Shown here: piece by piece, positions 1 through 64,000 of the stretch | Numbering within the stretch: the first letter of the stretch is position 1 | Layout: each line of letters opens with the position of its first letter | Origin: Vulcanimicrobiota bacterium | GTDB lineage: Bacteria; Vulcanimicrobiota; Vulcanimicrobiia; Vulcanimicrobiales; Vulcanimicrobiaceae | Direction of reading: 5' to 3' | Assembly (NCBI GenBank): GCA_963713685.1 | Contig: CAVQMS010000001.1 | Span: forward strand, 511,203-575,202 | Length of the DNA: 64,000 bases | Notes under the pieces: model-generated | What the model was told of the DNA's origin: nothing | The model's database searches: none | What the model saw: the letters and a program-made list of their open reading frames with translations, nothing else | Program-made: the position numbers and the translations under genes

Positions 1-219
1 GACGAGCGCGCCTTCCAATACGAACTGGAGAAGGATCAGCACGTCGAACTCGATGGGAGTCACCGCCGGAACGCGACCGGTTCGCAGCCCCGCTACGAAT
101 GCAGCCACGAACAGAAAGGCGACGAAACCGGCTAACAGCCAGGTCCAAACGCCCTTGAAACTATCCTTCGGCCAGCGCGTCGGCCAGTCGCGCGAAATCG
201 CTGAGGTCGAGTCGTTCAC
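1..219 (-). CDS. hypothetical membrane protein (partial; continues past window start)
   Basis: Minus-strand frame is open from a candidate GTG at 219 to the window edge. It encodes a hydrophobic helix, VWTWLLAGFVAFLFVAAFVAGL. It would overlap the rsmA 3' end by about 59 nt. No homology recognised. Confidence 0.3.
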   Translation of the reverse strand, partial: MNDSTSAISRDWPTRWPKDSFKGVWTWLLAGFVAFLFVAAFVAGLRTGRVPAVTPIEFDVLILLQFVLEGALV

Positions 220-991
220 CGCGAAGCTCCGGAGAGAGATTGCTGAGCGCGAGCGCCCGTCCAATCTTCTCCCGATCCAGGTCGAGTGCGAGTGAAAGAC
301 TGTTGACGAGCGTTTTCCGCCGGTACGCGAATGCGCCTCGGACGACCTTCCAAAACAGCGCCGCGTCCCGCATTTGAACCGCCGGCTGCGGCCGGCGCCG
401 CAGTTGAACGACACTGGATTTCACCTTTGGAGCCGGGAAGAACGATTGCGGGGCCAGCGTGAGCTCGATCTCGACCGACATTGCGTATTGCACCGCAACG
501 GAAAGACTGCCGTAGGCGGGGGTTCCGGGCGTCGCGACCAGCCTCTCCGCAACGTCTTTTTGCAGCATGAACGTCAGCGCTTCGGGTCCGCCATCCATCT
601 CGATCAAGCGAAGTATCAACGGGGTTGCGATGTTATACGGCAGATTGCCCGCAACTCGCCATCGCTCGCCGCGCGACCAGGCGGCATAATCGAACGTAAG
701 CGCGTCGGCAGTAAGGATTTGCGCGCCGGCTAACTCGAGACGCGTGTGCAGCAGCTCCACGAGCGCCGGATCGATCTCGATCGCGGCGAGGTTGGCGCCT
801 TCTTCGAGGAGCGCCAGCGTCAGCGTTCCGGTACCGGCCCCGATTTCGAGGCAACGCGTTCCCGGGGTCGCGCCGCGCTGACTCAAGCGCGCGATGTGGC
901 GAGCGGCCGAAACGTTGACGAGAAAATTCTGCCCCAAGCGTCTTCGCGGTCGAAGCCCCGCCTGGGCAAGAAGCTTACGGGGGCCGAGCAC
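161..991 (-). CDS. rsmA: 16S rRNA (adenine1518/1519-N6)-dimethyltransferase RsmA/KsgA
   Basis: 276 aa. Motifs RRRLGQNFLV, SAM-binding CLEIGAGTGTLTLAL and GNLPYNIATP are typical of KsgA. Confidence 0.93.
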   Translation of the reverse strand: MLGPRKLLAQAGLRPRRRLGQNFLVNVSAARHIARLSQRGATPGTRCLEIGAGTGTLTLALLEEGANLAAIEIDPALVELLHTRLELAGAQILTADALTFDYAAWSRGERWRVAGNLPYNIATPLILRLIEMDGGPEALTFMLQKDVAERLVATPGTPAYGSLSVAVQYAMSVEIELTLAPQSFFPAPKVKSSVVQLRRRPQPAVQMRDAALFWKVVRGAFAYRRKTLVNSLSLALDLDREKIGRALALSNLSPELRGERLDLSDFARLADALAEG

Positions 992-1005
992 CCCGTGATT
1001 GTACG

Positions 1006-1737
1006 CTACTTCAGCTTATAGACCGTTATGTCGCGGCGGCCGAAGAGCATCGCGTCGCGAACCGAATCGAAGCCCAAGTCGATACGACGTCCCACGATGG
1101 CGCCGCCGGTGTCGCCGGCAATCGCCGGGCCGTAGCCGGGAATATAGAGGCGCGTTCCGAGCGGAATCACCCGCGGATCGACGGCCACGATTCCGTGCCC
1201 CGCGCGCCGGCCGATCGCGGTCATGCCGTCACAACCCCCGCAGCTTGCGGTATAAGCCGTCGCGATCATCTCGATCGCCCCTCGCGCGAAGTATCCCATC
1301 CGCGCGATGCCGTGCGCCTCGAATGCCGCGAGCGGCGAATATCCAATTCCGTCCGCAACGATGCGTGGACGCGGCTCGCGTACGACCGCGGACCAGAGAA
1401 CGACCCGATGGACCGGACCGCCGTCGCGTTGGGCGTAGCGCGCTCGTAGTTCGAGAACGCCGGGCATACCGCGTACGACGACTTTAGAAGCCCCCGGGGC
1501 GAGCCCCGGAGTCAGCCGATGAACGGTTTGCGGTGGGATCGTGCGGTGCTCGCTACGCTCCCAGGTCACGAGACCATTGCGATGCCAGGTCACTTGCGTG
1601 ACCGATGAGTTCGAAAGCTGCGTGGCCGCGGAGGGCGCAAAGCCCGAGAGGGCGGCGGCTACCAAAGTGGCGCAGAGTACGCGTCCTATCAACCCGAAAT
1701 TCCTTTCTTTCTGGCTCGTCGCTAAGGCTTGCTCCAC
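1006..1737 (-). CDS. YabE/RpfB-like secreted protein with G5-like and 3D domains
   Basis: 243 aa with a hydrophobic N-terminus. The C-terminal 3D-domain motif is GIVAVDPRVIPLGTRLYIPGYG...GDTGGAIVGRRIDL. It sits directly upstream of rsmA, as yabE/rpfB does next to ksgA in Firmicutes and Actinobacteria. Confidence 0.8.
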   Translation of the reverse strand: MEQALATSQKERNFGLIGRVLCATLVAAALSGFAPSAATQLSNSSVTQVTWHRNGLVTWERSEHRTIPPQTVHRLTPGLAPGASKVVVRGMPGVLELRARYAQRDGGPVHRVVLWSAVVREPRPRIVADGIGYSPLAAFEAHGIARMGYFARGAIEMIATAYTASCGGCDGMTAIGRRAGHGIVAVDPRVIPLGTRLYIPGYGPAIAGDTGGAIVGRRIDLGFDSVRDAMLFGRRDITVYKLK

Positions 1738-1941
1738 ACCACGCAGAGAATGCGAACATTGAGCGGCGAGTCGTATGTTGGAAGCGGCGCGAGGCGGCCG
1801 CTGGGTGATGGATCCTACGGAAACGCCAAGACACTCGAAGCCTGCTTGCTGTCCGTTTTGGCAGGCCTATCTGACCCGGGCACTATAGCACATCCGTTCC
1901 GAACCGGGAATATGCCGAAAGTCACAAAGCTCAAGGAGGGA

Positions 1942-1979
1942 CCTTTTCGCCGGTCCTCGATGGATTCGAGGCGAAAAGG
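1942..1979 (+). promoter_or_regulatory. stem-loop (10-bp perfect stem CCTTTTCGCC/GGCGAAAAGG) ending 8 nt before the GT4 start codon
   Basis: Read directly from sequence: ccttttcgcc at 1942-1951 pairs with ggcgaaaagg at 1970-1979. Function unknown. Confidence 0.35.
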
Positions 1980-1986
1980 GTTCGCA

Positions 1987-3126
1987 ATGGAGTCCCTCCG
2001 CGTCGGCTTCTTCACCGAAATTTACCGTCCCGTCGTCAACGGCGTGGTGGAATCGGTCGAGGGGCTCGCAGAAAGCTTGCGCGCCAGGGGGCATGAAGTC
2101 TATTGCTTCACGCCGTGGATACCGGGCCACACCGAAGCTGATGGCCCGGTGTTCCGGATGCCGTCCCTGCCTCTGCCGACTCGGACACCCTATCGCCTAA
2201 CGCTGCCGCTCGTCAGCCGGCGCAATCTCAACGGCATCATCAAGCGGCTTTCCGTCGTGCACGTACACTCGCCGTTCGTTACGGGTTGGATGGGGCTACG
2301 CTACGCGCGACGCTACGGCATGCCGCTCGTCTATACGTATCACACACAGCTCGAGGCCTACGCGCATTACGTTCCCTTCGAGCCCAATGCCACGCGGTTC
2401 GCGGCAACGCAGCTAACCCGCAGGTTCGCGAACCGGACCGACGCGGTGATCGTACCGACGCGCGCGATGGCGCAGCGATTGCGCGACGTGGGCGTCACGA
2501 CGCGGGTCGAGATCGTGCCGAGCGGGATCGACGTGGCGCGTTTCGGTGCGGGACGACGCGACGAAGGACTGCGGTCGAAGATCGGCCTCCGGCGCGAAGA
2601 CATGCTCTTGCTGTGCGTCGGCAGGCTCGCTAAGGAGAAAAATCTCGAGTTGTTGTTCGAGGCCCTGGCTTACGCCAAAGACCCCGCCTTGAAGCTCGTC
2701 GTCGCCGGCGACGGTCCTTTGCGCGCGGATTTGGAAGAGCTGGCGCGCGCACGTGGGCTGAGCCGGCAGGCGCGGTTTCTCGGATTGGTCCCGCGCGACG
2801 AGTTGCCGGATCTCTACGCGAGCGCGGATGCATTCGTAATGCCGAGTACGACCGAGACCCAGGGGCTCGTTCTCGCTGAAGCGCTGGCCGCCGGCGCCCA
2901 TGTGATCGCGGCCGACGCCGCTCAAAACCGCGACGTCCTCGACGGCGCCGGGCAGATCGTGGCTGCCACCGCCGAAGGGTTTGCCCAAGCGTTTCGCGAG
3001 GTTGGAACCCACTCGGATCGGCAGCCGGCCGCCCGCCGCGCCGCGCAACGGTTTTCGCTGGAAACGCAGACCGACCGTACGCTCGCTCTCTACGATAGCC
3101 TGCGGCACCCCGCTCGCATTGCTTGA
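1987..3126 (+). CDS. glycosyltransferase family 4 (GT-B fold)
   Basis: Lies within ORF 1729..3126. The ATG at 1987 gives a typical GT4 N-terminus, MESLRVGFFTEIYRPVVNGV. The C-terminal sugar-nucleotide motif is PSTTETQGLVLAEALAAG. Confidence 0.85.
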   Translation: MESLRVGFFTEIYRPVVNGVVESVEGLAESLRARGHEVYCFTPWIPGHTEADGPVFRMPSLPLPTRTPYRLTLPLVSRRNLNGIIKRLSVVHVHSPFVTGWMGLRYARRYGMPLVYTYHTQLEAYAHYVPFEPNATRFAATQLTRRFANRTDAVIVPTRAMAQRLRDVGVTTRVEIVPSGIDVARFGAGRRDEGLRSKIGLRREDMLLLCVGRLAKEKNLELLFEALAYAKDPALKLVVAGDGPLRADLEELARARGLSRQARFLGLVPRDELPDLYASADAFVMPSTTETQGLVLAEALAAGAHVIAADAAQNRDVLDGAGQIVAATAEGFAQAFREVGTHSDRQPAARRAAQRFSLETQTDRTLALYDSLRHPARIA

Positions 3127-3584
3127 CGCGAACGTATGTTCGCTATACAATTGGGTACGAGGCGAATGAAATGCGAGCCGCAGATCAAGGGGTGGAAGCA
3201 GCAATCGGCTACGCGGTCGGGCCGCGTGGGCATGGCCTGGCCTACGCGCGCCTGACCGGCGGGGTGCAGAAGGTGCTGCGACTTCCGTTTCGGATTACGC
3301 GGCCGGCGCTGCGCAACGATCGTGTCGGCGGCTATGCGGCCTTGACCGCGGTCGCGCGGACCCTGCGCGACCGCGGAATCCAACGCGTGCGCTTGTTGTT
3401 GAACGACGCGGCGCTCGTAGAAGAGATCTCGAGCCGGCGCGAGTTGGCGGAGGCGCTCGTGCTTCCGTACGTTCGTTTACGGTGCGTTCTCAACTCGCTT
3501 GCCGGGTACAGCGTAACGGTCGGAGCTACCGACGATCTAACGCAAAGGGCTCGAGCCGAAGTCGCGCTGAACCTTGCTGCGTGA
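3123..3584 (+). CDS. hypothetical protein (possibly a degenerate RNase H-like fold)
   Basis: 153-aa ORF starting at TTG 3123, with an alternative ATG at 3171 preceded by GAGG. Its stop overlaps the GTG start of mpg (GTGA). Resemblance to RVT_3/RNase H-like proteins is weak and judged by eye only (GGYAALTAVARTLRDRG...LLLNDAALV). Confidence 0.45.
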   Translation: MTRTYVRYTIGYEANEMRAADQGVEAAIGYAVGPRGHGLAYARLTGGVQKVLRLPFRITRPALRNDRVGGYAALTAVARTLRDRGIQRVRLLLNDAALVEEISSRRELAEALVLPYVRLRCVLNSLAGYSVTVGATDDLTQRARAEVALNLAA

Positions 3585-4183
3585 TCCTTACCCGGTTAAC
3601 GCCGGAAGCCTTGCCGATTGAAACCCAAGCGCTGGCCGAAGCTTTGCTCGGCCACATTCTCGTTCGTGAAAGCGGCGATGGTCTGACCGCCGGCAAGATC
3701 GTCGAGACGGAGGCGTATCTTCCGGGAGATCCGGCTTGCCACGCTTTTAGCGGGAAGAGCCGCCGTAACGCGACGCTCTTCGGTCCGCCGCATCGCGCCT
3801 ACGTCTATCAAATCTATGGGACGTCGTTCTGTTTCAATTTATCGAGCGAGCCCGACGGAAAAGGGGCCGGCGTGCTGGTACGCGCGCTGGAACCGATCGA
3901 AGGCCTAGCGATCATGCAGGCGCGGCGTGAGATCGACCGAGTGGACGATCTTTGTCGCGGCCCGGGACGGCTTTGTCGCGCCCTAGCCATCGATCGCTCC
4001 TTGGACGGCCTGGATATCTTCTCGCATCCGCAGCTGTGGTTGGCGGGCACGACCACGCCGCGCGCCCGCGTTGGGCGCAGTCGCCGAATCGGGGTGACGC
4101 GAGCCGCGGAGCGACGATTGCGTTTCTATGAGGCGGGAAGCCCCTACGTCAGTGGACCCGCTCGCCTGAGCCGACCGGCTTGA
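3581..4183 (+). CDS. mpg: DNA-3-methyladenine glycosylase (AAG/MPG family)
   Basis: GTG 3581 overlaps the upstream stop. Motifs: ETEAYLPGDPACHAF, RNATLFGPPHRAYVYQIYG, GAGVLVRALEP, LCRGPGRLCRAL. Confidence 0.88.
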   Translation: MILTRLTPEALPIETQALAEALLGHILVRESGDGLTAGKIVETEAYLPGDPACHAFSGKSRRNATLFGPPHRAYVYQIYGTSFCFNLSSEPDGKGAGVLVRALEPIEGLAIMQARREIDRVDDLCRGPGRLCRALAIDRSLDGLDIFSHPQLWLAGTTTPRARVGRSRRIGVTRAAERRLRFYEAGSPYVSGPARLSRPA

Positions 4184-4208
4184 AGGCTTGAGGTCCCTGT
4201 GTTATAGT
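4180..4208 (+). promoter_or_regulatory. sigma70-type promoter candidate for rho (TTGAAG-17 nt-TATAGT with a TG extended -10)
   Basis: TTGAAG at 4180-4185, a 17-nt spacer, and TATAGT at 4203-4208 preceded by TGT. It lies about 300 nt upstream of the rho ATG. Confidence 0.5.
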
Positions 4209-4510
4209 GTGGTCGTCGCGCCGCGTCGTTTTGTAGACGGCAGCGACACTCTTTGACATCCCCACGCTCACGTCACCGGTCCGATTGCGGAGGCAGCCTC
4301 GCCTCGCCCTCGATCGTCGAAGCTCGACGTGTGCGGCTCTAACAGCGAGATATTCTTCTGCAAACCGAACATCGTCCCAACAGCGAACAGCGCTTCAACA
4401 ACGCACAGCAAGGTAGCGGAGGCCGCCGTCGCCGTCCGCGACGCCGCCATCACTTTGGGCAACATCCGGGCGCCTTTCACGATCAGCTTCCGCAGGTCGA
4501 AGTGCCGCCG

Positions 4511-5806
<1,296 letters not shown>

Positions 5807-5830
5807 TAGCGGCGGCTTCTGCACCGGGTA

Positions 5831-6580
5831 ATGTCCGGCACGCGACTCAATAAGTATCTAGCTCGTGGGGGCGTAGCGTCGCGGCGGCATGCCGACGAGC
5901 TGATCGCCAAAGGCTGCGTCCGCGTCAACGGCAAGCTCGTGCGCGAGCTGGGAACGCTCGTCCAATCCGGCGATCGCGTCGAAGTGAATGGGAGTCCGGT
6001 AGAGCTTCCGGCGGAGCCGACGTATTTGCTGCTGAACAAACCGCTAGGCGTCGTCACGACCATGCGGGATCCCGAGGGGCGTTCCACCGTCTCGGAGTTG
6101 GTCGGCGCTCGGCCCGGCATCTTTCCGGTGGGGCGACTCGACTACGGAACCTCGGGGGTCTTATTGCTGACGGATGACGGCGAGCTCGCACACCGCTTGC
6201 TTCATCCACGATTCGGCGTCGACAAGACCTATCGCGTCGCGATCGCCGGCCGCCTTTCGCCCGAAGACGTTTACCGCTTGACCAGCGGCGTAATGCTGCC
6301 CGAGTTCCGCGCCGCAGGCGCGAAGGTGCGCGTCGTTTCGGTTCGCCGAGACTCGAGCGTGGTGGACGTGACCATCAACGAAGGCCGCAATCGCCAAGTT
6401 CGGAGGATGTTCGAGGCGCTCGAGCGCCGCGTTCTGATGTTGACGCGGATCCGATTCGGCCCGTTGAAACTCGGTGGCCTACCGGCCGGCCGGTTTCGTG
6501 AACTGACCGTTAAAGAACGGGCGGCACTGGAGCGGCATCGCAGGCCGCCGACCGAACGGCCTCGTACCACACCGGCGTGA
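5831..6580 (+). CDS. rluB: rRNA pseudouridine synthase, RsuA/RluB family
   Basis: S4 domain RLNKYLARGGVASRRHADELI. Catalytic motif PVGRLDYGTSGVLLLTDDGELAHRL. Also NEGRNRQVRRMF. Confidence 0.88.
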   Translation: MSGTRLNKYLARGGVASRRHADELIAKGCVRVNGKLVRELGTLVQSGDRVEVNGSPVELPAEPTYLLLNKPLGVVTTMRDPEGRSTVSELVGARPGIFPVGRLDYGTSGVLLLTDDGELAHRLLHPRFGVDKTYRVAIAGRLSPEDVYRLTSGVMLPEFRAAGAKVRVVSVRRDSSVVDVTINEGRNRQVRRMFEALERRVLMLTRIRFGPLKLGGLPAGRFRELTVKERAALERHRRPPTERPRTTPA

Positions 6581-6588
6581 GGTGTGCC

Positions 6589-7974
6589 ATGAAAAGATCG
6601 TTTCGAATTGCCGGGCCGGCCGTCGTGGCGCTCGTTGCGTTTGCGCAGACTCCGGCTTCGGCGCAGTACGCGAATGAATTCGTGCCCGCGAGACTGATTC
6701 ATCAGGGGACGACGAGTGCCCCGATCGTCGGCAATGGCAAGGTCGTCGTGCAAGTCGAGGTCCATCCCGACGGTTCGCACAAAGCAATCAAGGTCATTAG
6801 CTCGACGAACCCCGGCGATAACGCCGCGGCGATGGAAATCGCTCAGAGCTCGAGCTATCGCCCGGCGCATCGCGGCTCGGCAGCGATCACGGCATTCTAC
6901 GACTTCACGCTGCAATTCCACGGCAAATCGGTATCGAATGCGGCAAACGAGGGTTCCGGTGCGGGTCTGCCCGCGGGAGGTTCGCTAAGCGGTGCCGCGA
7001 GCCAGGTCGCGTCACTGATTCGGGCCGGACAATATGCCCAGGCAAAGTCCAAGGCGGAAGCCGAGCTGCTCTCGGCGCCGGGCGACGAGTCGTTGCGTCA
7101 GATGCTCGGCGTCGCTGCGTTCGATAGCGGCGATTATATGACCGCCGCCCAATCGTTCGATAAGGTCGGAACGATCGGCAAGCAGTTCCAGCCGATCGCG
7201 GCGCGCAGTTTCGCGAGGGCTGCCGTGGACGTCGCTCCGCAAGACCCAGCGCAGTCGCTAGCGTACGCGCAAAAGGCCGTGGCGCTCGACCAAAGCACGA
7301 ACTCGAAGTACGCGCTGGGCCAAGCGCAGCTGGCCAACAAGCAGTACGGCGACGCGATTACGACGCTCAAGGCGGTCCGGGCGGCGGCATTCGCTGACCC
7401 CAAGACGCCGACGAGCGCCAAGGTAGCCATCGATTCGGCGCTTATGAACGCTTACTTGCAGACGAACGATTCCCAAGCCGTGCAATCGACCGCCGCCGAG
7501 ATCAAGCAGCTGGATCCGAACAGCACGCTTCCCGGACGCGTCGTCGGGGCCAGCCTGCTGAAGATGGGCGTGGACGCGGCGAACGCCAAGAACTACGGCC
7601 AAGCCTTCAAAGACTTCGATCAAGCGGCCGCCGGAGGCGACCCTGAGGTCGCCGTCACAGCTTATACACAATCCGCGTTCTTGGTTGCGAAGATGGATAA
7701 GCCGGACTACAAGCGGATGCAAGCGTACGCCGACAAAGCCCTCGCGCTCAAGCCGAACGACGCGCAAGCGAATTTTGCCGAAGGGGTCGCGCTGACGGCT
7801 CAGTGGGCCTCAAATCATGACGACGGTATGAAAAAGAGAGCGACCGACGCCCTAGATAAGGCCGACCAGCAAGCGAAAGCGGAGGGCAACGAAGCGCTTT
7901 CGCTGCAGATCGAATCGTTTGTCAAAAAGAATCTCAACGCGGCTCCCGCCGCCGGGGCGGGAAGCGACGGTTAA
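6589..7974 (+). CDS. secreted TonB_C-like domain plus TPR-like repeat protein
   Basis: Signal peptide MKRSFRIAGPAVVALVAFAQTPASA. A TonB_C-like module (VVVQVEVHPDGSHKAIKVISSTNPGDNAAAMEIAQSSSYRPA) is followed by long Ala/Gln-rich helical TPR-like repeats. The ATG at 6589 is preferred over GTG 6577. Confidence 0.7.
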   Translation: MKRSFRIAGPAVVALVAFAQTPASAQYANEFVPARLIHQGTTSAPIVGNGKVVVQVEVHPDGSHKAIKVISSTNPGDNAAAMEIAQSSSYRPAHRGSAAITAFYDFTLQFHGKSVSNAANEGSGAGLPAGGSLSGAASQVASLIRAGQYAQAKSKAEAELLSAPGDESLRQMLGVAAFDSGDYMTAAQSFDKVGTIGKQFQPIAARSFARAAVDVAPQDPAQSLAYAQKAVALDQSTNSKYALGQAQLANKQYGDAITTLKAVRAAAFADPKTPTSAKVAIDSALMNAYLQTNDSQAVQSTAAEIKQLDPNSTLPGRVVGASLLKMGVDAANAKNYGQAFKDFDQAAAGGDPEVAVTAYTQSAFLVAKMDKPDYKRMQAYADKALALKPNDAQANFAEGVALTAQWASNHDDGMKKRATDALDKADQQAKAEGNEALSLQIESFVKKNLNAAPAAGAGSDG

Positions 7975-8071
7975 CGTTACCAGGACTTTCGGCCGGGGTA
8001 GGCCAATCTCGCGCCCTCACGGGGCGAAGGTCGCCGCGGATCAACAGCTAGTGGAGGGGTGGTAAGAAGCC

Positions 8072-8743
8072 ATGTTTTCGGGATTTATGGGCCTCATGCA
8101 GCAGGGCGGCTGGGACATGTGGCTGCTTTTGCTCATTTCGATCGTCGGTCTCGCGGTCGTCATCGAGCGGCTGGTCTTCTTCGGGATGCAGCATGGCGAC
8201 ACGAAGGGCCTGTTGCGCCAAATCGGCACGAAGGTTTCGGAGGACGATCTCGACGGAGCCATCGCGCTCTGTAAGAAGAACCGCGGAATGCTTCCGCGGA
8301 TTCTTGAGTTCGGGCTTCGCCGCGGTGAGAAAAACCGAACGGACATCACCGACGCGCTCTCGATCGCACTCATGGAACATCTCAATTCGCTGGAGCGCAA
8401 CCTCGCCATCATCGGCACGATCGCCGTCATCGCGCCCTTCGTCGGGCTCTTCGGCACCGTCTTGGGCATCATCCGGGCGTTCCAAGACATCGCGCTCAAG
8501 GGCAACTCGACGCCGGCCGTCGTGGCCGCGGGCGTTTCGGAAGCGCTCATCACGACCGCCACCGGCCTGATTATCGCCGTTATTGCCGTCGTTTTCTTCA
8601 ACTTCTTCAAGTCGCGCATCAAGAACTACAACCAAGAAATGATCGTCGCCGCCAACCAGCTCGCCGAAATGCTGCACTTCCACAACACCGGCGCGCCGAT
8701 TCCGACGGACCTCTATCAGCCCACGAGAGCCACGGCCAAGTAA
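8072..8743 (+). CDS. exbB: MotA/TolQ/ExbB proton-channel protein
   Basis: 223 aa with three hydrophobic helices. Signature LAIIGTIAVIAPFVGLFGTVLGIIRAF. GGAGG lies upstream of the ATG. Confidence 0.9.
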   Translation: MFSGFMGLMQQGGWDMWLLLLISIVGLAVVIERLVFFGMQHGDTKGLLRQIGTKVSEDDLDGAIALCKKNRGMLPRILEFGLRRGEKNRTDITDALSIALMEHLNSLERNLAIIGTIAVIAPFVGLFGTVLGIIRAFQDIALKGNSTPAVVAAGVSEALITTATGLIIAVIAVVFFNFFKSRIKNYNQEMIVAANQLAEMLHFHNTGAPIPTDLYQPTRATAK

Positions 8744-8761
8744 GACCGGAGAGGCACGACC

Positions 8762-9172
8762 GTGGGACTGCTTTCGGCACAACAAGAGCAGGAGGTAATG
8801 GCGGAGATCAACATCACGCCGTTCACCGACGTACTGCTCGTTTTGCTCATCATCTTCATGATTCTCGCCGCGTTGGTAGCGCCGCCCGGTTTCGAAAAAG
8901 AACTGCCCAACAAGAACCCCAATAGCTCGAGCATGAACAAGAACAAGAACGATATCGAAGTCGATGTCAACAACAAGGGCGTGATCTTCGTCGACGGAAC
9001 CAAAACCGACGAGGTCGGCGTTTATCGCGTCATTTACGATGCCTCGAAAAAGAAGCCGCACCACCACGTTGCCGTCGTCGCTGACGCGAAGGCGCCTTAC
9101 GGCATCATCATTCGAATTCTCGACGCCGCCAAGCAAGCCGGCTTGGAAGACGTCGGCTTCGTAACGTCCTAG
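8762..9172 (+). CDS. exbD: ExbD/TolR biopolymer transport protein (copy 1)
   Basis: EINITPFTDVLLVLLIIFMIL transmembrane motif plus a periplasmic domain. The GTG start leaves a short cytoplasmic N-terminus, as usual for ExbD. Confidence 0.88.
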   Translation: MGLLSAQQEQEVMAEINITPFTDVLLVLLIIFMILAALVAPPGFEKELPNKNPNSSSMNKNKNDIEVDVNNKGVIFVDGTKTDEVGVYRVIYDASKKKPHHHVAVVADAKAPYGIIIRILDAAKQAGLEDVGFVTS

Positions 9173-9183
9173 GAGGGTAGCAC

Positions 9184-9609
9184 GTGGCCGTTTCCACCGG
9201 TGGAGGCGAAGATGAAGTAATGTCGACGATCAACATCACGCCGTTTACGGACGTGTTGTTGGTGTTGCTCATTATTTTCATCATTTTAGCGTCGGTCACG
9301 AAAGAACCCAGGCTGCCTGACGCCTACAATAAGGACAAGGTTCAGCCCTCACAGATCGTCGTCATCATCGACGAGCACGATCACATTCAGATCGGATCCA
9401 ACACCGTATCGATCGCCGACGCAAAGGGGGCGTTTGCGCAGCTGCAAGACGCGACGGACCATAAGTTCAAGAGCGTCATCATCAAGGCCAATCCCAAAAC
9501 GAGCTACGGCGTGATCCTGCAGTTGATGGACGCTGCAAAGTCCGTGAACCTCACCGACTTCGGCCTGGCGAACCACGTCCAGGGCACCCCCGCGGGGACG
9601 AACCAGTAG
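9184..9609 (+). CDS. exbD: ExbD/TolR biopolymer transport protein (copy 2)
   Basis: TINITPFTDVLLVLLIIFIIL transmembrane motif. The C-terminal segment KANPKTSYGVILQLMDAAK is typical of ExbD. Confidence 0.88.
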   Translation: MAVSTGGGEDEVMSTINITPFTDVLLVLLIIFIILASVTKEPRLPDAYNKDKVQPSQIVVIIDEHDHIQIGSNTVSIADAKGAFAQLQDATDHKFKSVIIKANPKTSYGVILQLMDAAKSVNLTDFGLANHVQGTPAGTNQ

Positions 9610-9612
9610 CTG

Positions 9613-10341
9613 ATGGCCAAGCGCGGCTCTCCTTACATTACGACCGGCGAACGGGTCCGAAGCTTTATCGGCTGGGCCTTCGTGATCTCATTGGTCGCGC
9701 ACTTAGCGATCGGCTCGGTGCTGCCGAACTTCGCGCAGCATCACGAGGAGCAGCAAGTGGAGAAGGTGACGATGGCCAAGAAGACGCGCGTGCGCGTCCC
9801 GACGCCGCCCCCACCCACGCCGACTCCCCCGCCGACGCCCACGCCGAATCCGCGGTCGACGCCGCCGCCGAAAAAAGTAGAGCTGCCGCAGCCCAAGCTC
9901 AAGGTCAACCTGGTACACACGAGCAGCAAATCGGCGACCGGATCAACCGAAAATACCGTTGCGCAACCCAAGTCCGGCAACGAAAACGGCGCGCCGCAAG
10001 GCGTGGGAACGGGGCCGCCGCAGCCTACCGCAGCGCCGGGAACGCCCAAGCCGGCCTGCGCGAACCCGAACGTCGAGGCGACCGTGACCAATCCGGTGCA
10101 ACCCGACTATCCGGAATCGGCGCGCGATCTCGGCCTTGGTGCCGTGACCGTCGAGGTAGAAGTGACGGTCGGTCCGAGCGGCAATCTCATTACGGCAAAG
10201 GTTTACAAGAGTTCCAGCAACATGGCGATCGATCAGGCGGCACTGCGTGCGGCTCGGCAGTCAGCGTACTCGCCGAAGCTCGTGGAGTGCCAGCCGACGC
10301 AGGGTGATTATCTCTTCCGCGCGGATTTCCAACCCGACTAA
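9613..10341 (+). CDS. tonB: TonB family energy transducer (copy 1)
   Basis: TM helix with an SxxxH motif (SLVAH). Pro-rich rod PTPPPPTPTPPPTPTPNP. TonB_C domain PDYPESARDLGLGAVTVEVEVTVGPSGNLITAKV...AIDQAALRAAR. Confidence 0.88.
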   Translation: MAKRGSPYITTGERVRSFIGWAFVISLVAHLAIGSVLPNFAQHHEEQQVEKVTMAKKTRVRVPTPPPPTPTPPPTPTPNPRSTPPPKKVELPQPKLKVNLVHTSSKSATGSTENTVAQPKSGNENGAPQGVGTGPPQPTAAPGTPKPACANPNVEATVTNPVQPDYPESARDLGLGAVTVEVEVTVGPSGNLITAKVYKSSSNMAIDQAALRAARQSAYSPKLVECQPTQGDYLFRADFQPD

Positions 10342-10362
10342 TCTGCCCGCGTCCCATGAACT

Positions 10363-10989
10363 ATGAGACGCATCCCGCGTTTGCTGGTGATAGCGTTTGC
10401 GCTCTCGCTGCTGCTGCACCTCATCCTCGCGCTCGTCCTTCGCCCGACAACACCGACGACGCAAAGCCAAGCTGAGTTCGTCTCGATCGAGCATCGCCCC
10501 GCGACAATCGCGGTAACGAGGCTGCCGCCTCCGCCACCCCGTCCGAAGCGAACGCCGGCGCCGCTGGCGCCAAGTTCGGCTCCGCCGCGAGCGCGCAAAG
10601 GCCTCGCGGCACCGCCCGGCCCGGCGTCCGGCGCCGCTTCCGTCGCCCAAACGCCGGCCGTAGCTTCGCCCACACCCGCACCGGCGGCGGTCGCCAACGC
10701 CGCATGCACGCAGCCCAACGCCGCTGCGGCTGTGGCTTCGTCACCCTCGCCACCCGACATCACGCCGGACGCGCGCACGGCCGGCACGAACGGCGTCGCG
10801 TTGGTAAAAGTACAGCTCGATCCGGCCGGACAAGTGACGAATGCAGGGGTGATGCAGAGCACCGGCAACTCATCGCTCGACCTCGCTGCGGTAACGATGG
10901 CACGCGACGTGCATTATTCGCCCGCATTGCACGACTGCAAACCCGTTGCCGGTGAATACACCTATAGTGTAAAGTTTGTCGCGTGGTAA
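10363..10989 (+). CDS. tonB: TonB family energy transducer (copy 2)
   Basis: TM helix with SxxxH (SLLLH). Pro/Ala-rich linker. TonB_C domain GVALVKVQLDPAGQVTNAGVMQSTGNSSLDLAAV. Confidence 0.85.
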   Translation: MRRIPRLLVIAFALSLLLHLILALVLRPTTPTTQSQAEFVSIEHRPATIAVTRLPPPPPRPKRTPAPLAPSSAPPRARKGLAAPPGPASGAASVAQTPAVASPTPAPAAVANAACTQPNAAAAVASSPSPPDITPDARTAGTNGVALVKVQLDPAGQVTNAGVMQSTGNSSLDLAAVTMARDVHYSPALHDCKPVAGEYTYSVKFVAW

Positions 10990-11007
10990 ACTGGTGGCGC
11001 TAAAGCC

Positions 11008-11868
11008 GTGACCTTCTTTCAAGCGTTGGTACTCGCGCTGCTGCAAGGCGTGAGCGAGCTCTTCCCGGTTTCCAGTCTCGGTCACACGATTCTCGTTCCG
11101 GCTTTGCTCGGATGGCACAATATCGATCGCACGAGTGCCCCATTTCTTGCGTTCGTCGTCGTGCTGCATCTCGGCACGGCGCTGGCCCTCATCGTATTCT
11201 ATCGCGAGCAGTGGTATGCGATCGTGCGCGCGCTCGTTGGGAGCCTCGTGCGCGGCCGTTTGAGCGACGATCGCGACGAACGCATCGGGTGGCGACTTGT
11301 GGTTGCAACGATCCCGGTGGGCATCCTCGGTTTTGTCTTCGAGGTTCCGGTGCGCCACCTATTCGGCTCGCCCGCGCCGGCCGCGGCGTTCCTGGTGATC
11401 AACGGCTTGATGATGTTTGCGGGCGAAGCGCTGCGCCGGCGCCAGCGCCGAGCCGTCGGACGAACCGATAAACCGATCGAGCGGTTGAGCTACGGCGCGA
11501 GCCTTTCGATCGGCGCCGCGCAAGCGCTCGCGCTGCTGCCCGGGATCTCGCGATCGGGGATCTCGATCGTGGCGGGACTTCTCTGCGATCTCGATCACGA
11601 AGACGCGGCCCGCTACTCGTTTCTGCTCGCGACGCCGGTCATTCTGGCGGCCGCCCTGCTCGAGACGCCGAAGCTCTTCGCGCCGGCCGCGCACGTCGTG
11701 CTCCTGCAGGCCGTCGCCGGCGGAATTGCGGCGGGCATCGCCGCATATCTATCGGTGGCGTTCTTAACGCGGTATTTTCGCTCGAACGACCTGCGCCCGT
11801 TCGGTTGGTACTGTGTTGTCGTGGGCGCAATCTGCCTCATCTTAGCACGCAAGGGAATTATTACATGA
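11008..11868 (+). CDS. uppP: undecaprenyl-diphosphate phosphatase
   Basis: LLQGVSELFPVSSLGH and LLPGISRSG motifs in a polytopic membrane protein. GTG start. Confidence 0.92.
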   Translation: MTFFQALVLALLQGVSELFPVSSLGHTILVPALLGWHNIDRTSAPFLAFVVVLHLGTALALIVFYREQWYAIVRALVGSLVRGRLSDDRDERIGWRLVVATIPVGILGFVFEVPVRHLFGSPAPAAAFLVINGLMMFAGEALRRRQRRAVGRTDKPIERLSYGASLSIGAAQALALLPGISRSGISIVAGLLCDLDHEDAARYSFLLATPVILAAALLETPKLFAPAAHVVLLQAVAGGIAAGIAAYLSVAFLTRYFRSNDLRPFGWYCVVVGAICLILARKGIIT

Positions 11869-12053
11869 GAATCATTGCGATCGCTTTAGCCGTCGTATTT
11901 TTCGTCCTGGGCATTCTTTACGGCATGGGGAAAATCGACTTCTTCACGGAATCGGGCAAGCAGCACTCCCACCACATCACGCATCTCGTGATTCTCTGGG
12001 TACTGTCGCTGCTCTGCCTCATCTGGGCCCGATTTCAAAGCGCACCGCGATGA
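11865..12053 (+). CDS. small membrane protein (62 aa, two hydrophobic helices)
   Basis: The ATG at 11865 overlaps the uppP stop (ATGA), and its own stop overlaps the moaC start. Sequence MRIIAIALAVVFFVLGILYG...HLVILWVLSLLCLIW. No homology recognised. Confidence 0.55.
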   Translation: MRIIAIALAVVFFVLGILYGMGKIDFFTESGKQHSHHITHLVILWVLSLLCLIWARFQSAPR

Positions 12054-12526
12054 AGGCGTCCCATATCGCCGACGACGGGAGCATCACGATGGTGGACATC
12101 TCAGGCAAGGATACCACCGACCGGAGCGCCTCCGCGGAAGCGGTGATTCGCATGAACGCCGCCGCGCAAGCCGCGCTACGGGACGGAAGCCTGCCCAAGG
12201 GCGACGCGCTCGTTGCGGCTCAAGTAGCCGGGATCATGGCGGCAAAGCAGACGGCGACGCTCATTCCGCTCGCGCATTCGCTGCCGCTCAGCAGCGTTGA
12301 CGTGCGCTTCGAATGGAGTAGCGACGGTGCATTGCACGTCCAGACGCAAGCGCGCACGTCCGCTCGAACGGGCGTCGAGCTGGAAGCGATGGTAGCCGCC
12401 TCGATCGCCGCGTTGACGATCTACGATATGGCCAAGGCGCTCGATAAGGGCATCACCATCGAGTCGCTCCGTCTGCTCGGGAAGAGCGGCGGCAAAACGG
12501 GTCCGTGGTCCCGAGATGAGCTTTAA
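12050..12526 (+). CDS. moaC: cyclic pyranopterin monophosphate synthase MoaC
   Basis: MVDISGKDTTDRSA, TLIPLAHSLPL and TGVELEAM motifs. 158 aa. Confidence 0.92.
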   Translation: MKASHIADDGSITMVDISGKDTTDRSASAEAVIRMNAAAQAALRDGSLPKGDALVAAQVAGIMAAKQTATLIPLAHSLPLSSVDVRFEWSSDGALHVQTQARTSARTGVELEAMVAASIAALTIYDMAKALDKGITIESLRLLGKSGGKTGPWSRDEL

Positions 12527-12998
12527 CGTCGCGCTGATCGTGCTCTCGGATCGGGCCGCTTCCGGGGAGCGTTCCGACGCCTGCATCCCGGTGATGAAGG
12601 AGCGCCTCGGCGGCGCCTATTCGATCGTGCGGGAAAGCATCATTGGGGATGACCCTGCGTTGCTGCAGGCTCAACTGATCGAGCTTGCGGATTCACGCAC
12701 GGCGGATCTGGTGCTGACCAGCGGCGGAACGGGGCTGTCAACGCGCGATCGCACTCCCCAAGCGACGGCCGCAGTCCTGGATTACGAGGTGCCCGGAATC
12801 GCCGAGGCGATGCGCGCCGCGTCGCTTCTCCACACCAAGACGGCAATGCTCTCACGAGCGCTGGCGGGAGTTCGCGATCGCACGCTCATCATCAATCTTC
12901 CCGGGAGCCCGAAGGCGGTTGCGGAAACGTTGGACGTCGTTCTTTCGACGCTCCCCCACGCGCTCGAGCTCCTTGCCGATCGACCCGTGGACGGATGA
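12516..12998 (+). CDS. moaB: MoaB/MogA family molybdenum cofactor biosynthesis protein
   Basis: VALIVLSDRAASGERSD and LVLTSGGTGLSTRDRTP motifs. 160 aa. Confidence 0.88.
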   Translation: MSFNVALIVLSDRAASGERSDACIPVMKERLGGAYSIVRESIIGDDPALLQAQLIELADSRTADLVLTSGGTGLSTRDRTPQATAAVLDYEVPGIAEAMRAASLLHTKTAMLSRALAGVRDRTLIINLPGSPKAVAETLDVVLSTLPHALELLADRPVDG

Positions 12999-14263
12999 AG
13001 CGAATCCCGAGCTACGCGGAGGCACAAGCCTATCTGCTGGGGACGATCGACGAAACCGTCTCTCGGCGCACGTCGTATAAGCTCGATCGTATGCGCGTCT
13101 TTCTCCGCGAGCTGGGCGATCCGCATCGCGCGTATCCGACGATCCACGTCGGCGGCACGAGCGGCAAAGGCTCGACCTGCACGATGATCGCCGGCGCGTT
13201 GCAGGCGGCGGGCAAACGGACCGGGCTGCATACGAAGCCGCACCTGCATGCCATGACGGAGCGCGCGCGCATCGACGGCGCGCCCATCGGGCCCGAACGC
13301 TTCGCAGCGTTATTGGACGCGATGATGCCGGCCATCGAGCGAACCGTCGTGCAGTGCGGGCGTCCGACGTACTACGAAACGCTCCTCGGGCTGGCATTCA
13401 AATACTTCGCCGACGAACGCGCGGACGTCGCCGTGATCGAAGTGGGATTGGGTGGACGGCTCGACGGCACGAACGTCATCGAGCCGGTCGTCGCCGCGAT
13501 TACGTCGATTGGTTACGACCACACCGACGTGCTGGGAACCACGCTCGAAGCGATTGCGTTCGAGAAAGCCGGCATCGCAAAGCCCGGAGTGCCGCTGGTT
13601 CTGGCTTCCGTACCGCCGGCGGCGCGAGCGGTCGTCGAACGCTACGCGGGCGAAGTTGGCGCGCCGATCGTGTACGTTTCCGACGCGGCACGGCGTAGCG
13701 CTGCGCAGCTTTCGTTGCAAGTGATCGGCATCTTCCAGCGCGAGAACGCCGCGACCGCAGTGACGGTTCTCGAACAGCTCGGCGGCGAGCTGCGTCCGAG
13801 CCGCGACGAAGTCGCGCGAGCGTTCGGTGAGGTCGCTCTGCCCGGAAGAATGGAGCTTTTTTCCGGGCACCCCAGCGTCGTTTTCGATATCGCGCACAAT
13901 ATCGAAAAAGCCGCGTCCCTCGTCGCCTCGCTGCGTGAAACGTTTCCGGCGCGCCGGATTCACTACGTCGTCGCGATCGGTGAAAGTAAGGACGCTCGGC
14001 GGATTCTGGAGATCCTCGCTGGCCTGCCTTCGACGTTCACGTTCACCTCATTTGCGGCAACCGGGCGGAGAGCGATCCGCCCGCAACGATTGGCGACCAT
14101 CGCGCAATCGTTCGGCGGGTGGGGCCGTGCGATTTCGGATCCCGCCGAGGCTTTGACCGTTGCACGACGCTTGGCGGCCGTGGACGACGTCGTCGTCGTA
14201 ACGGGGTCCACTTTCGTGGTTGCAGGATTGCGCGAATGGTACGTGCCGGCGGCGGTATCCTGA
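12995..14263 (+). CDS. folC: bifunctional folylpolyglutamate synthase / dihydrofolate synthase
   Basis: Mur-ligase P-loop IHVGGTSGKGST. Also IEVGLGGRLDGTNV and ITSIGYDHT. Confidence 0.92.
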   Translation: MKRIPSYAEAQAYLLGTIDETVSRRTSYKLDRMRVFLRELGDPHRAYPTIHVGGTSGKGSTCTMIAGALQAAGKRTGLHTKPHLHAMTERARIDGAPIGPERFAALLDAMMPAIERTVVQCGRPTYYETLLGLAFKYFADERADVAVIEVGLGGRLDGTNVIEPVVAAITSIGYDHTDVLGTTLEAIAFEKAGIAKPGVPLVLASVPPAARAVVERYAGEVGAPIVYVSDAARRSAAQLSLQVIGIFQRENAATAVTVLEQLGGELRPSRDEVARAFGEVALPGRMELFSGHPSVVFDIAHNIEKAASLVASLRETFPARRIHYVVAIGESKDARRILEILAGLPSTFTFTSFAATGRRAIRPQRLATIAQSFGGWGRAISDPAEALTVARRLAAVDDVVVVTGSTFVVAGLREWYVPAAVS

Positions 14264-14319
14264 GGGGCTCCCTCGAGCTGCGTGGCGGCCGCCTCCGCTG
14301 GGGCGCCCGCACCTATATT

Positions 14320-15099
14320 ATGGCGATCGTCAACGTCACTCCGGACTCGTTTTCGGGCGACGGTCTGGAAGATGCAGAAGCCGCGAGCGCACGCGCGACC
14401 GCGCAGTGGGGCGAGCACGCCGATATCTTGGACATCGGCGGCGAATCAACGCGGCCGGGGTATCGGCCGATCGACGACTCGGTCGAAATCGAACGCGTCA
14501 TCCCCGTGATAAAAACCGTGCGGCACGGCCTCCCGCAAGCACCGATCTCTGTGGACACGTATAAGCCGGCGGTCGCGCGCGCCGCCGCGGCTGCGGGAGC
14601 CGATCTGGTCAACTCGGTTTGGGGCGTTTCGGATCCGCTGTTGGACGTCGTTGCCGAGCTGGACATGCCGATCGTGGCGATGCACAATCAATCCGGCACC
14701 GTCTACGATGGCCCAGTCGAGGATGTGGTGTTGCGCTACCTCGACGACTGCGCGCGGCGAGCGACCTCACGCGGCATCCGGCCGGAACGGATTATCCTGG
14801 ATCCCGGAATCGGCTTCGGTAAGACCGCCGATCAGAACCTCGCCGTACTTCGAGCGTTGCACCGGCTCGTTGCTCTGGGCTTCCCAACGATGCTCGGGAC
14901 TTCGCGAAAGTCGACCATCGGAAAGCTGACCGGACGCGAGCCCGCGGATCGCATCTATGGAACCGTAGCCAGTACGGCGCTCGCCGTGCAGGCGGGCATC
15001 GATATCGTTCGCGTGCACGACGTTATCGCAGCGCGGGACGCGGTGGCTGTTGCGGATGCGATCGTGCGCGACTGGAGGCCGACGGGATGGATCGGATAA
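14320..15099 (+). CDS. folP: dihydropteroate synthase
   Basis: IVNVTPDSFSGDG, DIGGESTRPG, SVDTYK, ILDPGIGFGK, GTSRKS and RVHDV motifs. The ATG at 14320 is the first canonical start after the folC stop. The real start may be a non-ATG codon about 40 nt upstream. Confidence 0.9.
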   Translation: MAIVNVTPDSFSGDGLEDAEAASARATAQWGEHADILDIGGESTRPGYRPIDDSVEIERVIPVIKTVRHGLPQAPISVDTYKPAVARAAAAAGADLVNSVWGVSDPLLDVVAELDMPIVAMHNQSGTVYDGPVEDVVLRYLDDCARRATSRGIRPERIILDPGIGFGKTADQNLAVLRALHRLVALGFPTMLGTSRKSTIGKLTGREPADRIYGTVASTALAVQAGIDIVRVHDVIAARDAVAVADAIVRDWRPTGWIG

Positions 15100-15452
15100 G
15101 CCTGCGCGGCATTCGCGCATACGGTCGTCACGGTTACGAGGCGGCTGAGCGAGCGCGCGCGCAGCCGCTGGATATCGAGATCGGCGCACAAATCGATCTT
15201 ACGGCCGCAGCCCGGAGCGATGAGCTTGCCGACACCTTAGACTACGCTGCCTTACATGCGCGAGTCGTCGACGTCGTTGCGAACACGTCGTACGCGTTGC
15301 TCGAGCGTCTCGCAGCCGACCTGCTCCGCGCGGTCTTCGAGGACCGGAGAGTCGTGCGCGCCGAAGTTACCATAGCAAAGCCCGCCATTCTAGATGGCGC
15401 GACGGCGTCGGTAACGCTGGAGCGTGCTAACCCCGCTCACGAGGGGCGATGA
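15087..15452 (+). CDS. folB: dihydroneopterin aldolase
   Basis: ISLRGIRAYGRHGYEAAERARAQPLDIEI and DTLDYAAL motifs. 121 aa. Confidence 0.9.
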   Translation: MDRISLRGIRAYGRHGYEAAERARAQPLDIEIGAQIDLTAAARSDELADTLDYAALHARVVDVVANTSYALLERLAADLLRAVFEDRRVVRAEVTIAKPAILDGATASVTLERANPAHEGR

Positions 15453-16366
15453 GCGCACACCAAGCGTACGTGGGAATAGGTACGAATCTCGGCGACCGCG
15501 TTCGAAATGTCGAACGAGCCTTTGCAGCGGTCGGTCAATTAGGGACGGTCCTGCGCAAGTCCTCGATTTATCGCACGAAACCTTGGGGTAATACGCGGCA
15601 ACCTTGGTTCGCCAATGCCGCGGTTTTGGTCGAGACGGAACTCTCACCGCGCGCTTTACTCAACGGGCTGCAGGCGGCTGAAAAGAATCTCGGGCGCACG
15701 CCGAGCGAACGTTGGGGCCCGCGCGAGATCGATCTCGACCTCTTGCTCTACGACAATCTGGAGATCGACGAGCCGGACCTGCGCTTACCCCATGCGCGTC
15801 TCCACGAGCGCGCCTTCGTATTGGTTCCGCTGGCGCAAATCGATGCGCGCTTCGAAACGATGCGCGACGCGTTACCCATTGCCGAACTCGCGGGCGTCGT
15901 GCCTTGCGAAGGAGCCAGGTCCGACGGTTCTTTAGGCGAAAGCGTGTCGCCGATGTTCCCACGACTTAGTCATTCTGCTGGAGAGCGGGTGCGTGCGCTC
16001 GCGCGCTTTCTCGCTGAAAGCGATGTCGTTCGAGTGCGAATCGAGCGTCCGAATGACGAAATCGAAGTCGTCTCCCGGGTTGGTGCGAGCACCTCGTCAC
16101 GATCGACCGGCAAAGAACCAACGGAGACGGCCGCTCCGCGAATCGATACGATCAAAGCGGATCTCGTCGGAGTCTTTCACGCGAGCCGGCCCGCGCCGCT
16201 GGAAGGCGACGTCTTCGAATCGGATCGAGAGCTCGGTTATATCGAAGCACTTGGCATTCGCACGCCCGTTCACAGCATGGGTTCGGGCCGATTGGTTGCG
16301 GTGGCGACCGCCGACGGATCTCCAGTGGAGTACGGCCAGCCGCTGTTCTTGGTGGCGCGTGCGTAG
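15449..16366 (+). CDS. folK: HPPK (FolK) continuous in frame with an AccB/BCCP-like domain lacking the biotinyl-lysine
   Basis: Residues 1-165 are HPPK (AYVGIGTNLGDR, IYRTKPWG, REIDLDLLLYD, LPHARLHERAFVLVPL). Residues about 170-305 align by eye with BCCP: the N-domain VRALARFLAESDVVRVRIERPNDEIEVV and the C-domain IKADLVGVFHAS...YIEALGIRTPVHSMGSGRLVAVATADGSPVEYGQPLFLV. No stop codon separates the two parts. Internal in-frame GTG 15944 and ATG 15953 could give a separate product. Confidence 0.8.
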   Translation: MSAHQAYVGIGTNLGDRVRNVERAFAAVGQLGTVLRKSSIYRTKPWGNTRQPWFANAAVLVETELSPRALLNGLQAAEKNLGRTPSERWGPREIDLDLLLYDNLEIDEPDLRLPHARLHERAFVLVPLAQIDARFETMRDALPIAELAGVVPCEGARSDGSLGESVSPMFPRLSHSAGERVRALARFLAESDVVRVRIERPNDEIEVVSRVGASTSSRSTGKEPTETAAPRIDTIKADLVGVFHASRPAPLEGDVFESDRELGYIEALGIRTPVHSMGSGRLVAVATADGSPVEYGQPLFLVARA

Positions 16367-16377
16367 GGCGCTCTAGC

Positions 16378-17721
16378 TTGTTTCGAAAAGTTTTGATCGC
16401 GAATCGTGGCGAGATCGCGCTGCGTATCAATCGAGCTTGCCGTGAGCTCGGCGTGGCCACCGTGGCGATTTTTTCCGAAGCCGACCGCGATTCTATGCAC
16501 GTTCGGCAGGCGGATGAGGCCTTTTGTGTAGGGCCGGGACCGGCGGCGCGTTCCTATCTGAACATTCCCAACATCATTTCGACCGCGCTCATCACCGGTT
16601 GCGATGCGCTCCATCCCGGCTACGGCTTTTTGGCGGAAAACGCGCGCTTCGCGGAAATCTGCAACGATCACGGCCTGACGTTCATCGGGCCTAAGCCGAG
16701 CGTCATCGCGATGATGGGCGATAAGGCGACGGCGAAGCGCGTCGTGCGTGAGGCGGGCGTCGCTACCACGCCGGGCAGCGACGTTCTGGCTTCGGTGCAG
16801 GAGGCGCAAGCGGCGGCGGCTTCAATCGGTTATCCAGTGTTGCTCAAGGCGACGGCCGGCGGCGGCGGCAGAGGCATGCGCGTCGTTCACGATTCAGCCG
16901 ATTTGCCGCGAGCGTATGCGGGGGCGACGGCCGAAGCCGAAGCCAGCTTCAAAGACGGTCGCGTCTACCTCGAGAAATTGATTCTCGCACCGCGACATAT
17001 CGAAGTGCAAGTGCTGGGTGACGAGTTTGGGAATCTGGTCCACCTCGGTGAACGCGATTGTTCCGTGCAGAAACCGTCGCATCAGAAGATCATCGAAGAA
17101 ACGCCGGCACCCAACCTGGCCTCCGACACGCGCGCGGCACTGCACGAAATGGCGTTGCGGGCTTCTCGCCGCGTCGGGTATACCAACGCCGGAACGCTCG
17201 AATTTCTCACCCTCGGCCGCGACGCGTACTTCATGGAGATGAATACGCGGATTCAGGTAGAGCATCCGGTGACCGAGATGGTGTACAACATCGATCTCGT
17301 CAAGGAGCAGATTCGCATCGCCGCCGGCGAGCCGCTGGGATATGCCCAGAAGGACCTCGTCGCGCGCGGCCACGCCATCGAGTGCCGCATCAATGCCGAG
17401 GACCCGCAGAATCACTTTGCGCCCGCGGCGGGGACCGTCTCAAAGGTCGTTTTTCCGGGCGGTCCGGGCATTCGCGTCGATACCCATCTCTACGCCGGTG
17501 CGACGATTCCGCCGTATTACGATTCGATGATCGCCAAGGTCGTCGCATTCGGCGACACACGCGAGATAGCCATCGCACGGATGGAGCGCGCCTTGCGCGA
17601 GACGCTGATCGAGGGCGTGAACACCACCATCGCGCTCTGTCTGGAAGTTCTCTCGACTGCCGAGTTCCGCGAAGGGCGCTACGACATCGAGCTGTTGCTC
17701 AAGGAACCCTCGCGGTCGTGA
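16378..17721 (+). CDS. accC: acetyl-CoA carboxylase biotin carboxylase subunit
   Basis: KVLIANRGEIALRI, GYPVLLKATAGGGGRGMR and EMNTRIQVEHPVTE motifs. TTG start at 16378. Confidence 0.96.
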   Translation: MFRKVLIANRGEIALRINRACRELGVATVAIFSEADRDSMHVRQADEAFCVGPGPAARSYLNIPNIISTALITGCDALHPGYGFLAENARFAEICNDHGLTFIGPKPSVIAMMGDKATAKRVVREAGVATTPGSDVLASVQEAQAAAASIGYPVLLKATAGGGGRGMRVVHDSADLPRAYAGATAEAEASFKDGRVYLEKLILAPRHIEVQVLGDEFGNLVHLGERDCSVQKPSHQKIIEETPAPNLASDTRAALHEMALRASRRVGYTNAGTLEFLTLGRDAYFMEMNTRIQVEHPVTEMVYNIDLVKEQIRIAAGEPLGYAQKDLVARGHAIECRINAEDPQNHFAPAAGTVSKVVFPGGPGIRVDTHLYAGATIPPYYDSMIAKVVAFGDTREIAIARMERALRETLIEGVNTTIALCLEVLSTAEFREGRYDIELLLKEPSRS

Positions 17722-18119
17722 GCTCGCGCCGCGCCGCTCGCGAGCAAGCCCTACAGGTTCTCTATTCGGTCGTCGTGGGCTCTCGCGAGCCGCACGAGGC
17801 GCTGCGCGAAGTCGTCGGCGAGGATGCCGATGGGCCACAGCGCGCCTTCGTCGAGGAACTGGCGCTGGGCACGCTCGAATACGCATCCAGCGCCGACCGC
17901 ATCGTTGGTCCTCTTTTAGAAGGCTGGGCGATCGAGCGCCTGCCGACGATCGATCGATTGCTCTTAGAGATGGCTACATTCGAACTGCACTGCCGCCCCG
18001 AAACGCCGACTGCAGTAGCGATCAACGAAGCGGTCGCGCTAGCAAAGCGTTTTTCAACCGAGGACTCCGGGCGTTTCGTGAACGGAGTGCTCAGTGCCGT
18101 CGCCAATGCCAAGACGTAA
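17718..18119 (+). CDS. nusB: transcription antitermination factor NusB
   Basis: GTG 17718 overlaps the accC stop (GTGA). RAAREQALQVLYSV and VAINEAVALAKRFSTEDSGRFVNGVL motifs. Only the 3' part of listed ORF 17058..18119 is genuine. Confidence 0.9.
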   Translation: MSSRRAAREQALQVLYSVVVGSREPHEALREVVGEDADGPQRAFVEELALGTLEYASSADRIVGPLLEGWAIERLPTIDRLLLEMATFELHCRPETPTAVAINEAVALAKRFSTEDSGRFVNGVLSAVANAKT

Positions 18120-20226
18120 ACCCCGGCGGGTAAACCGCTTTTGGAGCGGCTTCTTCGTAACGCTGCTCATGCTCGTACTGTTCGCCACCGGCGCCATCGC
18201 CGGCATGGTCGCTGCGTACGGGCACAACCTCCCCGACATCAGCCGCATGGCCGACTATCAACCGGCGAGCACGACCCGCATATTCGCGCGCGATGGGACG
18301 CAACTCGCGTCGGTTTATAAGGAAAACCGAGTATGGGTTCCGATCGCGCACATTCCCATCATGGTTCGCGAGGCTTTCATCGCGAACGAAGATCATAACT
18401 TCTACTACCATCATGGTGTCGACTTCGGCGGCATCGTACGCGCCACGTACGCCGACTTAACGCACCAGCAACTGCAGGGCGCCTCTACGATCACCCAACA
18501 GCTCGCGCGCAGACTTTTTCTCACCGACCAAGTTTCGATTTCGCGCAAAGTTCAGGAGGCGCTGCTCGCTATCGAGATCGAGCGGTATTACACGAAGAAC
18601 GAGATCCTCGAGCGCTACCTCAACATCATCTATTTGGGCGCAGGCGCGTACGGCGTGGATGCCGCGGCGCACACGTATTTCGGCCGCAGCGTTGAAAACC
18701 TGACGTTGGCTCAGGCCGCGACGCTGGCGGGCGTCGTCGCGGCGCCCTCCGTGTATTCGCCGTTTTCGAATTTGGCGCTCGCCCGCGACCGTCAGCGCCA
18801 TGTTTTGGAAAGGATGGTCGAGAGCGGTTACGTCACGCCAGCTCAATCGGCCGGCGCTTACGACGGGACACTGGGCCTGATTACGCAGCAACCGCCGGGT
18901 TTGCAAGGGTATCGTTATCCGTACTTCACCACGTACGCAATCGCCGAGCTGCAACGCCTTTTCGGAAAGAGCGCGGTTGAAGAGGGGGGCCTCCAGGTCT
19001 ACACGACGCTCGATCCGCGGATGCAACAGATCGCGCAGGAAGCCGTTACGTGGGGCGTGCGCCAGGCGATCGGCGAAGGAATCGGCGCGCATCAGGCGGC
19101 GTTGGTGGCATTGCGTCCCTCGACCGGTGAGATTCTCGCGATGGTCGGGGGCACCGGGTTCTCGTTGAGCAACCAATTCAATCGCGCCTGGCAAGCGCGC
19201 CGTCAGCCTGGCTCGTCGTTTAAGATTTACGACTACACTGCCGCCATCGATTCCGGTATGCCGGCGTCGACGATCGTCGACGACACGCCGGTAAGTTACC
19301 CAATGGGCGACGGTACGCAGTGGTCGCCATTCGACGACGATCACAGCTATATGGGCGCCATAACGCTGCGCGAAGCGCTCGTCATGTCGCGCAACGTCGT
19401 TGCGGTGAAGCTCGCCGAACGCATCGGGCTGGACCGGATCATCGACTATGCACACCGCATGGGCGTGACGTCTCCGCTGGAAGCGAATCTTTCGCTGGCT
19501 CTGGGTTCGTCGGTGGTGACCGTGCTCGACCAGGCGACCGGGTATTCGACGCTGGCTAATCAGGGGCTCCACGTGGATCCCACGCCCTTTCGCCTCGTGA
19601 AAGACTCGCTCGCCTCTACCGTTCTCGACGATCGCTTTCCTCAAGCCAACGACGTCGTGAGCGCGGGAGCCGCGTACATCATGACGTCAATTTTCGAAGA
19701 CGTCATCCAACACGGCACGGGCTATCCGAACGCGATCATCGGCCGTCCGGCCGCCGGAAAGACCGGCACGACCTCGAACTTTCGCGACGCGTGGTTTGTG
19801 GGGTATACGCCGGATCTCGTCACCGCCGTGTGGCTCGGCAACGACGACTACACGCCGATGGTCGAATCGTACGGCGGCAACATTCCCGCGCGGATCTGGG
19901 CGCGTTTCATGAAGGCGGCCCTCGCGCACACGCCACCGCACGATTTCCCGTTCCCGTCCGACGAGGTCGCCAAAGTGAGCGGTTGCGGTCGCGGCACGGA
20001 ATACTATCTAAAAGGTACCGAATCGTTGTGCGGCTCGAGTGAGAGCTACGACGCTGGGGAGGCCGGCGCCGCTGCGGCGGCCGAACCTGCCGCCGCAGCG
20101 GCGTTGCCCGAACCAACACTGCCGCCCGCCGACGCGACGCCGGCAGTTGCGCCCACGGTGATTCCGTCGGCAGCCGACTCGCCGTCTCCGATCGACACGG
20201 TCAAGCCGCCGCACATTCGGAGATGA
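18094..20226 (+). CDS. class A penicillin-binding protein (PBP1A family transglycosylase/transpeptidase)
   Basis: N-terminal TM anchor. GT51 motifs EAFIANEDHNFYYHHGVD and GASTITQQLAR. Transpeptidase motifs SSFK, SRN and KTGTT. There is an alternative ATG at 18106. The C-terminus carries an Ala/Pro-rich tail. Confidence 0.93.
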   Translation: MPSPMPRRKPRRVNRFWSGFFVTLLMLVLFATGAIAGMVAAYGHNLPDISRMADYQPASTTRIFARDGTQLASVYKENRVWVPIAHIPIMVREAFIANEDHNFYYHHGVDFGGIVRATYADLTHQQLQGASTITQQLARRLFLTDQVSISRKVQEALLAIEIERYYTKNEILERYLNIIYLGAGAYGVDAAAHTYFGRSVENLTLAQAATLAGVVAAPSVYSPFSNLALARDRQRHVLERMVESGYVTPAQSAGAYDGTLGLITQQPPGLQGYRYPYFTTYAIAELQRLFGKSAVEEGGLQVYTTLDPRMQQIAQEAVTWGVRQAIGEGIGAHQAALVALRPSTGEILAMVGGTGFSLSNQFNRAWQARRQPGSSFKIYDYTAAIDSGMPASTIVDDTPVSYPMGDGTQWSPFDDDHSYMGAITLREALVMSRNVVAVKLAERIGLDRIIDYAHRMGVTSPLEANLSLALGSSVVTVLDQATGYSTLANQGLHVDPTPFRLVKDSLASTVLDDRFPQANDVVSAGAAYIMTSIFEDVIQHGTGYPNAIIGRPAAGKTGTTSNFRDAWFVGYTPDLVTAVWLGNDDYTPMVESYGGNIPARIWARFMKAALAHTPPHDFPFPSDEVAKVSGCGRGTEYYLKGTESLCGSSESYDAGEAGAAAAAEPAAAAALPEPTLPPADATPAVAPTVIPSAADSPSPIDTVKPPHIRR

Positions 20227-21506
20227 AGCTTTTCGAGGACAATCCCCAATTGCTGCAGCTGACGGTTTCGCAGTTCTCCGATAGGTTCAGCGCGTGGCTC
20301 GGAAAGCGCCGTGAACTGCAACGAATCGCGATAGTCGGAGAGATTTCCGGTTGGAGTCCCCAAACCAGCGGCAATATCTTCTTTAGCCTAAAGGACCACC
20401 GTGCGATATTACGGTGCTTCGCGCGATGGAACGAAGCAAAAAAGTTCCCCTCACTGCGCGATGGGCTTTCCGTCGTGGCAACGGGGGCGGTTGGAATCTG
20501 GGAGCGCAGCAGTGAATATCAGCTTCGCGTCACCGAAGTTGCGCTGCTCGGCGCCGGTGCGATCGCCGCCAAGGTAGAGGCGTTACGCAAACGGCTCCAG
20601 GCCGAAGGGCTCTTCGATCAGACACGCAAGCGCGTGTTCGCGCGCTTCCCACGGCGCGTGGCATTAGTCTCGGCCCGCGGGAAAGGCGCGGCGGACTTCG
20701 AGTCGACGCTGCGCGAAAAGTCACCAAATGTGACGGTGAGATTTGTCGAAACGCGCCTCCAAGGCGACGGCGCCGAGATCGACATTGCCGAAGCGATCGA
20801 TCGGGCTTCGCGTGAGGACGTCGACGCCATCGTCGTGCTGCGCGGGGGCGGCTCGTATGAGGATCGGTATCCATTTAATACCGAACCAGTAGTACGCGCG
20901 ATCGCACGGTCGCGACACCCCGTCGTTACGGCGATCGGGCACACCGGCGATCGCCATCTCGCAGACGAAGTTGCCGATGCGGTCTTTAAAACCCCTACCG
21001 CCGCCGCGGAACACATCGCCGGCTCCTGGGCCGAAGTAACGGGCCGGCTTGCGCGCCAGCGCGAGCGCTTAGCGACCGCCATCGATCGGCTGGCCGCACG
21101 GCAGGCGCAGCGGCGCGACCGGGCGGATCAAGATTTGGATCGTGCGATCGCGCGGTGTTTCTCAGAATCGAAGCAGCGTCTCTTGCAGCTCCAGAACCGC
21201 ATCGAACGACAGAACCCCCGCTATCGTGTGGCCGCGCGCCAGGCCCGCTTGACCACGACGGAGGTCAGAATCGATAGCGCGCGCGAGCATCTTTTTTCCC
21301 GGCGTTCGAATCGTCTCGCGATCGCATACAGCCGATTGCTGTCGCTAAATCCGAAGGCTCCACTGGAACGAGGGTACGCAATAGTTACGGCCGCAGGACG
21401 ACCGCTTCGCGACGCACGCGAGGTCGCTATTGGTGAAGCGATTGAGGCACAGCTTTTCCACGGGAGGCTCATCGCGGCCGTCGAACGGGTCTTGCACGAT
21501 GAGTGA
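20223..21506 (+). CDS. xseA: exodeoxyribonuclease VII large subunit
   Basis: OB-fold N-terminus (IAIVGEISGW). Also VALVSARGKGAADF, VVLRGGGSYEDRYPFN and a coiled-coil C-terminus. Confidence 0.92.
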   Translation: MKLFEDNPQLLQLTVSQFSDRFSAWLGKRRELQRIAIVGEISGWSPQTSGNIFFSLKDHRAILRCFARWNEAKKFPSLRDGLSVVATGAVGIWERSSEYQLRVTEVALLGAGAIAAKVEALRKRLQAEGLFDQTRKRVFARFPRRVALVSARGKGAADFESTLREKSPNVTVRFVETRLQGDGAEIDIAEAIDRASREDVDAIVVLRGGGSYEDRYPFNTEPVVRAIARSRHPVVTAIGHTGDRHLADEVADAVFKTPTAAAEHIAGSWAEVTGRLARQRERLATAIDRLAARQAQRRDRADQDLDRAIARCFSESKQRLLQLQNRIERQNPRYRVAARQARLTTTEVRIDSAREHLFSRRSNRLAIAYSRLLSLNPKAPLERGYAIVTAAGRPLRDAREVAIGEAIEAQLFHGRLIAAVERVLHDE

Positions 21507-21753
21507 CGGTGGCGCGGACTTCGAAGCTAAACTCGATCGTATCGATGCAATCGTAAAAGAGCTCGAGAACCCGGATACAAAATTGGACCGCGCCATCGCG
21601 CTGTTCAAAGAAGGCAAGGTGCTTGCGCGAGAGTGCGAAGCGCTGCTCAAGAGCGCACAAACGCAGATCGACGAAGCCATGTCCGAACGGCAACGCGGTA
21701 AGCCGGCGGATGACGCCAAGAGGGAAGAGGTCGACGACCAGATTCCCTTCTGA
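21499..21753 (+). CDS. xseB: exodeoxyribonuclease VII small subunit
   Basis: The ATG at 21499 overlaps the xseA end. Motif FEAKLDRIDAIVKELENPDTKLDRAIALFKEGKVLAREC. Confidence 0.88.
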   Translation: MSDGGADFEAKLDRIDAIVKELENPDTKLDRAIALFKEGKVLARECEALLKSAQTQIDEAMSERQRGKPADDAKREEVDDQIPF

Positions 21754-21758
21754 GCATA

Positions 21759-22547
21759 ATGGGCATAAAAGTACGCCTGGATGCTTCGGTCGCCGACCGT
21801 AACGGCATCAGCCGATCGCAGGCGCGCAGTCTGATCATGGAAGGACGCGTAACCGTCGAAGGCACGATGGCGACGAAGGCCGGGCAGTTCGTCGCGCAGG
21901 ATGCCAAGATCGAGGTCGCCCAGCCGCGCCGGTTCGTTAGCCGCGGCGGCGAGAAGCTGGACCGCGCCTTGACCGAGTTCGGCATCGACGTCCACGCTGT
22001 CGAAGCGCTCGACGTGGGCGCCTCCACGGGCGGATTCACCGACTGCCTCCTGCAGCGAGGCGCCAAACAGGTCACCGCCGTTGACGTCGGATACGGGCAG
22101 CTCGACTGGCGTTTACGCAACGATGCGCGCGTCCGAGTCATGGAGCGTACGAATTTCCGGCTGCTCGCGGACGACGCGTTTCCCAACGGATTCGACCTGA
22201 TCGCGATCGACGCGTCGTTCATTTCGCTACGAACGATCTGGGCGCGCGCCGTCGGGTATCTGCGCGAAGAGGCCTGCGTCGTTGCCCTGGTAAAGCCGCA
22301 ATTCGAAGCGGGACGAAAGCGGGTCGGCTCCGGCGGCGTGGTCCGCGATCGCGAAACTCACCGAGCCGTTTTGCGCGAGCTTCGCGAGGTCGCGCCGAGC
22401 CTCGGCCTTGTGCCCGTCGGGCTGGTCGCGTCGCCGCTGCTTGGACCGGCCGGGAACCGTGAATTCCTCATGCTGTTGCGGCGAGACGGTTCGCCGTTCG
22501 ACGACGCACGAATCGAGGCAGTGCTCGACGAAGAGAGCCGATCATGA
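21759..22547 (+). CDS. tlyA: TlyA family rRNA (cytidine-2'-O)-methyltransferase
   Basis: S4 domain plus an FtsJ-like fold: ALDVGASTGGFTDCLLQRGA, AVDVGYGQL, LVKPQFEAG. Confidence 0.9.
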   Translation: MGIKVRLDASVADRNGISRSQARSLIMEGRVTVEGTMATKAGQFVAQDAKIEVAQPRRFVSRGGEKLDRALTEFGIDVHAVEALDVGASTGGFTDCLLQRGAKQVTAVDVGYGQLDWRLRNDARVRVMERTNFRLLADDAFPNGFDLIAIDASFISLRTIWARAVGYLREEACVVALVKPQFEAGRKRVGSGGVVRDRETHRAVLRELREVAPSLGLVPVGLVASPLLGPAGNREFLMLLRRDGSPFDDARIEAVLDEESRS

Positions 22548-23380
22548 CGACGCTGCTCGCCATCAAAAGGAAAGTGATCGCCCTCTACGTCGATACGGCG
22601 CGGGAGCACGCTCGATCGATTGCAAGCCGCGTCGCATCAGACTTTCGAGCAAGCGGATTTGAGGTCGTTGATGGGGCGATGCCGAGGGCGGCCTCGCTCG
22701 TCATCACGGTCGGCGGGGACGGCACGCTGCTGCGCGCCGCGCGCATTGCGGTCGAAGGCGACATCCCGCTCCTTGGCATCAACACCGGACGTTTGGGCTT
22801 CCTCACGGAGCTGGACGAAGACGATCCGCGTTTGTCCGATCTTCCCGCCCTGGTCGAACGCGGGCTTTTCATGGACGAGCGTACGGCACTCGAAGCCGAG
22901 TACGGGGACCAACGATTCTTCGCGCTCAACGACGTGGTCGTGCGAAAGGGTGAAGTGTCGCGCATCGTTCCGTTTGGTTTACGCTTTGAACAAGGAGCGA
23001 CGACGCTCATCGCAGCGGACGGGATCTGCGTTGCGACGCCAACCGGCTCTACCGCGTATTTCCTGTCAGCAGGGGGCTCCCTGATCGCACCAAACGTCGA
23101 AGCCTTCGGCGTCGTTCCGCTGCTGCCGCATACGCTCTTTTCGCGGCCGCTGATCGTGCCCATCGGATCGCGCATCGAAATTACTTGCGATCTGGAGAGC
23201 GCCCAAGCCCACCTCGAATGCGACGGCGACGTCTTGACCGAGGTGGCCCCGAGTTCGAGCGTTGTGATTCGGTGCCATCCTAAGCGCGTACACTTTGCCC
23301 GAACGACCCCGCTGCACTTCCTGGAGCGACTCGAGGCAAAGATGCTCTGGGGTGTTTCGATCAAAGATCCCCGTCGGTAA
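22544..23380 (+). CDS. nadK: NAD kinase
   Basis: VITVGGDGTLL, GINTGRLGFL and ADGICVATPTGSTAY motifs. Confidence 0.92.
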   Translation: MTTLLAIKRKVIALYVDTAREHARSIASRVASDFRASGFEVVDGAMPRAASLVITVGGDGTLLRAARIAVEGDIPLLGINTGRLGFLTELDEDDPRLSDLPALVERGLFMDERTALEAEYGDQRFFALNDVVVRKGEVSRIVPFGLRFEQGATTLIAADGICVATPTGSTAYFLSAGGSLIAPNVEAFGVVPLLPHTLFSRPLIVPIGSRIEITCDLESAQAHLECDGDVLTEVAPSSSVVIRCHPKRVHFARTTPLHFLERLEAKMLWGVSIKDPRR

Positions 23381-23389
23381 GGGATTTCA

Positions 23390-25054
23390 ATGCTACGGCG
23401 CCTGCGGATCGAGAACTACGGTCTGATCGCGCGCGCGCACGTCGAGTTCGCCGACGGGGCGACGATCTTTACGGGAGAAACCGGCTCGGGCAAAACGATG
23501 GTGCTCGGCGCTTTGGACTTTGCGCTGGGCGCGCGCGCCGGCCCCGACGCGGTTCGCCACGGCGCGCGGAAAGCCGTGGTGGAGCTTGCGTTCGATCCCG
23601 ACGCGGCGCTGCGCGAGCGGCTCCGCACGGACGGCTTCGAACTCGACTCCGGGGAAGAGGCCAGCATCGCGCGCGAGATGACGGAGGCGGGGCGCTCCGG
23701 CGTACGCGTCAACGGCCGTCCGGCGACGGCCGCGTACGTTCGCGAGATCGGCGACGCCATCGCAGAAATCGTCGGTCAACATGAAGCGCAACGACTGCTG
23801 TCCCCCGCATACCATCTCGAGTTACTCGACCGATTTGCGGGAGACGCCGCGCTGCGCCTTCGCGATGCGGTCGCCGGTGCTTACGCACGCGCCGAAGCGG
23901 CGAAAGCGGCGCTGACCGCGCTGACGCAAGCCGGCGATCGCGCGCGCGAACGCTACGATGACGCTTGCTTCACCGTTCGCGAAATCGAGGAAGCGCGATT
24001 GGTGCCGGGCGAAGCCGAGCAGTTGACGGAGCGCCGCAGCTTTCTCGACAACGTCGAGCGAATCGCCGCAGCGCTGCACGCCGCGCACGAGGCACTCGCG
24101 GGCGACGAGCGCAGCGCGATCGTTGCGCTGGGCTCGGCAAGCGTCACGCTTGCGAGCGTCGAGAAATTCAATGCGGATTTGAGCGAAATGGCGCAGCGGG
24201 CGGCCACGCTGCAAGCCGAAGCCGGCGAGCTGAGCAGCGACGTCACCCGAGCGCTCGACGCCGGTGAGTTCGAGCCCGGCGAGCTCGAAACGATTCACGC
24301 ACGCCTCGATCTGATCGATCGGCTGAAACGCAAGTATGGAGGCGGCGTCGTAGAGCTGATCGACCGAGCGCAGCGCGCGCGCCAGGACCTGGAAGAGTAC
24401 GCGAACCGCGATGAGTCGATCGCTCGGCACCAGGCCGAAGTCGTCGAGGCGCAGCGCGAACTCCTTGCCTGCGCGGCCGCGCTGAGCGCCGCACGCACCA
24501 AAGCGGCGCGTGCATTATCCAAACGCGTGCTCGTGGAGTTCGCCGAAATAGCGCTAGGCGCCGGGTCCTTCGAGGTGGCTTTCGAAGCGCTGGAACCGAT
24601 CGCCGCACACGGCGCCGAGCGCGTCGAGTTTCTGTTCGCGGCAAACACGGGGGAACCGGCGCGGCCGCTCGCGCGTGTGGCGTCCGGCGGCGAACTCTCG
24701 CGCGTGCTGCTGGCGCTCGTCGTCGTGATGGCCGGGGCTCGGGACGCACGGGGAGCGCTCGTCTTCGACGAGATCGACGCCGGCATCGGCGGCGCGACCG
24801 CGACGGCGGTGGGCGCCCGCATCGGGCAACTGGCCGCACGCGAGCAAGTCGTCTGCGTAACGCATCTCGCGCAGCTCGCCACCTGGGCGGACCGCCACTA
24901 CGTGCTCGATAAAATTGAAGAGAAGCGAGAAACGACCATCGGCGTGCGCGCGATTACCGGCGCCAAGGAGCGCGAAGCGGAGATCGCGCGCATGCTTTCC
25001 GGTGAGTCGCACGACGCAGCCTTACGCCACGCCCGTGCGCTGTTGAAACGCTGA
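23390..25054 (+). CDS. recN: DNA repair protein RecN
   Basis: LRRLRIENYGLIA, Walker A GETGSGKTM, a long coiled-coil middle, ASGGELSRVLLAL and LVFDEIDAGIGG. Confidence 0.95.
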   Translation: MLRRLRIENYGLIARAHVEFADGATIFTGETGSGKTMVLGALDFALGARAGPDAVRHGARKAVVELAFDPDAALRERLRTDGFELDSGEEASIAREMTEAGRSGVRVNGRPATAAYVREIGDAIAEIVGQHEAQRLLSPAYHLELLDRFAGDAALRLRDAVAGAYARAEAAKAALTALTQAGDRARERYDDACFTVREIEEARLVPGEAEQLTERRSFLDNVERIAAALHAAHEALAGDERSAIVALGSASVTLASVEKFNADLSEMAQRAATLQAEAGELSSDVTRALDAGEFEPGELETIHARLDLIDRLKRKYGGGVVELIDRAQRARQDLEEYANRDESIARHQAEVVEAQRELLACAAALSAARTKAARALSKRVLVEFAEIALGAGSFEVAFEALEPIAAHGAERVEFLFAANTGEPARPLARVASGGELSRVLLALVVVMAGARDARGALVFDEIDAGIGGATATAVGARIGQLAAREQVVCVTHLAQLATWADRHYVLDKIEEKRETTIGVRAITGAKEREAEIARMLSGESHDAALRHARALLKR

Positions 25055-25058
25055 TCCC

Positions 25059-26492
25059 TTAGGGAATCTGGTGAATTTTTAGCACGTTCGTCCCGCCCGA
25101 GCCGACCGGCATGCCGGTGGTAAATGCGATCAGATCGCCGGAGCCGACGAGTCCTTCGTGCACCATGCGGCGCTCGGTCATGTACAGCAAGACTTCGATC
25201 GAGGAATAGTGGTCGATGATCAAGGATTCCGTTCCCCACAAGAGGGCCAGCCGGCGCGCAACCTGAGGCTCCGGCGTCAGCGCGACGATGCGGGCCTCCG
25301 GGCGAAAGGCGGCGATGTGGTGCGCGGTGTTTCCGGTCGTCGTGCCGGTGACGATGTACGGCACTTTGAGCTCCGCGCTGGCGCGCGTCGCGGCTTCGGC
25401 AATGGACGAGGCGATCGTGGGCTCGAAATTTTCCAAGCGGCGATCCCGCAGTGAAGCGTGCGGGTAATGCTTCTCGACTTCACGAGCGATCTGGGCCATC
25501 GTGCGTACGGCTTCGGTCGGATACGCACCGAGCGCCGTTTCGCCGGAGAGCATGACGGCGTCGGTTCCATCGAGGATTGCGTTCGCCACGTCGGTCGCCT
25601 CGGCGCGAGTGGGGCGCGGAGACGCGATCATCGACTCGAGCATTTGCGTGGCCGTGATGACCGGTTTGCTGGCGCGGTTGCACTTGGCAATGATCTCTTT
25701 TTGCACGATCGGCACCGTCTCGATCGGAATCTCGATGCCGAGGTCGCCGCGGGCGACCATGATGCCGTCGGCCGCCGCGATGATGCCATCCAGCTGCGCC
25801 AGAGCTTCGTGCTTTTCTATTTTGGCGATCACCGGTATGCGCTTGTTGCGCTCCGCCATGAAAGCTTTGACGCGTTCGACGTCTTCTGCCGAGCGCACGA
25901 ACGAGACCGCGACGTAGTCGACGCCGCGCTCCAACCCAAACTCGAGGAATTCGAGATCGCGCTGCGTGACCGACGGAATGTTCAGCGAACCATCGGGGTA
26001 GTTGATTCCTTGAGTGGCGCGCAAGTCACCGCCGAACTCTACGGTCGTCTCGATCTCGCTCGCGCTCTTCCCGACGATGAGCAGAGCGATTTGGCCGTCT
26101 TGCAGGTACAGGCGTTTGCCGATCGCGACGTCGGCGGGGAGGTCGCGATACGTCGTGCTCACACCAGTTTGAGTGCCCGCTACCGGCTCGGCGCTGATGA
26201 CGAAGCGCGCGCCGCGTTCCAGCCGCACGGAAGATGCGCCGTCGGCCAGCAGGCCCGTCCGCACCTTGGGCCCAGGCAAATCTTGCAAGAGCGCCGTGTG
26301 CAGCCCAAGCTCGGTGGAGATTGCGCGCGCGCTCTCGATCACTAGGCCGTGCTCGTCCGGCGTTCCATGGGAAAAATTCAAACGCAGCACGTTTGCGCCC
26401 GAAAGGAAGAGCGAGCGTAAGATCGCCGGATCGCGCGAGGCGGGGCCTACCGTTGCAACGATTTTTGTGCGTTTCTGCAAGATCGATTCCAT
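25059..26492 (-). CDS. pyk: pyruvate kinase
   Basis: RTKIVATVGPAS, NFSHG, LQDLPGPKVR, MVARGDLGIEIP and ITATQMLESM motifs. The ORF is open to 26549. That start would leave only 13 nt to the divergent gene, so the M at 26492 (MESILQKRTKIV) is preferred. Confidence 0.93.
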   Translation of the reverse strand: MESILQKRTKIVATVGPASRDPAILRSLFLSGANVLRLNFSHGTPDEHGLVIESARAISTELGLHTALLQDLPGPKVRTGLLADGASSVRLERGARFVISAEPVAGTQTGVSTTYRDLPADVAIGKRLYLQDGQIALLIVGKSASEIETTVEFGGDLRATQGINYPDGSLNIPSVTQRDLEFLEFGLERGVDYVAVSFVRSAEDVERVKAFMAERNKRIPVIAKIEKHEALAQLDGIIAAADGIMVARGDLGIEIPIETVPIVQKEIIAKCNRASKPVITATQMLESMIASPRPTRAEATDVANAILDGTDAVMLSGETALGAYPTEAVRTMAQIAREVEKHYPHASLRDRRLENFEPTIASSIAEAATRASAELKVPYIVTGTTTGNTAHHIAAFRPEARIVALTPEPQVARRLALLWGTESLIIDHYSSIEVLLYMTERRMVHEGLVGSGDLIAFTTGMPVGSGGTNVLKIHQIP

Positions 26493-26562
26493 TAGCGCCA
26501 TTGCCTTGTGCGGCATCGCTGGCAGGCTCCTGCGCTCGATTAAGCGCACTTAACCCCTCGCC

Positions 26563-27975
26563 GTGAAGTTCGAGCGCGATCCGCGGGACCGGCGCTATCC
26601 GGAGCGACTCGCGGGCAGCTTCCTAGCCTCGCTGATTTTTCACGCGCTGCTGGCAGCGTTGCTCTTCACCGTGCTCGTGAGTTCTTCGCAGCAAGGCGCC
26701 ACGGAAAGCGTCCAAGGCGGGGAAGTCGTCACGATTGCGCGCACCTCGCCGGTCGTCGTCGCGAATCAAGCCGCTGCAGTTCATGCCGTGACGGCCGTTC
26801 CACACGTTCGTACGATCGCACCGCTGCAGCACGCACCGTTGGCGCAGCCGCAAAGCCAGCGCCTGCCGGTCAACCGGCACGAGCTGGCCAAGATTGCTCC
26901 TACGGCGCCCCCCAACCCGCGTCCGATCCCGCAACAAACGCCTCAACCCAATCCCCAACCAACGCAGAACATTTTCGAGGCGCAGCCGCGTAATGAGTTG
27001 CCCGCGGCGCCGGTAAGCGTCCCGACCGTCGGCCCCGTCGCCGTAACGCTGAAGCCGCCGCCGACGCTCGCACCGTCTCCGGTTCCGACGAGCGCGCCGT
27101 CTGCGCGCCCATCGCCCAAGGCGGCTCCGAACGTCCGTCCGACGGCCCGAGCGGCCACGCCGGCCCCAGCGTTGCCACGCGCGACCGCGACGGCCGCGGC
27201 GATCGCTCGAGCGAGCGCCGCACCGAGCTCGGCGCCCGCCGTACGCGCGTCGGCGCTGCCGGCGGAACGCGCGGGAGTGCCAAATCCGAGCCCGACCAGC
27301 ACCGCGGCGGTTGCGCGGACTCCCGGTACGGCGCCGCGTCCGGGGCCTAGCGGGGGAGCATCGCCGGGTCCCCGGCCAGGCGCCGGGGCGAAACCACAAG
27401 CCGCGCCCGAACGCCCGATCGCAGTTCCTCCAACGGCGCCACCCGGATCGCGGGCAACCCCGGCTCCCAAAACGCAGAACGCCCGCAACATCAACGCCAA
27501 GCTGCGCGCGCTTTTGCCGAACAATCCGGTTCATCCCACGACGAAAAGCTACACGCCGACGTACTCGCTTCGAGGCCGTCTGGAACCGACGCCGCCGCCT
27601 GAGGTTCTGGCAAAGACAAAATACATCTACGAGGTGAGAAACACCGGGCGAGAAGCGCGAGTCAAGATGTGGGTTACGGATACGCGCAAAGCGGGCCCCA
27701 CGACGATCTGCACGGGGTGGCTGGTCCGCTATCCTGAAGCGGTCCGCGGCGGATATGCGGAAGCGGCCGGCCCCGACGCATCGATCGTGCACGGCGACCT
27801 GCACGGTGGCCCGGCAAACGGTACGCAGATTTCGATTGGAGGAGGCGGCGCCGCCCACGAGCCGCTAAGCCCCTTTGCCGCGGGGCTCACGCCGATCGTT
27901 GATGGGATCGTTTCGCAGCCCTGTGACGGCCGGCTGCTTGTGCCGTTCGCACCGTCGCCTGTTTCGTCGCCGTGA
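26563..27975 (+). CDS. TonB-like membrane-anchored Pro/Ala-rich protein with an unrecognised C-terminal domain
   Basis: 470 aa. The N-terminal TM helix carries SxxxH (SLIFH), as in both TonB copies. A Pro/Ala/Thr-rich low-complexity rod of about 280 aa follows. The last ~150 aa (KSYTPTYSLRG...ICTGWLVRYPE...) do not resemble TonB_C. Confidence 0.7.
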   Translation: MKFERDPRDRRYPERLAGSFLASLIFHALLAALLFTVLVSSSQQGATESVQGGEVVTIARTSPVVVANQAAAVHAVTAVPHVRTIAPLQHAPLAQPQSQRLPVNRHELAKIAPTAPPNPRPIPQQTPQPNPQPTQNIFEAQPRNELPAAPVSVPTVGPVAVTLKPPPTLAPSPVPTSAPSARPSPKAAPNVRPTARAATPAPALPRATATAAAIARASAAPSSAPAVRASALPAERAGVPNPSPTSTAAVARTPGTAPRPGPSGGASPGPRPGAGAKPQAAPERPIAVPPTAPPGSRATPAPKTQNARNINAKLRALLPNNPVHPTTKSYTPTYSLRGRLEPTPPPEVLAKTKYIYEVRNTGREARVKMWVTDTRKAGPTTICTGWLVRYPEAVRGGYAEAAGPDASIVHGDLHGGPANGTQISIGGGGAAHEPLSPFAAGLTPIVDGIVSQPCDGRLLVPFAPSPVSSP

Positions 27976-27992
27976 GCCTGTGCGTTTCCCGC

Positions 27993-28021
27993 TTGCATTT
28001 CGACATTAGTCGCATTACAAT
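27993..28021 (+). promoter_or_regulatory. near-consensus sigma70 promoter candidate (TTGCAT-17 nt-TACAAT)
   Basis: TTGCAT at 27993-27998, a 17-nt spacer and TACAAT at 28016-28021. It sits in an unusually AT-rich patch within the 350-nt gap before rimP. Confidence 0.45.
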
Positions 28022-28227
28022 TTTATCGTGCCGGAAAGGCCGGCACACTTCGTCAATAATCACGAAGGAGGGCGGTTGGAACCGCAAAATCCGCCGGGCC
28101 ATCGAGCCCGCGATGCACGCGCCGAATAACGCGCGCCAGGTGCGCGCCCACGGCAGCCGGACGTTTTCCGGCGGCGCGCCGATCGCAAGATAGGTAAACA
28201 GAGCGAGGGGTCGCGCCCACTGTGGGG

Positions 28228-28256
28228 TTGCGGCCCGTCGCACTTTTCGGTATCCT
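28228..28256 (+). promoter_or_regulatory. weaker promoter candidate proximal to rimP (TTGCGG-17 nt-TATCCT)
   Basis: Hexamers and spacing read directly from sequence, about 70 nt upstream of the rimP ATG. Confidence 0.3.
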
Positions 28257-28326
28257 AGAAGACGTTAGTCAAGGAGCGTGGGTTTGTCCCGCGCTTCGCT
28301 GCTTCCGGGCCAAGAGAACGACGATC

Positions 28327-28863
28327 ATGAGTAAAGGTGCGGCGAGGGTGTCCGAAGCGTTCGAGCAACAGCTCGAAGCCATCGTGCACGATAGGCAATT
28401 TGCCGGCCTCGAGATCGTGCAGCATCACGCGCGTCCGGTTCGCGGGACGCTGGAGCTGCGCGTAACGATCGACCGCCCGGGCGGCGTCGACTTGGCGCTC
28501 TGCGAACGTGTCGCGGGATTCATCAACGCAAATCTCGCGGCTCACGACGCAACCTACACGCTCGAGATCGAATCCGCGGGCCTCGAGCGGCCACTGCTGC
28601 GCGGCGCCGATTACGAGCGTTTCGCCGGGCAGCGCGCGCGAGTCGTAACGACGCTAACCATCAACGGCGACAAAACCCATCGCGGAATCCTACGCGGCTT
28701 GCGCGGCGAAGCCGTCGTCGTCGAAACGGACAGCGGCGAGCTGCTGCTGCCGCTCGCGACGATCAAGTCGGCGCGTTTGGAGTACGATGCCCGCACGGAT
28801 TTCCAGCGCGACAAACTTCAACGGAAACAATTACATGGCAACAACAGAAAACACGGCAACTGA
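28327..28863 (+). CDS. rimP: ribosome maturation factor RimP
   Basis: The ATG at 28327 lies within ORF 28222..28863. Motifs LELRVTIDRPGGVDLALCERVAGFI and LEIESAGLERPL. Confidence 0.88.
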   Translation: MSKGAARVSEAFEQQLEAIVHDRQFAGLEIVQHHARPVRGTLELRVTIDRPGGVDLALCERVAGFINANLAAHDATYTLEIESAGLERPLLRGADYERFAGQRARVVTTLTINGDKTHRGILRGLRGEAVVVETDSGELLLPLATIKSARLEYDARTDFQRDKLQRKQLHGNNRKHGN

Positions 28864-30046
28864 AGATAAGCTCATAGACGTCCTGCATTTTATCGCGAAA
28901 GAGCGTAACATCTCTTTCGAGATGCTGCTGGAGGCACTCGAAGCCGCGCTGCTCACGGCTTATAAGCGCCACTTCGGTACGGAATCGAATGCGATCGTAA
29001 CGGTGGACCGGCAGAGCGGCGCGTATCGCGTGTTTCACCGGCGCACCGTGGTGGAGGAGGTGCAGGATCCGAAACTAGAGATTTCGGTGAAAGCCGCCGC
29101 CGGACCGTATGAGGCCGGAGACTTCTTCGACGAAGAGGTTACCCCGAAAGACTTCGGGCGAATCGCCGCCCAGACGGCTAAGCAAGTCATCGTTCAGCGC
29201 ATCCGCGAAGCGGAACGAGACACCGTCTATAACAAGTACGTTCGGAAGCTCAACGACCTCGTAACCGGAACCGTTCAGCGATACGAGCAACGCAACATGT
29301 ACATCACGCTGGAAGGACGCGATGAGGCCGTGATGTACCTCGACGAGCAAGTCCCGGGTGAAGCCTACCGCATCAACGACTTCATTCGCGCCTACGTGCT
29401 CGACGTCAAGAAGTCGCCGAAGGGACCTCAGGTAATTCTTTCGCGAGCCGCGGAAGGCTTGGTGCAGCGTCTGCTCGAGATGGAAGTGCCCGAGATTGCC
29501 GACGGGACCGTCGAGATCATGGCGATTGCGCGCGATCCCGGCAGCCGTTCAAAGGTTGCGGTACGCAGCAACCGCGCCGAAGTCGACCCGATCGGTGCGT
29601 GTCTCGGGCCCAAATCCAGCCGAATCGCCAACGTCACCGATAACCTGCGGGGTGAAAAGGTGGATATCATCCGCCACGATCCGACCCCGGCCACGTTCAT
29701 CATGAACGCGCTGGCGCCGGCCAAGGTGGTCGGTGTGGAACTCTTCGAGGACGACGGCGTTGCACTGGTTATCGTACCCGACTATCAGCTCTCCCTGGCA
29801 ATCGGCCGGGATGGTCAAAACGTTCGTCTGGCCGCGCGGCTCACCGGTTGGCGGCTAGACATCGCCAGCGAAAGCGAATCGGATCAGGCGCGGGATCGCT
29901 ACTTGGCCGAACGCGCAGAGCGAGCCACGAGCGAGGCGCCGGCTGCCGAACCGCCCGAAGCGGCTACGGCCGAAGAGATCGACACGGAGTTGATACGAAG
30001 GCTCGAGGAGTTCCGTCGCGAGCGACTCGGGAAGGACGGCGCATAG
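28835..30046 (+). CDS. nusA: transcription termination/antitermination factor NusA
   Basis: LIDVLHFIAKERNISFEMLLEALEAALLTAYKR, an S1 domain (VTGTVQRYEQRNMYITL) and KH domains (DPIGACLGPKSSRI, AIGRDGQNVRLAARLTGWRLDI). Confidence 0.95.
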   Translation: MATTENTATEDKLIDVLHFIAKERNISFEMLLEALEAALLTAYKRHFGTESNAIVTVDRQSGAYRVFHRRTVVEEVQDPKLEISVKAAAGPYEAGDFFDEEVTPKDFGRIAAQTAKQVIVQRIREAERDTVYNKYVRKLNDLVTGTVQRYEQRNMYITLEGRDEAVMYLDEQVPGEAYRINDFIRAYVLDVKKSPKGPQVILSRAAEGLVQRLLEMEVPEIADGTVEIMAIARDPGSRSKVAVRSNRAEVDPIGACLGPKSSRIANVTDNLRGEKVDIIRHDPTPATFIMNALAPAKVVGVELFEDDGVALVIVPDYQLSLAIGRDGQNVRLAARLTGWRLDIASESESDQARDRYLAERAERATSEAPAAEPPEAATAEEIDTELIRRLEEFRRERLGKDGA

Positions 30047-30288
30047 ACCCGGTACGCAGCTGCGTCGGTTGCCGCCAACGCTTCGCGCAGACGGCGCTGA
30101 CCCGTTTCGTGCGCACGGCGTCCGGCTGGCAAGCGGATTCGCGGGCGAATCGCGGCAAGCAACCGGGACGAGGCGCCTATCTCTGCTCGCTTGAGTGCGC
30201 ACAACGGGCCTGCAAGAACAAACGCTACCCGGGTCTTGGCGCGGTGGCGGCCGAATATGGTTTAATAAAGGCCCTGTGCAAGAAATGA
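30043..30288 (+). CDS. ylxR: YlxR/DUF448 family RNA-binding protein (start codon unresolved)
   Basis: Conserved core RSCVGCRQRF...GRGAYLC. The frame is open back to ATG 29848, but no ATG/GTG/TTG lies between 29848 and the core. 30043 (ATA) marks the first codon after the nusA overlap, not a proven start. Confidence 0.7.
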   Translation: MDPVRSCVGCRQRFAQTALTRFVRTASGWQADSRANRGKQPGRGAYLCSLECAQRACKNKRYPGLGAVAAEYGLIKALCKK

Positions 30289-30402
30289 ACTCATGACTTC
30301 CAGCAACGACCGCTCCCTCCGATGAGGGCGAACCTTTGATTACCTAGCGGAGCCAAACCGTCGGTTGGGGCTCCGCGCACCAACTGATGGGACTCGAGTG
30401 CC

Positions 30403-33057
30403 TTGCGCTCGAGAGAAAATTTGGCCGGAAAAGTAAGAATCTTCGAGCTCGCAAAAGAGCTCGGGCTCACCTCGAAAGAACTGACGGCGCTCTTCAACGA
30501 GCGCTTGGGCGGGGCGTTCGAGGCAAAAAACCAACTCAGCGTCGTCCCGGACCCGATCGCCGATCTGGTCCGCAGCGTGCTGCTCAAGCCCGGCGAAAAG
30601 CCCGTGGCGGCTGCGCCCAAGGCCGCCCCCGCGAGCGCTCCCACCAAACCCGCGACCACGCCGAAGGCTCCGCCTGCCAAGGCGGCCCCGGCCCCGGTCC
30701 AGCGCCTCCGACCCGTGGTCGGCACCTCGACCCGCGCGCCCGCACAGGCTGCACCGGCCGCACCGGTCGCGTCGATCGCACCGCCGCCTGCAACCGAACC
30801 GAGGCCGGCCCGAGCCGCACCCGAAGCGATCCCGCAACTCCGGCCGGTTCCCTCAGGCCAGACCTCGATCGCGAGGCGGCCGTCGCCGCCTCCACCGACC
30901 ACCGGAGCATCGGCATCGCCGGGGCCGCAGATCGGTTTGCCCGGCCGTCCCGGGGTCGCTCCCCGGCCCGGCGAGGCGATGCCCGGCCAAGGCGGCAAGG
31001 GCCCGCAACCGGGTCGAATCGTGGCTCCTCCGCGCGCGGTTCCGCCCCAGCGGCGTCCCGCCGGAAACGGCCCATTCCGCGCGATGACCCCAGGCCCGCG
31101 ACCGGCACCCGGCCGGCCCGGAGCGTTGCCCGGCGAGTTGCCCGCGCCTTCGACGGGGAGCCGCCCAGGCGACCGCACCCGGACGCACGAGGACAAGGCG
31201 GCCGCCAAAAAGGACCGCGAGAAAGAGCTGCTCCTCGAAAAAGACCGGCATCGCAAAAAGAAGGGCGAGCCGGCTGCGACCGTGCCGGCGCGGACGCTCG
31301 AAACGATCGAGATTCCCGATTTGCTGACGGTGCAAGAGCTGGCGACGTCGATGATCGTGCCGGCGAGAGACGTCATCACGGAACTCATCAAGATCGGTAC
31401 GATGGCTACGATCAACCAAAATATCTCGAGCGACGTTGCCATTCAAATCGCCAAGCGCTTCGGTTTCAACGCGGTCGTGAAGGAGGCCGGCGAAGAAGTG
31501 ACGGTCGAGCAAGAAGAGGACAAGCCCGAAATGTTGACGCCGCGCCCGCCGGTCGTCACCGTGCTGGGTCACGTCGACCACGGCAAGACGTCGCTGCTCG
31601 ACAAGATTCGACAGGCCAACGTTGCCGCGGGCGAAGCCGGCGGCATCACGCAGAAGATCGGTGCGTATACCGTCGAGCGGAACGATCGCAAGATCACCTT
31701 CGTGGATACGCCGGGTCACGAAGCCTTTACGGCAATGCGCGCGCGGGGCGCGAAAGTCACCGACGTCGCGATCCTCGTGGTCGCGGCCGACGACGGCGTG
31801 ATGCCCCAGACGAAAGAAGCGATTGCGCACGTGAAGGCGGCCAACGTCCCGATCGTCGTTGCGATCAACAAGATGGATCGGCCCGACGCCCAGCTCGACC
31901 GCGTCAAGCAGCAGCTCATGGAGCAAGGGCTGCAGCCGGTCGACTGGGCCGGCAACGTCGAGATGGTCCCCGTATCCGCGAAGACCGGCGACGGGATCGA
32001 TAGCCTGCTGGACACCGTGTTGCTCGAGGCCGACATTCGCGAACTCCGCGCGAACAAAAACCGGCGCGCCAGCGGCGTCGTGATCGAATCGGCGCTGCAC
32101 CGCGGACGCGGTGCGGTCGCAACGGTCCTCATCCAAAACGGCACGCTGCGGGTTGGCGACATCGTCGTCGCCGGCGGCACGTTCGGTAAGGTTCGTGCGC
32201 TAATAGATGACAAGGGAAAACAAGTAAAAAAGGCCGGTCCGTCCATTCCGGTCGAGGTGATGGGATTGTCTGACGTTCCCGCGGCAGGCGACACGCTGAG
32301 CGTCGTCAGCGACGAACGAGTGGCGCGCGAGACCGCGGAAAAACGCGCAACGCGCCGTCGCGACGTGCGCATGGCGGCAGCCGGTTCGCAACGCGTTTCG
32401 CTCGAGACCTTCATGTCGATGCCGACCGAAGGCAAAAAGGTGCTCAACCTGATCATCAAGGCCGACGGGCAGGGTTCGCTCGAGGCCCTGCGCACGCGAA
32501 TGGAATCGCTCTCGACCGAAGACGTCGAGATCCGAGTGATCCACGGCGGCGTCGGCGCCATTTCACCCAACGACGTCAACCTTGCGAGCGCTTCGAACGG
32601 CGTGCTGATCGGCTTCAATATCCGCCCCGACGAGACGGCCCGCCGCCTCGCCGAGAACGAGGGCGTCGACTTGCGATTCTACCAGGTGATCTACGAGATC
32701 GAAGACGATCTCAAGAAGGCGATGCGCGGCATGCTCACGCCGATAGAACGTGAAGTCGTGCTCGGCCGCGCGGAAGTACGGCAAGTCTTCAAGGTTAGCC
32801 GCGTCGGCACGATCGTCGGATGCTACGTCACCAGCGGCAAGATCGCGCGCAACGCCAAGGCGCGCGTGATTCGCGACGCCGCCGTTGCGTTCGACGGTGA
32901 AATCGAAAGCCTGCGGCGCTTCAAAGACGACGTTCGTGAGGTCGCGGAAGGCTTCGAGTGCGGCATCCAGATTGCGAAGTTCCAGGACCTCAAGGAAGGC
33001 GACGTCATCGAAGCCTACGCGATCGAGCACGTGGCCGCCGAGTTGGTGCGCGCATGA
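30403..33057 (+). CDS. infB: translation initiation factor IF-2
   Basis: KVRIFELAKELG N-terminus, a long Pro/Ala-rich spacer, and a G domain (VVTVLGHVDHGKTSLLD, DTPGHEAF, NKMD). TTG 30403 or TTG 30421 could be the start. Confidence 0.96.
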   Translation: MRSRENLAGKVRIFELAKELGLTSKELTALFNERLGGAFEAKNQLSVVPDPIADLVRSVLLKPGEKPVAAAPKAAPASAPTKPATTPKAPPAKAAPAPVQRLRPVVGTSTRAPAQAAPAAPVASIAPPPATEPRPARAAPEAIPQLRPVPSGQTSIARRPSPPPPTTGASASPGPQIGLPGRPGVAPRPGEAMPGQGGKGPQPGRIVAPPRAVPPQRRPAGNGPFRAMTPGPRPAPGRPGALPGELPAPSTGSRPGDRTRTHEDKAAAKKDREKELLLEKDRHRKKKGEPAATVPARTLETIEIPDLLTVQELATSMIVPARDVITELIKIGTMATINQNISSDVAIQIAKRFGFNAVVKEAGEEVTVEQEEDKPEMLTPRPPVVTVLGHVDHGKTSLLDKIRQANVAAGEAGGITQKIGAYTVERNDRKITFVDTPGHEAFTAMRARGAKVTDVAILVVAADDGVMPQTKEAIAHVKAANVPIVVAINKMDRPDAQLDRVKQQLMEQGLQPVDWAGNVEMVPVSAKTGDGIDSLLDTVLLEADIRELRANKNRRASGVVIESALHRGRGAVATVLIQNGTLRVGDIVVAGGTFGKVRALIDDKGKQVKKAGPSIPVEVMGLSDVPAAGDTLSVVSDERVARETAEKRATRRRDVRMAAAGSQRVSLETFMSMPTEGKKVLNLIIKADGQGSLEALRTRMESLSTEDVEIRVIHGGVGAISPNDVNLASASNGVLIGFNIRPDETARRLAENEGVDLRFYQVIYEIEDDLKKAMRGMLTPIEREVVLGRAEVRQVFKVSRVGTIVGCYVTSGKIARNAKARVIRDAAVAFDGEIESLRRFKDDVREVAEGFECGIQIAKFQDLKEGDVIEAYAIEHVAAELVRA

Positions 33058-33422
33058 AGCCGCAGCGGATTGCGAAGATCGATCACGAGGTTCAACGCAT
33101 ACTCGGGACGTTGATCTCGCAAGAGCTGCAAGACCCGCGGCTCGCCTTCGTTACGGTGACCCGCGTCGAGGTGAGCGACGACCTGCGGCGCTGCAAGGTC
33201 TTCGTGTCGGTGATCGGCGATCGGCACGCGGCCCGACAGTCGCTCGACGCGCTCCAACACGCAAGCCGTTTCCTGCGCGGCGAGCTCGGGCGCAAGATCG
33301 ATCTGCGCCACACGCCGGAGCTCGTCTTCATTGAGGACCGTTCGGCCGAAAGAGCCATCGCGCTGGCGAAAACGCTGCGCGAAGCGGCGCTGCATTCCGC
33401 GCCGCCGGAGCCGAGCGAATGA
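33054..33422 (+). CDS. rbfA: 30S ribosome-binding factor RbfA
   Basis: The ATG at 33054 overlaps the infB stop (ATGA). Motif RIAKIDHEVQRILGTLI...VTVTRVEVSDDLRRCKVFVS. Confidence 0.9.
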   Translation: MKPQRIAKIDHEVQRILGTLISQELQDPRLAFVTVTRVEVSDDLRRCKVFVSVIGDRHAARQSLDALQHASRFLRGELGRKIDLRHTPELVFIEDRSAERAIALAKTLREAALHSAPPEPSE

Positions 33423-34399
33423 TTGAGAGCACGCCGCGGCTCGCCTCCACCCAAGAAGTCGTGGACGAGCTGAACCGCCGCAGCTCCTTCGTCATGGTAA
33501 GTCACGTTAAGCCCGACGGCGACACTCTGGGAGCCGGCTTAGCCTTGGGGCTGGCCCTGAAACGCCTTGGGAAGCGCGTGGCGTACTTTCAGCAGGATTG
33601 CGTTCCGCGAAATCTTCGCTTCTTGCCGGAGGCGGAGCTCGTCGGGCGCGATTTGCCGCCGGATTTGCCCGACGACACGCTCTACGTCTTCTGCGATATG
33701 AGCGATTCGCGGCGCGCCGGAGAATATTTACCGCCGGTGGAGCGCGAGAACATTCTGGACATCGACCATCATCTGGGGAATGCTCTCTTCGGCAAGCTCA
33801 ACTACGTGCTGGAGAAAGAATGCTCGACGGGAAGCGTCGTGATGCATCTGCTGCGCTGCCTCGGCGTGCCGCTCGACGCACCTGTCGCAACGTGCATCCT
33901 CGCAACGATCATGACCGACACGGGCGGGTTCATGCACTCGAATACCACGCCGGAGGCGCTCGAACTCTCGGCCGAGCTGATGCGGCTAGGAGCCGACAAA
34001 GAACAAATTACCGAAGAGATTTTTCTGCGCAAACGCGTTGCCGCAACAAAACTCTTGGGCCGCATCATCGAGGAGATGCGCTTCGAACACGATGCGCGCT
34101 ACTGTTATTCGTACGTGGACGATGCGATGCTCGCGCAAACCGGAGCGGACGGTGAAGACACCGAGGATACCGTCAATACGCTGCTCGGGCAAGACGGCGT
34201 CGACGTCGCCGCATTGTTCAAAGCCATCGAGGGCGAGATCCGCGTAAGCTTGCGTTCGAGCGGCCGGCTCAACGTCCAAGCCGCGGCGCTGCGGCTCGGC
34301 GGGGGCGGACACTTTCGCGCGTCGGGCTTGACGTATCCAGGGTCGCTTCAGCAGGCGTTTGCGGCGGTCGAGGCCGCGCTTGTGGCCGAAGGCCTATAG
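33419..34399 (+). CDS. nrnA: DHH-family bifunctional oligoribonuclease / pAp phosphatase NrnA
   Basis: DHH motifs SHVKPDGDTLGAGLAL, CDMSD and DIDHH. DHHA1 motif GGGGHFRASG. Confidence 0.88.
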   Translation: MIESTPRLASTQEVVDELNRRSSFVMVSHVKPDGDTLGAGLALGLALKRLGKRVAYFQQDCVPRNLRFLPEAELVGRDLPPDLPDDTLYVFCDMSDSRRAGEYLPPVERENILDIDHHLGNALFGKLNYVLEKECSTGSVVMHLLRCLGVPLDAPVATCILATIMTDTGGFMHSNTTPEALELSAELMRLGADKEQITEEIFLRKRVAATKLLGRIIEEMRFEHDARYCYSYVDDAMLAQTGADGEDTEDTVNTLLGQDGVDVAALFKAIEGEIRVSLRSSGRLNVQAAALRLGGGGHFRASGLTYPGSLQQAFAAVEAALVAEGL

Positions 34400-34429
34400 T
34401 TTTACGCCGTTGAGTCTGCCCAAGGCGAC

Positions 34430-34469
34430 GTCATCCTGAGCGGAGGCGCATAGCGCCGGAGTCGAAGGA
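34430..34469 (+). repeat. short intergenic repeat element, copy A (GTCATCCTGAGCGGAG-16 nt-TCGAAGGA)
   Basis: Located in the 76-nt nrnA-truB spacer. The two flanks match a contiguous 24-nt copy on the minus strand at 58778..58801. The 16-nt insert is bounded by a CGGAG direct repeat. Confidence 0.7.
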
Positions 34470-34475
34470 CGCAGC

Positions 34476-35351
34476 GTGATCGGTTTCGTCAATCTCTTCA
34501 AGGCGGCAGGACCGAGCTCTGCCCGCGCGGTGTCGCGGGTGCGGCGCATCTACGCGCTCTACGCCGGCGATCGCAAACTCGCGGCGGGACATTTGGGCAC
34601 GCTCGATCCGCAGGCGGCCGGCGTGCTGCCGGTGGCGCTCGGAAAAGCGACGCGATTGATCCCGCTGCTCACCGATCAACGCAAGAGTTACGTTTGCACG
34701 CTGGTGCTCGGGCGTTCGACCACGACGCAAGACGCGCACGGTGAGACGGTCGAAGAAGGAGCGTTGCCCGACGATTGGCCCCAGCGCTTGGAGCAGGCCC
34801 TCTCCAACTTCGTTGGGAGAATCGATCAAACGCCGCCGATGTATTCAGCCGCACGGCACGAGGGACGACGGCTTTACGAGCTGGCGCGTCAGGGCAAGAG
34901 CGTCGAACGAAAGGCGCGCGTCGTCACGATTTATGGCTTGACGCTCCTGGGCGTCGAGCCGCCCAACACTGGGCGCCTGCGCGTAGCGTGCAGCGAAGGG
35001 ACCTACGTTCGCACGCTCTGCACCGATCTCGGCACCGCCATCGGAGTGCCGGCGCACATGGGGGCGCTGGTGCGTGAGGCTTCCGGGCCGTTCGTGCTGT
35101 ACGAGGCTCGCACGCTCGAGGAGATAGCGAAAGCTCCGGAGCGCGCCCTGATTGCGCCCGAACACATCATTCCACTTCCGACGATCGTCTTGGACCTGCG
35201 CGGCTCGGCCGACTTCCGCGCGGGGCGCGTCGTTCCGCTGCCCGAGGGCGCGACGGGACGCCACGTTTTCGTTCGCGACGAGTCGCGCGCCTTGGTTGGC
35301 GTCGGCGAAGCGCTCGGAACGCTGCTCGCGCCCCGCAAGGTCTTTCTTTGA
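34476..35351 (+). CDS. truB: tRNA pseudouridine(55) synthase
   Basis: GTG start. Motifs GFVNLFKAAGPSS, GHLGTLDPQAAGVLPVALGKAT and PPMYSA. Confidence 0.92.
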   Translation: MIGFVNLFKAAGPSSARAVSRVRRIYALYAGDRKLAAGHLGTLDPQAAGVLPVALGKATRLIPLLTDQRKSYVCTLVLGRSTTTQDAHGETVEEGALPDDWPQRLEQALSNFVGRIDQTPPMYSAARHEGRRLYELARQGKSVERKARVVTIYGLTLLGVEPPNTGRLRVACSEGTYVRTLCTDLGTAIGVPAHMGALVREASGPFVLYEARTLEEIAKAPERALIAPEHIIPLPTIVLDLRGSADFRAGRVVPLPEGATGRHVFVRDESRALVGVGEALGTLLAPRKVFL

Positions 35352-36262
35352 AAGTCCATCACGAATTTCGGCGCGACGGTGAACGCCCACTCGTTCTGGC
35401 GATCGGTTTCTTCGACGGGTTTCATCGCGGCCATCGCGAGATCGCGCGCCAAACATTGCGATTGCGCAGGCCCGGCTGGAGATCCGGCGTTCTCACGTTT
35501 GCAAACCACCCTACGACCCACCTCCGGCCGGGAACGGAGCCTGCGCTAATCTGCACGCTCGAGGAGCGTTTGACGCTTTTTTCGGCGGTTGGTTTCGAGG
35601 AGTGCTTTCTCGTGACGTTCGACGATGCGATCGCAACGCTCGAGCCCGAAGCATTCCTCGCAATTCTGATCGAGCGCCTGGGAGTGCGCGGCGTCGTCGT
35701 CGGCTCGACTTTTCGTTTCGGTCACAAAAGAGGCGGCGACGTTACGATGATGCGCGAATACCTCGCGCCGCGTCGGGTCCGCTGCGTCGCGGTAGAGCAC
35801 GTCGCCGACGCTGGTGAACGAATCTCGAGCACCCGCATCCGCGCGCTCATCCGCGAAGGCGACCTGGCGCAGGCCGATCACCTGCTGGGCGGCACCGGAT
35901 ACGAGATCCGCGGTCCAGTCGAAACGGGGGCGGGGCGCGGACATCGCCTCGGTTTTCCGACGGCCAACGTACGGCTACCGCTCAAACTGCTGCCCAAGGA
36001 CGGCGTCTATTCCGCCATCGCGCGCTTCGACGGCCGCGACTACGCCGCGTTGGTTTCGATCGGAACGAATCCGCAGTTCGATGGAGGCATCCGCACCGTC
36101 GAGGCATGGATACGTGACTTCGAGCACACGATTTACGGCCGCGAGCTCGCGCTGCGCGGCCTTCGTTACGTGCGCGAGCAGCGGCTTTTCGGTGGAGTCG
36201 GCGAACTCACGGAGCAGATGCTGCGCGACCGTCAGGCCATCGGCTATCCGAGCTATGGGTGA
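35348..36262 (+). CDS. ribF: bifunctional riboflavin kinase / FAD synthetase
   Basis: The TTG start overlaps the truB stop. Motifs LAIGFFDGFHRGH, GRGHRLGFPTANV, IGTNPQF and VEAWIRDF. Confidence 0.92.
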   Translation: MKVHHEFRRDGERPLVLAIGFFDGFHRGHREIARQTLRLRRPGWRSGVLTFANHPTTHLRPGTEPALICTLEERLTLFSAVGFEECFLVTFDDAIATLEPEAFLAILIERLGVRGVVVGSTFRFGHKRGGDVTMMREYLAPRRVRCVAVEHVADAGERISSTRIRALIREGDLAQADHLLGGTGYEIRGPVETGAGRGHRLGFPTANVRLPLKLLPKDGVYSAIARFDGRDYAALVSIGTNPQFDGGIRTVEAWIRDFEHTIYGRELALRGLRYVREQRLFGGVGELTEQMLRDRQAIGYPSYG

Positions 36263-36773
36263 AAAGAGTTTCGCCTCGCTCGTGGTTGCGGCGTGTGCGT
36301 TGGCGGGGTGCGTCCACGGCGGGAATGCGGCCTCACCGGCGGCAGTCTCCGGACCGGCGCGGGTTGGTCAGCCGGCCCCGAGCTGGAGCGAACCAAGCCT
36401 GCCCGGGCCTGCTTTAGCCTCCGCTTCGCTGCGGGGTAAACCGGTCTATCTCAACTTCTTTGCGACCTGGTGTCCGCCGTGCAACCAAGAGGCTTCGGCG
36501 ATCGACGCGCTGCAGCGGCAGTATGGAGCGCGCGGATTACAGGTCGTCGGCGTCGACGTGCTCGAGAATGCGCGCAAAGCCGCCGAGTTTCGCAGCGCCC
36601 ATCACCTCAGCTATCCCGTCGTGGTCGACGGCGGGACCTTGCGCGACCAGTACGACGTGAATGGGTTACCGGTGCACGTCTTCATCGACCGGGGCGGAGT
36701 CATTCGCAAGATCGCGGTCGGCGAACTGTCTCCGGCAGATATGCGCAGCAACGTCGAACGAATTTTGCGATAG
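36255..36773 (+). CDS. TlpA/ResA-like thiol-disulfide oxidoreductase lipoprotein
   Basis: The ATG at 36255 lies within ORF 35814..36773. Lipobox ALAGC. Thioredoxin motif PVYLNFFATWCPPCNQE. Also NGLPVHVFIDRGG. Confidence 0.88.
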   Translation: MGEKSFASLVVAACALAGCVHGGNAASPAAVSGPARVGQPAPSWSEPSLPGPALASASLRGKPVYLNFFATWCPPCNQEASAIDALQRQYGARGLQVVGVDVLENARKAAEFRSAHHLSYPVVVDGGTLRDQYDVNGLPVHVFIDRGGVIRKIAVGELSPADMRSNVERILR

Positions 36774-36776
36774 CCC

Positions 36777-38600
36777 ATGTTTACGCGAAGATTCACCGCT
36801 CGTGCGGCTGTCGTACTTGCTGCGGCTGTTTTCGTCGGCGGATGTTCGGGAGGGGGCGGCCAGGGCGGCGTCCTGATGCCGGCGGGCAACGGCCCGATTT
36901 CCGGCGCGGGCGGCGTCGGGAACACCGTCGTGCGGATCTTTGTACCGAGTACGGCTGCGCTCAATCCCGGGGCTCCGAGACCCGCGCCGCTCCCAACCCC
37001 CGCGATGCCGCAAGCCCTCGGCGCCGTTCCCATTACGACGCCACCTCCCGGCGCGATCGGCGGCGGCGGTCCCCAGGGTAGCGGCGCACAAGCGCTCGCG
37101 ATCAACGTGAGCGGTCCGACGACGATCAGTCAGACCGTCACGGTGGGGCCGAACTCGACGGGCTGCACCCCGTCGCCCGGCGGAACGAGTTGTCAGCTTG
37201 CGCTAACGATTCCGGCCGGCACGTACACCGGAACGATCGGAAGCGCCGCCGTCGCCTTCAACGTAACGGCCGCGGCAAGCAACGTGCTCAACCTTACGAT
37301 GAGCGGCGTTCCAAGCCAACTCGAGGTCGTTCCGGCGTCATTTATGAGCGCGCAGAACGTCCAGGGCGGAATCGATCTGTATGGCGCGGGGAAACATGCA
37401 TTGCTGGTCGAGATGCTCGATGCCAATCAGAACGTCATCATCGGCTACTCCGGCGCGAGCTTCTCCTTGAGTCAAGCCGGCGGTCCGCTTCCGCTTGCCG
37501 TGACGCAGGCAACGGCGCTTGCGCCAAACCTTTTTTACGTCTCAGGGCCGGCCTCCGCGAACCCAAGCTCGAGCATGCTGCGCGCGAGCGCAACCTACGC
37601 TGGCCCGTCGAACCCATGCGCTCAGCCGGGCGCCGTCTGCAGCGGCACCGCGCGCGTAGACGTGCGCCAGCTCTTGGGTGTCGCAAACTCGAATCTCAAC
37701 AACGTGACGCTCTACGTCAGCGGTCAGAGCACGCCGCTCGCCACGATTCAAAACGGCGTCTCAAATCCGCAAGCGCTCGTCTTCGACGCCGCGGGCGATC
37801 TCTTCGTCGCCAATCAAGCCGGCGGCGTTAGCCAGTACGCGCCGCCTTATAACCAGGCTCCGAACATCATCACCAACGGAGTGAATCGTCCGCAGGCGCT
37901 GGCCCTCGACAACCGCGGAAACCTGTTCGTTGCGAATGGGAACGGCAGCAACACGGTGACGGTGTATTCGCCGCCGTACGGCGGCGCCCCGTCGCAAGTC
38001 ATCTCGGCCAACGTGGACGATCCGGTAAGCTTGGCGCTTGATTCGAATGCAAACCTTTTCGTCCTCAACGCCGCCGCAAACACGGTTACCGAGTACGCGC
38101 CGCCGTACAGCGGTACGATGGCGACAATTTCGAAGGGGCTCAACGCCCCTAATTCTCTGGCTGTCGATTCGCGCGGGAATCTTTTCGTCGCAAACCTGAA
38201 CTCCACGCCGAACTCCGTCGTGGAGTTCACGCCGCCCTTCTCCGCTCAAAGCGCGCCGGTCGCGACGATTACCAACGGCGTAAACGAACAGGGGACGATC
38301 GGCTTGAGCGCCTCGGCGAATCTGTTCGTCCCCAACCAGGGGGCGAATACCGTGACCGAATACGTCGCGCCCTATACGAATTCACCGACGACGATCGTCG
38401 GAGGCCAAAGCCAGCCCATCGCTCTGGCGGTCGATATGCTCGGCAACCTCTACGTCGCCAACTACGGCAACAACACCGTTACGGAATATCCCCCGCCGTA
38501 CGCGGCCGCGTCATGGACGACGTTCAGCAGCGGCATCAGCGCTCCGCTGGCGCTCGCGCTCTCGCCGGCGACCAACGCGGGCACTGCCCTCGTTCCCTAA
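36777..38600 (+). CDS. NHL-repeat beta-propeller lipoprotein
   Basis: Lipobox VFVGGC. An N-terminal ~300 aa Ser/Thr/Ala-rich beta-rich region is followed by six to seven ~43-aa repeats of the form PQALALDxxGNLFVAN...NTVTEYxPPY. Confidence 0.82.
   Translation: MFTRRFTARAAVVLAAAVFVGGCSGGGGQGGVLMPAGNGPISGAGGVGNTVVRIFVPSTAALNPGAPRPAPLPTPAMPQALGAVPITTPPPGAIGGGGPQGSGAQALAINVSGPTTISQTVTVGPNSTGCTPSPGGTSCQLALTIPAGTYTGTIGSAAVAFNVTAAASNVLNLTMSGVPSQLEVVPASFMSAQNVQGGIDLYGAGKHALLVEMLDANQNVIIGYSGASFSLSQAGGPLPLAVTQATALAPNLFYVSGPASANPSSSMLRASATYAGPSNPCAQPGAVCSGTARVDVRQLLGVANSNLNNVTLYVSGQSTPLATIQNGVSNPQALVFDAAGDLFVANQAGGVSQYAPPYNQAPNIITNGVNRPQALALDNRGNLFVANGNGSNTVTVYSPPYGGAPSQVISANVDDPVSLALDSNANLFVLNAAANTVTEYAPPYSGTMATISKGLNAPNSLAVDSRGNLFVANLNSTPNSVVEFTPPFSAQSAPVATITNGVNEQGTIGLSASANLFVPNQGANTVTEYVAPYTNSPTTIVGGQSQPIALAVDMLGNLYVANYGNNTVTEYPPPYAAASWTTFSSGISAPLALALSPATNAGTALVP
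37747..38580 (+). repeat. NHL-type blade repeats inside the lipoprotein gene
   Basis: Successive units start VSNPQALVFDAAGDLFVAN, VNRPQALALDNRGNLFVAN, VDDPVSLALDSNANLFVLN, LNAPNSLAVDSRGNLFVAN, VNEQGTIGLSASANLFVPN, QSQPIALAVDMLGNLYVAN and ISAPLALALSP. Confidence 0.8.
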
Positions 38601-38610
38601 AAGCGCGCTC

Positions 38611-40542
38611 TTAGGCGGCTCGCACGCGCAGCACGTCGCCCTCGAGAATAACGCTCGCCCCCGAACCCTCCCGCAGTTCGCCGCGCAGCAACGCCGTTGA
38701 AAGCGGCGTGGAGACGTAATGCGAAACCGTGCGCTGTACGTAACGAGCGCCGCTACCGGCGCCCATTGAGACGCGGGCGAGATAGAGCTTGGCCTCATCC
38801 GACAGTTCGAGCGTTACGTTTCGCGCGCCCAATCGCTGCGCCAGCGCGTCCACGTGGATGGTAACGATCGCTTCGATTTGCGGCAATCCTAAGTCGGCGA
38901 AAGGCACGATCTCGTCGATCCGATCCAGAAGTTCGGTCCGCAGCGCGATGGGAACTTCGTCGTCTTGCAGGTTTGTCGTCAGAATGATGAGCGCATGCCG
39001 AAAATCGATCGTGCGGCCCTTCGCATCGGTGACTCGCCCATCGTCCAAAATCTGCAGCAGGATGGACGCGACGTCCGGATGCGCCTTCTCGAGCTCGTCG
39101 AACAGCACGACGCAGTAGGGCCGGCGACGTACGGGTTCGGTCAGCTGACCGGCTTCGTCGTGCCCGGCGTATCCCGGCGGAGCGCCGAGCAGGCGTGAAA
39201 CGGTGTGCGGTTCGGTGAACTCCGAAAGGTCGATGCGGACCAGCGCGGCGTCGCTGCCGAAGAGCGCCTCGGCCAACGTCTTGGCGAGTTCGGTTTTGCC
39301 GACTCCACTGGGCCCCCGAAAAAGAAAGCTCCCCAGAGGTTTGCGCGGATCGTGCAACCCCGTGCGCGCCCGCCGAATCGCGTCGGATACGGCGGCGATG
39401 GCGCGGTCTTGACCGATCACGCGCTTAGAAAGGAGCTGCTCGAGCTCGAGAAGGCGGCTGGCCTGCGACGAAGTGAGCGAGTCTTGCGGTATCCCGGTCC
39501 AGCGCGTGACGACGCCCGCGACGTCCTCCCGGGTCACGCGCGGCAGCTCGACGGCGCCTTTGTTCGCCAAAGCGACGGAGGCCGCGGCCTCGTCGATGAG
39601 ATCGATAGCTTTATCCGGCAAGAACCGGTCCGCGATGAATCGGGCCGAGAGCTGTGCCGCGGTTTCGATCGCTTCTTCGTCGATGGTTACGTGATGATGC
39701 CGCGCGTAGCGTTCGTGCAGACCGCGCAGAATCTCGATCGTTTCCTCGATGCTGGGTTCCTCGACCATGACCGGCTGAAACCGGCGTTCCAAAGCCGCAT
39801 CGGATTCCACGTATTTCCGATACTCGTCGAACGTGGTCGCGCCGATGCACTGCAAATCACCGCGCGCCAGCTCCGGCTTGATCATCGAGCTGAGGTCGAG
39901 CGGAGCCCCTTCGGCGGATCCCGCACCGACCAGCGTGTGCAACTCGTCGATAAAGAGCACGATGTCGCGAGCGCTGCGCTTCACCTCGTCCAGAATGCGT
40001 TTGACGCGGCCCTCGAACTCGCCACGGTACTTCGTTCCGGCCACCAGCGTACCGAGCGACAGCGCGAGAACCCGTTTACCGCGCAACGAGGGCGGCGCAT
40101 CGCCCGCGACGATTCGGGCGGCGAGGCCTTCGACGATTGCGGTCTTCCCGACGCCGGGCTCGCCCACGAGACACGGATTGTTCTTGCTGCGCCGCGCGAG
40201 GATTGAAACGATGCGATCGATTTCGCGATCGCGCCCGATGACGGGATCCAGCTTACCGTTGCGTGCTAGCTCGGTGAGATCGCGTGAAAACGCTGCCAGC
40301 GTCGGCGTCCCGCCGCGGAAGCGTTTGCCGAGCTCGTCGAGCGGCGAAGTGCTTCCGCTGCCTTGCATCCTTTCGGCGAGCAGAGCGCTGCCCGCGATTA
40401 GGCCGGCCGCCGCTAACGCGGCGCCCACGAACGGCAGCGCGCTCGTGGCCGCGCGCTTCTGCGCGCAGGGACCGCAAAGGCGGCGTCCGGCATACGTGGT
40501 AACGGCCGGCCGAGCGGCACAGCTTTGGCACTGCGAAGTCAT
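38611..40542 (-). CDS. atypical two-ring Clp/Hsp100-like AAA+ ATPase with N-terminal zinc ribbon and hydrophobic helix
   Basis: D1: [15 protein letters not shown] and [14 protein letters not shown]2: [17 protein letters not shown] and [14 protein letters not shown]. The N-terminus MTSQCQSC...LCGPC is followed by [22 protein letters not shown]. No Clp_N repeats and no coiled-coil M-domain. The region after TTN is too short to hold an IGF/LGF ClpP loop. Confidence 0.85.
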
Positions 40543-40588
40543 CGCTTAGTGTACCTGGGGCGCCTCGCCAGGTTTCGCACCTGGCGGT

Positions 40589-41287
40589 TTAGGGCTCCGC
40601 CGTGAAGACCATGCTGACCGAAATCGTTACGTTGACGTTGGATTGATCGAATTGCGTGGGCACGTTGGCCACCGCAGCGGCGCGCATCAAGGGCACCGGC
40701 CCAGAGGGCTCGCCTCCCAGCTCGATGCTCTTGATTCCAACGATGCGAAGGTCTGCGGCCCGGGCGATCGCCTCGGCGTTCGCGCGCGCTTCCGCGACGG
40801 CTTTTGCGGTGGCTTGCTGGCGCGCCACCGCGGGGTCCGACAAGCCGAACGCGACGCCGTTGATCGCGGTGGCGCCGGAACTCATGCAGGCATCGCTAAC
40901 GCGCCCGGCATCGGCGATCCGCCGCACCTTTACGGAGAAGCTGCGCGACACCGTGAAACCATAGCGCTCGTCCGAAGCCGGCGGAGCGTTCCGCGGCCGA
41001 GGATTATAGCTTACGTTATAGTACGCGAGGGTGACGTCGTTACGCGCGATGCCGGCCTTCTCGAGCGCGGCCACGATTCGCCCATATATGGCGTTGTTGT
41101 CCGACACGGCGTCGTCGGCGTTTTGCGCGTTTGTCTCAACCGCCGCGGTAACCGTCGCAATGTTGGGCGCCAACGACACGCTGCCGGTTCCGGAGGCGGT
41201 AATTTCCGTTCCGGCCGCTCGCGCGATGGCCGCGCCGGCGCTCGCAAACGCGAAGACGCCGAGCAGGCAAATGAAAGTGCGCTTCAT
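40589..41287 (-). CDS. SIMPL (DUF541) domain periplasmic protein
   Basis: Signal peptide MKRTFICLLGVFAFASAGAAIARA. The SIMPL-like start ITASGTGSVSLAPNIATVTAAVET and the overall length both fit the family. Confidence 0.75.
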   Translation of the reverse strand: MKRTFICLLGVFAFASAGAAIARAAGTEITASGTGSVSLAPNIATVTAAVETNAQNADDAVSDNNAIYGRIVAALEKAGIARNDVTLAYYNVSYNPRPRNAPPASDERYGFTVSRSFSVKVRRIADAGRVSDACMSSGATAINGVAFGLSDPAVARQQATAKAVAEARANAEAIARAADLRIVGIKSIELGGEPSGPVPLMRAAAVANVPTQFDQSNVNVTISVSMVFTAEP

Positions 41288-41361
41288 AATAGCGTAACGT
41301 CCACCGCGGGGGCGCTCGCTACCTTTTGCGCCGGCTTGATGGATCGATAGGAGGAACGACG

Positions 41362-41622
41362 TTGGGGATTCTTGCCTGGATCGTCTTTGGTCTCATCGTA
41401 GGTCTGATCGCTCGCTGGATCGTCCCGGGGGAAGCGCCCGGCGGTCTCATTGCCGACATCATCGTCGGCATCGTCGGCGCGGTCATTGGCGGCTGGCTGT
41501 ACGGGCTGATCGGGCACGCCGGCGTCACCGGTTTCAATCTTCCGAGCATGCTGTGCGCCTTGATCGGCGCGGTCGTCTTGCTTTGGCTGCTGCGTGCGCT
41601 GCGAGGCAAGCCCGCGGTCTGA
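41362..41622 (+). CDS. GlsB/YeaQ/YmgE family stress-response membrane protein
   Basis: TTG 41362 lies 7 nt after GGAGG. Sequence GILAWIVFGLIVGLIARWIVPG...IVGIVGAVIGGWLYG. Confidence 0.8.
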   Translation: MGILAWIVFGLIVGLIARWIVPGEAPGGLIADIIVGIVGAVIGGWLYGLIGHAGVTGFNLPSMLCALIGAVVLLWLLRALRGKPAV

Positions 41623-41657
41623 AGGGCGGGGCTCCCCCTCGAAGAAGCTGAAATTCT

Positions 41658-41900
41658 ATGGCCTACATCATCACCGAACCGTGCATCGGGACCAAGGACA
41701 AGTCGTGCGTTGACGTTTGTCCGGTGGATTGCATTCACGGCAAGGATGAAGACGAGATGCTCTTCATCGATCCCGAGGTCTGCATCGATTGCGGCGCGTG
41801 CGTTTCGGCTTGCCCGGTCGAGGCGATCTTCGCCGATTCCGACGTGCCCGAGAAGTGGCAGAATTACACCGAAATCAACGCTGAATATTTCAAGAAGTGA
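41658..41900 (+). CDS. fdxA: 7Fe-type ferredoxin ([3Fe-4S][4Fe-4S])
   Basis: MAYIITEPCIGTKDKSCVDVCPVDCIH and CIDCGACVSACPVEAI. 80 aa. Confidence 0.9.
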   Translation: MAYIITEPCIGTKDKSCVDVCPVDCIHGKDEDEMLFIDPEVCIDCGACVSACPVEAIFADSDVPEKWQNYTEINAEYFKK

Positions 41901-42160
41901 ATCCGCAAATCTCCGGCGACGCGTTTGACTCGTTTTTTGCGTGGGCGCCATGGGTCATCGGCGCGGCCATTTACTTCGCATTCTACATCGCGAAGCGTCG
42001 GGAGTGCGCGCCGCAACCGGCGGCGTCGAGCGGTCAGACCTATGCATGCGCCGGTTGTGGGCGGCGAGGATCGCGCGAGCAGATGGTGCCGCAGGATCAC
42101 GGCGGCGCGGTGGGCTGGTACTGCCCGCACTGCGCGAGCGCGCAGGTACCCGCTACGTAG
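41897..42160 (+). CDS. small membrane-anchored zinc-ribbon protein (hypothetical)
   Basis: GTG 41897 overlaps the fdxA stop (GTGA). One hydrophobic helix (WAPWVIGAAIYFAFYIA) is followed by CAGC...(24 aa)...CPHC. Confidence 0.5.
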   Translation: MNPQISGDAFDSFFAWAPWVIGAAIYFAFYIAKRRECAPQPAASSGQTYACAGCGRRGSREQMVPQDHGGAVGWYCPHCASAQVPAT

Positions 42161-42184
42161 CGACTGGAGCGTCCGATTCGCGGG

Positions 42185-43114
42185 CTACGGTTGCTGGCCG
42201 TAGTCTCCCAGAACTTCGTGGATCATCGACGCCATCGCGAGCGCCTCGTCCCATTTCCGCTGCCACATGTTTCTGCCGAAGATGAGTCCGACGCAACCGG
42301 CCGCCATCGCGACGTGGGCCTTATGCACGGTAGCATCGTCACCCATCTTGCTCCCGCCCGAGACGAGCACAAGGCTGCGTCCGGCCGATTTGACGACCTT
42401 GCGTAAACCCTCGACGTCGTCGAAGGCCAGCGTATCGTAGGGCTTGGGCAGGTTCGCGGCATCGGCGGCTTTCCAGACCGGCTCGTTGAGTTTGATGACG
42501 TCCGCGCCGAGCTCGCACGCCACGCGCGCCGCATAGTCAACTGCGTACAACGAATCGATGCTGCCCTTGGCCTTCACGGCCGAGCCGCGGGGATAGGCCC
42601 AGACGACGAGCGGCATCCCGTACCGGTCGCAGTCGCGCCGGACGTCGTTGCACTGCGCGATATCCACTTCTTGGGAAGGGCTTCCGACGTACAGCGTGTA
42701 GCCCACGGCGTCGGCGCCCAAGCGAATAGCGTCTTCCACCGACGACGTCAGCGGGCTGAACGCCTCGTCGTCCGGCGGAATATTCGTCTTGCCGTTGACC
42801 TTCAGTAAGAGCGGAACGCGCCCGGCGTAGTGCTTTTGATACTTTTCGGCGAGCCCGACGTGCAGCGCGATGCCGGAAAAGTTGCCCTCTACCGCGAGGC
42901 GATAGATCCAATCCGTGTCGATTGCCGCGGGGTTGTCGAAGAAATCCACCGGTCCGTGTTCCAGCCCTTGGTCGATCGGCAACATCATGAGCGTGCCGTT
43001 CGCCGGGCCGTGTTCGTACATCAGGCGGTGCAGCCGCGTGCGCTTACCGATCGACAGATTCATATCGTCAAAGCTCGGGCGGACGATCGGGGGAGAGGCC
43101 GTAGCTGTCGTCAT
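42185..43114 (-). CDS. class I fructose-bisphosphate aldolase family protein (DhnA/FbaB type)
   Basis: MMLPIDQGLEHGP, LLLKVNGKT, AVGYTLYVGS, DVIKLN and LVSGGSK motifs. Substrate not assignable from sequence. Confidence 0.8.
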   Translation of the reverse strand: MTTATASPPIVRPSFDDMNLSIGKRTRLHRLMYEHGPANGTLMMLPIDQGLEHGPVDFFDNPAAIDTDWIYRLAVEGNFSGIALHVGLAEKYQKHYAGRVPLLLKVNGKTNIPPDDEAFSPLTSSVEDAIRLGADAVGYTLYVGSPSQEVDIAQCNDVRRDCDRYGMPLVVWAYPRGSAVKAKGSIDSLYAVDYAARVACELGADVIKLNEPVWKAADAANLPKPYDTLAFDDVEGLRKVVKSAGRSLVLVSGGSKMGDDATVHKAHVAMAAGCVGLIFGRNMWQRKWDEALAMASMIHEVLGDYGQQP

Positions 43115-43172
43115 GACGGCGGCTTCGCCGAGCTCCGAAGGTTATCCTGAGGCTTCGCCCAAAGGGCCGCTC

Positions 43173-44096
43173 GTGATTGCGCGGGTCGGATTCGTCGGAC
43201 TAGGCGCGATGGGTGAGCCTATGGCTCGCTCGTTGCGTCGGGCCGGGTTTAACGTGACGGCAAGCCCGCATCGGCGTCGCGACGCGCTGGAACGCCTGCG
43301 CCAGGACGGCGTCCGCGAAGCCGCGGACCCCGCGTCGCTCGCAAGCGAAGTGGACGCGGTCGTCATCTCCGTTCCGGATGCACCCGACGTGGAAGAAGTG
43401 CTGTTCGGGTCGCGCGGGGTCGTCGAGGGCGTAAAAACCGGGCTGCTCGTCATCGACATGTCGACCATCTCTCCCGTCGCCTCGCGCCGGTTCGCCGAAA
43501 GGCTTGCCGAACGCGGGATCGACTTCGTGGACGCCCCCGTCAGCGGCGGCCCGGCTCGCGCAAGGGACGGTACGCTCACGATCATGGTCGGCGCATCGCC
43601 GCAATCGTTTGCGCGCGCCGAGCCGGTATTGCGCGCGATGGGGCAGCCGCACCATCTCGGTCCGGTCGGCATGGGCGAAACCGTCAAGCTGGTCAATCAG
43701 ATCGTCATCGCGAACGTCATGATCGCAAACGTCGAGGCCTTGGTTTTTGCGAAACGTGCCGGCGCCGAACTCGACGCCGTGCGTTCGGTGCTTGCATCGG
43801 CTACGGCTTCCAACTACCTGCTCCAAGAATGGCTGCCCAAGACGTGGTTGGCCGGAACGTTCAGCGGCGGGTTTGCGCTCGATCTCCTCCGCAAAGACCT
43901 CGCCGCCGCTCTCGATGCGGCGCGTGCCACGAACTACCCGATGCCGGCAACGGGGCTGGCGTATCAACTCTACACCACTCGCTCCGCAAAAGGGGACGGC
44001 GCGCTGGATTACAGTGCGATAGCAAAAGCGTATGAATGGAACGACGGAGATTCGGCCGCCGCGGGCGGCCACGGTCAAGAGTCCGGACGTCAATAA
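43173..44096 (+). CDS. NAD(P)-dependent beta-hydroxyacid dehydrogenase (HIBADH/GarR family)
   Basis: GTG 43173 gives VIARVGFVGLGAMGEPMARSL (Rossmann fold). Also FVDAPVSGG and GETVKLVNQ. ATG 43113 would overlap the divergent aldolase start and is rejected. Confidence 0.85.
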   Translation: MIARVGFVGLGAMGEPMARSLRRAGFNVTASPHRRRDALERLRQDGVREAADPASLASEVDAVVISVPDAPDVEEVLFGSRGVVEGVKTGLLVIDMSTISPVASRRFAERLAERGIDFVDAPVSGGPARARDGTLTIMVGASPQSFARAEPVLRAMGQPHHLGPVGMGETVKLVNQIVIANVMIANVEALVFAKRAGAELDAVRSVLASATASNYLLQEWLPKTWLAGTFSGGFALDLLRKDLAAALDAARATNYPMPATGLAYQLYTTRSAKGDGALDYSAIAKAYEWNDGDSAAAGGHGQESGRQ

Positions 44097-44772
44097 GAAG
44101 ATCCTCGTCGTGGACGACGAGTCCGCGATCCTGCAAACGTTGCGTTTCAATCTCGAACGCAGCGGCTACGCGGTTGTGACGGCCGGAGACGGCCGCAGCG
44201 CCATCGCGATGGCGCAACGCGAGCAGCCGGATCTGGTCGTGCTCGACATCATGCTGCCGGTGCTCGATGGCGTCGAAGCCTGCAAGGAGATTCGCAAGTT
44301 CAGTCCGGTGCCGATCATCATGCTTACGGCAAAGGACCAGGAGATCGACAAGGTCTTGGCGCTCGAGCTCGGGGCCGACGACTACGTCACGAAGCCCTTC
44401 GCGCTGCACGAATTCCTCGCGCGTGTAAAGGCGCGTTTGCGCCGTCAGAGCGCGCTCCCTTCCGGGCACGAAGAGGCGATTGCGCTGGGCGAAATCGTGC
44501 TCGATCCATCCCGCCAACAGCTCACGGTGCGCGGCGCGGACGTTTCCCTCGCGCCCAAGGAGTTCGGGCTGCTCCGCGTGCTGATGGAAAACCAAGGGCG
44601 CGTCGTCACGCGGCAGACGCTGCTGGACAAGGTTTGGGGATACGACTTCGAAGGCGAACAGCAGACCGTCAGCGTGCACATCCGCTGGCTGCGCGAGAAG
44701 ATCGAAGAAGACTCGCGCACACCGCGACATATCTTGACCGTTCGAAGTCGCGGCTACATGTTCAAAGCTTGA
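44032..44772 (+). CDS. OmpR/PhoB-family response regulator (PhoP/PhoB-like)
   Basis: Receiver domain KILVVDDE, DLVVLDIMLP and LTAKD. Winged-helix domain LAPKEFGLLRVLMEN and TVRSRGYMF. Confidence 0.9.
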   Translation: MNGTTEIRPPRAATVKSPDVNKKILVVDDESAILQTLRFNLERSGYAVVTAGDGRSAIAMAQREQPDLVVLDIMLPVLDGVEACKEIRKFSPVPIIMLTAKDQEIDKVLALELGADDYVTKPFALHEFLARVKARLRRQSALPSGHEEAIALGEIVLDPSRQQLTVRGADVSLAPKEFGLLRVLMENQGRVVTRQTLLDKVWGYDFEGEQQTVSVHIRWLREKIEEDSRTPRHILTVRSRGYMFKA

Positions 44773-45968
44773 CGCCCCTGGAGTGGTCGCTGCCCGCGCT
44801 TATCGCCGGGCTCGCCGGCGGCTTCGCTATTGCGCGCGTGCTGCGCCTACGCGCGGACTCAGCCGGCGTCGAGAGCGCGGAGGGCGCGGAGCCTCCCACT
44901 TCATCCGAGTCCCCTCCCGTGTCGGTCGACAGCGGTTTCGCGCGCCTGGTGGGGGCGCTCCCGATCGGCGTAATTCTGGTGGACGGCGCGCGGCGCGTCG
45001 AGTTTGCCAATGCCGCTGCCGGAAGCGCCTTCGGATTCGATCCCGATCGCGCGAGGAATCTGCACATCATCGAAGCCATTCACAACGTGGAGCTGGAGCA
45101 TCGGATTACCGATGCGGTGAGCGGCGAAGCATCGGTTGCGCCGCTCGTGCTGACCGGAGCGGATGGGCAGCGAACCTACCGCGTCTCGGTGTCCCCGCTT
45201 CCCGACGAAAACGGCAGTTCGCATCGCGTCGTCATCTTTTCGGACGATCAGACCGGATTCGTTCGCTTGGACCGAGCGCGCAAGGAGTTCCTTTCAAACG
45301 TGTCACACGAGCTGCGCACGCCGCTGTCGTCCATCAAGCTGATGCTCGAGACCGTCTTGGAAGCGCCCGAGGAGGAGGCCCGCGATCTCTTCGTTCCGCA
45401 AGCGCTGGCTCAGGTCGATCGCTTGACCGCGCTCGTCGGTCAATTGCTCGAACAGGCGCGCGCCGAGTCGGGACAGCTCAAACTGTCGCTGCGCGACGTC
45501 GATCTCGAGGAGATCGCGCGCCCTATCGTGGCATCGTTCGAGCAACAGGCGTGGAGCAAGGGCGTCTCGCTCGAACTCTCGACGCTGCGCCCCGTGCGCG
45601 TCGAGGCCGATCCCGACCGCCTCGCACAAGTTTTCGTTAATCTGATCGACAATGCGCTGCGCCACACGTCCGGCGGCGGACGAATTCGCATCGAGCTCGA
45701 CGCGCGCGACAGCGATGCGGTGTTGCGCGTGCGCGACACGGGCGAAGGCATCCCGTACCGCGACCTTCCTCACATCTTCGAACGCTTTTACGTCGTGGAT
45801 CGCTCGCGGACGCGGGGCAGCGGTGGTGCGGGCCTCGGGCTAGCAATCGTGAAGGGAATCGTTGACGCGCATGGCGGAGCAATTTCCGCGGAATCGATGT
45901 TGGGGCGCGGCACGTCGTTTACGATTCGTCTGCCGATCATGCGCATCAAGCGCGAAGCGAGCCGCTAA
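44769..45968 (+). CDS. PhoR-like sensor histidine kinase
   Basis: TTG 44769 overlaps the response-regulator stop. One TM helix and a PAS-like region. H-box [17 protein letters not shown]-box [10 protein letters not shown]-boxes DTGEGI and [10 protein letters not shown]. Confidence 0.88.
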
Positions 45969-46029
45969 GAATCACGAACTGATTAACGGGAGCGGGCCTT
46001 TCGGTTCCGGTGACGAATACGGGCGACGC

Positions 46030-46821
46030 ATGTTCGTGGCTGCCGAGCACTCGACCGAGCTGTCGAAAGAAACCAAGATCAGGGTCGAGAAGCTCGACGT
46101 TTATTATGGTGCGTTTCGCGCAATCCGAGACGCGTCACTCCACGTGCCGGCAAACCGCGTGATGGCGCTGATCGGCCCCTCGGGCTGCGGGAAGTCAACG
46201 TTCATCCGATCGCTCAATCGCATGCACGACCTCACCCCGGGCGCGCGGGTCGAGGGCCACGTCTTTCTGGACAATGAAGACATCTACGCGCCCGAGATCG
46301 ATCCCGTAACGATCCGTTACCGCATCGGGATGGTTTTTCAGCGTCCGAACCCGTTTCCGAAATCCATCTTCGACAACGTCGTCTACGGGCCGCGCATTCA
46401 CGGCGAGCGGAACAGAAGCGAACTGATGAACATCGCCGAGCGCAGCCTGCGCCACGCCGCCCTTTGGGACGAAGTCAAGGATCGCCTGGATCGCTCGGCC
46501 CTGGCGCTGTCGGGGGGTCAGCAACAGCGCCTCTGCATCGCACGATGTCTCGCCGTCGATCCGGAGGTCGTTTTGATGGACGAACCGGCTTCGGCGTTGG
46601 ACCCGATCGCGACGAGCAAGATCGAGGATCTGATCTGCGAGCTCAAAAAACACTACACCGTCGTGATCGTCACGCATTCGATGCAGCAGGCCGCGCGCAT
46701 CAGCGAGAACACGGCGTTTTTCTTGCTCGGCGACCTGGTCGAATCTGACACGACGGCCACGATTTTCACCAAGCCCAAGGACAAACGCACCGAGGATTAC
46801 ATCACCGGACGGTACGGCTAG
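46030..46821 (+). CDS. pstB: phosphate ABC transporter ATP-binding protein PstB (no pstSCA adjacent)
   Basis: [71 protein letters not shown] and [10 protein letters not shown]. Confidence 0.92.
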
Positions 46822-46832
46822 CCCCCACCCGG

Positions 46833-46860
46833 GTTAAGCATCTGTTAAGAACGCCTTAAT
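46833..46860 (+). promoter_or_regulatory. three direct repeats (GTTAAG / GTTAAG / CTTAAT) phased at 11 bp; candidate OmpR/PhoB-type binding site
   Basis: Hexamers at 46833-38, 46844-49 and 46855-60, read directly. They lie between pstB and the first OMP gene, about 60 nt upstream of its GTG. Confidence 0.4.
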
Positions 46861-46921
46861 CAGCGAGCGCTAGACTATTTTCGGATCTCCCTCCTGACCT
46901 TCAAAGGAGCACCGCTTTAAC

Positions 46922-49015
46922 GTGTCATTTGCAATCGCCCGCGCCGGATTGCTGGCGGCGGCAATGCTCATTACGAGCATGTCTGTGGGACTGGCGGCAA
47001 CACCGGCAACACCAGTCGCGCAGACGAGTACGCCGGCTATGGATTTCGGCGCTCCCCCCGCGGGGCAGATTCCGATTCTCTTCAACGACCGCCACGTTTA
47101 CACCAAACCCGACGTGCTCAAGCAAGCTCGCGTGTTGGCCGCGCTCGTGCGGGGCGGCACGATCTTGATCCCCTTGCGCTCGATGTTCGAGCAGATGGGC
47201 GCGACGGTTTCCTACGATTCGTCCAGCAAGACGGCCACGGTGTCCAAATCGGGGGCCGAGGTGCGCGTTACCGTGGGCAAACCCGAAGTGATCATCAACG
47301 GCGAGTCGCGTCCGCTCGACGTGCCCCCGATCGTCTATAACGGCGTCGTACTCGTACCGGTCCGCGTGATCTCCGAAGGCATGGGCGCATACGTCCAATG
47401 GGTGCCCGACCGGCGGTTAGTGGTGGTCCGATATATTCCGGCGACGCCGCCGCCGGCTGAGGCTCCTCCACCGGCAGCTCCGGAAGCGACCCTCGCTCCC
47501 GCCCCACCGCCGCCGCCGAAGCCCAATCCCTTAACTCTGGGTGGATACGTGCGTTCGTATTACTTCACGCGGCAAAATGCGTCCAATAATCCTGGAGCAG
47601 AATTCAACTTTACGCCCGGGGCCAAATACAGTTCGGCCGGCGTCAATCAGGCAAGTTGGAACACCGCCCTCGCCGTGCATGGCGATTACAATTTTCCGGG
47701 CGGCGGCTGGATAATCGGTGGCACGTACCTTTACGCGAATCCGATCAACGGGCCATGCGTAGTTCCCGCCAATCACGCCAAAGGCGCCGTCTGCGTCTCG
47801 CAGGCTCCACCCAATACCAATCCCGACGATACACTCCCCGGCTTTACGATGAGCACCTTTTACGAGGCGTACCTGAAATATAAAGCCTACGGCTGGTCGG
47901 GAACGCTCGGCAATCAACTCTTCAATACCCCGTGGGCGAACCCATCGGATTCGCGTCTGAAGCCAGTCGCGTTTCAGGGTGGCGATCTCGGCTACACTTT
48001 TCCGTCGGGCTTGACGTTCGAGGGCGCGGACATGCTCACGTTCCAAAACCGGACCAGCTCGGACTTTAGCCGGCAGACGTTGCTGACCAGCTATCCGGCC
48101 GGTTCGCCTGGCCTGGCTTCGAATATCCAGGTTCCGGGCGGAGCAGGCATCAACACGAACGGCTTTGCATTCGGCAAGGTCGGCTACAGCAATCCCGCCG
48201 GAATTTCTGCGGACGGTTACTTCTATGGGGTTAGCGATATCGCGAACATGTGGTGGTTTGACGGGAAGTACACGTTCTCGCCGAGCGGATGGGCGCCGTT
48301 CATCGCTCTGCAGGGCGGTTTCGAGAACAACGCGGGACAATCGTACATCGGAAAGATCAACAGCCAGGACGTCGGAGTGCAGCTGGGCGCCAACCTTACC
48401 AAAAACATCCAAATCGCCGCCGGCTATGACGAGATCCCCTGGCACACCGATTCGGTCTTCTTGCCCAAGAACGTAACGTGCAACAACTCCAACTTCCAGG
48501 TCAGCGCAAAGGCGAACTTCGCCTATTTGTTGCCAATGAACGCCCCGCAGTGTTTCACCCAGCCAAACGGCATGACTCAAATCTACTACGGCGGCTGGGC
48601 CAGCCCGTATACCGACAGCTATGCCACCGACCCGTTCTTCACGACGCAGATTTCGCAGGGTATGGCCGATCGGCGTGCGCCTGGAACGTCGTGGAAAGTT
48701 GGACTCACGTTTACTTCGACCAACAAGCGCTGGGTGTTCATTGCGAGCGACGCCTGGTACAATTACGGCAATGCGCTCGCTCCGGAAAGCACGAACGAGT
48801 GGAATCTTGACGGACAATACCACTTCAGCAAACCAGGGAAGGGAGCGTATCACGGTCTGCTGCTGCGCTATCGGTACGCGCAACGGTCTCTTTCAAACAC
48901 CTTTTGCGGCGCGGCCCAGACCAGCTGCCCGCCGGGATCTACCCTCGGGTCTAGCGAGTTTGGTGGGTTACCGCTGTTCAAGTACAATCGCGCGCAGTTG
49001 GAATACGACTTCTAA
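46922..49015 (+). CDS. outer-membrane protein, paralog 1: copper-amine-oxidase-N-like stalk domain, Pro-rich linker and putative beta-barrel
   Basis: GTG start after AAGGAG. Signal peptide. The stalk-domain motif pair is [27 protein letters not shown] and [20 protein letters not shown]. Linker [13 protein letters not shown]. The ~480-aa C-terminal part shows an alternating pattern and ends ...YNRAQLEYDF with a terminal Phe. Confidence 0.8.
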   Translation: MSFAIARAGLLAAAMLITSMSVGLAATPATPVAQTSTPAMDFGAPPAGQIPILFNDRHVYTKPDVLKQARVLAALVRGGTILIPLRSMFEQMGATVSYDSSSKTATVSKSGAEVRVTVGKPEVIINGESRPLDVPPIVYNGVVLVPVRVISEGMGAYVQWVPDRRLVVVRYIPATPPPAEAPPPAAPEATLAPAPPPPPKPNPLTLGGYVRSYYFTRQNASNNPGAEFNFTPGAKYSSAGVNQASWNTALAVHGDYNFPGGGWIIGGTYLYANPINGPCVVPANHAKGAVCVSQAPPNTNPDDTLPGFTMSTFYEAYLKYKAYGWSGTLGNQLFNTPWANPSDSRLKPVAFQGGDLGYTFPSGLTFEGADMLTFQNRTSSDFSRQTLLTSYPAGSPGLASNIQVPGGAGINTNGFAFGKVGYSNPAGISADGYFYGVSDIANMWWFDGKYTFSPSGWAPFIALQGGFENNAGQSYIGKINSQDVGVQLGANLTKNIQIAAGYDEIPWHTDSVFLPKNVTCNNSNFQVSAKANFAYLLPMNAPQCFTQPNGMTQIYYGGWASPYTDSYATDPFFTTQISQGMADRRAPGTSWKVGLTFTSTNKRWVFIASDAWYNYGNALAPESTNEWNLDGQYHFSKPGKGAYHGLLLRYRYAQRSLSNTFCGAAQTSCPPGSTLGSSEFGGLPLFKYNRAQLEYDF
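47042..47496 (+). repeat. near-identical nucleotide block shared with 49290..49744 (stalk domain plus linker of the two OMP paralogs)
   Basis: My manual alignment gives 11 mismatches and no indels over 455 nt. The barrel-coding parts of the two genes differ at many synonymous sites. Confidence 0.85.
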
Positions 49016-49040
49016 GGTCGACCTCACGGTCACGCCGCGA

Positions 49041-49076
49041 AAATCGCCCGGCCGTTCGGCCGGGCGATTTCCTTTC
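49041..49076 (+). terminator. intrinsic terminator after OMP paralog 1
   Basis: AAATCGCCCGGCC-GTTC-GGCCGGGCGATTT forms a perfect 13-bp stem, followed by the pyrimidine/T-rich CCTTTCCC. Confidence 0.75.
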
Positions 49077-49088
49077 CCTAACTTTTGT

Positions 49089-49112
49089 GATTAATGACCA
49101 AGGTCATTAATC
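49089..49112. promoter_or_regulatory. perfect 24-bp AT-rich palindrome GATTAATGACC-AA-GGTCATTAATC; candidate operator
   Basis: Read directly from sequence. It lies 58 nt upstream of the paralog 2 ATG and downstream of the terminator. Confidence 0.45.
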
Positions 49113-49169
49113 TCGATTCCAAGAAATTGACCCTAGTTACTTTAGGCTAACAGGAGGTTCCTTCTCCCA

Positions 49170-51269
49170 ATGAAGACTGCTTTTGTTCGCGTGGGCCTGA
49201 TCGCCGCGGCCCTCGTCGCGGCTGGCGCATCTGTAGGACTGGCGGAAACACCGGCCACACCAGTCGCGCAGACGGGGACGCCGACCGCCGATTTCGGCGC
49301 TGCCCCCGCGGGGCAGATTCCGATTCTCTTCAACGACCGCCACGTTTACACCAAACCCGACGTGCTCAAGCAAGGTCGCGTGTTGGCCGCGCTCGTGCGG
49401 GGCGGCACGATCCTAATCCCCTTGCGCTCGATGTTCGAGCAGATGGGCGCGACGGTTTCCTACGATTCGTCCAGCAAGACGGCTACGATGTCCAAATCGG
49501 GGGCCGAGGTGCGAGTTACCGTGGGCAAACCCGAAGTGATCATCAACGGCGAGTCGCGCCCGCTCGACGTGCCGCCGATCGTCTATAACGGCGTCGTACT
49601 CGTACCGGTCCGCGTGATCTCCGAAGGCATGGGCGCATACGTCCAATGGGTGCCCGACCGCCGGTTGGTGGTGGTCCGATATATTCCGGCGACGCCGCCG
49701 CCGGCTGAGGCTCCTCCACCGGCAGCTCCGGAAGCGACCCTCGCGCCTCCGCCGCCGCTGCCTCCGACACCCAACCCGTTTTCGATCCACGGATTCGTGC
49801 GCTCGTTCTACTTCACGCGCCAGAACGCGTCGAATAATCCGGGAGCACAGTTCAACTTCACCCCGGGAGCCAAATACAGCTCGGCCGGCGTCAACCAGGC
49901 GAGTTGGAACACGGCGATCGCCCTCGGCGGCGACTACAACTTCCCCGGCGGCGGCTGGGGCGTCGGCGGAACGTATCTATACGCCAATCCGATAAACGGC
50001 CCGTGCGTCGTTCCGGCCAACCACGCGAAGGGCGCCGTGTGCGTCACGCAAGTCCCGCCCAACACCAATCCCGACGACACGCTGCCCGGCTTTACGCTGA
50101 GCACGTTTTACGAGGCGTACTTGAAGTACAAGGCGTACGGCTGGGACGGCGCGATGGGCAACGTTTTGTTCAACTCGCCCTGGGCGAATCCGGCGGATTC
50201 GCGCTTGAAACCGGCGGCGTTCGAAGGTGGATACCTCGGCTATACTTTCCCAAGCGGTTTGACCTTTCAAGGCGCCGACATGCTCGCGTATGAAAACCGC
50301 ACGAGCTCGTCGTTTGGCCGGCAGACGCTGATGACGAGCTATCCGGCGGGCAATAACGGCTTAGCTCCCAACATCGTCGTTCCGGGAGGCTCGGGCATCA
50401 ATACCAACGGCTTTGCGATGGGCAAAGTCGGATACGCAAATCCTTCCGGGACCGGGCTTGCAGCCGATGGATACTTCTACGGCGTCAGCGATCTGGTCAA
50501 CATGTGGTGGGGAGACGCCAAGTACACCTTACCGGGAAGCTGGGCGCCGTTCATCGCGGTGCAAGGCGGAACCGAACAGAACGCCGGCCAGTCGTACATC
50601 GGCAAGATCAATAGCCAGGCCTACGGCGCGCAAATCGGAGCCACCATCGCGAAGAACTTCCAGCTTACCGTTGGCTACGACGCGATTCCGTGGAAGACCG
50701 ACACGATCAATCTGCCGGCGGGCGTGACCTGCAACAACTCGAACTTCCAGGTCTCGGCAAAGGCGACGCTAGCCTACGTCCTGCCGCTCAACGCGGCGCA
50801 GTGCTTCACCAACACCAACGGCACCACGCAAATCTACTACGGCGGTTGGGCCAGCCCATACACCGATAACTACGACAGCGATCCGCTCTTCACGACCAAC
50901 GTCACGCAGGGTATGGCCGACCGGCGCGCGCCGGGAACGTCGTGGAAAGCCGGTATTCAATACACCTCGAACAACCAGAAGTGGATCTTCATCGCAACCG
51001 ACGCGTGGTATAACTACGGCAACGCGCTGGCGCCGGAGAACACGAATACCTGGGTTCTCGACGGTCGCTATCGCTTCGGGCATGTCGGCAAGGGCCCGTA
51101 TCACGGCCTGGTCCTCCGGGATCGGTACATCCAGCGCACGCTCTCCAACACGTTCTGCGGGGCCAACGGCACGACGAGCTGTCCGCCCGGCGCTTCGATC
51201 GGCTCGTCCGAGTTTGGCGGGTTACCGCTGTTCAAGTACAATCGCGCGCAAATCGAATACGACTTCTAG
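49170..51269 (+). CDS. outer-membrane protein, paralog 2 (same architecture as 46922..49015)
   Basis: ATG after AGGAGG. Same domain order, same three Cys pairs, and ends ...[10 protein letters not shown]. The stop lies 10 nt before the cysP start. Confidence 0.8.
49290..49744 (+). repeat. second copy of the near-identical stalk/linker nucleotide block
   Basis: See 47042..47496. Confidence 0.85.
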
Positions 51270-51279
51270 GGGGCAGAAC

Positions 51280-52299
51280 GTGAAAATCCACCTTAGAAAT
51301 GGGGCCTTGATTGGGCTCGCAGCACTCGCGCTCTGCGCCGGCGGCTATGCCGGCGCCGAGGGGCAAAGCTCGACGACGATTCTCAACGTTTCCTACGATC
51401 CCACGCGCGAACTCTACGACGACTACAACGCGGTCTTTGCAAAGTACTGGAAGGCGAAAACCGGTCAGACCGTGACGGTCCAGCAATCGAACGGCGGTTC
51501 GGGAAAACAAGCACGCGCCGTTATCGATGGTCTCCCCGCCGACGTCGTAACCCTAGGCCTCGCCTACGACATCGATGCAATCGCGCAAAGGACTGCGCTG
51601 ATCCCAAGAAACTGGCAATCTCGCTTGCCCCAGAACAGCACGCCGTACACCTCAACGATCGTTCTTCTCGTGCGTGAGGGCAATCCCAAGCACATCCGCA
51701 ACTGGAACGATTTGGTGCGGCCGGGCGTCTCCGTCATCACACCGAATCCAAAAACCTCCGGGGGCGCACGCTGGAACTTTCTGGCGGCTTGGGCGTACGC
51801 GCTCTCGCAGCCGGGCGGAAGCGACGCGTCGGCCAAAGCATTCGTCACCAAGCTCTACAAGAACGTTCCGGTACTCGATTCCGGTGCCCGCGGCTCCACG
51901 ACGACGTTCGTCGAACGCGGCATCGGCGACGTTCTGATCGCCTGGGAGAACGACGCCCTTCTCGCAGTCAATCAGTTGGGTCGCGGCCGCTTCGAAATCG
52001 TACGGCCCTCTTTGAGCGTGCTCGCGGAGCCGCCCGTCGCATTGATTGACGGTGTCGTGGATAAGAAGGGAACTCGCCGCGTCGCCGACGCGTACCTCCG
52101 GTATCTCTACTCGCCCGCGGGCCAAGAGATCATTGCGCGGCACTACTTCCGCCCGCGCCTTGCTGCGGTGGCAAAGAAGTACTCCCGGCAGTTTCCCGCC
52201 ATGAAGCTCGTCACGATCGAGAGATTTGGCGGCTGGGACAAAGCGCAGCGGGAGTATTTTGCCGACGGCGGCGTCTTCGACCAGATCTATCAGCCGTGA
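51280..52299 (+). CDS. cysP: sulfate/thiosulfate ABC transporter substrate-binding protein
   Basis: GTG 51280 lies within ORF 51082..52299. Signal peptide. Motifs [36 protein letters not shown] and [14 protein letters not shown]. Confidence 0.9.
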
Positions 52300-53171
52300 A
52301 GTTTCGGCGCCGGAGCATCATTCCGGGATTCGGATTGACGCTGGGGTTCACGGTCTTTTATCTCTCGCTCGTCGTCCTCGTCCCGCTCTCGGCCACCTTT
52401 TTCGAGGCGTCCAAAGTCGGCTGGCACGAGTTCTGGCGCATCGTTATGACTCCGCGCGCGCTCGCCTCCTACGGCCTCAGCTTCGGCGCGTCGCTGGTTG
52501 GCGCAACGCTGAACTTCTTTCTCGGCACGCTGGTCGCGTGGGTCTTAGTACGATATAGTTTTCCGTTCAAACGCGTCTTGGACTCACTCGTGGACTTACC
52601 GTTTGCATTGCCGACCGCGGTCGCCGGAATCGCGCTGACGACGTTGTACGCGAAGACCGGTTGGTTCGGAGGGCCGCTGGCCTCGGCCGGAATACACGTT
52701 GCGTTCACGCGGCTGGGCATCGTCGTGGCGCTTACGTTCGTCGGCTTGCCGTTCGTCGTACGGACCGTTCAGCCGGTCTTAGAAGATCTGGATACGGAGC
52801 TCGAAGAGGCTGCTGCCAGCCTGGGAGCGGGGCGTTGGCAGGCGTTCACCCGAGTCGTCTATCCTTCAATTGCTCCAGCGGCGCTTGCGGGGTTTGCATT
52901 GGCATTCGCGCGGGGCGTCGGCGAGTACGGCTCGGTGATCTTCATTGCGGGCAATATGCCGATGCGAACGGAGATCGCTCCGCTGCTCATCGTTACGAAG
53001 CTCGAAGAATACGATTATGCCGGAGCGACTTCGATCGCGGTCGTTATGCTCGTCATTTCGTTCGTATTTCTGCTTGCGATCAACATGCTGCAACGCTGGA
53101 GCAGTCGCCGCGAAGGCCGCGATGAGCCCGAAGCGCCGGCGTTGCGCCCGGCGTTCGCCTTGGAGGGTTGA
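52296..53171 (+). CDS. cysT: sulfate ABC transporter permease CysT
   Basis: Polytopic membrane protein with the EAA loop [22 protein letters not shown]. Confidence 0.9.
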
Positions 53172-54001
53172 TGGGGGTTATCGGCGAGTCGGCCCTCGTG
53201 CGACGGCTTCTGATCGGCGTATCCGTGATGTTCCTCGGCGCGTTCCTCTTGGCGCCCCTCGCCGTCGTCTTTGCCGTCGCGTTCGGACAAGGCGTCGCTG
53301 CGTACTTTGCGAGCTTTCGGGACCCCGATACCCTTGCAGCGATTCGGCTCACCCTGTTGGCCGCCGCCATCGCCGTACCGTCGAATCTGACGTTCGGGAT
53401 TGCGGCAGCGTGGGCGATCGGTAAGTTCGAGTTTTGGGGCAAGAGTTTTTTGATTGCGCTCATCGATCTGCCATTTTCGATATCGCCGGTGGTTGCGGGT
53501 CTGACCTACGTCTTGCTGTTTGGCGCACAGGGGGTCTTGGGCCCGTGGCTTACATCGCACAACCTGCACGTGATATTTGCGGTCCCCGGCATTGTCCTCG
53601 CGACGATTTTTGTAACGTTTCCTTTCATTGCGCGCGAGCTGCTGCCGTTGATGGCTGCGCAAGGAAACGACGAAGAAGAAGCCGCGATAACACTTGGCGC
53701 AAGCGGCTGGCAGACGTTTCTGAAGGTCACGCTGCCGAACGTGAAGTGGGCGTTGCTCTACGGCGTTATTCTGTGCAACGCGCGCGCCATGGGCGAGTTT
53801 GGCGCCGTCTCGGTGGTCTCCGGCCACATACGGGGGTTGACCGACACGATGCCGTTGCAAATTGAAGTCCTCTACAACGATTATCAGTTCGTGCCGGCTT
53901 TTGCCGTCGCTTCGCTTTTGGCACTGCTGGCGTTGGTCACGCTAGTCGTCAAGAGCGCGGTGGAATGGCGGGCCGGGAAGCTTAGGAGCCAGCTCGCATG
54001 A
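53168..54001 (+). CDS. cysW: sulfate ABC transporter permease CysW
   Basis: EAA loop [22 protein letters not shown]. Start/stop overlaps on both sides. Confidence 0.9.
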
Positions 54002-55035
54002 GCATTGCCGTTCGGAACGTCACAAAAGCGTTTGGCGTCTTCACCGCGCTGAATCATGTCGATCTCGATGTGCCGCAGGGCCGCCTGGTCGCACTCCTGG
54101 GGCCCTCCGGCTCCGGAAAGACCACGCTGCTGCGCATTATCGCCGGTTTAGAAGTTGCCGACGCCGGGTCGGTGCAATTCGACGGCCAGGACATCAGCAA
54201 TCGCAGCGCGGGCGAGCGGCGGGTGGGATTCGTCTTTCAACACTATGCGCTCTTTCGCCACATGACCGTCTTCGAGAACATCGCTTTCGGCCTTCGCGTG
54301 CGCTCGCGTCAAACGCGGCCGTCACCCGGTCAGATCCGCAACCGGGTGGGGGAGCTACTGCATCTCATTCAACTCCAAAATCAGGCCGGCCGGTACCCGA
54401 CCCAGCTCTCCGGTGGACAGCGCCAACGCGTTGCCCTGGCGCGGGCGCTAGCCGTGGAGCCGAGCGTGCTGCTCCTCGACGAACCGTTCGGCGCGCTCGA
54501 CGCGAAGGTGCGGTTGGAGCTCCGCAGGTGGCTGCGTCAGCTGCACGACGAGGTCGGCGTCACCAGCGTGTTCGTGACGCACGATCAGGACGAGGCCCTC
54601 GAGGTTGCGGACCAAGTTGCCGTCATGAACGGCGGGCGGATCGAGCAGGTCGGCACTCCCGACGAGGTTTATAATCGGCCTGCGAACTCGTTCGTCTACA
54701 ATTTCTTGGGCAACGTCAACCTGTTTCACGGCCGCGTCGATAATGGGACGGCGTACATCCATCAGGAAGCGACGGGCCATCTGGTTTTCGTGCGCCCGCA
54801 CGAGTTGGAAATTGCACGGCAGCCGAGGGGTGCGAATTATTTCCGTGCGACGACCAAGCACATCAACGCCGCAGGTCCGCTGGTCAAGGTCGAGGCGGTC
54901 ACCGAGTGGGGCGCGCGGGTTCACGTCGAAATGCCGCGGGAGCGCTTCCGCGATCTCGCACTGCGGAACGGCGAGGAAGTTTTCATCACGCCGCGGGACC
55001 TCGCGGTCTTCGCGAACGACCAGCGCGCGGTTTAG
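53998..55035 (+). CDS. cysA: sulfate ABC transporter ATP-binding protein CysA
   Basis: [29 protein letters not shown] and [11 protein letters not shown], plus a C-terminal TOBE-like regulatory domain. Confidence 0.92.
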
Positions 55036-55082
55036 TCGTCGCGCGGGGGTTTCCTCGCGCCCGAGTGAAATACCGCGCCGTC

Positions 55083-56144
55083 ATGGCTTCCTCGATGCGG
55101 GCGCTCGTCAAGCCGGGCCCGGCGCCCGGTTTTGTGTTATCGGAAGTGCCGGTCCCGTCCATCGGTCCGACCGACGTATTGATCCGCGTCGAGAAGGCGG
55201 GCTTGTGCGGGACAGACTATCACATCTATACCTGGGATAGCTGGGCGCACCACCGCGTCAAGCCTCCGTTAATCGTCGGCCACGAATTCATGGGAACCGT
55301 CGCCGCGGTTGGCGATGCCGTACGCGCGGTTCGCGTCGGCGAACGCGTTTCTGCGGAGGGGCACATCGTGGATCTGACGTGCCTCCTCTGCCGCACCGGA
55401 CAGGCGCACATTTGTGAACGCGTCGAGATCATCGGCGTCGATCGCAGCGGCGCGTTTGCGGAATATGTGGCGATACCGGAGTACAACGTCTGGCGGCTCG
55501 ATCCCGCGATTCCCGACGAGTGTGCCGCAATCTTCGATCCGCTGGGGAATGCCGTGCACACGGTGATGGCCGCGGGCGTGAGCGTCAAGAGCGTTGCCAT
55601 CACGGGCGTGGGCTCGATCGGTCTCATGGCGATTCCGGTCGCGCGCGCAGCCGGTGCCGCAACGGTCTATGCAATCGACGTCAATCCCGCCAAACTCGAC
55701 CTCGCGCAGCGTCTTGGCGCGGACGAAACATTCCTGGCAACTCAGCCCGATCTCGTCGCGGAGATTCGCCGGCGCACTCGCGGCGACGGGGTTGACGTGC
55801 TGCTGGAGATGTCGGGCAGCGGCGCGGCGATCGACCAGGGATTGCAGTTCTTGCGCAACGGCGGAACCGCTGCGCTGCTGGGCATCCCGTCCGACAACGT
55901 CAGCCTGAACCTCGCCGAGCGCATCATCTTCAAGGGGCTGACCGTACTGGGAATCAACGGGCGCCGCATGTTCGAGACCTGGTATGAGACCGAAGCGCTC
56001 GTGAAGAGCGGCCGCGTCGATCCGCGCGCCATCATCACGCACGTGCTCCCCTACACGCAGTTCGAGCACGCGTTCGACTTGATGAGGAAAGGCGAGGCGG
56101 CCAAGATCGTTCTCGACTTCAAAGGAGACATTGCAAAGCCATGA
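55083..56144 (+). CDS. tdh: L-threonine 3-dehydrogenase
   Basis: MRALVK, GLCGTDYHIY, GHEFMGTV and ITGVGSIGL motifs. Paired with kbl. Confidence 0.9.
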   Translation: MASSMRALVKPGPAPGFVLSEVPVPSIGPTDVLIRVEKAGLCGTDYHIYTWDSWAHHRVKPPLIVGHEFMGTVAAVGDAVRAVRVGERVSAEGHIVDLTCLLCRTGQAHICERVEIIGVDRSGAFAEYVAIPEYNVWRLDPAIPDECAAIFDPLGNAVHTVMAAGVSVKSVAITGVGSIGLMAIPVARAAGAATVYAIDVNPAKLDLAQRLGADETFLATQPDLVAEIRRRTRGDGVDVLLEMSGSGAAIDQGLQFLRNGGTAALLGIPSDNVSLNLAERIIFKGLTVLGINGRRMFETWYETEALVKSGRVDPRAIITHVLPYTQFEHAFDLMRKGEAAKIVLDFKGDIAKP

Positions 56145-57337
56145 ATCAGGCGTTCGAAGCCAAACTGCAAAAAGACCTCGACGCACTCAAACAGGCCGGC
56201 ACGTATAAGCGCCTCCGTCATTTGACGACGCCGATGGCGCCGGAAGTGCACATGGAAGAAGCCGGCGACGTCATCGTGCTGTCGAGCAACAACTATTTGG
56301 GGCTTGCGGATCAGCCGGAAGTCGTCGCGGCCGGGAAGGAAGGGCTTGACAAGTACGGAGCCGGTACCGCATCCGTTCGCTTCATCTGTGGTACGTTCGA
56401 TATCCATCGCGTGCTCGAGGCAGCGATCGCAAAATTCTTGAGCGTCGAGGCATCGCTTTCGTACGTTTCCTGCTGGAACGCCAATACCGGGCTCTTCCCC
56501 ACGATCTGCGATGAGGGTTCCGCGATCGTTTCCGACGAGCTCAACCACGCATCGATCATCGACGGCGTGCGGTTGGCGTCAAAGGCGCGAAGAGAGCGGT
56601 TCAAGCACGGCAACATGCGCGAGCTCGAAGAGAAGCTCAAGAGCGTTGCGGGCTGTTTCCCGATTGCCGTCGTCACGGACGGCGTCTTCTCGATGGAAGG
56701 CGATCTCGCCAAGCTGCCCGAGATCGTGGCCCTTGCCAAGCAATACGGCGCCATCACCGTGGTCGACGATTCGCACGGCACGGGCGTGATGGGTGAAACC
56801 GGGCGCGGCACCGTGGAGCATTACGGCCTGACGGGGCAAGTCGACGTGATCACCGGAACGCTTGGAAAAGCGCTGGGCGGCGCCGCGGGCGGGTTCGTCG
56901 CCGGCAGCGCCGCACTGATCGACACGTTGATCCAACGTTCGCGACCGCAGCTTTTCTCCAACGCACTGCCCGCGACGGTCGCATGCAGCTCGCTCGCGGC
57001 CATCGAGTATCTCGACGGACATCCGGAGCTCGTGCGGACGCTGCGTGAAAAGACCCGCTATTTCCGGGAGGGATTGAAACGGATCGGGTATGCGCCGCTC
57101 GAAAGCGAGAGTGCGATCGTGCCGATCATCGTCGGGGAGACGGCGTTTGCCATCGCGCTCAGCGATAAGCTCTTGAAAGCCGGCGTTTTCGTTACCGGTT
57201 TTGGCTTCCCCGTGGTTCCGGAAGGCACCGCGCGCATTCGAGTGCAGATCAGCGCCGCCCTCACGGAGGACGAGATGGATCGAGCGCTGGCGGCGTTCGA
57301 AGCCGTCGGTAAGGAAACCGGACTGCTTAAAGGTTAG
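56141..57337 (+). CDS. kbl: glycine C-acetyltransferase (2-amino-3-ketobutyrate CoA ligase)
   Basis: LSSNNYLGL, NHASIIDG and VDDSHGTG motifs. TGTLGKALGG contains the PLP lysine. Confidence 0.92.
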   Translation: MNQAFEAKLQKDLDALKQAGTYKRLRHLTTPMAPEVHMEEAGDVIVLSSNNYLGLADQPEVVAAGKEGLDKYGAGTASVRFICGTFDIHRVLEAAIAKFLSVEASLSYVSCWNANTGLFPTICDEGSAIVSDELNHASIIDGVRLASKARRERFKHGNMRELEEKLKSVAGCFPIAVVTDGVFSMEGDLAKLPEIVALAKQYGAITVVDDSHGTGVMGETGRGTVEHYGLTGQVDVITGTLGKALGGAAGGFVAGSAALIDTLIQRSRPQLFSNALPATVACSSLAAIEYLDGHPELVRTLREKTRYFREGLKRIGYAPLESESAIVPIIVGETAFAIALSDKLLKAGVFVTGFGFPVVPEGTARIRVQISAALTEDEMDRALAAFEAVGKETGLLKG

Positions 57338-57362
57338 GCGCTTTTTAGGAAATATCGTCACG

Positions 57363-58418
57363 ATGCCGGTTTCATTCGATAAGCTCGAATTCCACCGAAC
57401 GGGGATCGTCCTGAAGCCTGGCGACGTTGGCGCCGGGGGCATGGGGGTTTTGAATCCGGCGTGCACGCGTCTTCGCGACAATGCGCTGCAGCTCTATCCG
57501 CGCATAGTCGCTCCGGGGAACATTTCCCGCATCGGCTCGTTCCGCGGGTCCGAACGTGAAGACGGCACGATGGAGGTCGCGTCTCAAGGCTACGCGCTCG
57601 AGCCGGACGCGCCGTACGAGCTGCGCACAGAGCCCGGCGGATACGGTTGCGAAGATCCTCGCGTCACCTTCGTGAAAGCGATCGACCGGTACGTCATGGC
57701 CTACGTTGCCTTCGGTCCGCGCGGACCAGAGGTCGCAGTCGCCGTCTCGCCGGACGGTCTGCAATGGCAGCGGCTAGGCTTGCTGCAATTTCAAGGGAGC
57801 AGGACGCCGTTCGCCGACAAAGATGCGGCGTTCTTTCCGGAGCCCGTTATCTCACCCGGTGGAATCGAATCGCTCGCGTTCTATCATCGCCCGACGCTGC
57901 AGCTTTCGGTAGCGGACGGCCGGAGCGCGCTCGACGTGATCGAAGCGTTGCCGCCGAGCCGCCGTGAAGGCATCGCGATCGGATACATTCCGCTCGAAGC
58001 CGTCGTCACCGACTTGAGCGCGCTCTGCATGGTTACCGAAACGCATCGCCTGAGGATGCCGGAGGCCACGTGGGGATCGATTAAAGTGGGGGCTGGAACG
58101 CCGCCCGTTCGCATTCCCGAAGGCTGGCTTTCCGTCATTCATGGCGTCGACGAGCTGCCCCACGCGAGAGGCAAGGCGTTGCTGCGGTATAGCGCCGGCG
58201 TGATCGTGCACGACGCGCGGCGATTGGATCGAATCCTGTTCCGATCGCACGAGCCGCTATTCATACCCGAGGTGCGCGGCGAACTGCGAGGCGCCGTCGG
58301 CCACGTCGTTTTCCCCACCGGCATCGACCGCCGTGGAGAGAACGAATTCGATATCTATTACGGCATGGCCGACTACGAGATCGGTCGCGGAAGGCTGACG
58401 CTTTTCCGGCACACGTGA
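57363..58418 (+). CDS. GH130-family glycoside phosphorylase/hydrolase (DUF377-type beta-propeller)
   Basis: The ATG at 57363 lies within ORF 57201..58418. Motifs GVLNPA, GCEDPRVT and IYYGMADYEIG. Confidence 0.75.
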   Translation: MPVSFDKLEFHRTGIVLKPGDVGAGGMGVLNPACTRLRDNALQLYPRIVAPGNISRIGSFRGSEREDGTMEVASQGYALEPDAPYELRTEPGGYGCEDPRVTFVKAIDRYVMAYVAFGPRGPEVAVAVSPDGLQWQRLGLLQFQGSRTPFADKDAAFFPEPVISPGGIESLAFYHRPTLQLSVADGRSALDVIEALPPSRREGIAIGYIPLEAVVTDLSALCMVTETHRLRMPEATWGSIKVGAGTPPVRIPEGWLSVIHGVDELPHARGKALLRYSAGVIVHDARRLDRILFRSHEPLFIPEVRGELRGAVGHVVFPTGIDRRGENEFDIYYGMADYEIGRGRLTLFRHT

Positions 58419-58463
58419 CGCTCGCTGCTTCGCTCGAGCGATATCGGGCCAGCGCTGCGGAAT

Positions 58464-58540
<77 letters not shown>

Positions 58541-58630
58541 ATGAGAGCGACTACACTACGACGGCGCGGGTTTCACCCCTGCCATAGGCGCGGGCGCGGT
58601 GCTCGCGGCATGGATGCCGAAGGCAGTCTA

Positions 58631-59701
58631 ATGCCGAGCGGCTTGCTTGCGGAGCGCATTCCAAAAATCCACCTCCACTGCCACCTGGAGGGAAGCCTAC
58701 GGGCAGCGACATTCGTCGAACTGGCGGCGAAAAACGGCGTACCGCTTCGCTACACCCGGTCGCGAACGGATGAGCCATCCTTCGACTCCGCTCAGGATGA
58801 CAAAGGGTCCGTTGAATCCGATCCGTATCGCTTCAAGGATCTCGACGAGTTCTTGCTGCTCTTTGCCGCCGTGAGCCGATCCTTACGCGATCCGCGAGAC
58901 TATGCGCGGCTGGCGCGCGAGTTCGTCGAGGACGCGCTGCAACAGGACGTCATCTATGGGGAGTTGTTCGTCTCTCCATCGGTTTGGACGTTCTTTAATC
59001 CGGCCCTCGACATTCGCGCAACGCTGGAAGCGATCGTCACTGAATTGCGCGCGGCCCAACCGCGGGCGACCTTCAGGCTCCTGTGCGACCTAACGCGCAA
59101 CTTCGGTGCGGACGATGCTCTCGAAACGGTGCGGAAAGTGGCGGGCATGACGGATTTGGACGTGATCGGCGTTTCGCTCGGCGGAGACGAAGCGCGTTTT
59201 CCGGCGAGGCTTTTCGCCGACGCGTTTGCCTATGCTCGCGCTGAAGGTTTGCATTGCGTCGTACATGCGGGCGAAGCCGATGGGGCGCACAGCGTTCGGG
59301 ACGCCGTTGACGTGCTGCGGGCCGAGCGCATCGGACACGGCATTCGCGCGCTCGAGGACCGGGGAACCGTCGAGATGCTTGCCGAGCGTCGCATCCCGCT
59401 CGAGATCTGCCCCACGTCAAATCGGCTGACCGGCGTCGCCCTCCCCGGCCGCCCGCATCCGCACGTCGATTTCGACGAATTCGGCTGCATCGTCACGATT
59501 GACTGCGACGATCCGGCCATCTTTCGCACCTCCTTGCAGCGGGAGTACGCGGCGGTCGAGCAGGTTGCGGGGGCTGCTGCCTTGGAGCGCTACGTGCGCA
59601 ACGCCATCCACGCTAGCTTTGCCGAAGCGCATGCGAAGCAGGCGATGGAGGCACGGCTGGCCGCGGCGGTTGCGGAACTTCAGGCGGCGCCGCGAAGTTA
59701 A
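58631..59701 (+). CDS. add: adenosine deaminase
   Basis: IHLHCHLEGSL, VVHAGE, RIGHG, ICPTSN and VTIDCDDP motifs. There is an alternative ATG at 58610. Confidence 0.9.
   Translation: MPSGLLAERIPKIHLHCHLEGSLRAATFVELAAKNGVPLRYTRSRTDEPSFDSAQDDKGSVESDPYRFKDLDEFLLLFAAVSRSLRDPRDYARLAREFVEDALQQDVIYGELFVSPSVWTFFNPALDIRATLEAIVTELRAAQPRATFRLLCDLTRNFGADDALETVRKVAGMTDLDVIGVSLGGDEARFPARLFADAFAYARAEGLHCVVHAGEADGAHSVRDAVDVLRAERIGHGIRALEDRGTVEMLAERRIPLEICPTSNRLTGVALPGRPHPHVDFDEFGCIVTIDCDDPAIFRTSLQREYAAVEQVAGAAALERYVRNAIHASFAEAHAKQAMEARLAAAVAELQAAPRS
58778..58801 (-). repeat. short repeat element, copy B (contiguous GTCATCCTGAGCGGAGTCGAAGGA), inside the add CDS
   Basis: The + strand reads tccttcgactccgctcaggatgac, translated in add as PSFDSAQDD. 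It matches both flanks of copy A at 34430..34469. Confidence 0.7.
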
Positions 59702-59709
59702 TACGAGAT

Positions 59710-60378
59710 ATGCCCGGTCACTCGCACTCGCACTTTGCCGAGTCCTTCGAAATGTATATGAAGGCGATCTATCGCCTCGAACGTGAAGGGCCCGGCGTTA
59801 CGACTTCGGCTTTAGCGACCGAATTGGGCATCGCTCCGGCATCCGTGTCCGGCATGCTCAAGAAGCTCGTTCACGACGGCTACGTGGAGCATGAGGTTCG
59901 CGGCGATATCAAGCTGACGCGAAAAGGACTCGAGGTCGCCGTCGGCGTCGTGCGGCGAAACCGCTTAGCGGAGCGCCTCCTCACCGACGTTCTCGGCATG
60001 CCGTGGGACGAGGTCTACTCGGAAGCTTGCATTCTGGAACACGCCATTACGGAACGCGTGGAAGAGCGGCTCGTCGCCGCGCTCGGCAATCCGCAGACGT
60101 GCCCGCACGGTCATCCGATTCCGCCGAAGGATTTGACCGAGCCGGTGCGCACTGGAATTCCGCTCGCGCAAGTGGAGCCGGGCAGAAAAGTAACGGTTTC
60201 GGGCGTCACCGAGCAAATGCCCGAGATGTTGCGCTATCTCGGCCAGGTAGGGTTGCGTCCGGGCGCGCGTCTCTGCGTGCTCGAGAAGGCGCCGCTCGGG
60301 GGGCCGGTGACCATCGAAGTGGGCGGCGAGCGTCACGCCATATCGCTCGAGCTGGCCCGCACGGTCATGATCGCGTGA
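59710..60378 (+). CDS. DtxR/MntR-family metal-dependent transcriptional regulator with C-terminal FeoA/SH3-like domain
   Basis: YMKAIYRL, VSGMLKKLVHDGYVEH and LAERLLTDVLGMPWDEVYSEACILEH motifs. C-terminal segment VTVSGVTE...LRYLGQVGLRPG. Confidence 0.88.
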   Translation: MPGHSHSHFAESFEMYMKAIYRLEREGPGVTTSALATELGIAPASVSGMLKKLVHDGYVEHEVRGDIKLTRKGLEVAVGVVRRNRLAERLLTDVLGMPWDEVYSEACILEHAITERVEERLVAALGNPQTCPHGHPIPPKDLTEPVRTGIPLAQVEPGRKVTVSGVTEQMPEMLRYLGQVGLRPGARLCVLEKAPLGGPVTIEVGGERHAISLELARTVMIA

Positions 60379-61040
60379 TCACGCGCTTTTTGATTCTGCT
60401 CAACGTCATCGGCTATCTCTGGGAAATCTCGGTTGGGGGTCCGGAAATGCTTTCCGGCTTCGGCGGATCGGGAAACGGGATGGTACGCGTGCTCGGCGAT
60501 GGCGCGCTGATCCCGGCAGCAGTGTTACAAGATGGGCAGTGGTGGCGCATTTTGACCGGCGCCTTCCTGCACGGCGGTTTGATCCACATCGGCGTCAACA
60601 TGATGTCGCTGTTCTTTCTGGGACGCTTCATCGAATTCGCGCTGGGCTCGTGGCGGATGCTGGTGGTCTACATGGTTTCGCTGGTTGCCTCGGGGCTGGG
60701 CGTGATCTTTTTCAGCAATCCGGACATCCCAACCGTCGGCGCGAGCGGGGCGATCTTTGGCCTTTTCGGCGCGCTCTTTGCGATCGGATTCAAGCTCGGG
60801 AAGCCCGGAATGGAGCTGGTGCGCGCCAACATCGGGATTCTGGCCCTCAATCTCATCATTACGTTCACCGTGCCGCAAATCTCGTGGCAAGCGCACGTCG
60901 CGGGATTGTTGGCCGGCTTCGCTCTTACGTATGCGATCTATTTTCCACCCCGCCGGGTAGCGCCGGTTGTCGTCGATGCGCGTACCGGTCGCGAACTCGA
61001 GACCGAATACGAATCACCCGTGGATCCGCATCGCGCGTAG
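60375..61040 (+). CDS. rhomboid family intramembrane serine protease
   Basis: GTG 60375 overlaps the upstream stop. WWRILTGAFLHGGLIHIGVNM, catalytic GASGAIFGL and AHVAGLLAG. Confidence 0.88.
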   Translation: MITRFLILLNVIGYLWEISVGGPEMLSGFGGSGNGMVRVLGDGALIPAAVLQDGQWWRILTGAFLHGGLIHIGVNMMSLFFLGRFIEFALGSWRMLVVYMVSLVASGLGVIFFSNPDIPTVGASGAIFGLFGALFAIGFKLGKPGMELVRANIGILALNLIITFTVPQISWQAHVAGLLAGFALTYAIYFPPRRVAPVVVDARTGRELETEYESPVDPHRA

Positions 61041-62935
61041 TGACCGATAACCTGGAGGTCGTTTTCGGAGCGGCCGGACCGTTCGCCCGAACGTTGCCGG
61101 GCTACGAGCCGCGCGCCGGGCAGCTGCAGATGGCGCAACTCGTCGAGCGCGGCATCCTCGAGGGGATGCACACGATCGTCGAAGCGGGTACCGGTGTCGG
61201 GAAGTCGCTTGCGTATCTGGTCCCCGCCATTCGCAGCGGGAAGAAAGTCGTGCTTTCGACCGGCACGATCGCTCTGCAAGAACAACTCGTGCTCAAGGAC
61301 ATTCCGTTGGTGGAGAAGGCATTGGGCATCCCGGTGCGCGTGACGCTGCTCAAGGGGCGCAGTCATTATCTCTGCCGCCAAAAGCTCGAGCGACTGCGCG
61401 CCGACCGGTTGATCGCGCCGTCGCGCTCGATGCAGCAGATGTGGGAGTGGGGAGCGCGAACGCGCAGCGGCGATCGCGGCGAGTTGCGCTTCGTACCGCC
61501 GGCGCACGAATGGGAACAGCTCGATGCCGACGCGGATGATTGCGTCGGCGAATTCTGCAGTCACTTTAGCGACTGCTTCTTTTTCAACCGGCGTGACGAA
61601 GCAAAATATTCCGACATTGTCGTCGTCAATCACGCGCTGTTCTTCCTGGATCTCGCGAGCGGCGGCGGGCTGCTGCCCGGCTACGACGTCGCCGTGCTGG
61701 ACGAAGCGCACCAATGCGAACGCTGGGCCACCGATGCGCTAACGGCCGTGCTTTCCGGGGCGACGATCGGCCGAATGCTCCGAAAGCTTCACCGCGTTTA
61801 CGAGTTGCCGCCGTCGTTCGATCTGGAGTTCGACGTTGCCGTTCGCCGGCTCGAATCGACGTTAGCCAGCCTTCCGGGGGAGCGTTATCCCGTATCCGCA
61901 AACGAAGACGTTTGGCCCGCGCTAGCCTCGCTTCGCGAAGTGCTCTATCGCCTCGAGAATTGGCTCTTTGCCAACTGCGGCACCGCACTGAAGCGACGCG
62001 TCGACAACGAGGCGGAAGCCGAGCGCCGCCGTGATCTAGCGTTGCGAGCGGTGATCGGGCACGAATCGGTAATCGATCGTGTGGAGGCCGGAACGCCGGA
62101 AACGATTGCGTGGGCGGAGCGCACGGACTCCGAGGGCCGCTATTGCGTCAAATGCGCTCCGCAGGAGATCGCGGAGTTTTTACGGGAGGCGCTCTTCGCC
62201 CGCGCACACAGCGTGGTCCTCACGAGCGCGACCCTTTCGACGGACGAGTCGTTCGCATTCGTGCGCCGGACCCTGGGCGTTGACGCCGCCGCCGAGCTGG
62301 TCGCCCCCTCGCCGTTTGACTACGCTCGTCAGGCGCGGCTTTTCATCGCGCCCGTCGACCTGAACCCGAAGTCCGCGCAGTTTGCGCGGCGTGCCGCACC
62401 GCTGGTAGAGGAATGCCTCGATCGCAGCCGAGGGCGTGCTTTCGTTCTGTTTACGTCGTACGCGCGACTGCGTGAAGTATACGGCCTCGTCCGGGAACGC
62501 CTCGCCTTTCCAGTGCGCATGCAAGGTGAAATGCCGCGCGCTTACCTACTCGAATGGTTTCGTCAGACGCCGGGCGCCGTGCTCTTTGGTACCGCGACGT
62601 TCTGGGAAGGCATCGACGTCGTTGGCGACTCGCTGTCCTGCGTCATTATCGACCGCCTACCGTTTCCATCTCCGAGCGATCCGCTGGTAATGGCGCGGCT
62701 GCGCGCCCTCGAAGCGCGCGGTTTGGACGGCTTCCAGCATTACATGGTGCCCGCAGCGACGGTGCGGCTCAAGCAGGGATTCGGGCGGCTCATCCGCAGC
62801 GGCAGCGATCGCGGAGTGGTGGCTCTCCTCGACGGACGCGCCGCATCGACGCGTTACGGGGCGACGATTCTTGCGACGTTGCCTCCGGCTACGAGGATCG
62901 AGCACCTCGAGGAATTGGAGTCTTTCTTTTCCTAA
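61040..62935 (+). CDS. dinG: DinG/XPD-like Fe-S ATP-dependent DNA helicase
   Basis: GTG 61040. Motifs EAGTGVGKSLAYL, four Cys (YLC, DDC, EFC, SDC), VVVNHALF, LDEAHQ, VLTSATL and FWEGIDV. Confidence 0.88.
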   Translation: MTDNLEVVFGAAGPFARTLPGYEPRAGQLQMAQLVERGILEGMHTIVEAGTGVGKSLAYLVPAIRSGKKVVLSTGTIALQEQLVLKDIPLVEKALGIPVRVTLLKGRSHYLCRQKLERLRADRLIAPSRSMQQMWEWGARTRSGDRGELRFVPPAHEWEQLDADADDCVGEFCSHFSDCFFFNRRDEAKYSDIVVVNHALFFLDLASGGGLLPGYDVAVLDEAHQCERWATDALTAVLSGATIGRMLRKLHRVYELPPSFDLEFDVAVRRLESTLASLPGERYPVSANEDVWPALASLREVLYRLENWLFANCGTALKRRVDNEAEAERRRDLALRAVIGHESVIDRVEAGTPETIAWAERTDSEGRYCVKCAPQEIAEFLREALFARAHSVVLTSATLSTDESFAFVRRTLGVDAAAELVAPSPFDYARQARLFIAPVDLNPKSAQFARRAAPLVEECLDRSRGRAFVLFTSYARLREVYGLVRERLAFPVRMQGEMPRAYLLEWFRQTPGAVLFGTATFWEGIDVVGDSLSCVIIDRLPFPSPSDPLVMARLRALEARGLDGFQHYMVPAATVRLKQGFGRLIRSGSDRGVVALLDGRAASTRYGATILATLPPATRIEHLEELESFFS

Positions 62936-62947
62936 AAGGAGCTGGTC

Positions 62948-64000
62948 CTAATCATCCGGCGTCACCTCGGCCTGCGCGCGACTCTGAAGTTCTTTGACGA
63001 TGGATGAATCGGCGAGCGTGGTGGTATCGCCGAGCGTTCGCCCTTCGGCGATGTCGCGCAGCAAGCGGCGCATGATCTTTCCGCTGCGCGTCTTGGGGAG
63101 CTCTTGAGTGAACGTGACGTACTTGGGTCGCGTAAATTTGCCGAGCCGCGCGGCAACGTGGTCGCGCAACTCATCTGCCAGCTCGGGCGAATCCTCATGG
63201 CCGCTTTTGAGCGAGACGAAAGCGTAGATCGCCTGCCCCGTCATCTCGTCGAGCTTTCCGCAGACGGCAGCCTCCGCGACGGCGGGGTGATCGACGAGCG
63301 CACTCTCGACCTCGGTCGTTGAGATCCGATGACCGCTGACATTCATCACGTCGTCGATGCGTCCCATGAACCAATAGTTGCCTTGAGCGTCGCGGCGTGC
63401 GCCGTCTCCCGCGAAATAGAGGTGCGGAAACTTCGACCAGTAGGTTTGCACGTAGCGTTCGTCGTCGCCCCAGATTCCGCGCAGCATGCCGGGCCAGGGG
63501 CGCGTCAGCACCATGTAACCGCCGCCGCCGAGGGGCACCGATTCGCCGCGGTCGTTGACGATATCGGCGGCGATTCCAGGGAGCGGTTGTGTCGCGCTGC
63601 CCGGAAGCAACGTCGTTACGCCGGGGAGCGGCGAGATCATGATGCCCCCGGTTTCCGTTTGCCACCAGGTGTCCACGACCGGAACGCGATTGCCCCCGAT
63701 CCACTCGCGATACCACATCCAGGCTTCGGGGTTGATCGGTTCTCCCACGGTCCCGAGCAGGCGCAGCGACGAGAGGTCGTGTTTAGCCGGGTACGCCACT
63801 CCCCACTTCATGAAGGTTCGAATCGCGGTCGGCGCCGTGTACAGAATGCTGACGCCGTACCGCTCGACGATCTCCCAAAACCGGTCCTTGTCGGGGAAGT
63901 CCGGCGTGCCTTCGTAGATGACGCTGGTCGCACCGTTTGCCAGCGGTCCGTAAACGATATAAGAATGGCCGGTGACCCATCCGATGTCGGCGGTGCACCA
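62948..64000 (-). CDS. acs: acetyl-CoA synthetase (partial; N-terminus lies beyond window end)
   Basis: The frame is open to the window edge. Motifs [58 protein letters not shown] and [12 protein letters not shown]. Confidence 0.93.

Follow-up and report, generated by a model that had tools for sequence, protein, structure and literature searches.

A lysine-less AccB in the genome of a soil bacterium (phylum Eremiobacterota) points to a possible bacterial equivalent of BADC, the non-catalytic subunits known from plants

Heteromeric acetyl-CoA carboxylase (ACC) catalyses the step that commits bacteria to fatty-acid synthesis and serves as an antibiotic target, and the textbook assumption is that an accB gene adjoining accC encodes its biotin carrier. 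Known bifunctional FolK fusions include FolB-FolK (S. pneumoniae SulD) and HPPK-DHPS (plants, Plasmodium). In plants, BADC1-3 are homologues of BCCP (biotin carboxyl carrier protein) from the plastid heteromeric ACCase that have no biotinylation motif and do not become biotinylated. These non-catalytic proteins associate with BC/BCCP, acting on the holoenzyme either as inhibitors or as assembly factors; they occur as extra paralogues alongside BCCP1/2 in plants and algae, and have been called unique to the plant enzyme. In Chloroflexus aurantiacus BC1 (8HZ4), four BCCP N-terminal hairpins come together as an 8-stranded barrel, through which BC tetramerises and becomes more active, and the fused BC-BCCP is the real carrier, beside a stand-alone BC2 (8HZ5). 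Finally, the epsilon subunits of actinobacterial acyl-CoA carboxylases are small, non-catalytic “glue” proteins that assemble and activate a biotin-dependent carboxylase.

Here we describe a lysine-less AccB, denoted AccB*, that is encoded directly upstream of accC in a 64-kb window (i.e., the whole stretch of 64,000 nucleotides analyzed) from the genome of a soil bacterium of the phylum Eremiobacterota. As a BCCP-like protein without the biotinylation lysine, AccB* would have its closest functional analogy in BADC; unlike BADC, however, it is bacterial and lies at the orthologous accB site, rather than descending from a duplicated plant or algal BCCP. Since AccB* occupies the ancestral accB site of a bacterium, its loss of the lysine is independent of that in BADC, and convergent. 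The original prediction had considered a bacterial counterpart of BADC, tied physically or translationally to folate synthesis, to be new, and our literature searches retrieved no description of any bacterial BADC counterpart. With Chloroflexus BC1, AccB* is predicted to share the helix-and-hairpin module, the role of which in BC1 is structural and independent of biotin. The BC1 module, however, is fused to BC and accompanied by a core domain biotinylated on K553, whereas AccB* is separate or fused to FolK and is not expected to be biotinylatable. The actinobacterial epsilon subunits differ from AccB* more profoundly, being unrelated in sequence and fold, and binding the carboxyltransferase/alpha-subunit interface instead of BC via a BCCP-type module.

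The features of the locus are listed in Table 1. As had been claimed, folK continues into the accB-like part in one stop-free frame of 305 aa, an arrangement that recurs in relatives, with accC directly downstream. Upstream of folK lie folC, folP and folB, with overlapping stop and start codons; the overlap between folB and the folK start (ATGA) spans 4 nt in the sequence, and the 287-aa folP gene call was taken from the identical contig L086. The 305-aa protein recurs without any change on at least five contigs, which were assembled independently and stem from different samples. The FolK/HPPK domain of the fused ORF is complete and above the curated cutoff, with TIGR01498 matching residues 6-132 at 139.8 bits (cutoff 54.1; profile positions 1-127 of 128) and PF01288 matching with an E-value of 2e-38 (profile positions 1-115 of 116). 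The dN/dS of this domain was 0.10-0.41.

Table 1. Coordinates of the features of the folate-accB*-accC region, given as positions in the window.
Feature	Coordinates	Strand	Evidence or remark
folP (dihydropteroate synthase), upstream operon member	14236..15099	+	PF00809, E 8.8e-69; ATG 14236 start checked
folB (dihydroneopterin aldolase)	15087..15452	+	PF02152, E 9.3e-26
Single 305-aa ORF: FolK domain, junction and full-length lysine-less AccB (AccB*)	15449..16366	+	No internal stop
HPPK/FolK catalytic domain, aa 7-132	15467..15844	+	PF01288, TIGR01498
Junction, aa 133-168: FolK C-terminal tail and former folK/accB* spacer, now read through	15845..15952	+	Stop-free
Core CGAAA of the conserved leader element, lying 12-16 nt ahead of the AccB* start codon	15937..15941	+	Base frequencies in 68 loci
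Internal ATG, conserved start codon of stand-alone AccB*	15953..15955	+	Starts of homologues
AccB* N-terminal module, aa 169-208, helix and beta-hairpin	15953..16072	+	Family profile, AF2 model
AccB* inner flexible linker, aa 209-232, Ser/Thr/Ala/Pro-rich	16073..16144	+	pLDDT <50
AccB* biotinyl-like domain, aa 233-305, without acceptor lysine	16145..16363	+	Foldseek, HMMER alignment, dN/dS
E-A-L-G-I hairpin replacing E-A-M-K-M	16244..16258	+	Codons gaa gca ctt ggc att
accC (biotin carboxylase), TTG start, 11 nt past the AccB* stop	16378..17721	+	TIGR00514
nusB, GTG start overlapping the accC stop (GTGA)	17718..18119	+	PF01029, E 3.9e-30; start codon checked

When searched as a single sequence, AccB* gave only weak matches to curated profiles, with scores of 25.8-28.1 bits for TIGR00531 (cutoff 115.2; E 1e-5; residues 214-302) and 14.6 bits for PF00364, for which the curated cutoff of 22.1 was not reached (E 0.03). 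A profile of the AccB* family, on the other hand, matched E. coli BCCP (4hr7_B) with an E-value of 1.1e-16, the match spanning the N-terminal module as well as the biotinyl domain; for the N-terminus of 4hr7_B it scored 21.3 bits (i-E 0.002). In the AlphaFold2 model of AccB*, the C-domain had a pLDDT of 93-98. Using Foldseek, the best PDB match of this modelled domain was the E. coli biotinyl domain 1bdo (target TM 0.79, rmsd 2.4 A), and the top 19 matches were all biotinyl domains of biotin-dependent carboxylases. The modelled N-terminal module consists of a helix (residues 9-22 of AccB*) and two strands (27-32 and 35-40), followed by a low-confidence linker. The resemblance to BCCP, previously noted by eye, is upheld by these profile and fold comparisons, which indicate that AccB* is a true, full-length BCCP homologue, with homology that is secure despite the weak single-sequence score, and that its N-terminal module corresponds by homology to the part of BCCP responsible for BC binding and oligomerisation.

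AccB* resembles E. coli AccB/BCCP (1BDO, 4HR7, TIGR00531) in its N-terminal helix/hairpin, Ala/Pro/Ser-rich flexible linker and C-terminal flattened beta-barrel biotinyl domain, as well as in the conserved C-terminal “PVEYGQPLF” region, the “VG.F” strand and the position of its gene. It differs from the E. coli protein in its hairpin, which reads E-A-L-G-I instead of E-A-M-K-M and offers no acceptor lysine, in a “thumb” region that is approximately six residues shorter in the HMMER alignment and, in the window species, in being fused in frame to FolK.

The five codons of the hairpin lie exactly where they had been reported, the biotinyl-lysine being replaced by Gly269 (codon 16253-16255). Alignment of orthologues showed the K-to-G change to be conserved: glycine occupies the lysine column in all 72 of the Eremiobacterota species loci retrieved, and in 150 of 232 collected relatives; variants with R, N, A, S, T, H, Q or D also occur. 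The sole Lys of the biotinyl-like domain (TIKADL) belongs to the first strand and is not fully conserved. Having lost the biotin-accepting lysine, AccB* cannot carry biotin, and we predict that it is neither biotinylated by BirA nor able to shuttle carboxybiotin from BC to carboxyltransferase. The biotinyl-like domain has the lowest dN/dS of the ORF (0.07-0.17), below that of the FolK domain, with values of 0.25-0.54 for the N-terminal module and 0.2-1.35 for the inner linker, where the pLDDT falls below 50. Such ratios indicate strong purifying selection on AccB*.

It might be argued, from a single-sequence score so far under the BCCP cutoff (25.8 vs 115.2 bits), that the motif or the missing folK stop reflects a sequencing or assembly error, or that accB is a decaying pseudogene. 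Given the identical ORF in five independent assemblies, the glycine present in every species, the low dN/dS and the confident domain model, artefact or decay is refuted and has a negligible probability; a sequencing error at the motif, in particular, is ruled out by the independent contigs and the 72 species. The strongest constraint within AccB* falls on the C-terminal domain and not on the N-terminal module, a pattern that a BC-bridging hairpin alone does not explain.

The original prediction had cast AccB* as a paralogue in the sense of BADC, which proved to be incorrect. The locus shares its synteny with the Ca. Eremiobacter lineage, i.e., folC-folP-folB-folK(-MTase)-accB-accC-nusB-PBP1-xseAB. 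In this sister lineage, the syntenic accB encodes IEALKLRTP, with Lys, and that of Ca. E. antarcticus encodes IEALRLKNP, with Arg. Because the same ancestral site (folK-accB-accC-nusB) holds Lys or Arg in Ca. Eremiobacter, AccB* is the orthologue of accB from which the lysine has been lost. No Lys-bearing relative closer than the Ca. Eremiobacter orthologues emerged when 1.84 billion representative proteins were searched exhaustively. Lysine-less AccB recurs in Chloroflexota and Armatimonadota. In Chloroflexota and the cultured Dictyobacter aurantiacus, the AccB of which carries a K-to-N version, efp-accB*-xseA loci without accC are found. Taken together, the alignments indicate that loss of the lysine in AccB is recurrent and tolerated, and that it has taken place many times independently. 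That Chloroflexota keep lysine-less AccB without an adjacent accC hints that the protein may function independently of AccC.

Persistence beside efp and xseA in the absence of accC would also fit a protein kept mainly as a regulator of operon expression, with a carboxylase role that is vestigial. E. coli AccB reportedly autoregulates accBC via its N-terminal domain; in AccB* the N-terminal module is retained, and the leader of the gene contains a conserved cis element. A purely N-terminal role does not, however, predict that the C-terminal biotinyl-like domain, and especially its hairpin, should be more constrained than the N-terminal module (dN/dS 0.07-0.17 vs 0.25-0.54), and we consider such a regulator to be very improbable.

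The partner encoded downstream of AccB* has the hallmarks of a working enzyme. AccC scored 650.4 bits against TIGR00514 (cutoff 626.5) and, when aligned to E. coli 1bnc, retained MGDK, the Gly-rich loop, HQK, EMNTRIQVEHPVTE and ECRINAEDP. With every catalytic motif retained, AccC is catalytically intact. Its best PDB match, and closest solved relative, was the stand-alone Chloroflexus BC2 (8hz5). The accC start lies at most 27 nt from accB* in 66 of the 72 loci. Searches of the 64-kb window, and of the sequence up to 10 kb away from each of the 72 loci, revealed no birA, accA or accD and no second biotinyl domain.

We favor, albeit with moderate confidence, a reading in which AccB*, the positional orthologue of accB, has become a non-catalytic, BADC-like partner of AccC, the real biotin carrier being encoded elsewhere. 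AccB* would be translationally coupled to the intact AccC, and its N-terminal helix and beta-hairpin would still bind and bridge AccC dimers, as in E. coli BCCP and Chloroflexus BC1. The biotinyl-like domain may still dock on carboxylase surfaces and modulate or assemble the enzyme, as plant BADC do. The “glue/assembly” role of BADC, which is documented equally well, or the role of the BCCP N-terminal hairpin, would fit AccB* at least as well as that of a “negative regulator”. The biotin carrier is assumed to be another protein encoded elsewhere in the genome, the most plausible candidate being a fused BC-BCCP alpha subunit of a kind often found in Terrabacteria. That a working ACC must exist in the phylum follows from the cultured relative Vulcanimicrobium, which produces ordinary branched fatty acids.

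A quite different possibility is that AccB* is the sole BCCP-type protein, with malonyl-CoA being formed without a covalently biotinylated carrier (using free biotin or another acceptor), or with AccC/AccB* having been recruited to a different reaction. AccB* does occupy the only accB-accC locus, both AccC and the AccB* hairpin are highly conserved, and no close Lys-bearing paralogue was present among the representative proteins searched. Similarly, the window and the flanking sequences of 72 genomes, 1.4 Mb in all, contained no canonical biotinyl domain, although these flanks all come from the same syntenic region and therefore say little about the rest of the genome. Biotin carboxylase, however, uses free biotin very poorly (Km 11-17 mM for Chloroflexus BCs), fused BC-BCCP alpha subunits are common in neighboring phyla, and independent losses of the lysine (to G, R, N, A and others) would be easier to understand if another carrier were already present. 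We thus regard a sole BCCP-type AccB* as very unlikely. Were it true, a whole clade would run an intact biotin carboxylase with an unbiotinylatable carrier and, in the window species, AccC/AccB* would be physically tied to folate synthesis via the FolK fusion.

The product of the gene in the accB position is unable to carry biotin in each of the 72 Eremiobacterota loci retrieved from the large clade that includes the window species, as well as in members of the Chloroflexota and Armatimonadota, and AccB* is among the best-conserved genes of its locus. AccB* proteins are nevertheless labeled “biotin carboxyl carrier protein” by JGI, and the fused ORF is annotated only as HPPK. Owing to such labels, metabolic reconstructions would credit these genomes with a carrier that may be absent at the locus, and would miss the domain altogether in the fused species. 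If AccB* is indeed a non-catalytic subunit, bacteria would have independently and repeatedly evolved an equivalent of BADC, which is now deemed to be a plant peculiarity, and the disputed role of BADC (inhibitor vs assembly factor) could be studied in a system of far lower complexity. Suitable organisms already in culture are D. aurantiacus and, probably, Vulcanimicrobium alpinum, a cultured member of the phylum.

As regards the folK fusion, the in-frame continuity is real and recurrent, but not all members of the family share the fusion. The no-stop folK-accB* arrangement was found in 29 of the 72 species, scattered across several clades; the remaining 43, including close relatives of fused species, are unfused, and folK is absent within 1.5 kb upstream of accB* in 26 species. 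In relatives, folK ends at a stop codon that precedes the AccB* start by a few codons and is in frame with it. A single point mutation separates the fused from the unfused state. Comparison of these loci indicates that the fusion arose by repeated loss of this stop codon. Constraint on the junction is weaker (dN/dS 0.14-1.2), and residues 145-175 of the full-length model, with a pLDDT below 50, are predicted to be disordered. In the reading that we favor, the fusion is a secondary event. As the stop has been lost in the window species, every FolK molecule would bear AccB* as a C-terminal extension, attached via a disordered linker.

Like the bifunctional FolK fusions already known, this ORF joins an HPPK domain to the product of a neighboring gene. 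The partners in the known fusions are folate-pathway enzymes, however, whereas here the partner is a BCCP homologue from lipid synthesis with no known link to folate, and the fusion is confined to part of a clade. It could be envisaged that the fusion has itself been selected, with tethering of FolK to an AccC/AccB* complex, or of AccB* to FolK, serving to couple or co-regulate folate and fatty-acid synthesis, e.g., through stoichiometric co-expression, co-localisation or allosteric control. Indeed, the no-stop state is fixed in the entire 18-species clade around the window and has at least three further clades in which it recurs, accB* directly follows folK in most of the phylum, and the sister lineage has another FolK fusion, HPPK-methyltransferase. 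Selection for the fusion nevertheless seems unlikely in view of the unfused majority of species, the ease with which one mutation flips the state, the weakly constrained and disordered junction and the retention of the AccB* start and leader, a sign that there is still a need for the free protein. We also know of no biochemical link between HPPK and ACC.

Both internal start codons put forward earlier, GTG 15944 and ATG 15953, were located correctly. Database homologues of AccB* are mostly 134-141 aa in length and begin at the position of the internal ATG, a start codon that is kept in fused and unfused loci alike. Upstream of this codon, at positions -16 to -12, we identified a conserved leader element (C 45, G 47, A 52, A 54, A/T 51 in 68 loci). 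This element is kept whether it is coding, non-coding, in another frame or away from folK; it differs from a canonical Shine-Dalgarno sequence, and any part that it plays in initiation is putative. The folK-accB* pair offers a clean natural case of gene merging, in which the stop codon has been lost repeatedly and the downstream start kept. Since AccB* has a start codon to itself and a leader whose nucleotides are conserved even in coding stretches, a free form of approximately 15 kDa is likely to be made from the internal ATG, in addition to the 33-kDa fusion.

The 305-residue ORF, which lies on the plus strand of a window of 63% G+C and has no internal stops, encodes a complete HPPK/FolK domain at residues 6-132 (TIGR01498, 139.8 bits, cutoff 54.1; PF01288, E 2e-38). 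By single-sequence search, residues 214-302 matched biotin carboxyl carrier protein (BCCP, AccB) weakly (TIGR00531, 25.8 bits, cutoff 115.2; PF00364, E 0.03). As this score left the homology in doubt, we tested it in three further ways. A profile built from 18 family members matched full-length E. coli BCCP (4hr7_B, E 1.1e-16) in two separate stretches, namely the N-terminal module and the biotinyl domain. An AlphaFold2 model on the 18-member alignment reached pLDDT values of 93-98 across the last 75 residues and displayed an N-terminal helix and beta-hairpin. Finally, the top Foldseek match in the PDB was the E. coli biotinyl domain (1bdo; target TM 0.79, rmsd 2.4 A), followed by other biotinyl domains. 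Together these results ruled out a spurious similarity and upheld the BCCP-like C-terminal domain of the original prediction.

HMMER alignment paired the E. coli hairpin vEAMKMmnq with iEALGIrtp, therefore Gly269 (codon ggc) replaces the acceptor lysine, exactly at the site where a lysine-less hairpin had been proposed. The sole lysine of the domain (in TIKADL) becomes R, N or S in homologues and was rejected as another acceptor. This C-terminal part of the ORF (hereafter AccB*, a lysine-less AccB homologue) thus has the fold, architecture and operon position of an AccB, but lacks the acceptor lysine, the defining, chemical criterion, and falls below the curated score cutoffs. For these reasons the annotation that JGI gives AccB* proteins, biotin carboxyl carrier protein, should not be applied to it. 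Gene callers treat the ORF as one gene with an HPPK domain alone.

The identical 305-aa protein was found on independently assembled contigs from at least four other samples, as well as on one contig of more than 1 Mb. Scanning one genome per species (GTDB) yielded 80 loci, 72 of them from Eremiobacterota; the closest (L001), on the complete 3.15-Mb chromosome OY970335.1, is 91% identical. Other complete chromosomes with the locus are OY970311.1, OY970388.1, OY969805.1 and OZ255707.1. Glycine occupied the lysine position in all 72 Eremiobacterota loci, in none of which AMKM was seen, within a nearly invariant hairpin (D-R-E-L-x-[YF]-[IV]-[ED]-[AST]-L-G-[IM]-R), and accC started no more than 27 nt from the AccB* stop in 66 of the 72. 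In nine species pairs of the fused clade (Nei-Gojobori), dN/dS was 0.07-0.17 for the biotinyl-like domain, 0.10-0.41 for the FolK domain, 0.25-0.54 for the AccB* N-terminal module and 0.14-1.35 for the two linkers. Constraint within the ORF is thus strongest on the lysine-less domain. A sequencing error or pseudogene was ruled out by the identical ORF in five assemblies, the invariant glycine and the low dN/dS; this explanation is effectively refuted, with next to no chance of being correct. The loss of the lysine and its conservation, which will surprise a specialist, are solid.

Searched exhaustively with phmmer, a set of 1.84 billion representative proteins gave 1039 matches. Among 232 collected relatives, the lysine column held G in 150, R in 30, K in 27 and N in 8, with A, S, H, Q, T or D in 15 and gaps in three. 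The closest lysine-bearing relatives are from the Ca. Eremiobacter lineage; they read IEALKLRTP, are ~185 aa long and share a conserved tail, EPPR[ILM], at the C-terminus. The search was also used to look for a close lysine-bearing paralogue, and this was rejected, as only Ca. Eremiobacter orthologues were returned. Their accB lies in the same gene order as that of the window, i.e., moaC-mog-folC-folP-folB-folK(-methyltransferase)-accB-accC-nusB-PBP1-xseA-xseB, and in the AccC tree their loci are sister to the Gly clade. The shared synteny and sister position indicate that the window gene is none other than accB, whose lysine became glycine in the ancestor of a large clade. Ca. Eremiobacter antarcticus has an arginine at this position (IEALRLKNP), a second and independent loss inside the sister lineage. 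The strict E-P-P-R-[I/L/M] tail is present on both the lysine and arginine forms of Ca. Eremiobacter AccB and is absent from the Gly clade. FolK of the Ca. Eremiobacter lineage forms one 441-aa protein with a SAM-methyltransferase domain (HPPK plus Methyltransf_23/11/25).

Lysine-less forms were also found in other phyla. Chloroflexota MAGs carry pepP-efp-accB*-xseA-xseB with K to G, the locus lacking accC; in a cultured member of that phylum, Dictyobacter aurantiacus (NZ_BIFQ01), the efp-accB*-xseA arrangement recurs with K to N and, again, no adjacent accC. The start and stop codons of the Chloroflexota genes overlap those of their neighbours at the ancestral efp-accB-...-xseA site. Armatimonadota possess K-to-R or K-to-T versions, one with an accC match 528 nt downstream. 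The K-to-R homologues form a separate, common class with a conservative substitution (IEAMRLMN[DE]). Loss of the acceptor lysine from ancestral accB is thus recurrent and tolerated in Terrabacteria, with the protein retained afterwards.

Coordinates of the features described, in the window and at compared loci (L-numbers; L027 is an Eremiobacterota locus, L074-L091 are further loci)
Feature	Sequence	Coordinates (strand)	Remark
FolK-AccB* ORF	window	15449-16366 (+)	
AccB* leader	window	15929-15952	core CGAAA 15937-15941
Internal ATG of AccB*	window	15953	
Gly269 codon	window	16253-16255	
accC	window	16378-17721	
Tandem paralogous ORF, first	window	46922-49015 (+)	
Tandem paralogous ORF, second	window	49170-51269 (+)	
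tRNA-Met (CAT)	window	58464-58540 (-)	
Adenosine-deaminase-like gene, start	window	58541 (+)	
accB* frame extended into accC	L027	9917-10708	
FolK-methyltransferase; AccB	L084	8679-10004; 10001-10561	Ca. Eremiobacter lineage
FolK-methyltransferase; AccB	L081	8775-9977; 10001-10579	Ca. Eremiobacter lineage
Lysine-less AccB	L078	9932-10447	Chloroflexota
Lysine-less AccB	L090	10001-10474	Chloroflexota
Lysine-less AccB	L091	10001-10411	Chloroflexota
K-to-R AccB homologue	L074	about 10001-10450	Armatimonadota; accC match ~528 nt downstream
K-to-R AccB homologues	proteins P0147, P0155, P0184, P0186 and others		

The fusion to FolK was less uniform than the lysine loss. While the K-to-G change named in the original prediction was conserved in all 72 loci, the fusion was shared by all 18 species around the window in the AccC tree but by only 29 of the 72 loci overall. 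In seven loci folK and accB* share a frame but are separated by a stop, in ten they are in different frames, and in 26 there is no folK within 1.5 kb upstream, at least 16 of these having a folK match ~2-5 kb upstream. The fused state recurs in at least three other clades of the AccC tree, interleaved with unfused relatives. Unfused relatives with both genes in one frame have the stop two or three codons ahead of the start of AccB*, e.g., "...EANP*ASMPG" (loci L025 and L028; the asterisk is the stop), therefore a single substitution makes the fusion. To our knowledge, a FolK-BCCP domain combination is not a described architecture.

Most database homologues are proteins of 134-141 aa beginning at the methionine equivalent to the internal ATG, and this methionine is kept in nearly all fused loci. 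The 24 nt before the ATG contain an element conserved at the nucleotide level (gCGAA[A/T]CG), its core C-G-A-A-[A/T] being found at -16 to -12 in 45-54 of 68 loci. The element is the same whether it is translated (peptide [GR]-E-S-[VI]-x-x-M), non-coding with an in-frame TAG, in a frame other than that of folK, or away from folK altogether. These starts and the conservation of the leader in every context argue that AccB* is still translated alone, and the indifference of the element to its coding state indicates that what was once the AccB* leader is now translated as the junction of the fused ORF. No canonical Shine-Dalgarno sequence precedes this ATG, and GGAGG-like sites are found only sometimes at other window genes. 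Single-sequence folds gave a short hairpin just before the ATG; RNAalifold found no consensus structure for the leader, nor Rfam any match at the folK-accB* locus. In the full-length model, in which the FolK part was built on very few sequences, pLDDT was below 50 at residues 145-175.

As the reading frame predicts, FolK in the window species would necessarily carry AccB* as a C-terminal extension, in a 33-kDa protein, alongside which a free AccB* of 15 kDa is probably produced. That selection favours a functional link between FolK and the carboxylase would accord with the fusion being fixed throughout one clade; it appears unlikely given the patchy distribution of the fusion, its origin by one mutation, its junction, which is predicted to be disordered and is under weak constraint, and the internal start that persists. 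As such, the fusion is probably incidental.

The downstream accC passes the equivalog cutoff, and alignment with E. coli biotin carboxylase (BC) revealed that MGDK, the Gly-rich loop, HQK, EMNTRIQVEHPVTE and ECRINAEDP, which we take to be catalytic, are all kept. Its closest solved relative is Chloroflexus BC2 (8hz5). Compared with the enzymes of E. coli, H. influenzae and Chloroflexus, it has a one-residue insertion at residues ~231-237 (QKPSHQK vs QR-RHQK), right before the conserved HQK lysine. accC begins with TTG and lacks an obvious Shine-Dalgarno sequence. At one locus, L027, the accB* frame extends ~300 nt into accC through an apparent frameshift, which may be an assembly error or a genuine accB*-accC read-through.

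An intact and highly conserved AccC must have a biotinylated substrate. The phylum includes a cultured bacterium that produces ordinary iso-branched fatty acids, so a functional acetyl-CoA carboxylase must be present in the phylum. BC works poorly on free biotin, with a measured Km of 11-17 mM for the Chloroflexus enzymes. A six-frame motif scan detected no canonical accB in the window; across all 80 loci the canonical hairpin occurred only in the Streptomyces outgroup (L080), and no lysine-bearing hairpin lay in the window or within 10 kb of any of the 72 Eremiobacterota loci. Pfam searches of 20 large window ORFs and the five ORFs around the locus found no accA, accD, birA or other biotin enzymes, and neither biotin nor acetyl-CoA carboxylase is annotated in the supplements to the Vulcanimicrobium paper. 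That AccB* is the sole BCCP-type protein, the enzyme working without tethered biotin or doing something else, would be remarkable if true, but the lysine was lost independently many times, which argues for a substitute carrier already in place at each loss, and we consider this reading very improbable.

We lean modestly towards a role in which AccB* would partner AccC without catalysis, like the plant BADC proteins (BCCP homologues without the biotinylation motif), the biotin carrier function having moved to another protein encoded elsewhere. Chloroflexus has a second, fused BC-BCCP protein (BC1) in which K553 bears the biotin. Without involving the biotinyl core, the N-terminal hairpin in the BCCP portion of BC1 builds an eight-stranded barrel, by which BC is assembled into tetramers and becomes more active. 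In sequence and model, AccB* appears to retain the same helix-and-hairpin module. Plant BADC demonstrates that a lysine-less BCCP homologue can be a bona fide carboxylase subunit, and it may compete with BCCP or hold a BC-BCCP subcomplex together. Two findings fit a non-catalytic partner less well: constraint is strongest on the C-terminal domain rather than the hairpin module, and Chloroflexota keep AccB* without an adjacent accC. Both suggest that the conserved surface has a further partner. A mainly autoregulatory role would suit the conserved leader element but not the C-terminal constraint, and seems highly doubtful.

AccB* resembles BADC in what both lack and probably in working mode, but not by descent, being bacterial, an accB orthologue and independently derived. 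A 2025 paper regards BADC subunits as unique to the plant enzyme, and we found no description of a lysine-less bacterial AccB in literature drawn mostly from outside subscription journals. A cultured carrier of such a protein exists in D. aurantiacus, and Eremiobacterota have a cultured member in Vulcanimicrobium alpinum.

Elsewhere in the window, two tandem paralogous ORFs of ~698 aa each have an N-terminal copper amine oxidase N1-type domain (residues 73-167; PF07833, E 1e-26), with no Pfam match over the rest of either. The tRNA-Met gene, the only Rfam or ARAGORN match in the 64 kb, ends where the adenosine-deaminase-like gene begins on the opposite strand.

Follow-up and report, generated by a model that had tools for sequence, protein, structure and literature searches.

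A two-ring Hsp100 ATPase of the class Eremiobacteria with an N-terminal zinc ribbon and a hydrophobic helix

Architecture of the gene and its product

The window, i.e., the whole stretch of 64,000 nucleotides analysed here, carries on its minus strand a coding sequence (38611..40542) that the ORF list, its translation and the Pfam and NCBIfam profiles identify as a two-ring Clp/Hsp100 ATPase of 643 amino acids; all features described below lie on the same strand. A homologue search retrieved more than 120 clusters, 83-97% identical and mostly of 643 residues. The D1 AAA+ module with its lid (residues 79-330; 39553..40308) includes the Pfam matches AAA (124-237) and AAA_lid_9 (264-330), the D2 AAA+ module (residues 337-545; 38908..39534) includes AAA_2 (401-532), and the D2-small, C-terminal domain (residues 553-628; 38659..38886) corresponds to ClpB_D2-small (4.7e-16). 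Since these four families (PF00004, PF17871, PF07724 and PF10431) all exceed their cut-offs, the protein has the domain order of a class I Clp/Hsp100.

As the earlier note on this DNA had read from the sequence, both rings retain intact Walker A lysines (K133 in D1, K416 in D2) and Walker B residues (D199-E200 and D482-E483). The motif table further shows the D1 arginine fingers R253/R254, the D2 sensor-1 N524, the D2 arginine R541 and the sensor-2 R600, as well as the pore loops KYRGEFE and GYAGH, each with its tyrosine. With both ATPase rings and both pore-loop tyrosines intact, the protein is predicted to be able to thread polypeptides. The catalytic and pore-loop motifs of D1 are invariant throughout the family and the D2 Walker B glutamate and sensor-1 asparagine are substituted in some other members; judged from these motifs, D1 is the invariant motor of the family.

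Several accessory elements are missing. In alignments with the ClpC and ClpB of the same genome, residues 1-78 stand where these proteins have their Clp_N region of about 150 residues, and neither Clp_N nor UVR appears among the best 25 Pfam families listed for the protein. The M-domain, which ClpB, ClpC and ClpE carry as a coiled coil between D1 and D2, is wholly missing: AAASV is immediately followed by ALANKG, and the D1-D2 junction (residues 319-336; 39535..39588) is a short direct link, also in the alignment with orthologues. The segment after the D2 sensor-1 (residues 522-541; 38920..38979) is shortened as well: after TTNLQD, 33 residues are missing relative to ClpC, including its DIGFRPQ ClpP loop, and the deletion covers the position of the IGF/VGF/IGL ClpP loop. 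The earlier count of 13 residues after TTN has to be corrected to about 11 between sensor-1 N524 and the conserved RxELLxRID helix, which makes the segment shorter still. A single LGL tripeptide (549-551) sits outside the ClpP-loop position and is not conserved. The Clp_N, M-domain and ClpP-loop deletions are common to all 10 orthologues examined, from three families. The alignments with the ClpC and ClpB of the genome and with these orthologues therefore agree with the proposal of a two-ring Hsp100 that differs from ClpA/B/C in lacking Clp_N, M-domain and ClpP-docking loop, and there is no room for a ClpP loop or an M-domain in the alignment with ClpC, ClpB and 15 other sequences.

Gene neighbourhood

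A SIMPL/DUF541 gene with a signal peptide (40589..41287; Pfam SIMPL, 1.4e-39) lies upstream of the Clp gene on the same strand and ends 46 nt before the Clp start. The two genes may be co-transcribed; a scan of the gap between them gave no promoter- or terminator-like site above chance. Other neighbours are a GlsB-like protein, a ferredoxin and an NHL lipoprotein. Across the family, SIMPL is only a facultative neighbour: it adjoins the Clp gene at loci L037, L039 and L040, is absent at L038, L041 and L042-L045, and is replaced by an aldolase in the Eremiobacteraceae. Synteny in nine orthologues from other genera revealed no conserved partner gene, and the neighbouring 87-aa ORF, which combines a transmembrane segment and a ribbon, had no match beside any of them. 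The envelope- or stress-related character of the neighbours, to which the earlier note had appealed, is thus a weak argument for function.

Translation and conservation of the N-terminus

Three elements precede D1. A Cys4 zinc ribbon (residues 5-26, CQSC-x14-CGPC; 40465..40530), delimited by alignment, profile matches and AF2, is followed by an uncharged, Ala/Gly/Leu-rich hydrophobic helix (residues 31-56; 40375..40452), recognised from its 19-residue Kyte-Doolittle mean (KD19) and from alignments, and then by the conserved E57-R58. The linker (residues 57-78; 40309..40374) is mostly variable according to alignments, pN/pS and pLDDT, and carries a semi-conserved basic motif (e.g. PLEWAKRLR) before TPTL.

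In nine divergent orthologues, the start codon is located 1-6 codons ahead of the first cysteine, with GGAG-like sites upstream in three of them. Within the genus, pN/pS is 0.098 in the helix and 0.092 at the start of D1, 0.38 in the ribbon and 0.29 in the linker, so that selection acts as strongly on the helix as on the AAA core. A start at the internal M59, which according to the earlier note would remove the ribbon and the helix from the protein, is rejected, since M59 is not conserved and the codons upstream of it are under purifying selection. These observations support translation of the N-terminus from M1 rather than from M59; the ribbon and the helix, both conserved and translated behind a start that is conserved across families just before the first cysteine, can be regarded as real.

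Distribution and phylogeny

Of the 110 genomes of the class Eremiobacteria with a completeness of at least 90%, 107 were matched by the N-terminal profile; beyond this class, it gave just two ribbon-only matches. Among 1.84 billion representatives, 19/19 matches at E<=1e-10 belong to the ribbon-helix Hsp100 family. The fusion of ribbon, helix and Hsp100 is therefore a single-copy core gene of the class Eremiobacteria, a group of soil bacteria known only from metagenomes and noted for life on atmospheric trace gases. A search with the Eremiobacteraceae protein matched Candidatus Eremiobacter antarcticus; its other matches are unrelated Hsp100s, namely Pseudonocardiales proteins that lack an N-domain and have a short M-domain, as well as CPR proteins about 550 residues long.

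In the phylogenetic tree, the family is recovered as a clade with 100/100 support, which branches internally in line with taxonomy and shows a weak affinity to ClpC. The branch leading to Escherichia coli ClpA is very long (2.34), and the position of this protein, not with the ribbon-helix family, must be interpreted cautiously. The Hsp100s of other Eremiobacterota classes that lack the M-domain and bear Clp_N were considered as ancestors and rejected, as they form a separate clade. The genome also encodes a canonical ClpC (with an IGF loop), ClpB, ClpP and FtsH; the 643-aa protein is therefore an additional, specialised paralogue.

The zinc ribbon and the case for a soluble disaggregase

The four ribbon cysteines are invariant in 18 diverse sequences from three families. 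The CQSC-x14-CGPC ribbon is a shortened form of the ancestral CxxCGxRPAT...GGR...LCxxC (x22) of the family, and the β-hairpin has been shortened in several lineages (x11, x14, x19), apparently independently, which suggests that the ribbon surface is not the conserved element. The ribbon resembles the McsA/ClpG-N1/ClpE type, with which it has the pattern CxxCGxxPAT...LCxxC in common; searched against the PDB, its profile matched McsA (E=7.7e-4), the N1 domain of ClpK/ClpG (E=0.03) and ClpE (E=1.3), all of them marginal E-values. AF2 models it as a β-hairpin plus a helix (pLDDT 80-89), and Foldseek with the N-terminal model retrieved only generic Zn ribbons (E>2).

These profile matches speak for a disaggregase or unfoldase that, like ClpE or ClpG, is soluble and stands alone, in which the ribbon and the helix would bind aggregates or misfolded proteins and six copies would provide avidity, with no entry into the membrane. 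Precedents exist: ClpE needs the hydrophobic Phe patch that immediately follows its Zn core to target aggregates, and it refolds aggregates without ClpP (PMC13125188); in ClpG, the N1 domain relies on hydrophobic residues and on avidity to bind aggregates (PMC10641755). A soluble protein would also remove the topology puzzle discussed below. Nevertheless, a continuous uncharged helix of fixed length and nearly invariant sequence (20-26 residues, KD of about 2.0) is unlike the short ClpE/ClpG patches and would make a soluble protein prone to aggregation. The HMM alignment, read by hand, places a conserved Asp and a conserved Arg at the positions of ClpG V17 and L21; the shortening of the hairpin in several lineages, together with the absence of the heat-shock operators CIRCE and CtsR box from the window, also argues against such a function. 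We therefore regard a soluble disaggregase as rather unlikely, though it is to be taken seriously.

The hydrophobic helix and membrane topology

Residues 31-56 form an uninterrupted run of 26 uncharged residues with a KD19 of 2.06, compared to a maximum of 1.18 in the AAA body. Across orthologues, KD19 ranges from 1.9 to 2.35, and an uncharged core of 20-26 residues is flanked by charges on both sides in all of them. A KD19 of at least 2.0 is found in about 19% of the long ORFs of the genome, roughly the share expected for membrane proteins. From hydrophobicity alone, we infer that the 643-aa Hsp100 may associate with the membrane. This hydrophobicity is marginal, with a summed Hessa-type insertion cost just above zero for the 643-aa protein (+0.5) and between -0.6 and +2.1 across orthologues, and AF2 models the helix at low confidence only (residues 35-79 low; linker pLDDT <50).

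The orientation of such a helix is the main difficulty. Summed over 10 orthologues, the 15-residue flanks contain 25 K/R N-terminal to the helix and 28 C-terminal to it; with basic residues on both sides, the topology puzzle raised by the earlier note, in which the ribbon and the ATPase would lie on opposite sides of the membrane, is a real one. Under the positive-inside rule, positive clusters flanking a helix are strong cytoplasmic retention signals. A single span with the N-terminus out and the C-terminus in, like Msp1 or Bcs1, would place the Cys4 knot in the periplasm; it is the sole bitopic orientation that leaves the ATPase cytoplasmic, the length of the core suits one span, and the Eremiobacteraceae, with 0-2 positive charges in the N-flank versus 2-3 in the C-flank, would be compatible with it. 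However, the 30-residue N-tail of the source genus carries a charge of +5 with no acidic residue, RRRRR directly precedes the helix in one genus and basic runs such as RARR occupy this place in others, all of them retention signals, and a Cys4 Zn site resembling cytoplasmic ones is unexpected in the oxidising periplasm. A spanning helix of this kind thus appears improbable.

Given the basic residues on either side of the helix, and two flanking domains that both have to lie in the cytoplasm, a monotopic or otherwise non-spanning anchor is favoured over a classical span, even though the monotopic insertion of a non-amphipathic helix is unusual. Alternatively, the helix could be an oligomerisation or regulatory element whose main task would be to bind neither membranes nor substrates. 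As a six-helix bundle, or as a pseudo-substrate that plugs the D1 pore, it would take over the control otherwise exerted by the M- or N-domain. A42 and G51 are invariant and G40 nearly so, with a GxxxG-like spacing, and the helix sequence is extremely conserved within the genus, beyond the needs of a generic anchor. Loss of the M-domain also takes away the usual means of repression (PMC13125188, PMC12583610). The AF2 monomer is uninformative in this respect and soluble bundles do not typically consist of fully apolar helices, and a purely regulatory role receives little credence here.

A candidate membrane-held unfoldase

Taken together, the best explanation, with a probability of roughly 0.5, would be a lineage-specific class I Hsp100 unfoldase of Eremiobacteria that works without ClpP, Hsp70 or M-domain control and is held at the membrane by its helix. 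The helix would keep the hexamer on the cytoplasmic side of the inner membrane, most likely as a monotopic or non-spanning anchor and possibly as a six-fold bundle formed through its small-residue motifs. On a tether of 20-40 residues, D1 would have its entry pore turned towards the membrane, and membrane-proximal or membrane-embedded clients, or aggregates at the membrane, could be pulled through the rings and released unfolded into the cytoplasm. Several observations weigh against an anchor: a single span, in whichever orientation, is at odds with positive charges on both of its flanks, the hydrophobicity is marginal and the AF2 confidence low over residues 35-79, and no membrane partner gene is conserved next to the Clp gene. 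With FtsH present, a membrane extractase is not obviously needed. In addition, the similar ribbons of ClpE and ClpG work in soluble proteins, where they bind aggregates together with hydrophobic residues (PMC13125188, PMC10641755).

A more specific and doubtful version of the membrane-held unfoldase would be a bacterial equivalent of Msp1/ATAD1 that uses the two rings of an Hsp100 and extracts its clients without a protease. A collar of six invariant Gly/Ala-zipper helices, monotopic or half-spanning, would be embedded in the membrane directly above the D1 pore. Driven by D1, the ring would draw membrane proteins, or intermediates stalled in translocation or insertion, into the cytoplasm; the partial catalytic decay of D2 in some lineages would then mark a shift to a D1-only motor.

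The family is an unstudied branch of the Clp/Hsp100 machines, which forms its own clade and, as far as its alignments indicate, has lost the elements that link its relatives to ClpP or Hsp70. To our knowledge, the Hsp100s studied so far are all soluble and are directed by an N-domain, an M-domain or a ClpP loop; the ribbon-helix Hsp100 has none of these and carries a membrane-like helix instead. If the helix anchors the protein, it would represent a protease-free, double-ring, membrane-proximal unfoldase in bacteria and a new handle on how diderms clear or remodel inner-membrane proteins alongside FtsH. A soluble protein would be the stand-alone Hsp100 with the fewest parts known so far (ribbon, helix, D1 and D2) and would test which parts of ClpE and ClpG disaggregation really requires. 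The family is compact, should be expressible in E. coli and offers clear mutational targets (the four cysteines, A42, G51 and E57-R58).

Comparison with known Hsp100 and AAA+ systems

The closest relatives by sequence are the ClpC and ClpB of the same genome, with D1 66% identical to ClpC and D2 59% identical to ClpB. Both carry Clp_N and an M-domain, and ClpC an IGF loop, which the 643-aa protein lacks. Compared to ClpC, the two Clp_N repeats, the short UVR-like M-domain and the IGF ClpP loop are all absent; the ClpB profile (TIGR03346), matched in two stretches, scored 806 bits where its cut-off is 1232, with Clp_N and the coiled-coil M-domain absent. E. coli ClpA resembles the protein in its directly joined AAA+ rings without an M-domain and is the sole reference that aligns in one stretch (79-631). 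Nevertheless, ClpA has Clp_N, ClpS binding and an IGL ClpP loop, and its profile (TIGR02639) reached 677 bits against a cut-off of 993, in a single stretch, with Clp_N absent and the loop region deleted. The ClpV/TssH profile (TIGR03345) scored 667 bits against a cut-off of 885, and the neighbouring genes are not those of a T6SS. A 696-aa chain without an M-domain in the PDB (8xon) is Streptomyces ClpC1 from the ClpC1:ClpP1P2 complex and is not informative.

As in ClpE of Firmicutes (E. faecalis, B. subtilis; PDB 29hb), a Cys4 ribbon (CxxC...PAT...LCxxC, x22 in ancestral family members) replaces Clp_N, and hydrophobic residues follow immediately, before a disordered linker leads into D1. With its coiled-coil M-domain and its VGF ClpP loop, ClpE forms ClpP proteases, and it acts without adaptors (PMC13125188). 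The M-domain and the VGF motif are absent from the 643-aa protein, and the hydrophobic element of ClpE is a short Phe/Leu patch rather than an apolar helix of 20-26 residues. Judged by score, ClpE (517 bits) does not come nearer to the AAA body than ClpC (654 bits) or ClpB (639 bits). The stand-alone disaggregases ClpG/ClpK (N1, PDB 8p66) likewise have an N-terminal Zn-binding mini-domain and act independently of ClpP, as we predict for the present protein. In contrast, ClpG has N2 (Clp_N), an M-domain and a C-terminal extension and no apolar helix, whereas the 643-aa protein shows the reverse on all four points; the two NCBIfam profiles gave 625 and 623 bits against a cut-off of 1900.

Outside the Hsp100s, Msp1/ATAD1, FtsH and TorsinA possibly offer an analogy in their hydrophobic N-terminal tether, with an entry pore that, for Msp1 and FtsH, faces the bilayer. 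Unlike the two-ring protein described here, they are single rings, homologous to it only through the AAA+ fold; FtsH carries its own protease, and TorsinA, a Clp-D2-like AAA+ protein with a monotopic hydrophobic N-terminus, is luminal and does not thread.

Domain composition of the Hsp100 body

In the 643-aa translation of the Clp ORF (38611-40542, minus strand), Pfam recognises AAA (residues 124-237), AAA_lid_9 (264-330), AAA_2 (401-532) and ClpB_D2-small (553-628), and neither Clp_N nor UVR is found among the best 25 Pfam families listed. The best NCBIfam models all score under their own cut-offs: ClpB reaches 806 bits (cut-off 1232) in two separate matched stretches, ClpA 677 (cut-off 993) in a single stretch (79-631), TssH 667 (cut-off 885), and ClpG and ClpK about 625 (cut-off 1900). 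Among PDB chains, B. subtilis ClpC scores highest (654 bits), then T. thermophilus ClpB (639), with ClpE (517), ClpA (489) and ClpL (431) below them.

In the host genome (3.2 Mb in 2 contigs, 96% complete), ClpC and ClpB are both present in canonical form, alongside ClpP and FtsH; this ClpC contains two Clp_N repeats, its M-domain spans ~70 aa and its loop reads DIGFRPQ. Aligned with its own ClpC and ClpB, the 643-aa protein has residues 1-78 in place of their N-domain, joins AAASV directly to ALANKG at the M-domain site, and is missing the 33 residues after TTNLQD, which correspond to the whole insertion bearing the ClpP tripeptide. The motif table shows that Walker A and B, sensor-1, the arginine fingers, sensor-2 and both pore loops (KYRGEFE and GYAGH) are retained. 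With the domain losses and the retained catalytic motifs both observed, the earlier note was correct in describing a two-ring Clp/Hsp100 without Clp_N, M-domain or ClpP loop. With both rings and both pore loops intact, the protein is competent to thread.

Across the family formed by this protein and its orthologues in the class Eremiobacteria, the D1 motifs show no variation. The D2 catalytic residues are intact in the window's own protein; of the nine divergent orthologues, three have Asp or Asn in place of the D2 Walker B Glu and six have His or Thr in place of the D2 sensor-1 Asn. The D2 catalytic residues are eroding, with D1 invariant, at loci L039-L045 (second family, Eremiobacteraceae and genus g11), where sensor-1 reads MTTH, LTAH or FTAT and Walker B FDDVD or FDNLE.

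Translation and conservation of the N-terminus

Homologues with 83-97% identity, from sources named Candidatus Cybelea, Baltobacteraceae and Eremiobacterota, are nearly all 643 aa long. Outside the window's genus, we compared orthologues from nine genomes (four from the same family, two from the second family of the order and three Eremiobacteraceae, including Candidatus Eremiobacter antarcticus). In all nine, the sole plausible start sits 1-6 codons upstream of the first Cys, preceded in three by GGAG-like sites, and the layout is shared: CxxC-x(11-22)-CxxC, basic residues, and an uncharged Ala/Gly/Leu helix of 20-26 residues ending mostly in [DE]-R, after which come a linker and TPTLxxFSRDLT. 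Across 18 diverse sequences, A42, G51 and the four Cys never vary. Over 30 genomes of the window's genus (synonymous divergence ~0.55), pN/pS is 0.38 in the ribbon (residues 5-26), 0.098 in the helix (31-56), 0.29 in the linker (57-78) and 0.092 at the start of D1; the helix is therefore the most strongly constrained of the N-terminal elements. An alternative start at the internal M59, which would have left out ribbon and helix, is rejected because M59 is not conserved, the codons upstream of it are constrained, and the start position is kept in the orthologues. The translation of both elements, as proposed in the earlier note, is thereby confirmed.

Distribution and phylogeny

The 643-aa protein, with its conserved ribbon and apolar helix, is the product of a core gene of one class. 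A 70-position N-terminal profile finds one copy per genome in 107 of 110 class genomes at least 90% complete (96/96 in the window's family, 3/3 in the second family of the order, 8/11 in Eremiobacteraceae); among ~50 genomes of other classes it matches nothing save two ribbon-only cases in small frames. A search of 1.84 billion cluster representatives yields just 81 proteins at E<=1e-3. The 19 that reach E<=1e-10 all belong to this family, either full length (653, 662 aa) or as contig-end fragments, and the remainder are ribbon-only matches to McsA-like proteins. A weak second ribbon and helix match (E=9e-6; G073:C1:660414-660584) lies elsewhere in another genome of the window's genus, within a 601-aa open frame whose product could be a further protein with an N-terminal module of this kind. 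A targeted, non-exhaustive literature search found no paper on the family.

Maximum-likelihood analysis of 28 Hsp100 sequences recovers the family as a monophyletic group (100/100) with a long stem and with internal branching that matches taxonomy; its affinity to ClpC receives a support of only 44/52. Hsp100 of other Eremiobacterota classes that likewise lack the M-domain fall in a 100/100 clade of their own, so the M-domain was probably lost independently in the two lineages. These proteins (L046-L051; ORFs of e.g. 1029 aa in L048 and 995 aa in L049) differ in having a Clp_N-like domain, a longer D2 insertion in which no IGF/IGL tripeptide is obvious and, in a subset, very long Pro-rich C-terminal tails of Pro/Tyr/Gly-rich low complexity.

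Other Hsp100 types were also observed. Paralogues in Pseudonocardiales (L066, L069 and L071; Actinophytocola, Lentzea, Saccharothrix) begin ~40 residues ahead of D1 (MADDFFGFGSNP...) and have no Clp_N, an M-domain of only ~45 aa and no ClpP tripeptide. In Saccharibacteria and Parcubacteria (L073, L075, L077), Clp-like proteins of ~550 aa consist of two modules without N-domain or M-domain, and their divergent D1 has no KYRGEFE pore loop.

Gene neighbourhood

A SIMPL/DUF541 gene with a signal peptide lies on the same strand, 46 nt upstream of the Clp gene, and beyond it are a GlsB/transglycosylase-associated gene, a ferredoxin and an 87-aa ORF; downstream is a convergent NHL lipoprotein gene. 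The 87-aa ORF (41897-42160, plus strand), which begins at a GTG overlapping the stop codon of the ferredoxin gene, encodes one hydrophobic helix followed by CAGC-x24-CPHC and has no Pfam match. Ferredoxin is found near the Clp gene in five of six orthologues of the order (L037-L041) and SIMPL adjoins it in three of six, while in Eremiobacteraceae a DeoC-type aldolase gene adjoins it instead. By tblastn, the 87-aa ORF has no match beside any of the nine orthologues from other genera, and no conserved partner gene was found there. Neither CIRCE nor a CtsR box was found in the 64-kb window, and a scan for promoter- and terminator-like signals gave none exceeding chance; the hairpin CCAGG-TGCGAAA-CCTGG (40568-40584, minus strand), in the gap that separates the SIMPL gene from the Clp gene, has no T-run and was not scored as a terminator. 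Since the neighbours vary and neither a conserved partner nor a regulatory signal was found, the envelope or stress role that had been read from them is weakly founded.

Hydrophobicity and topology of the helix

The 19-residue Kyte-Doolittle mean of the helix is 1.9-2.35 across all orthologues, its core is uncharged in every one, and its summed Hessa-type cost is ~ -0.6 to +2.1 kcal/mol, an approximate figure from simple central values. The AAA body peaks at only 1.18, and ~19% of the genome's long ORFs reach at least 2.0, roughly the share of membrane proteins. The flanking charges set no orientation: in 10 orthologues, K/R within 15 residues number 4, 5, 4, 2, 2, 2, 3, 2, 1 and 0 on the N-side and 1, 3, 2, 3, 4, 4, 4, 2, 2 and 3 on the C-side. 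In the window's genus, the 30-residue N-tail carries +5 and no acidic residue, and in one other genus RRRRR immediately precedes the helix. An N-in/C-out span would export the ATPase and is excluded on energetic grounds. A genuine N-out span would suit the length of the core and require the basic zinc ribbon to cross the membrane; we consider it improbable.

The flank pattern resembles topological "frustration", under which the helix would more readily insert monotopically, without spanning, or serve outside the membrane. Our main reading, to which we give a probability of about one half, is that the helix retains the hexamer on the cytoplasmic side of the inner membrane, most likely as an anchor that does not cross the bilayer. 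In that case a flexible tether would hold the D1 entry pore towards the membrane, and clients would be threaded through the rings and released rather than degraded. A non-membrane role of the helix as an oligomerisation or regulatory bundle has little probability; the AF2 monomer is uninformative for the helix (pLDDT <50 over residues 35-79).

The zinc ribbon and its probable relatives

The ancestral ribbon pattern is CxxCGxRPAT(x)...GGR...LCxxC, with 22 residues separating the Cys pairs; this hairpin is shortened to 14 residues in the window's genus and to 11 or 19 in other lineages. AF2 predicts a beta-hairpin and a helix in residues 1-33 (pLDDT 80-89), for which Foldseek retrieves only generic small Zn ribbons from the PDB, all at E>2. 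A profile of the N-terminal module matches McsA best among PDB chains (8wtb_B, E=7.7e-4, residues 5-39 on 4-38), then the N1 domain of ClpK/ClpG (8p66_B, E=0.03) and ClpE (29hb_b, E=1.3).

According to the literature, the N-domains of McsA, ClpG/ClpK and ClpE are homologous Zn-binding cores; ClpG binds aggregates by avidity, using two hydrophobic residues of the first strand, V17 and L21, and aggregate targeting by ClpE requires a Phe patch right after the Zn core (PMC10641755, PMC13125188). The profile matches are consistent with a soluble ClpE/ClpG-like disaggregase, in which the apolar stretch would bind aggregates, a possibility that we regard as rather unlikely, well behind retention at the inner membrane. 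In contrast to ClpG, the family has conserved Asp and Arg residues at the positions of V17 and L21, according to an HMM alignment read by hand whose register may be off by one, and in the window's genus the same alignment shows this part of the hairpin to be deleted.
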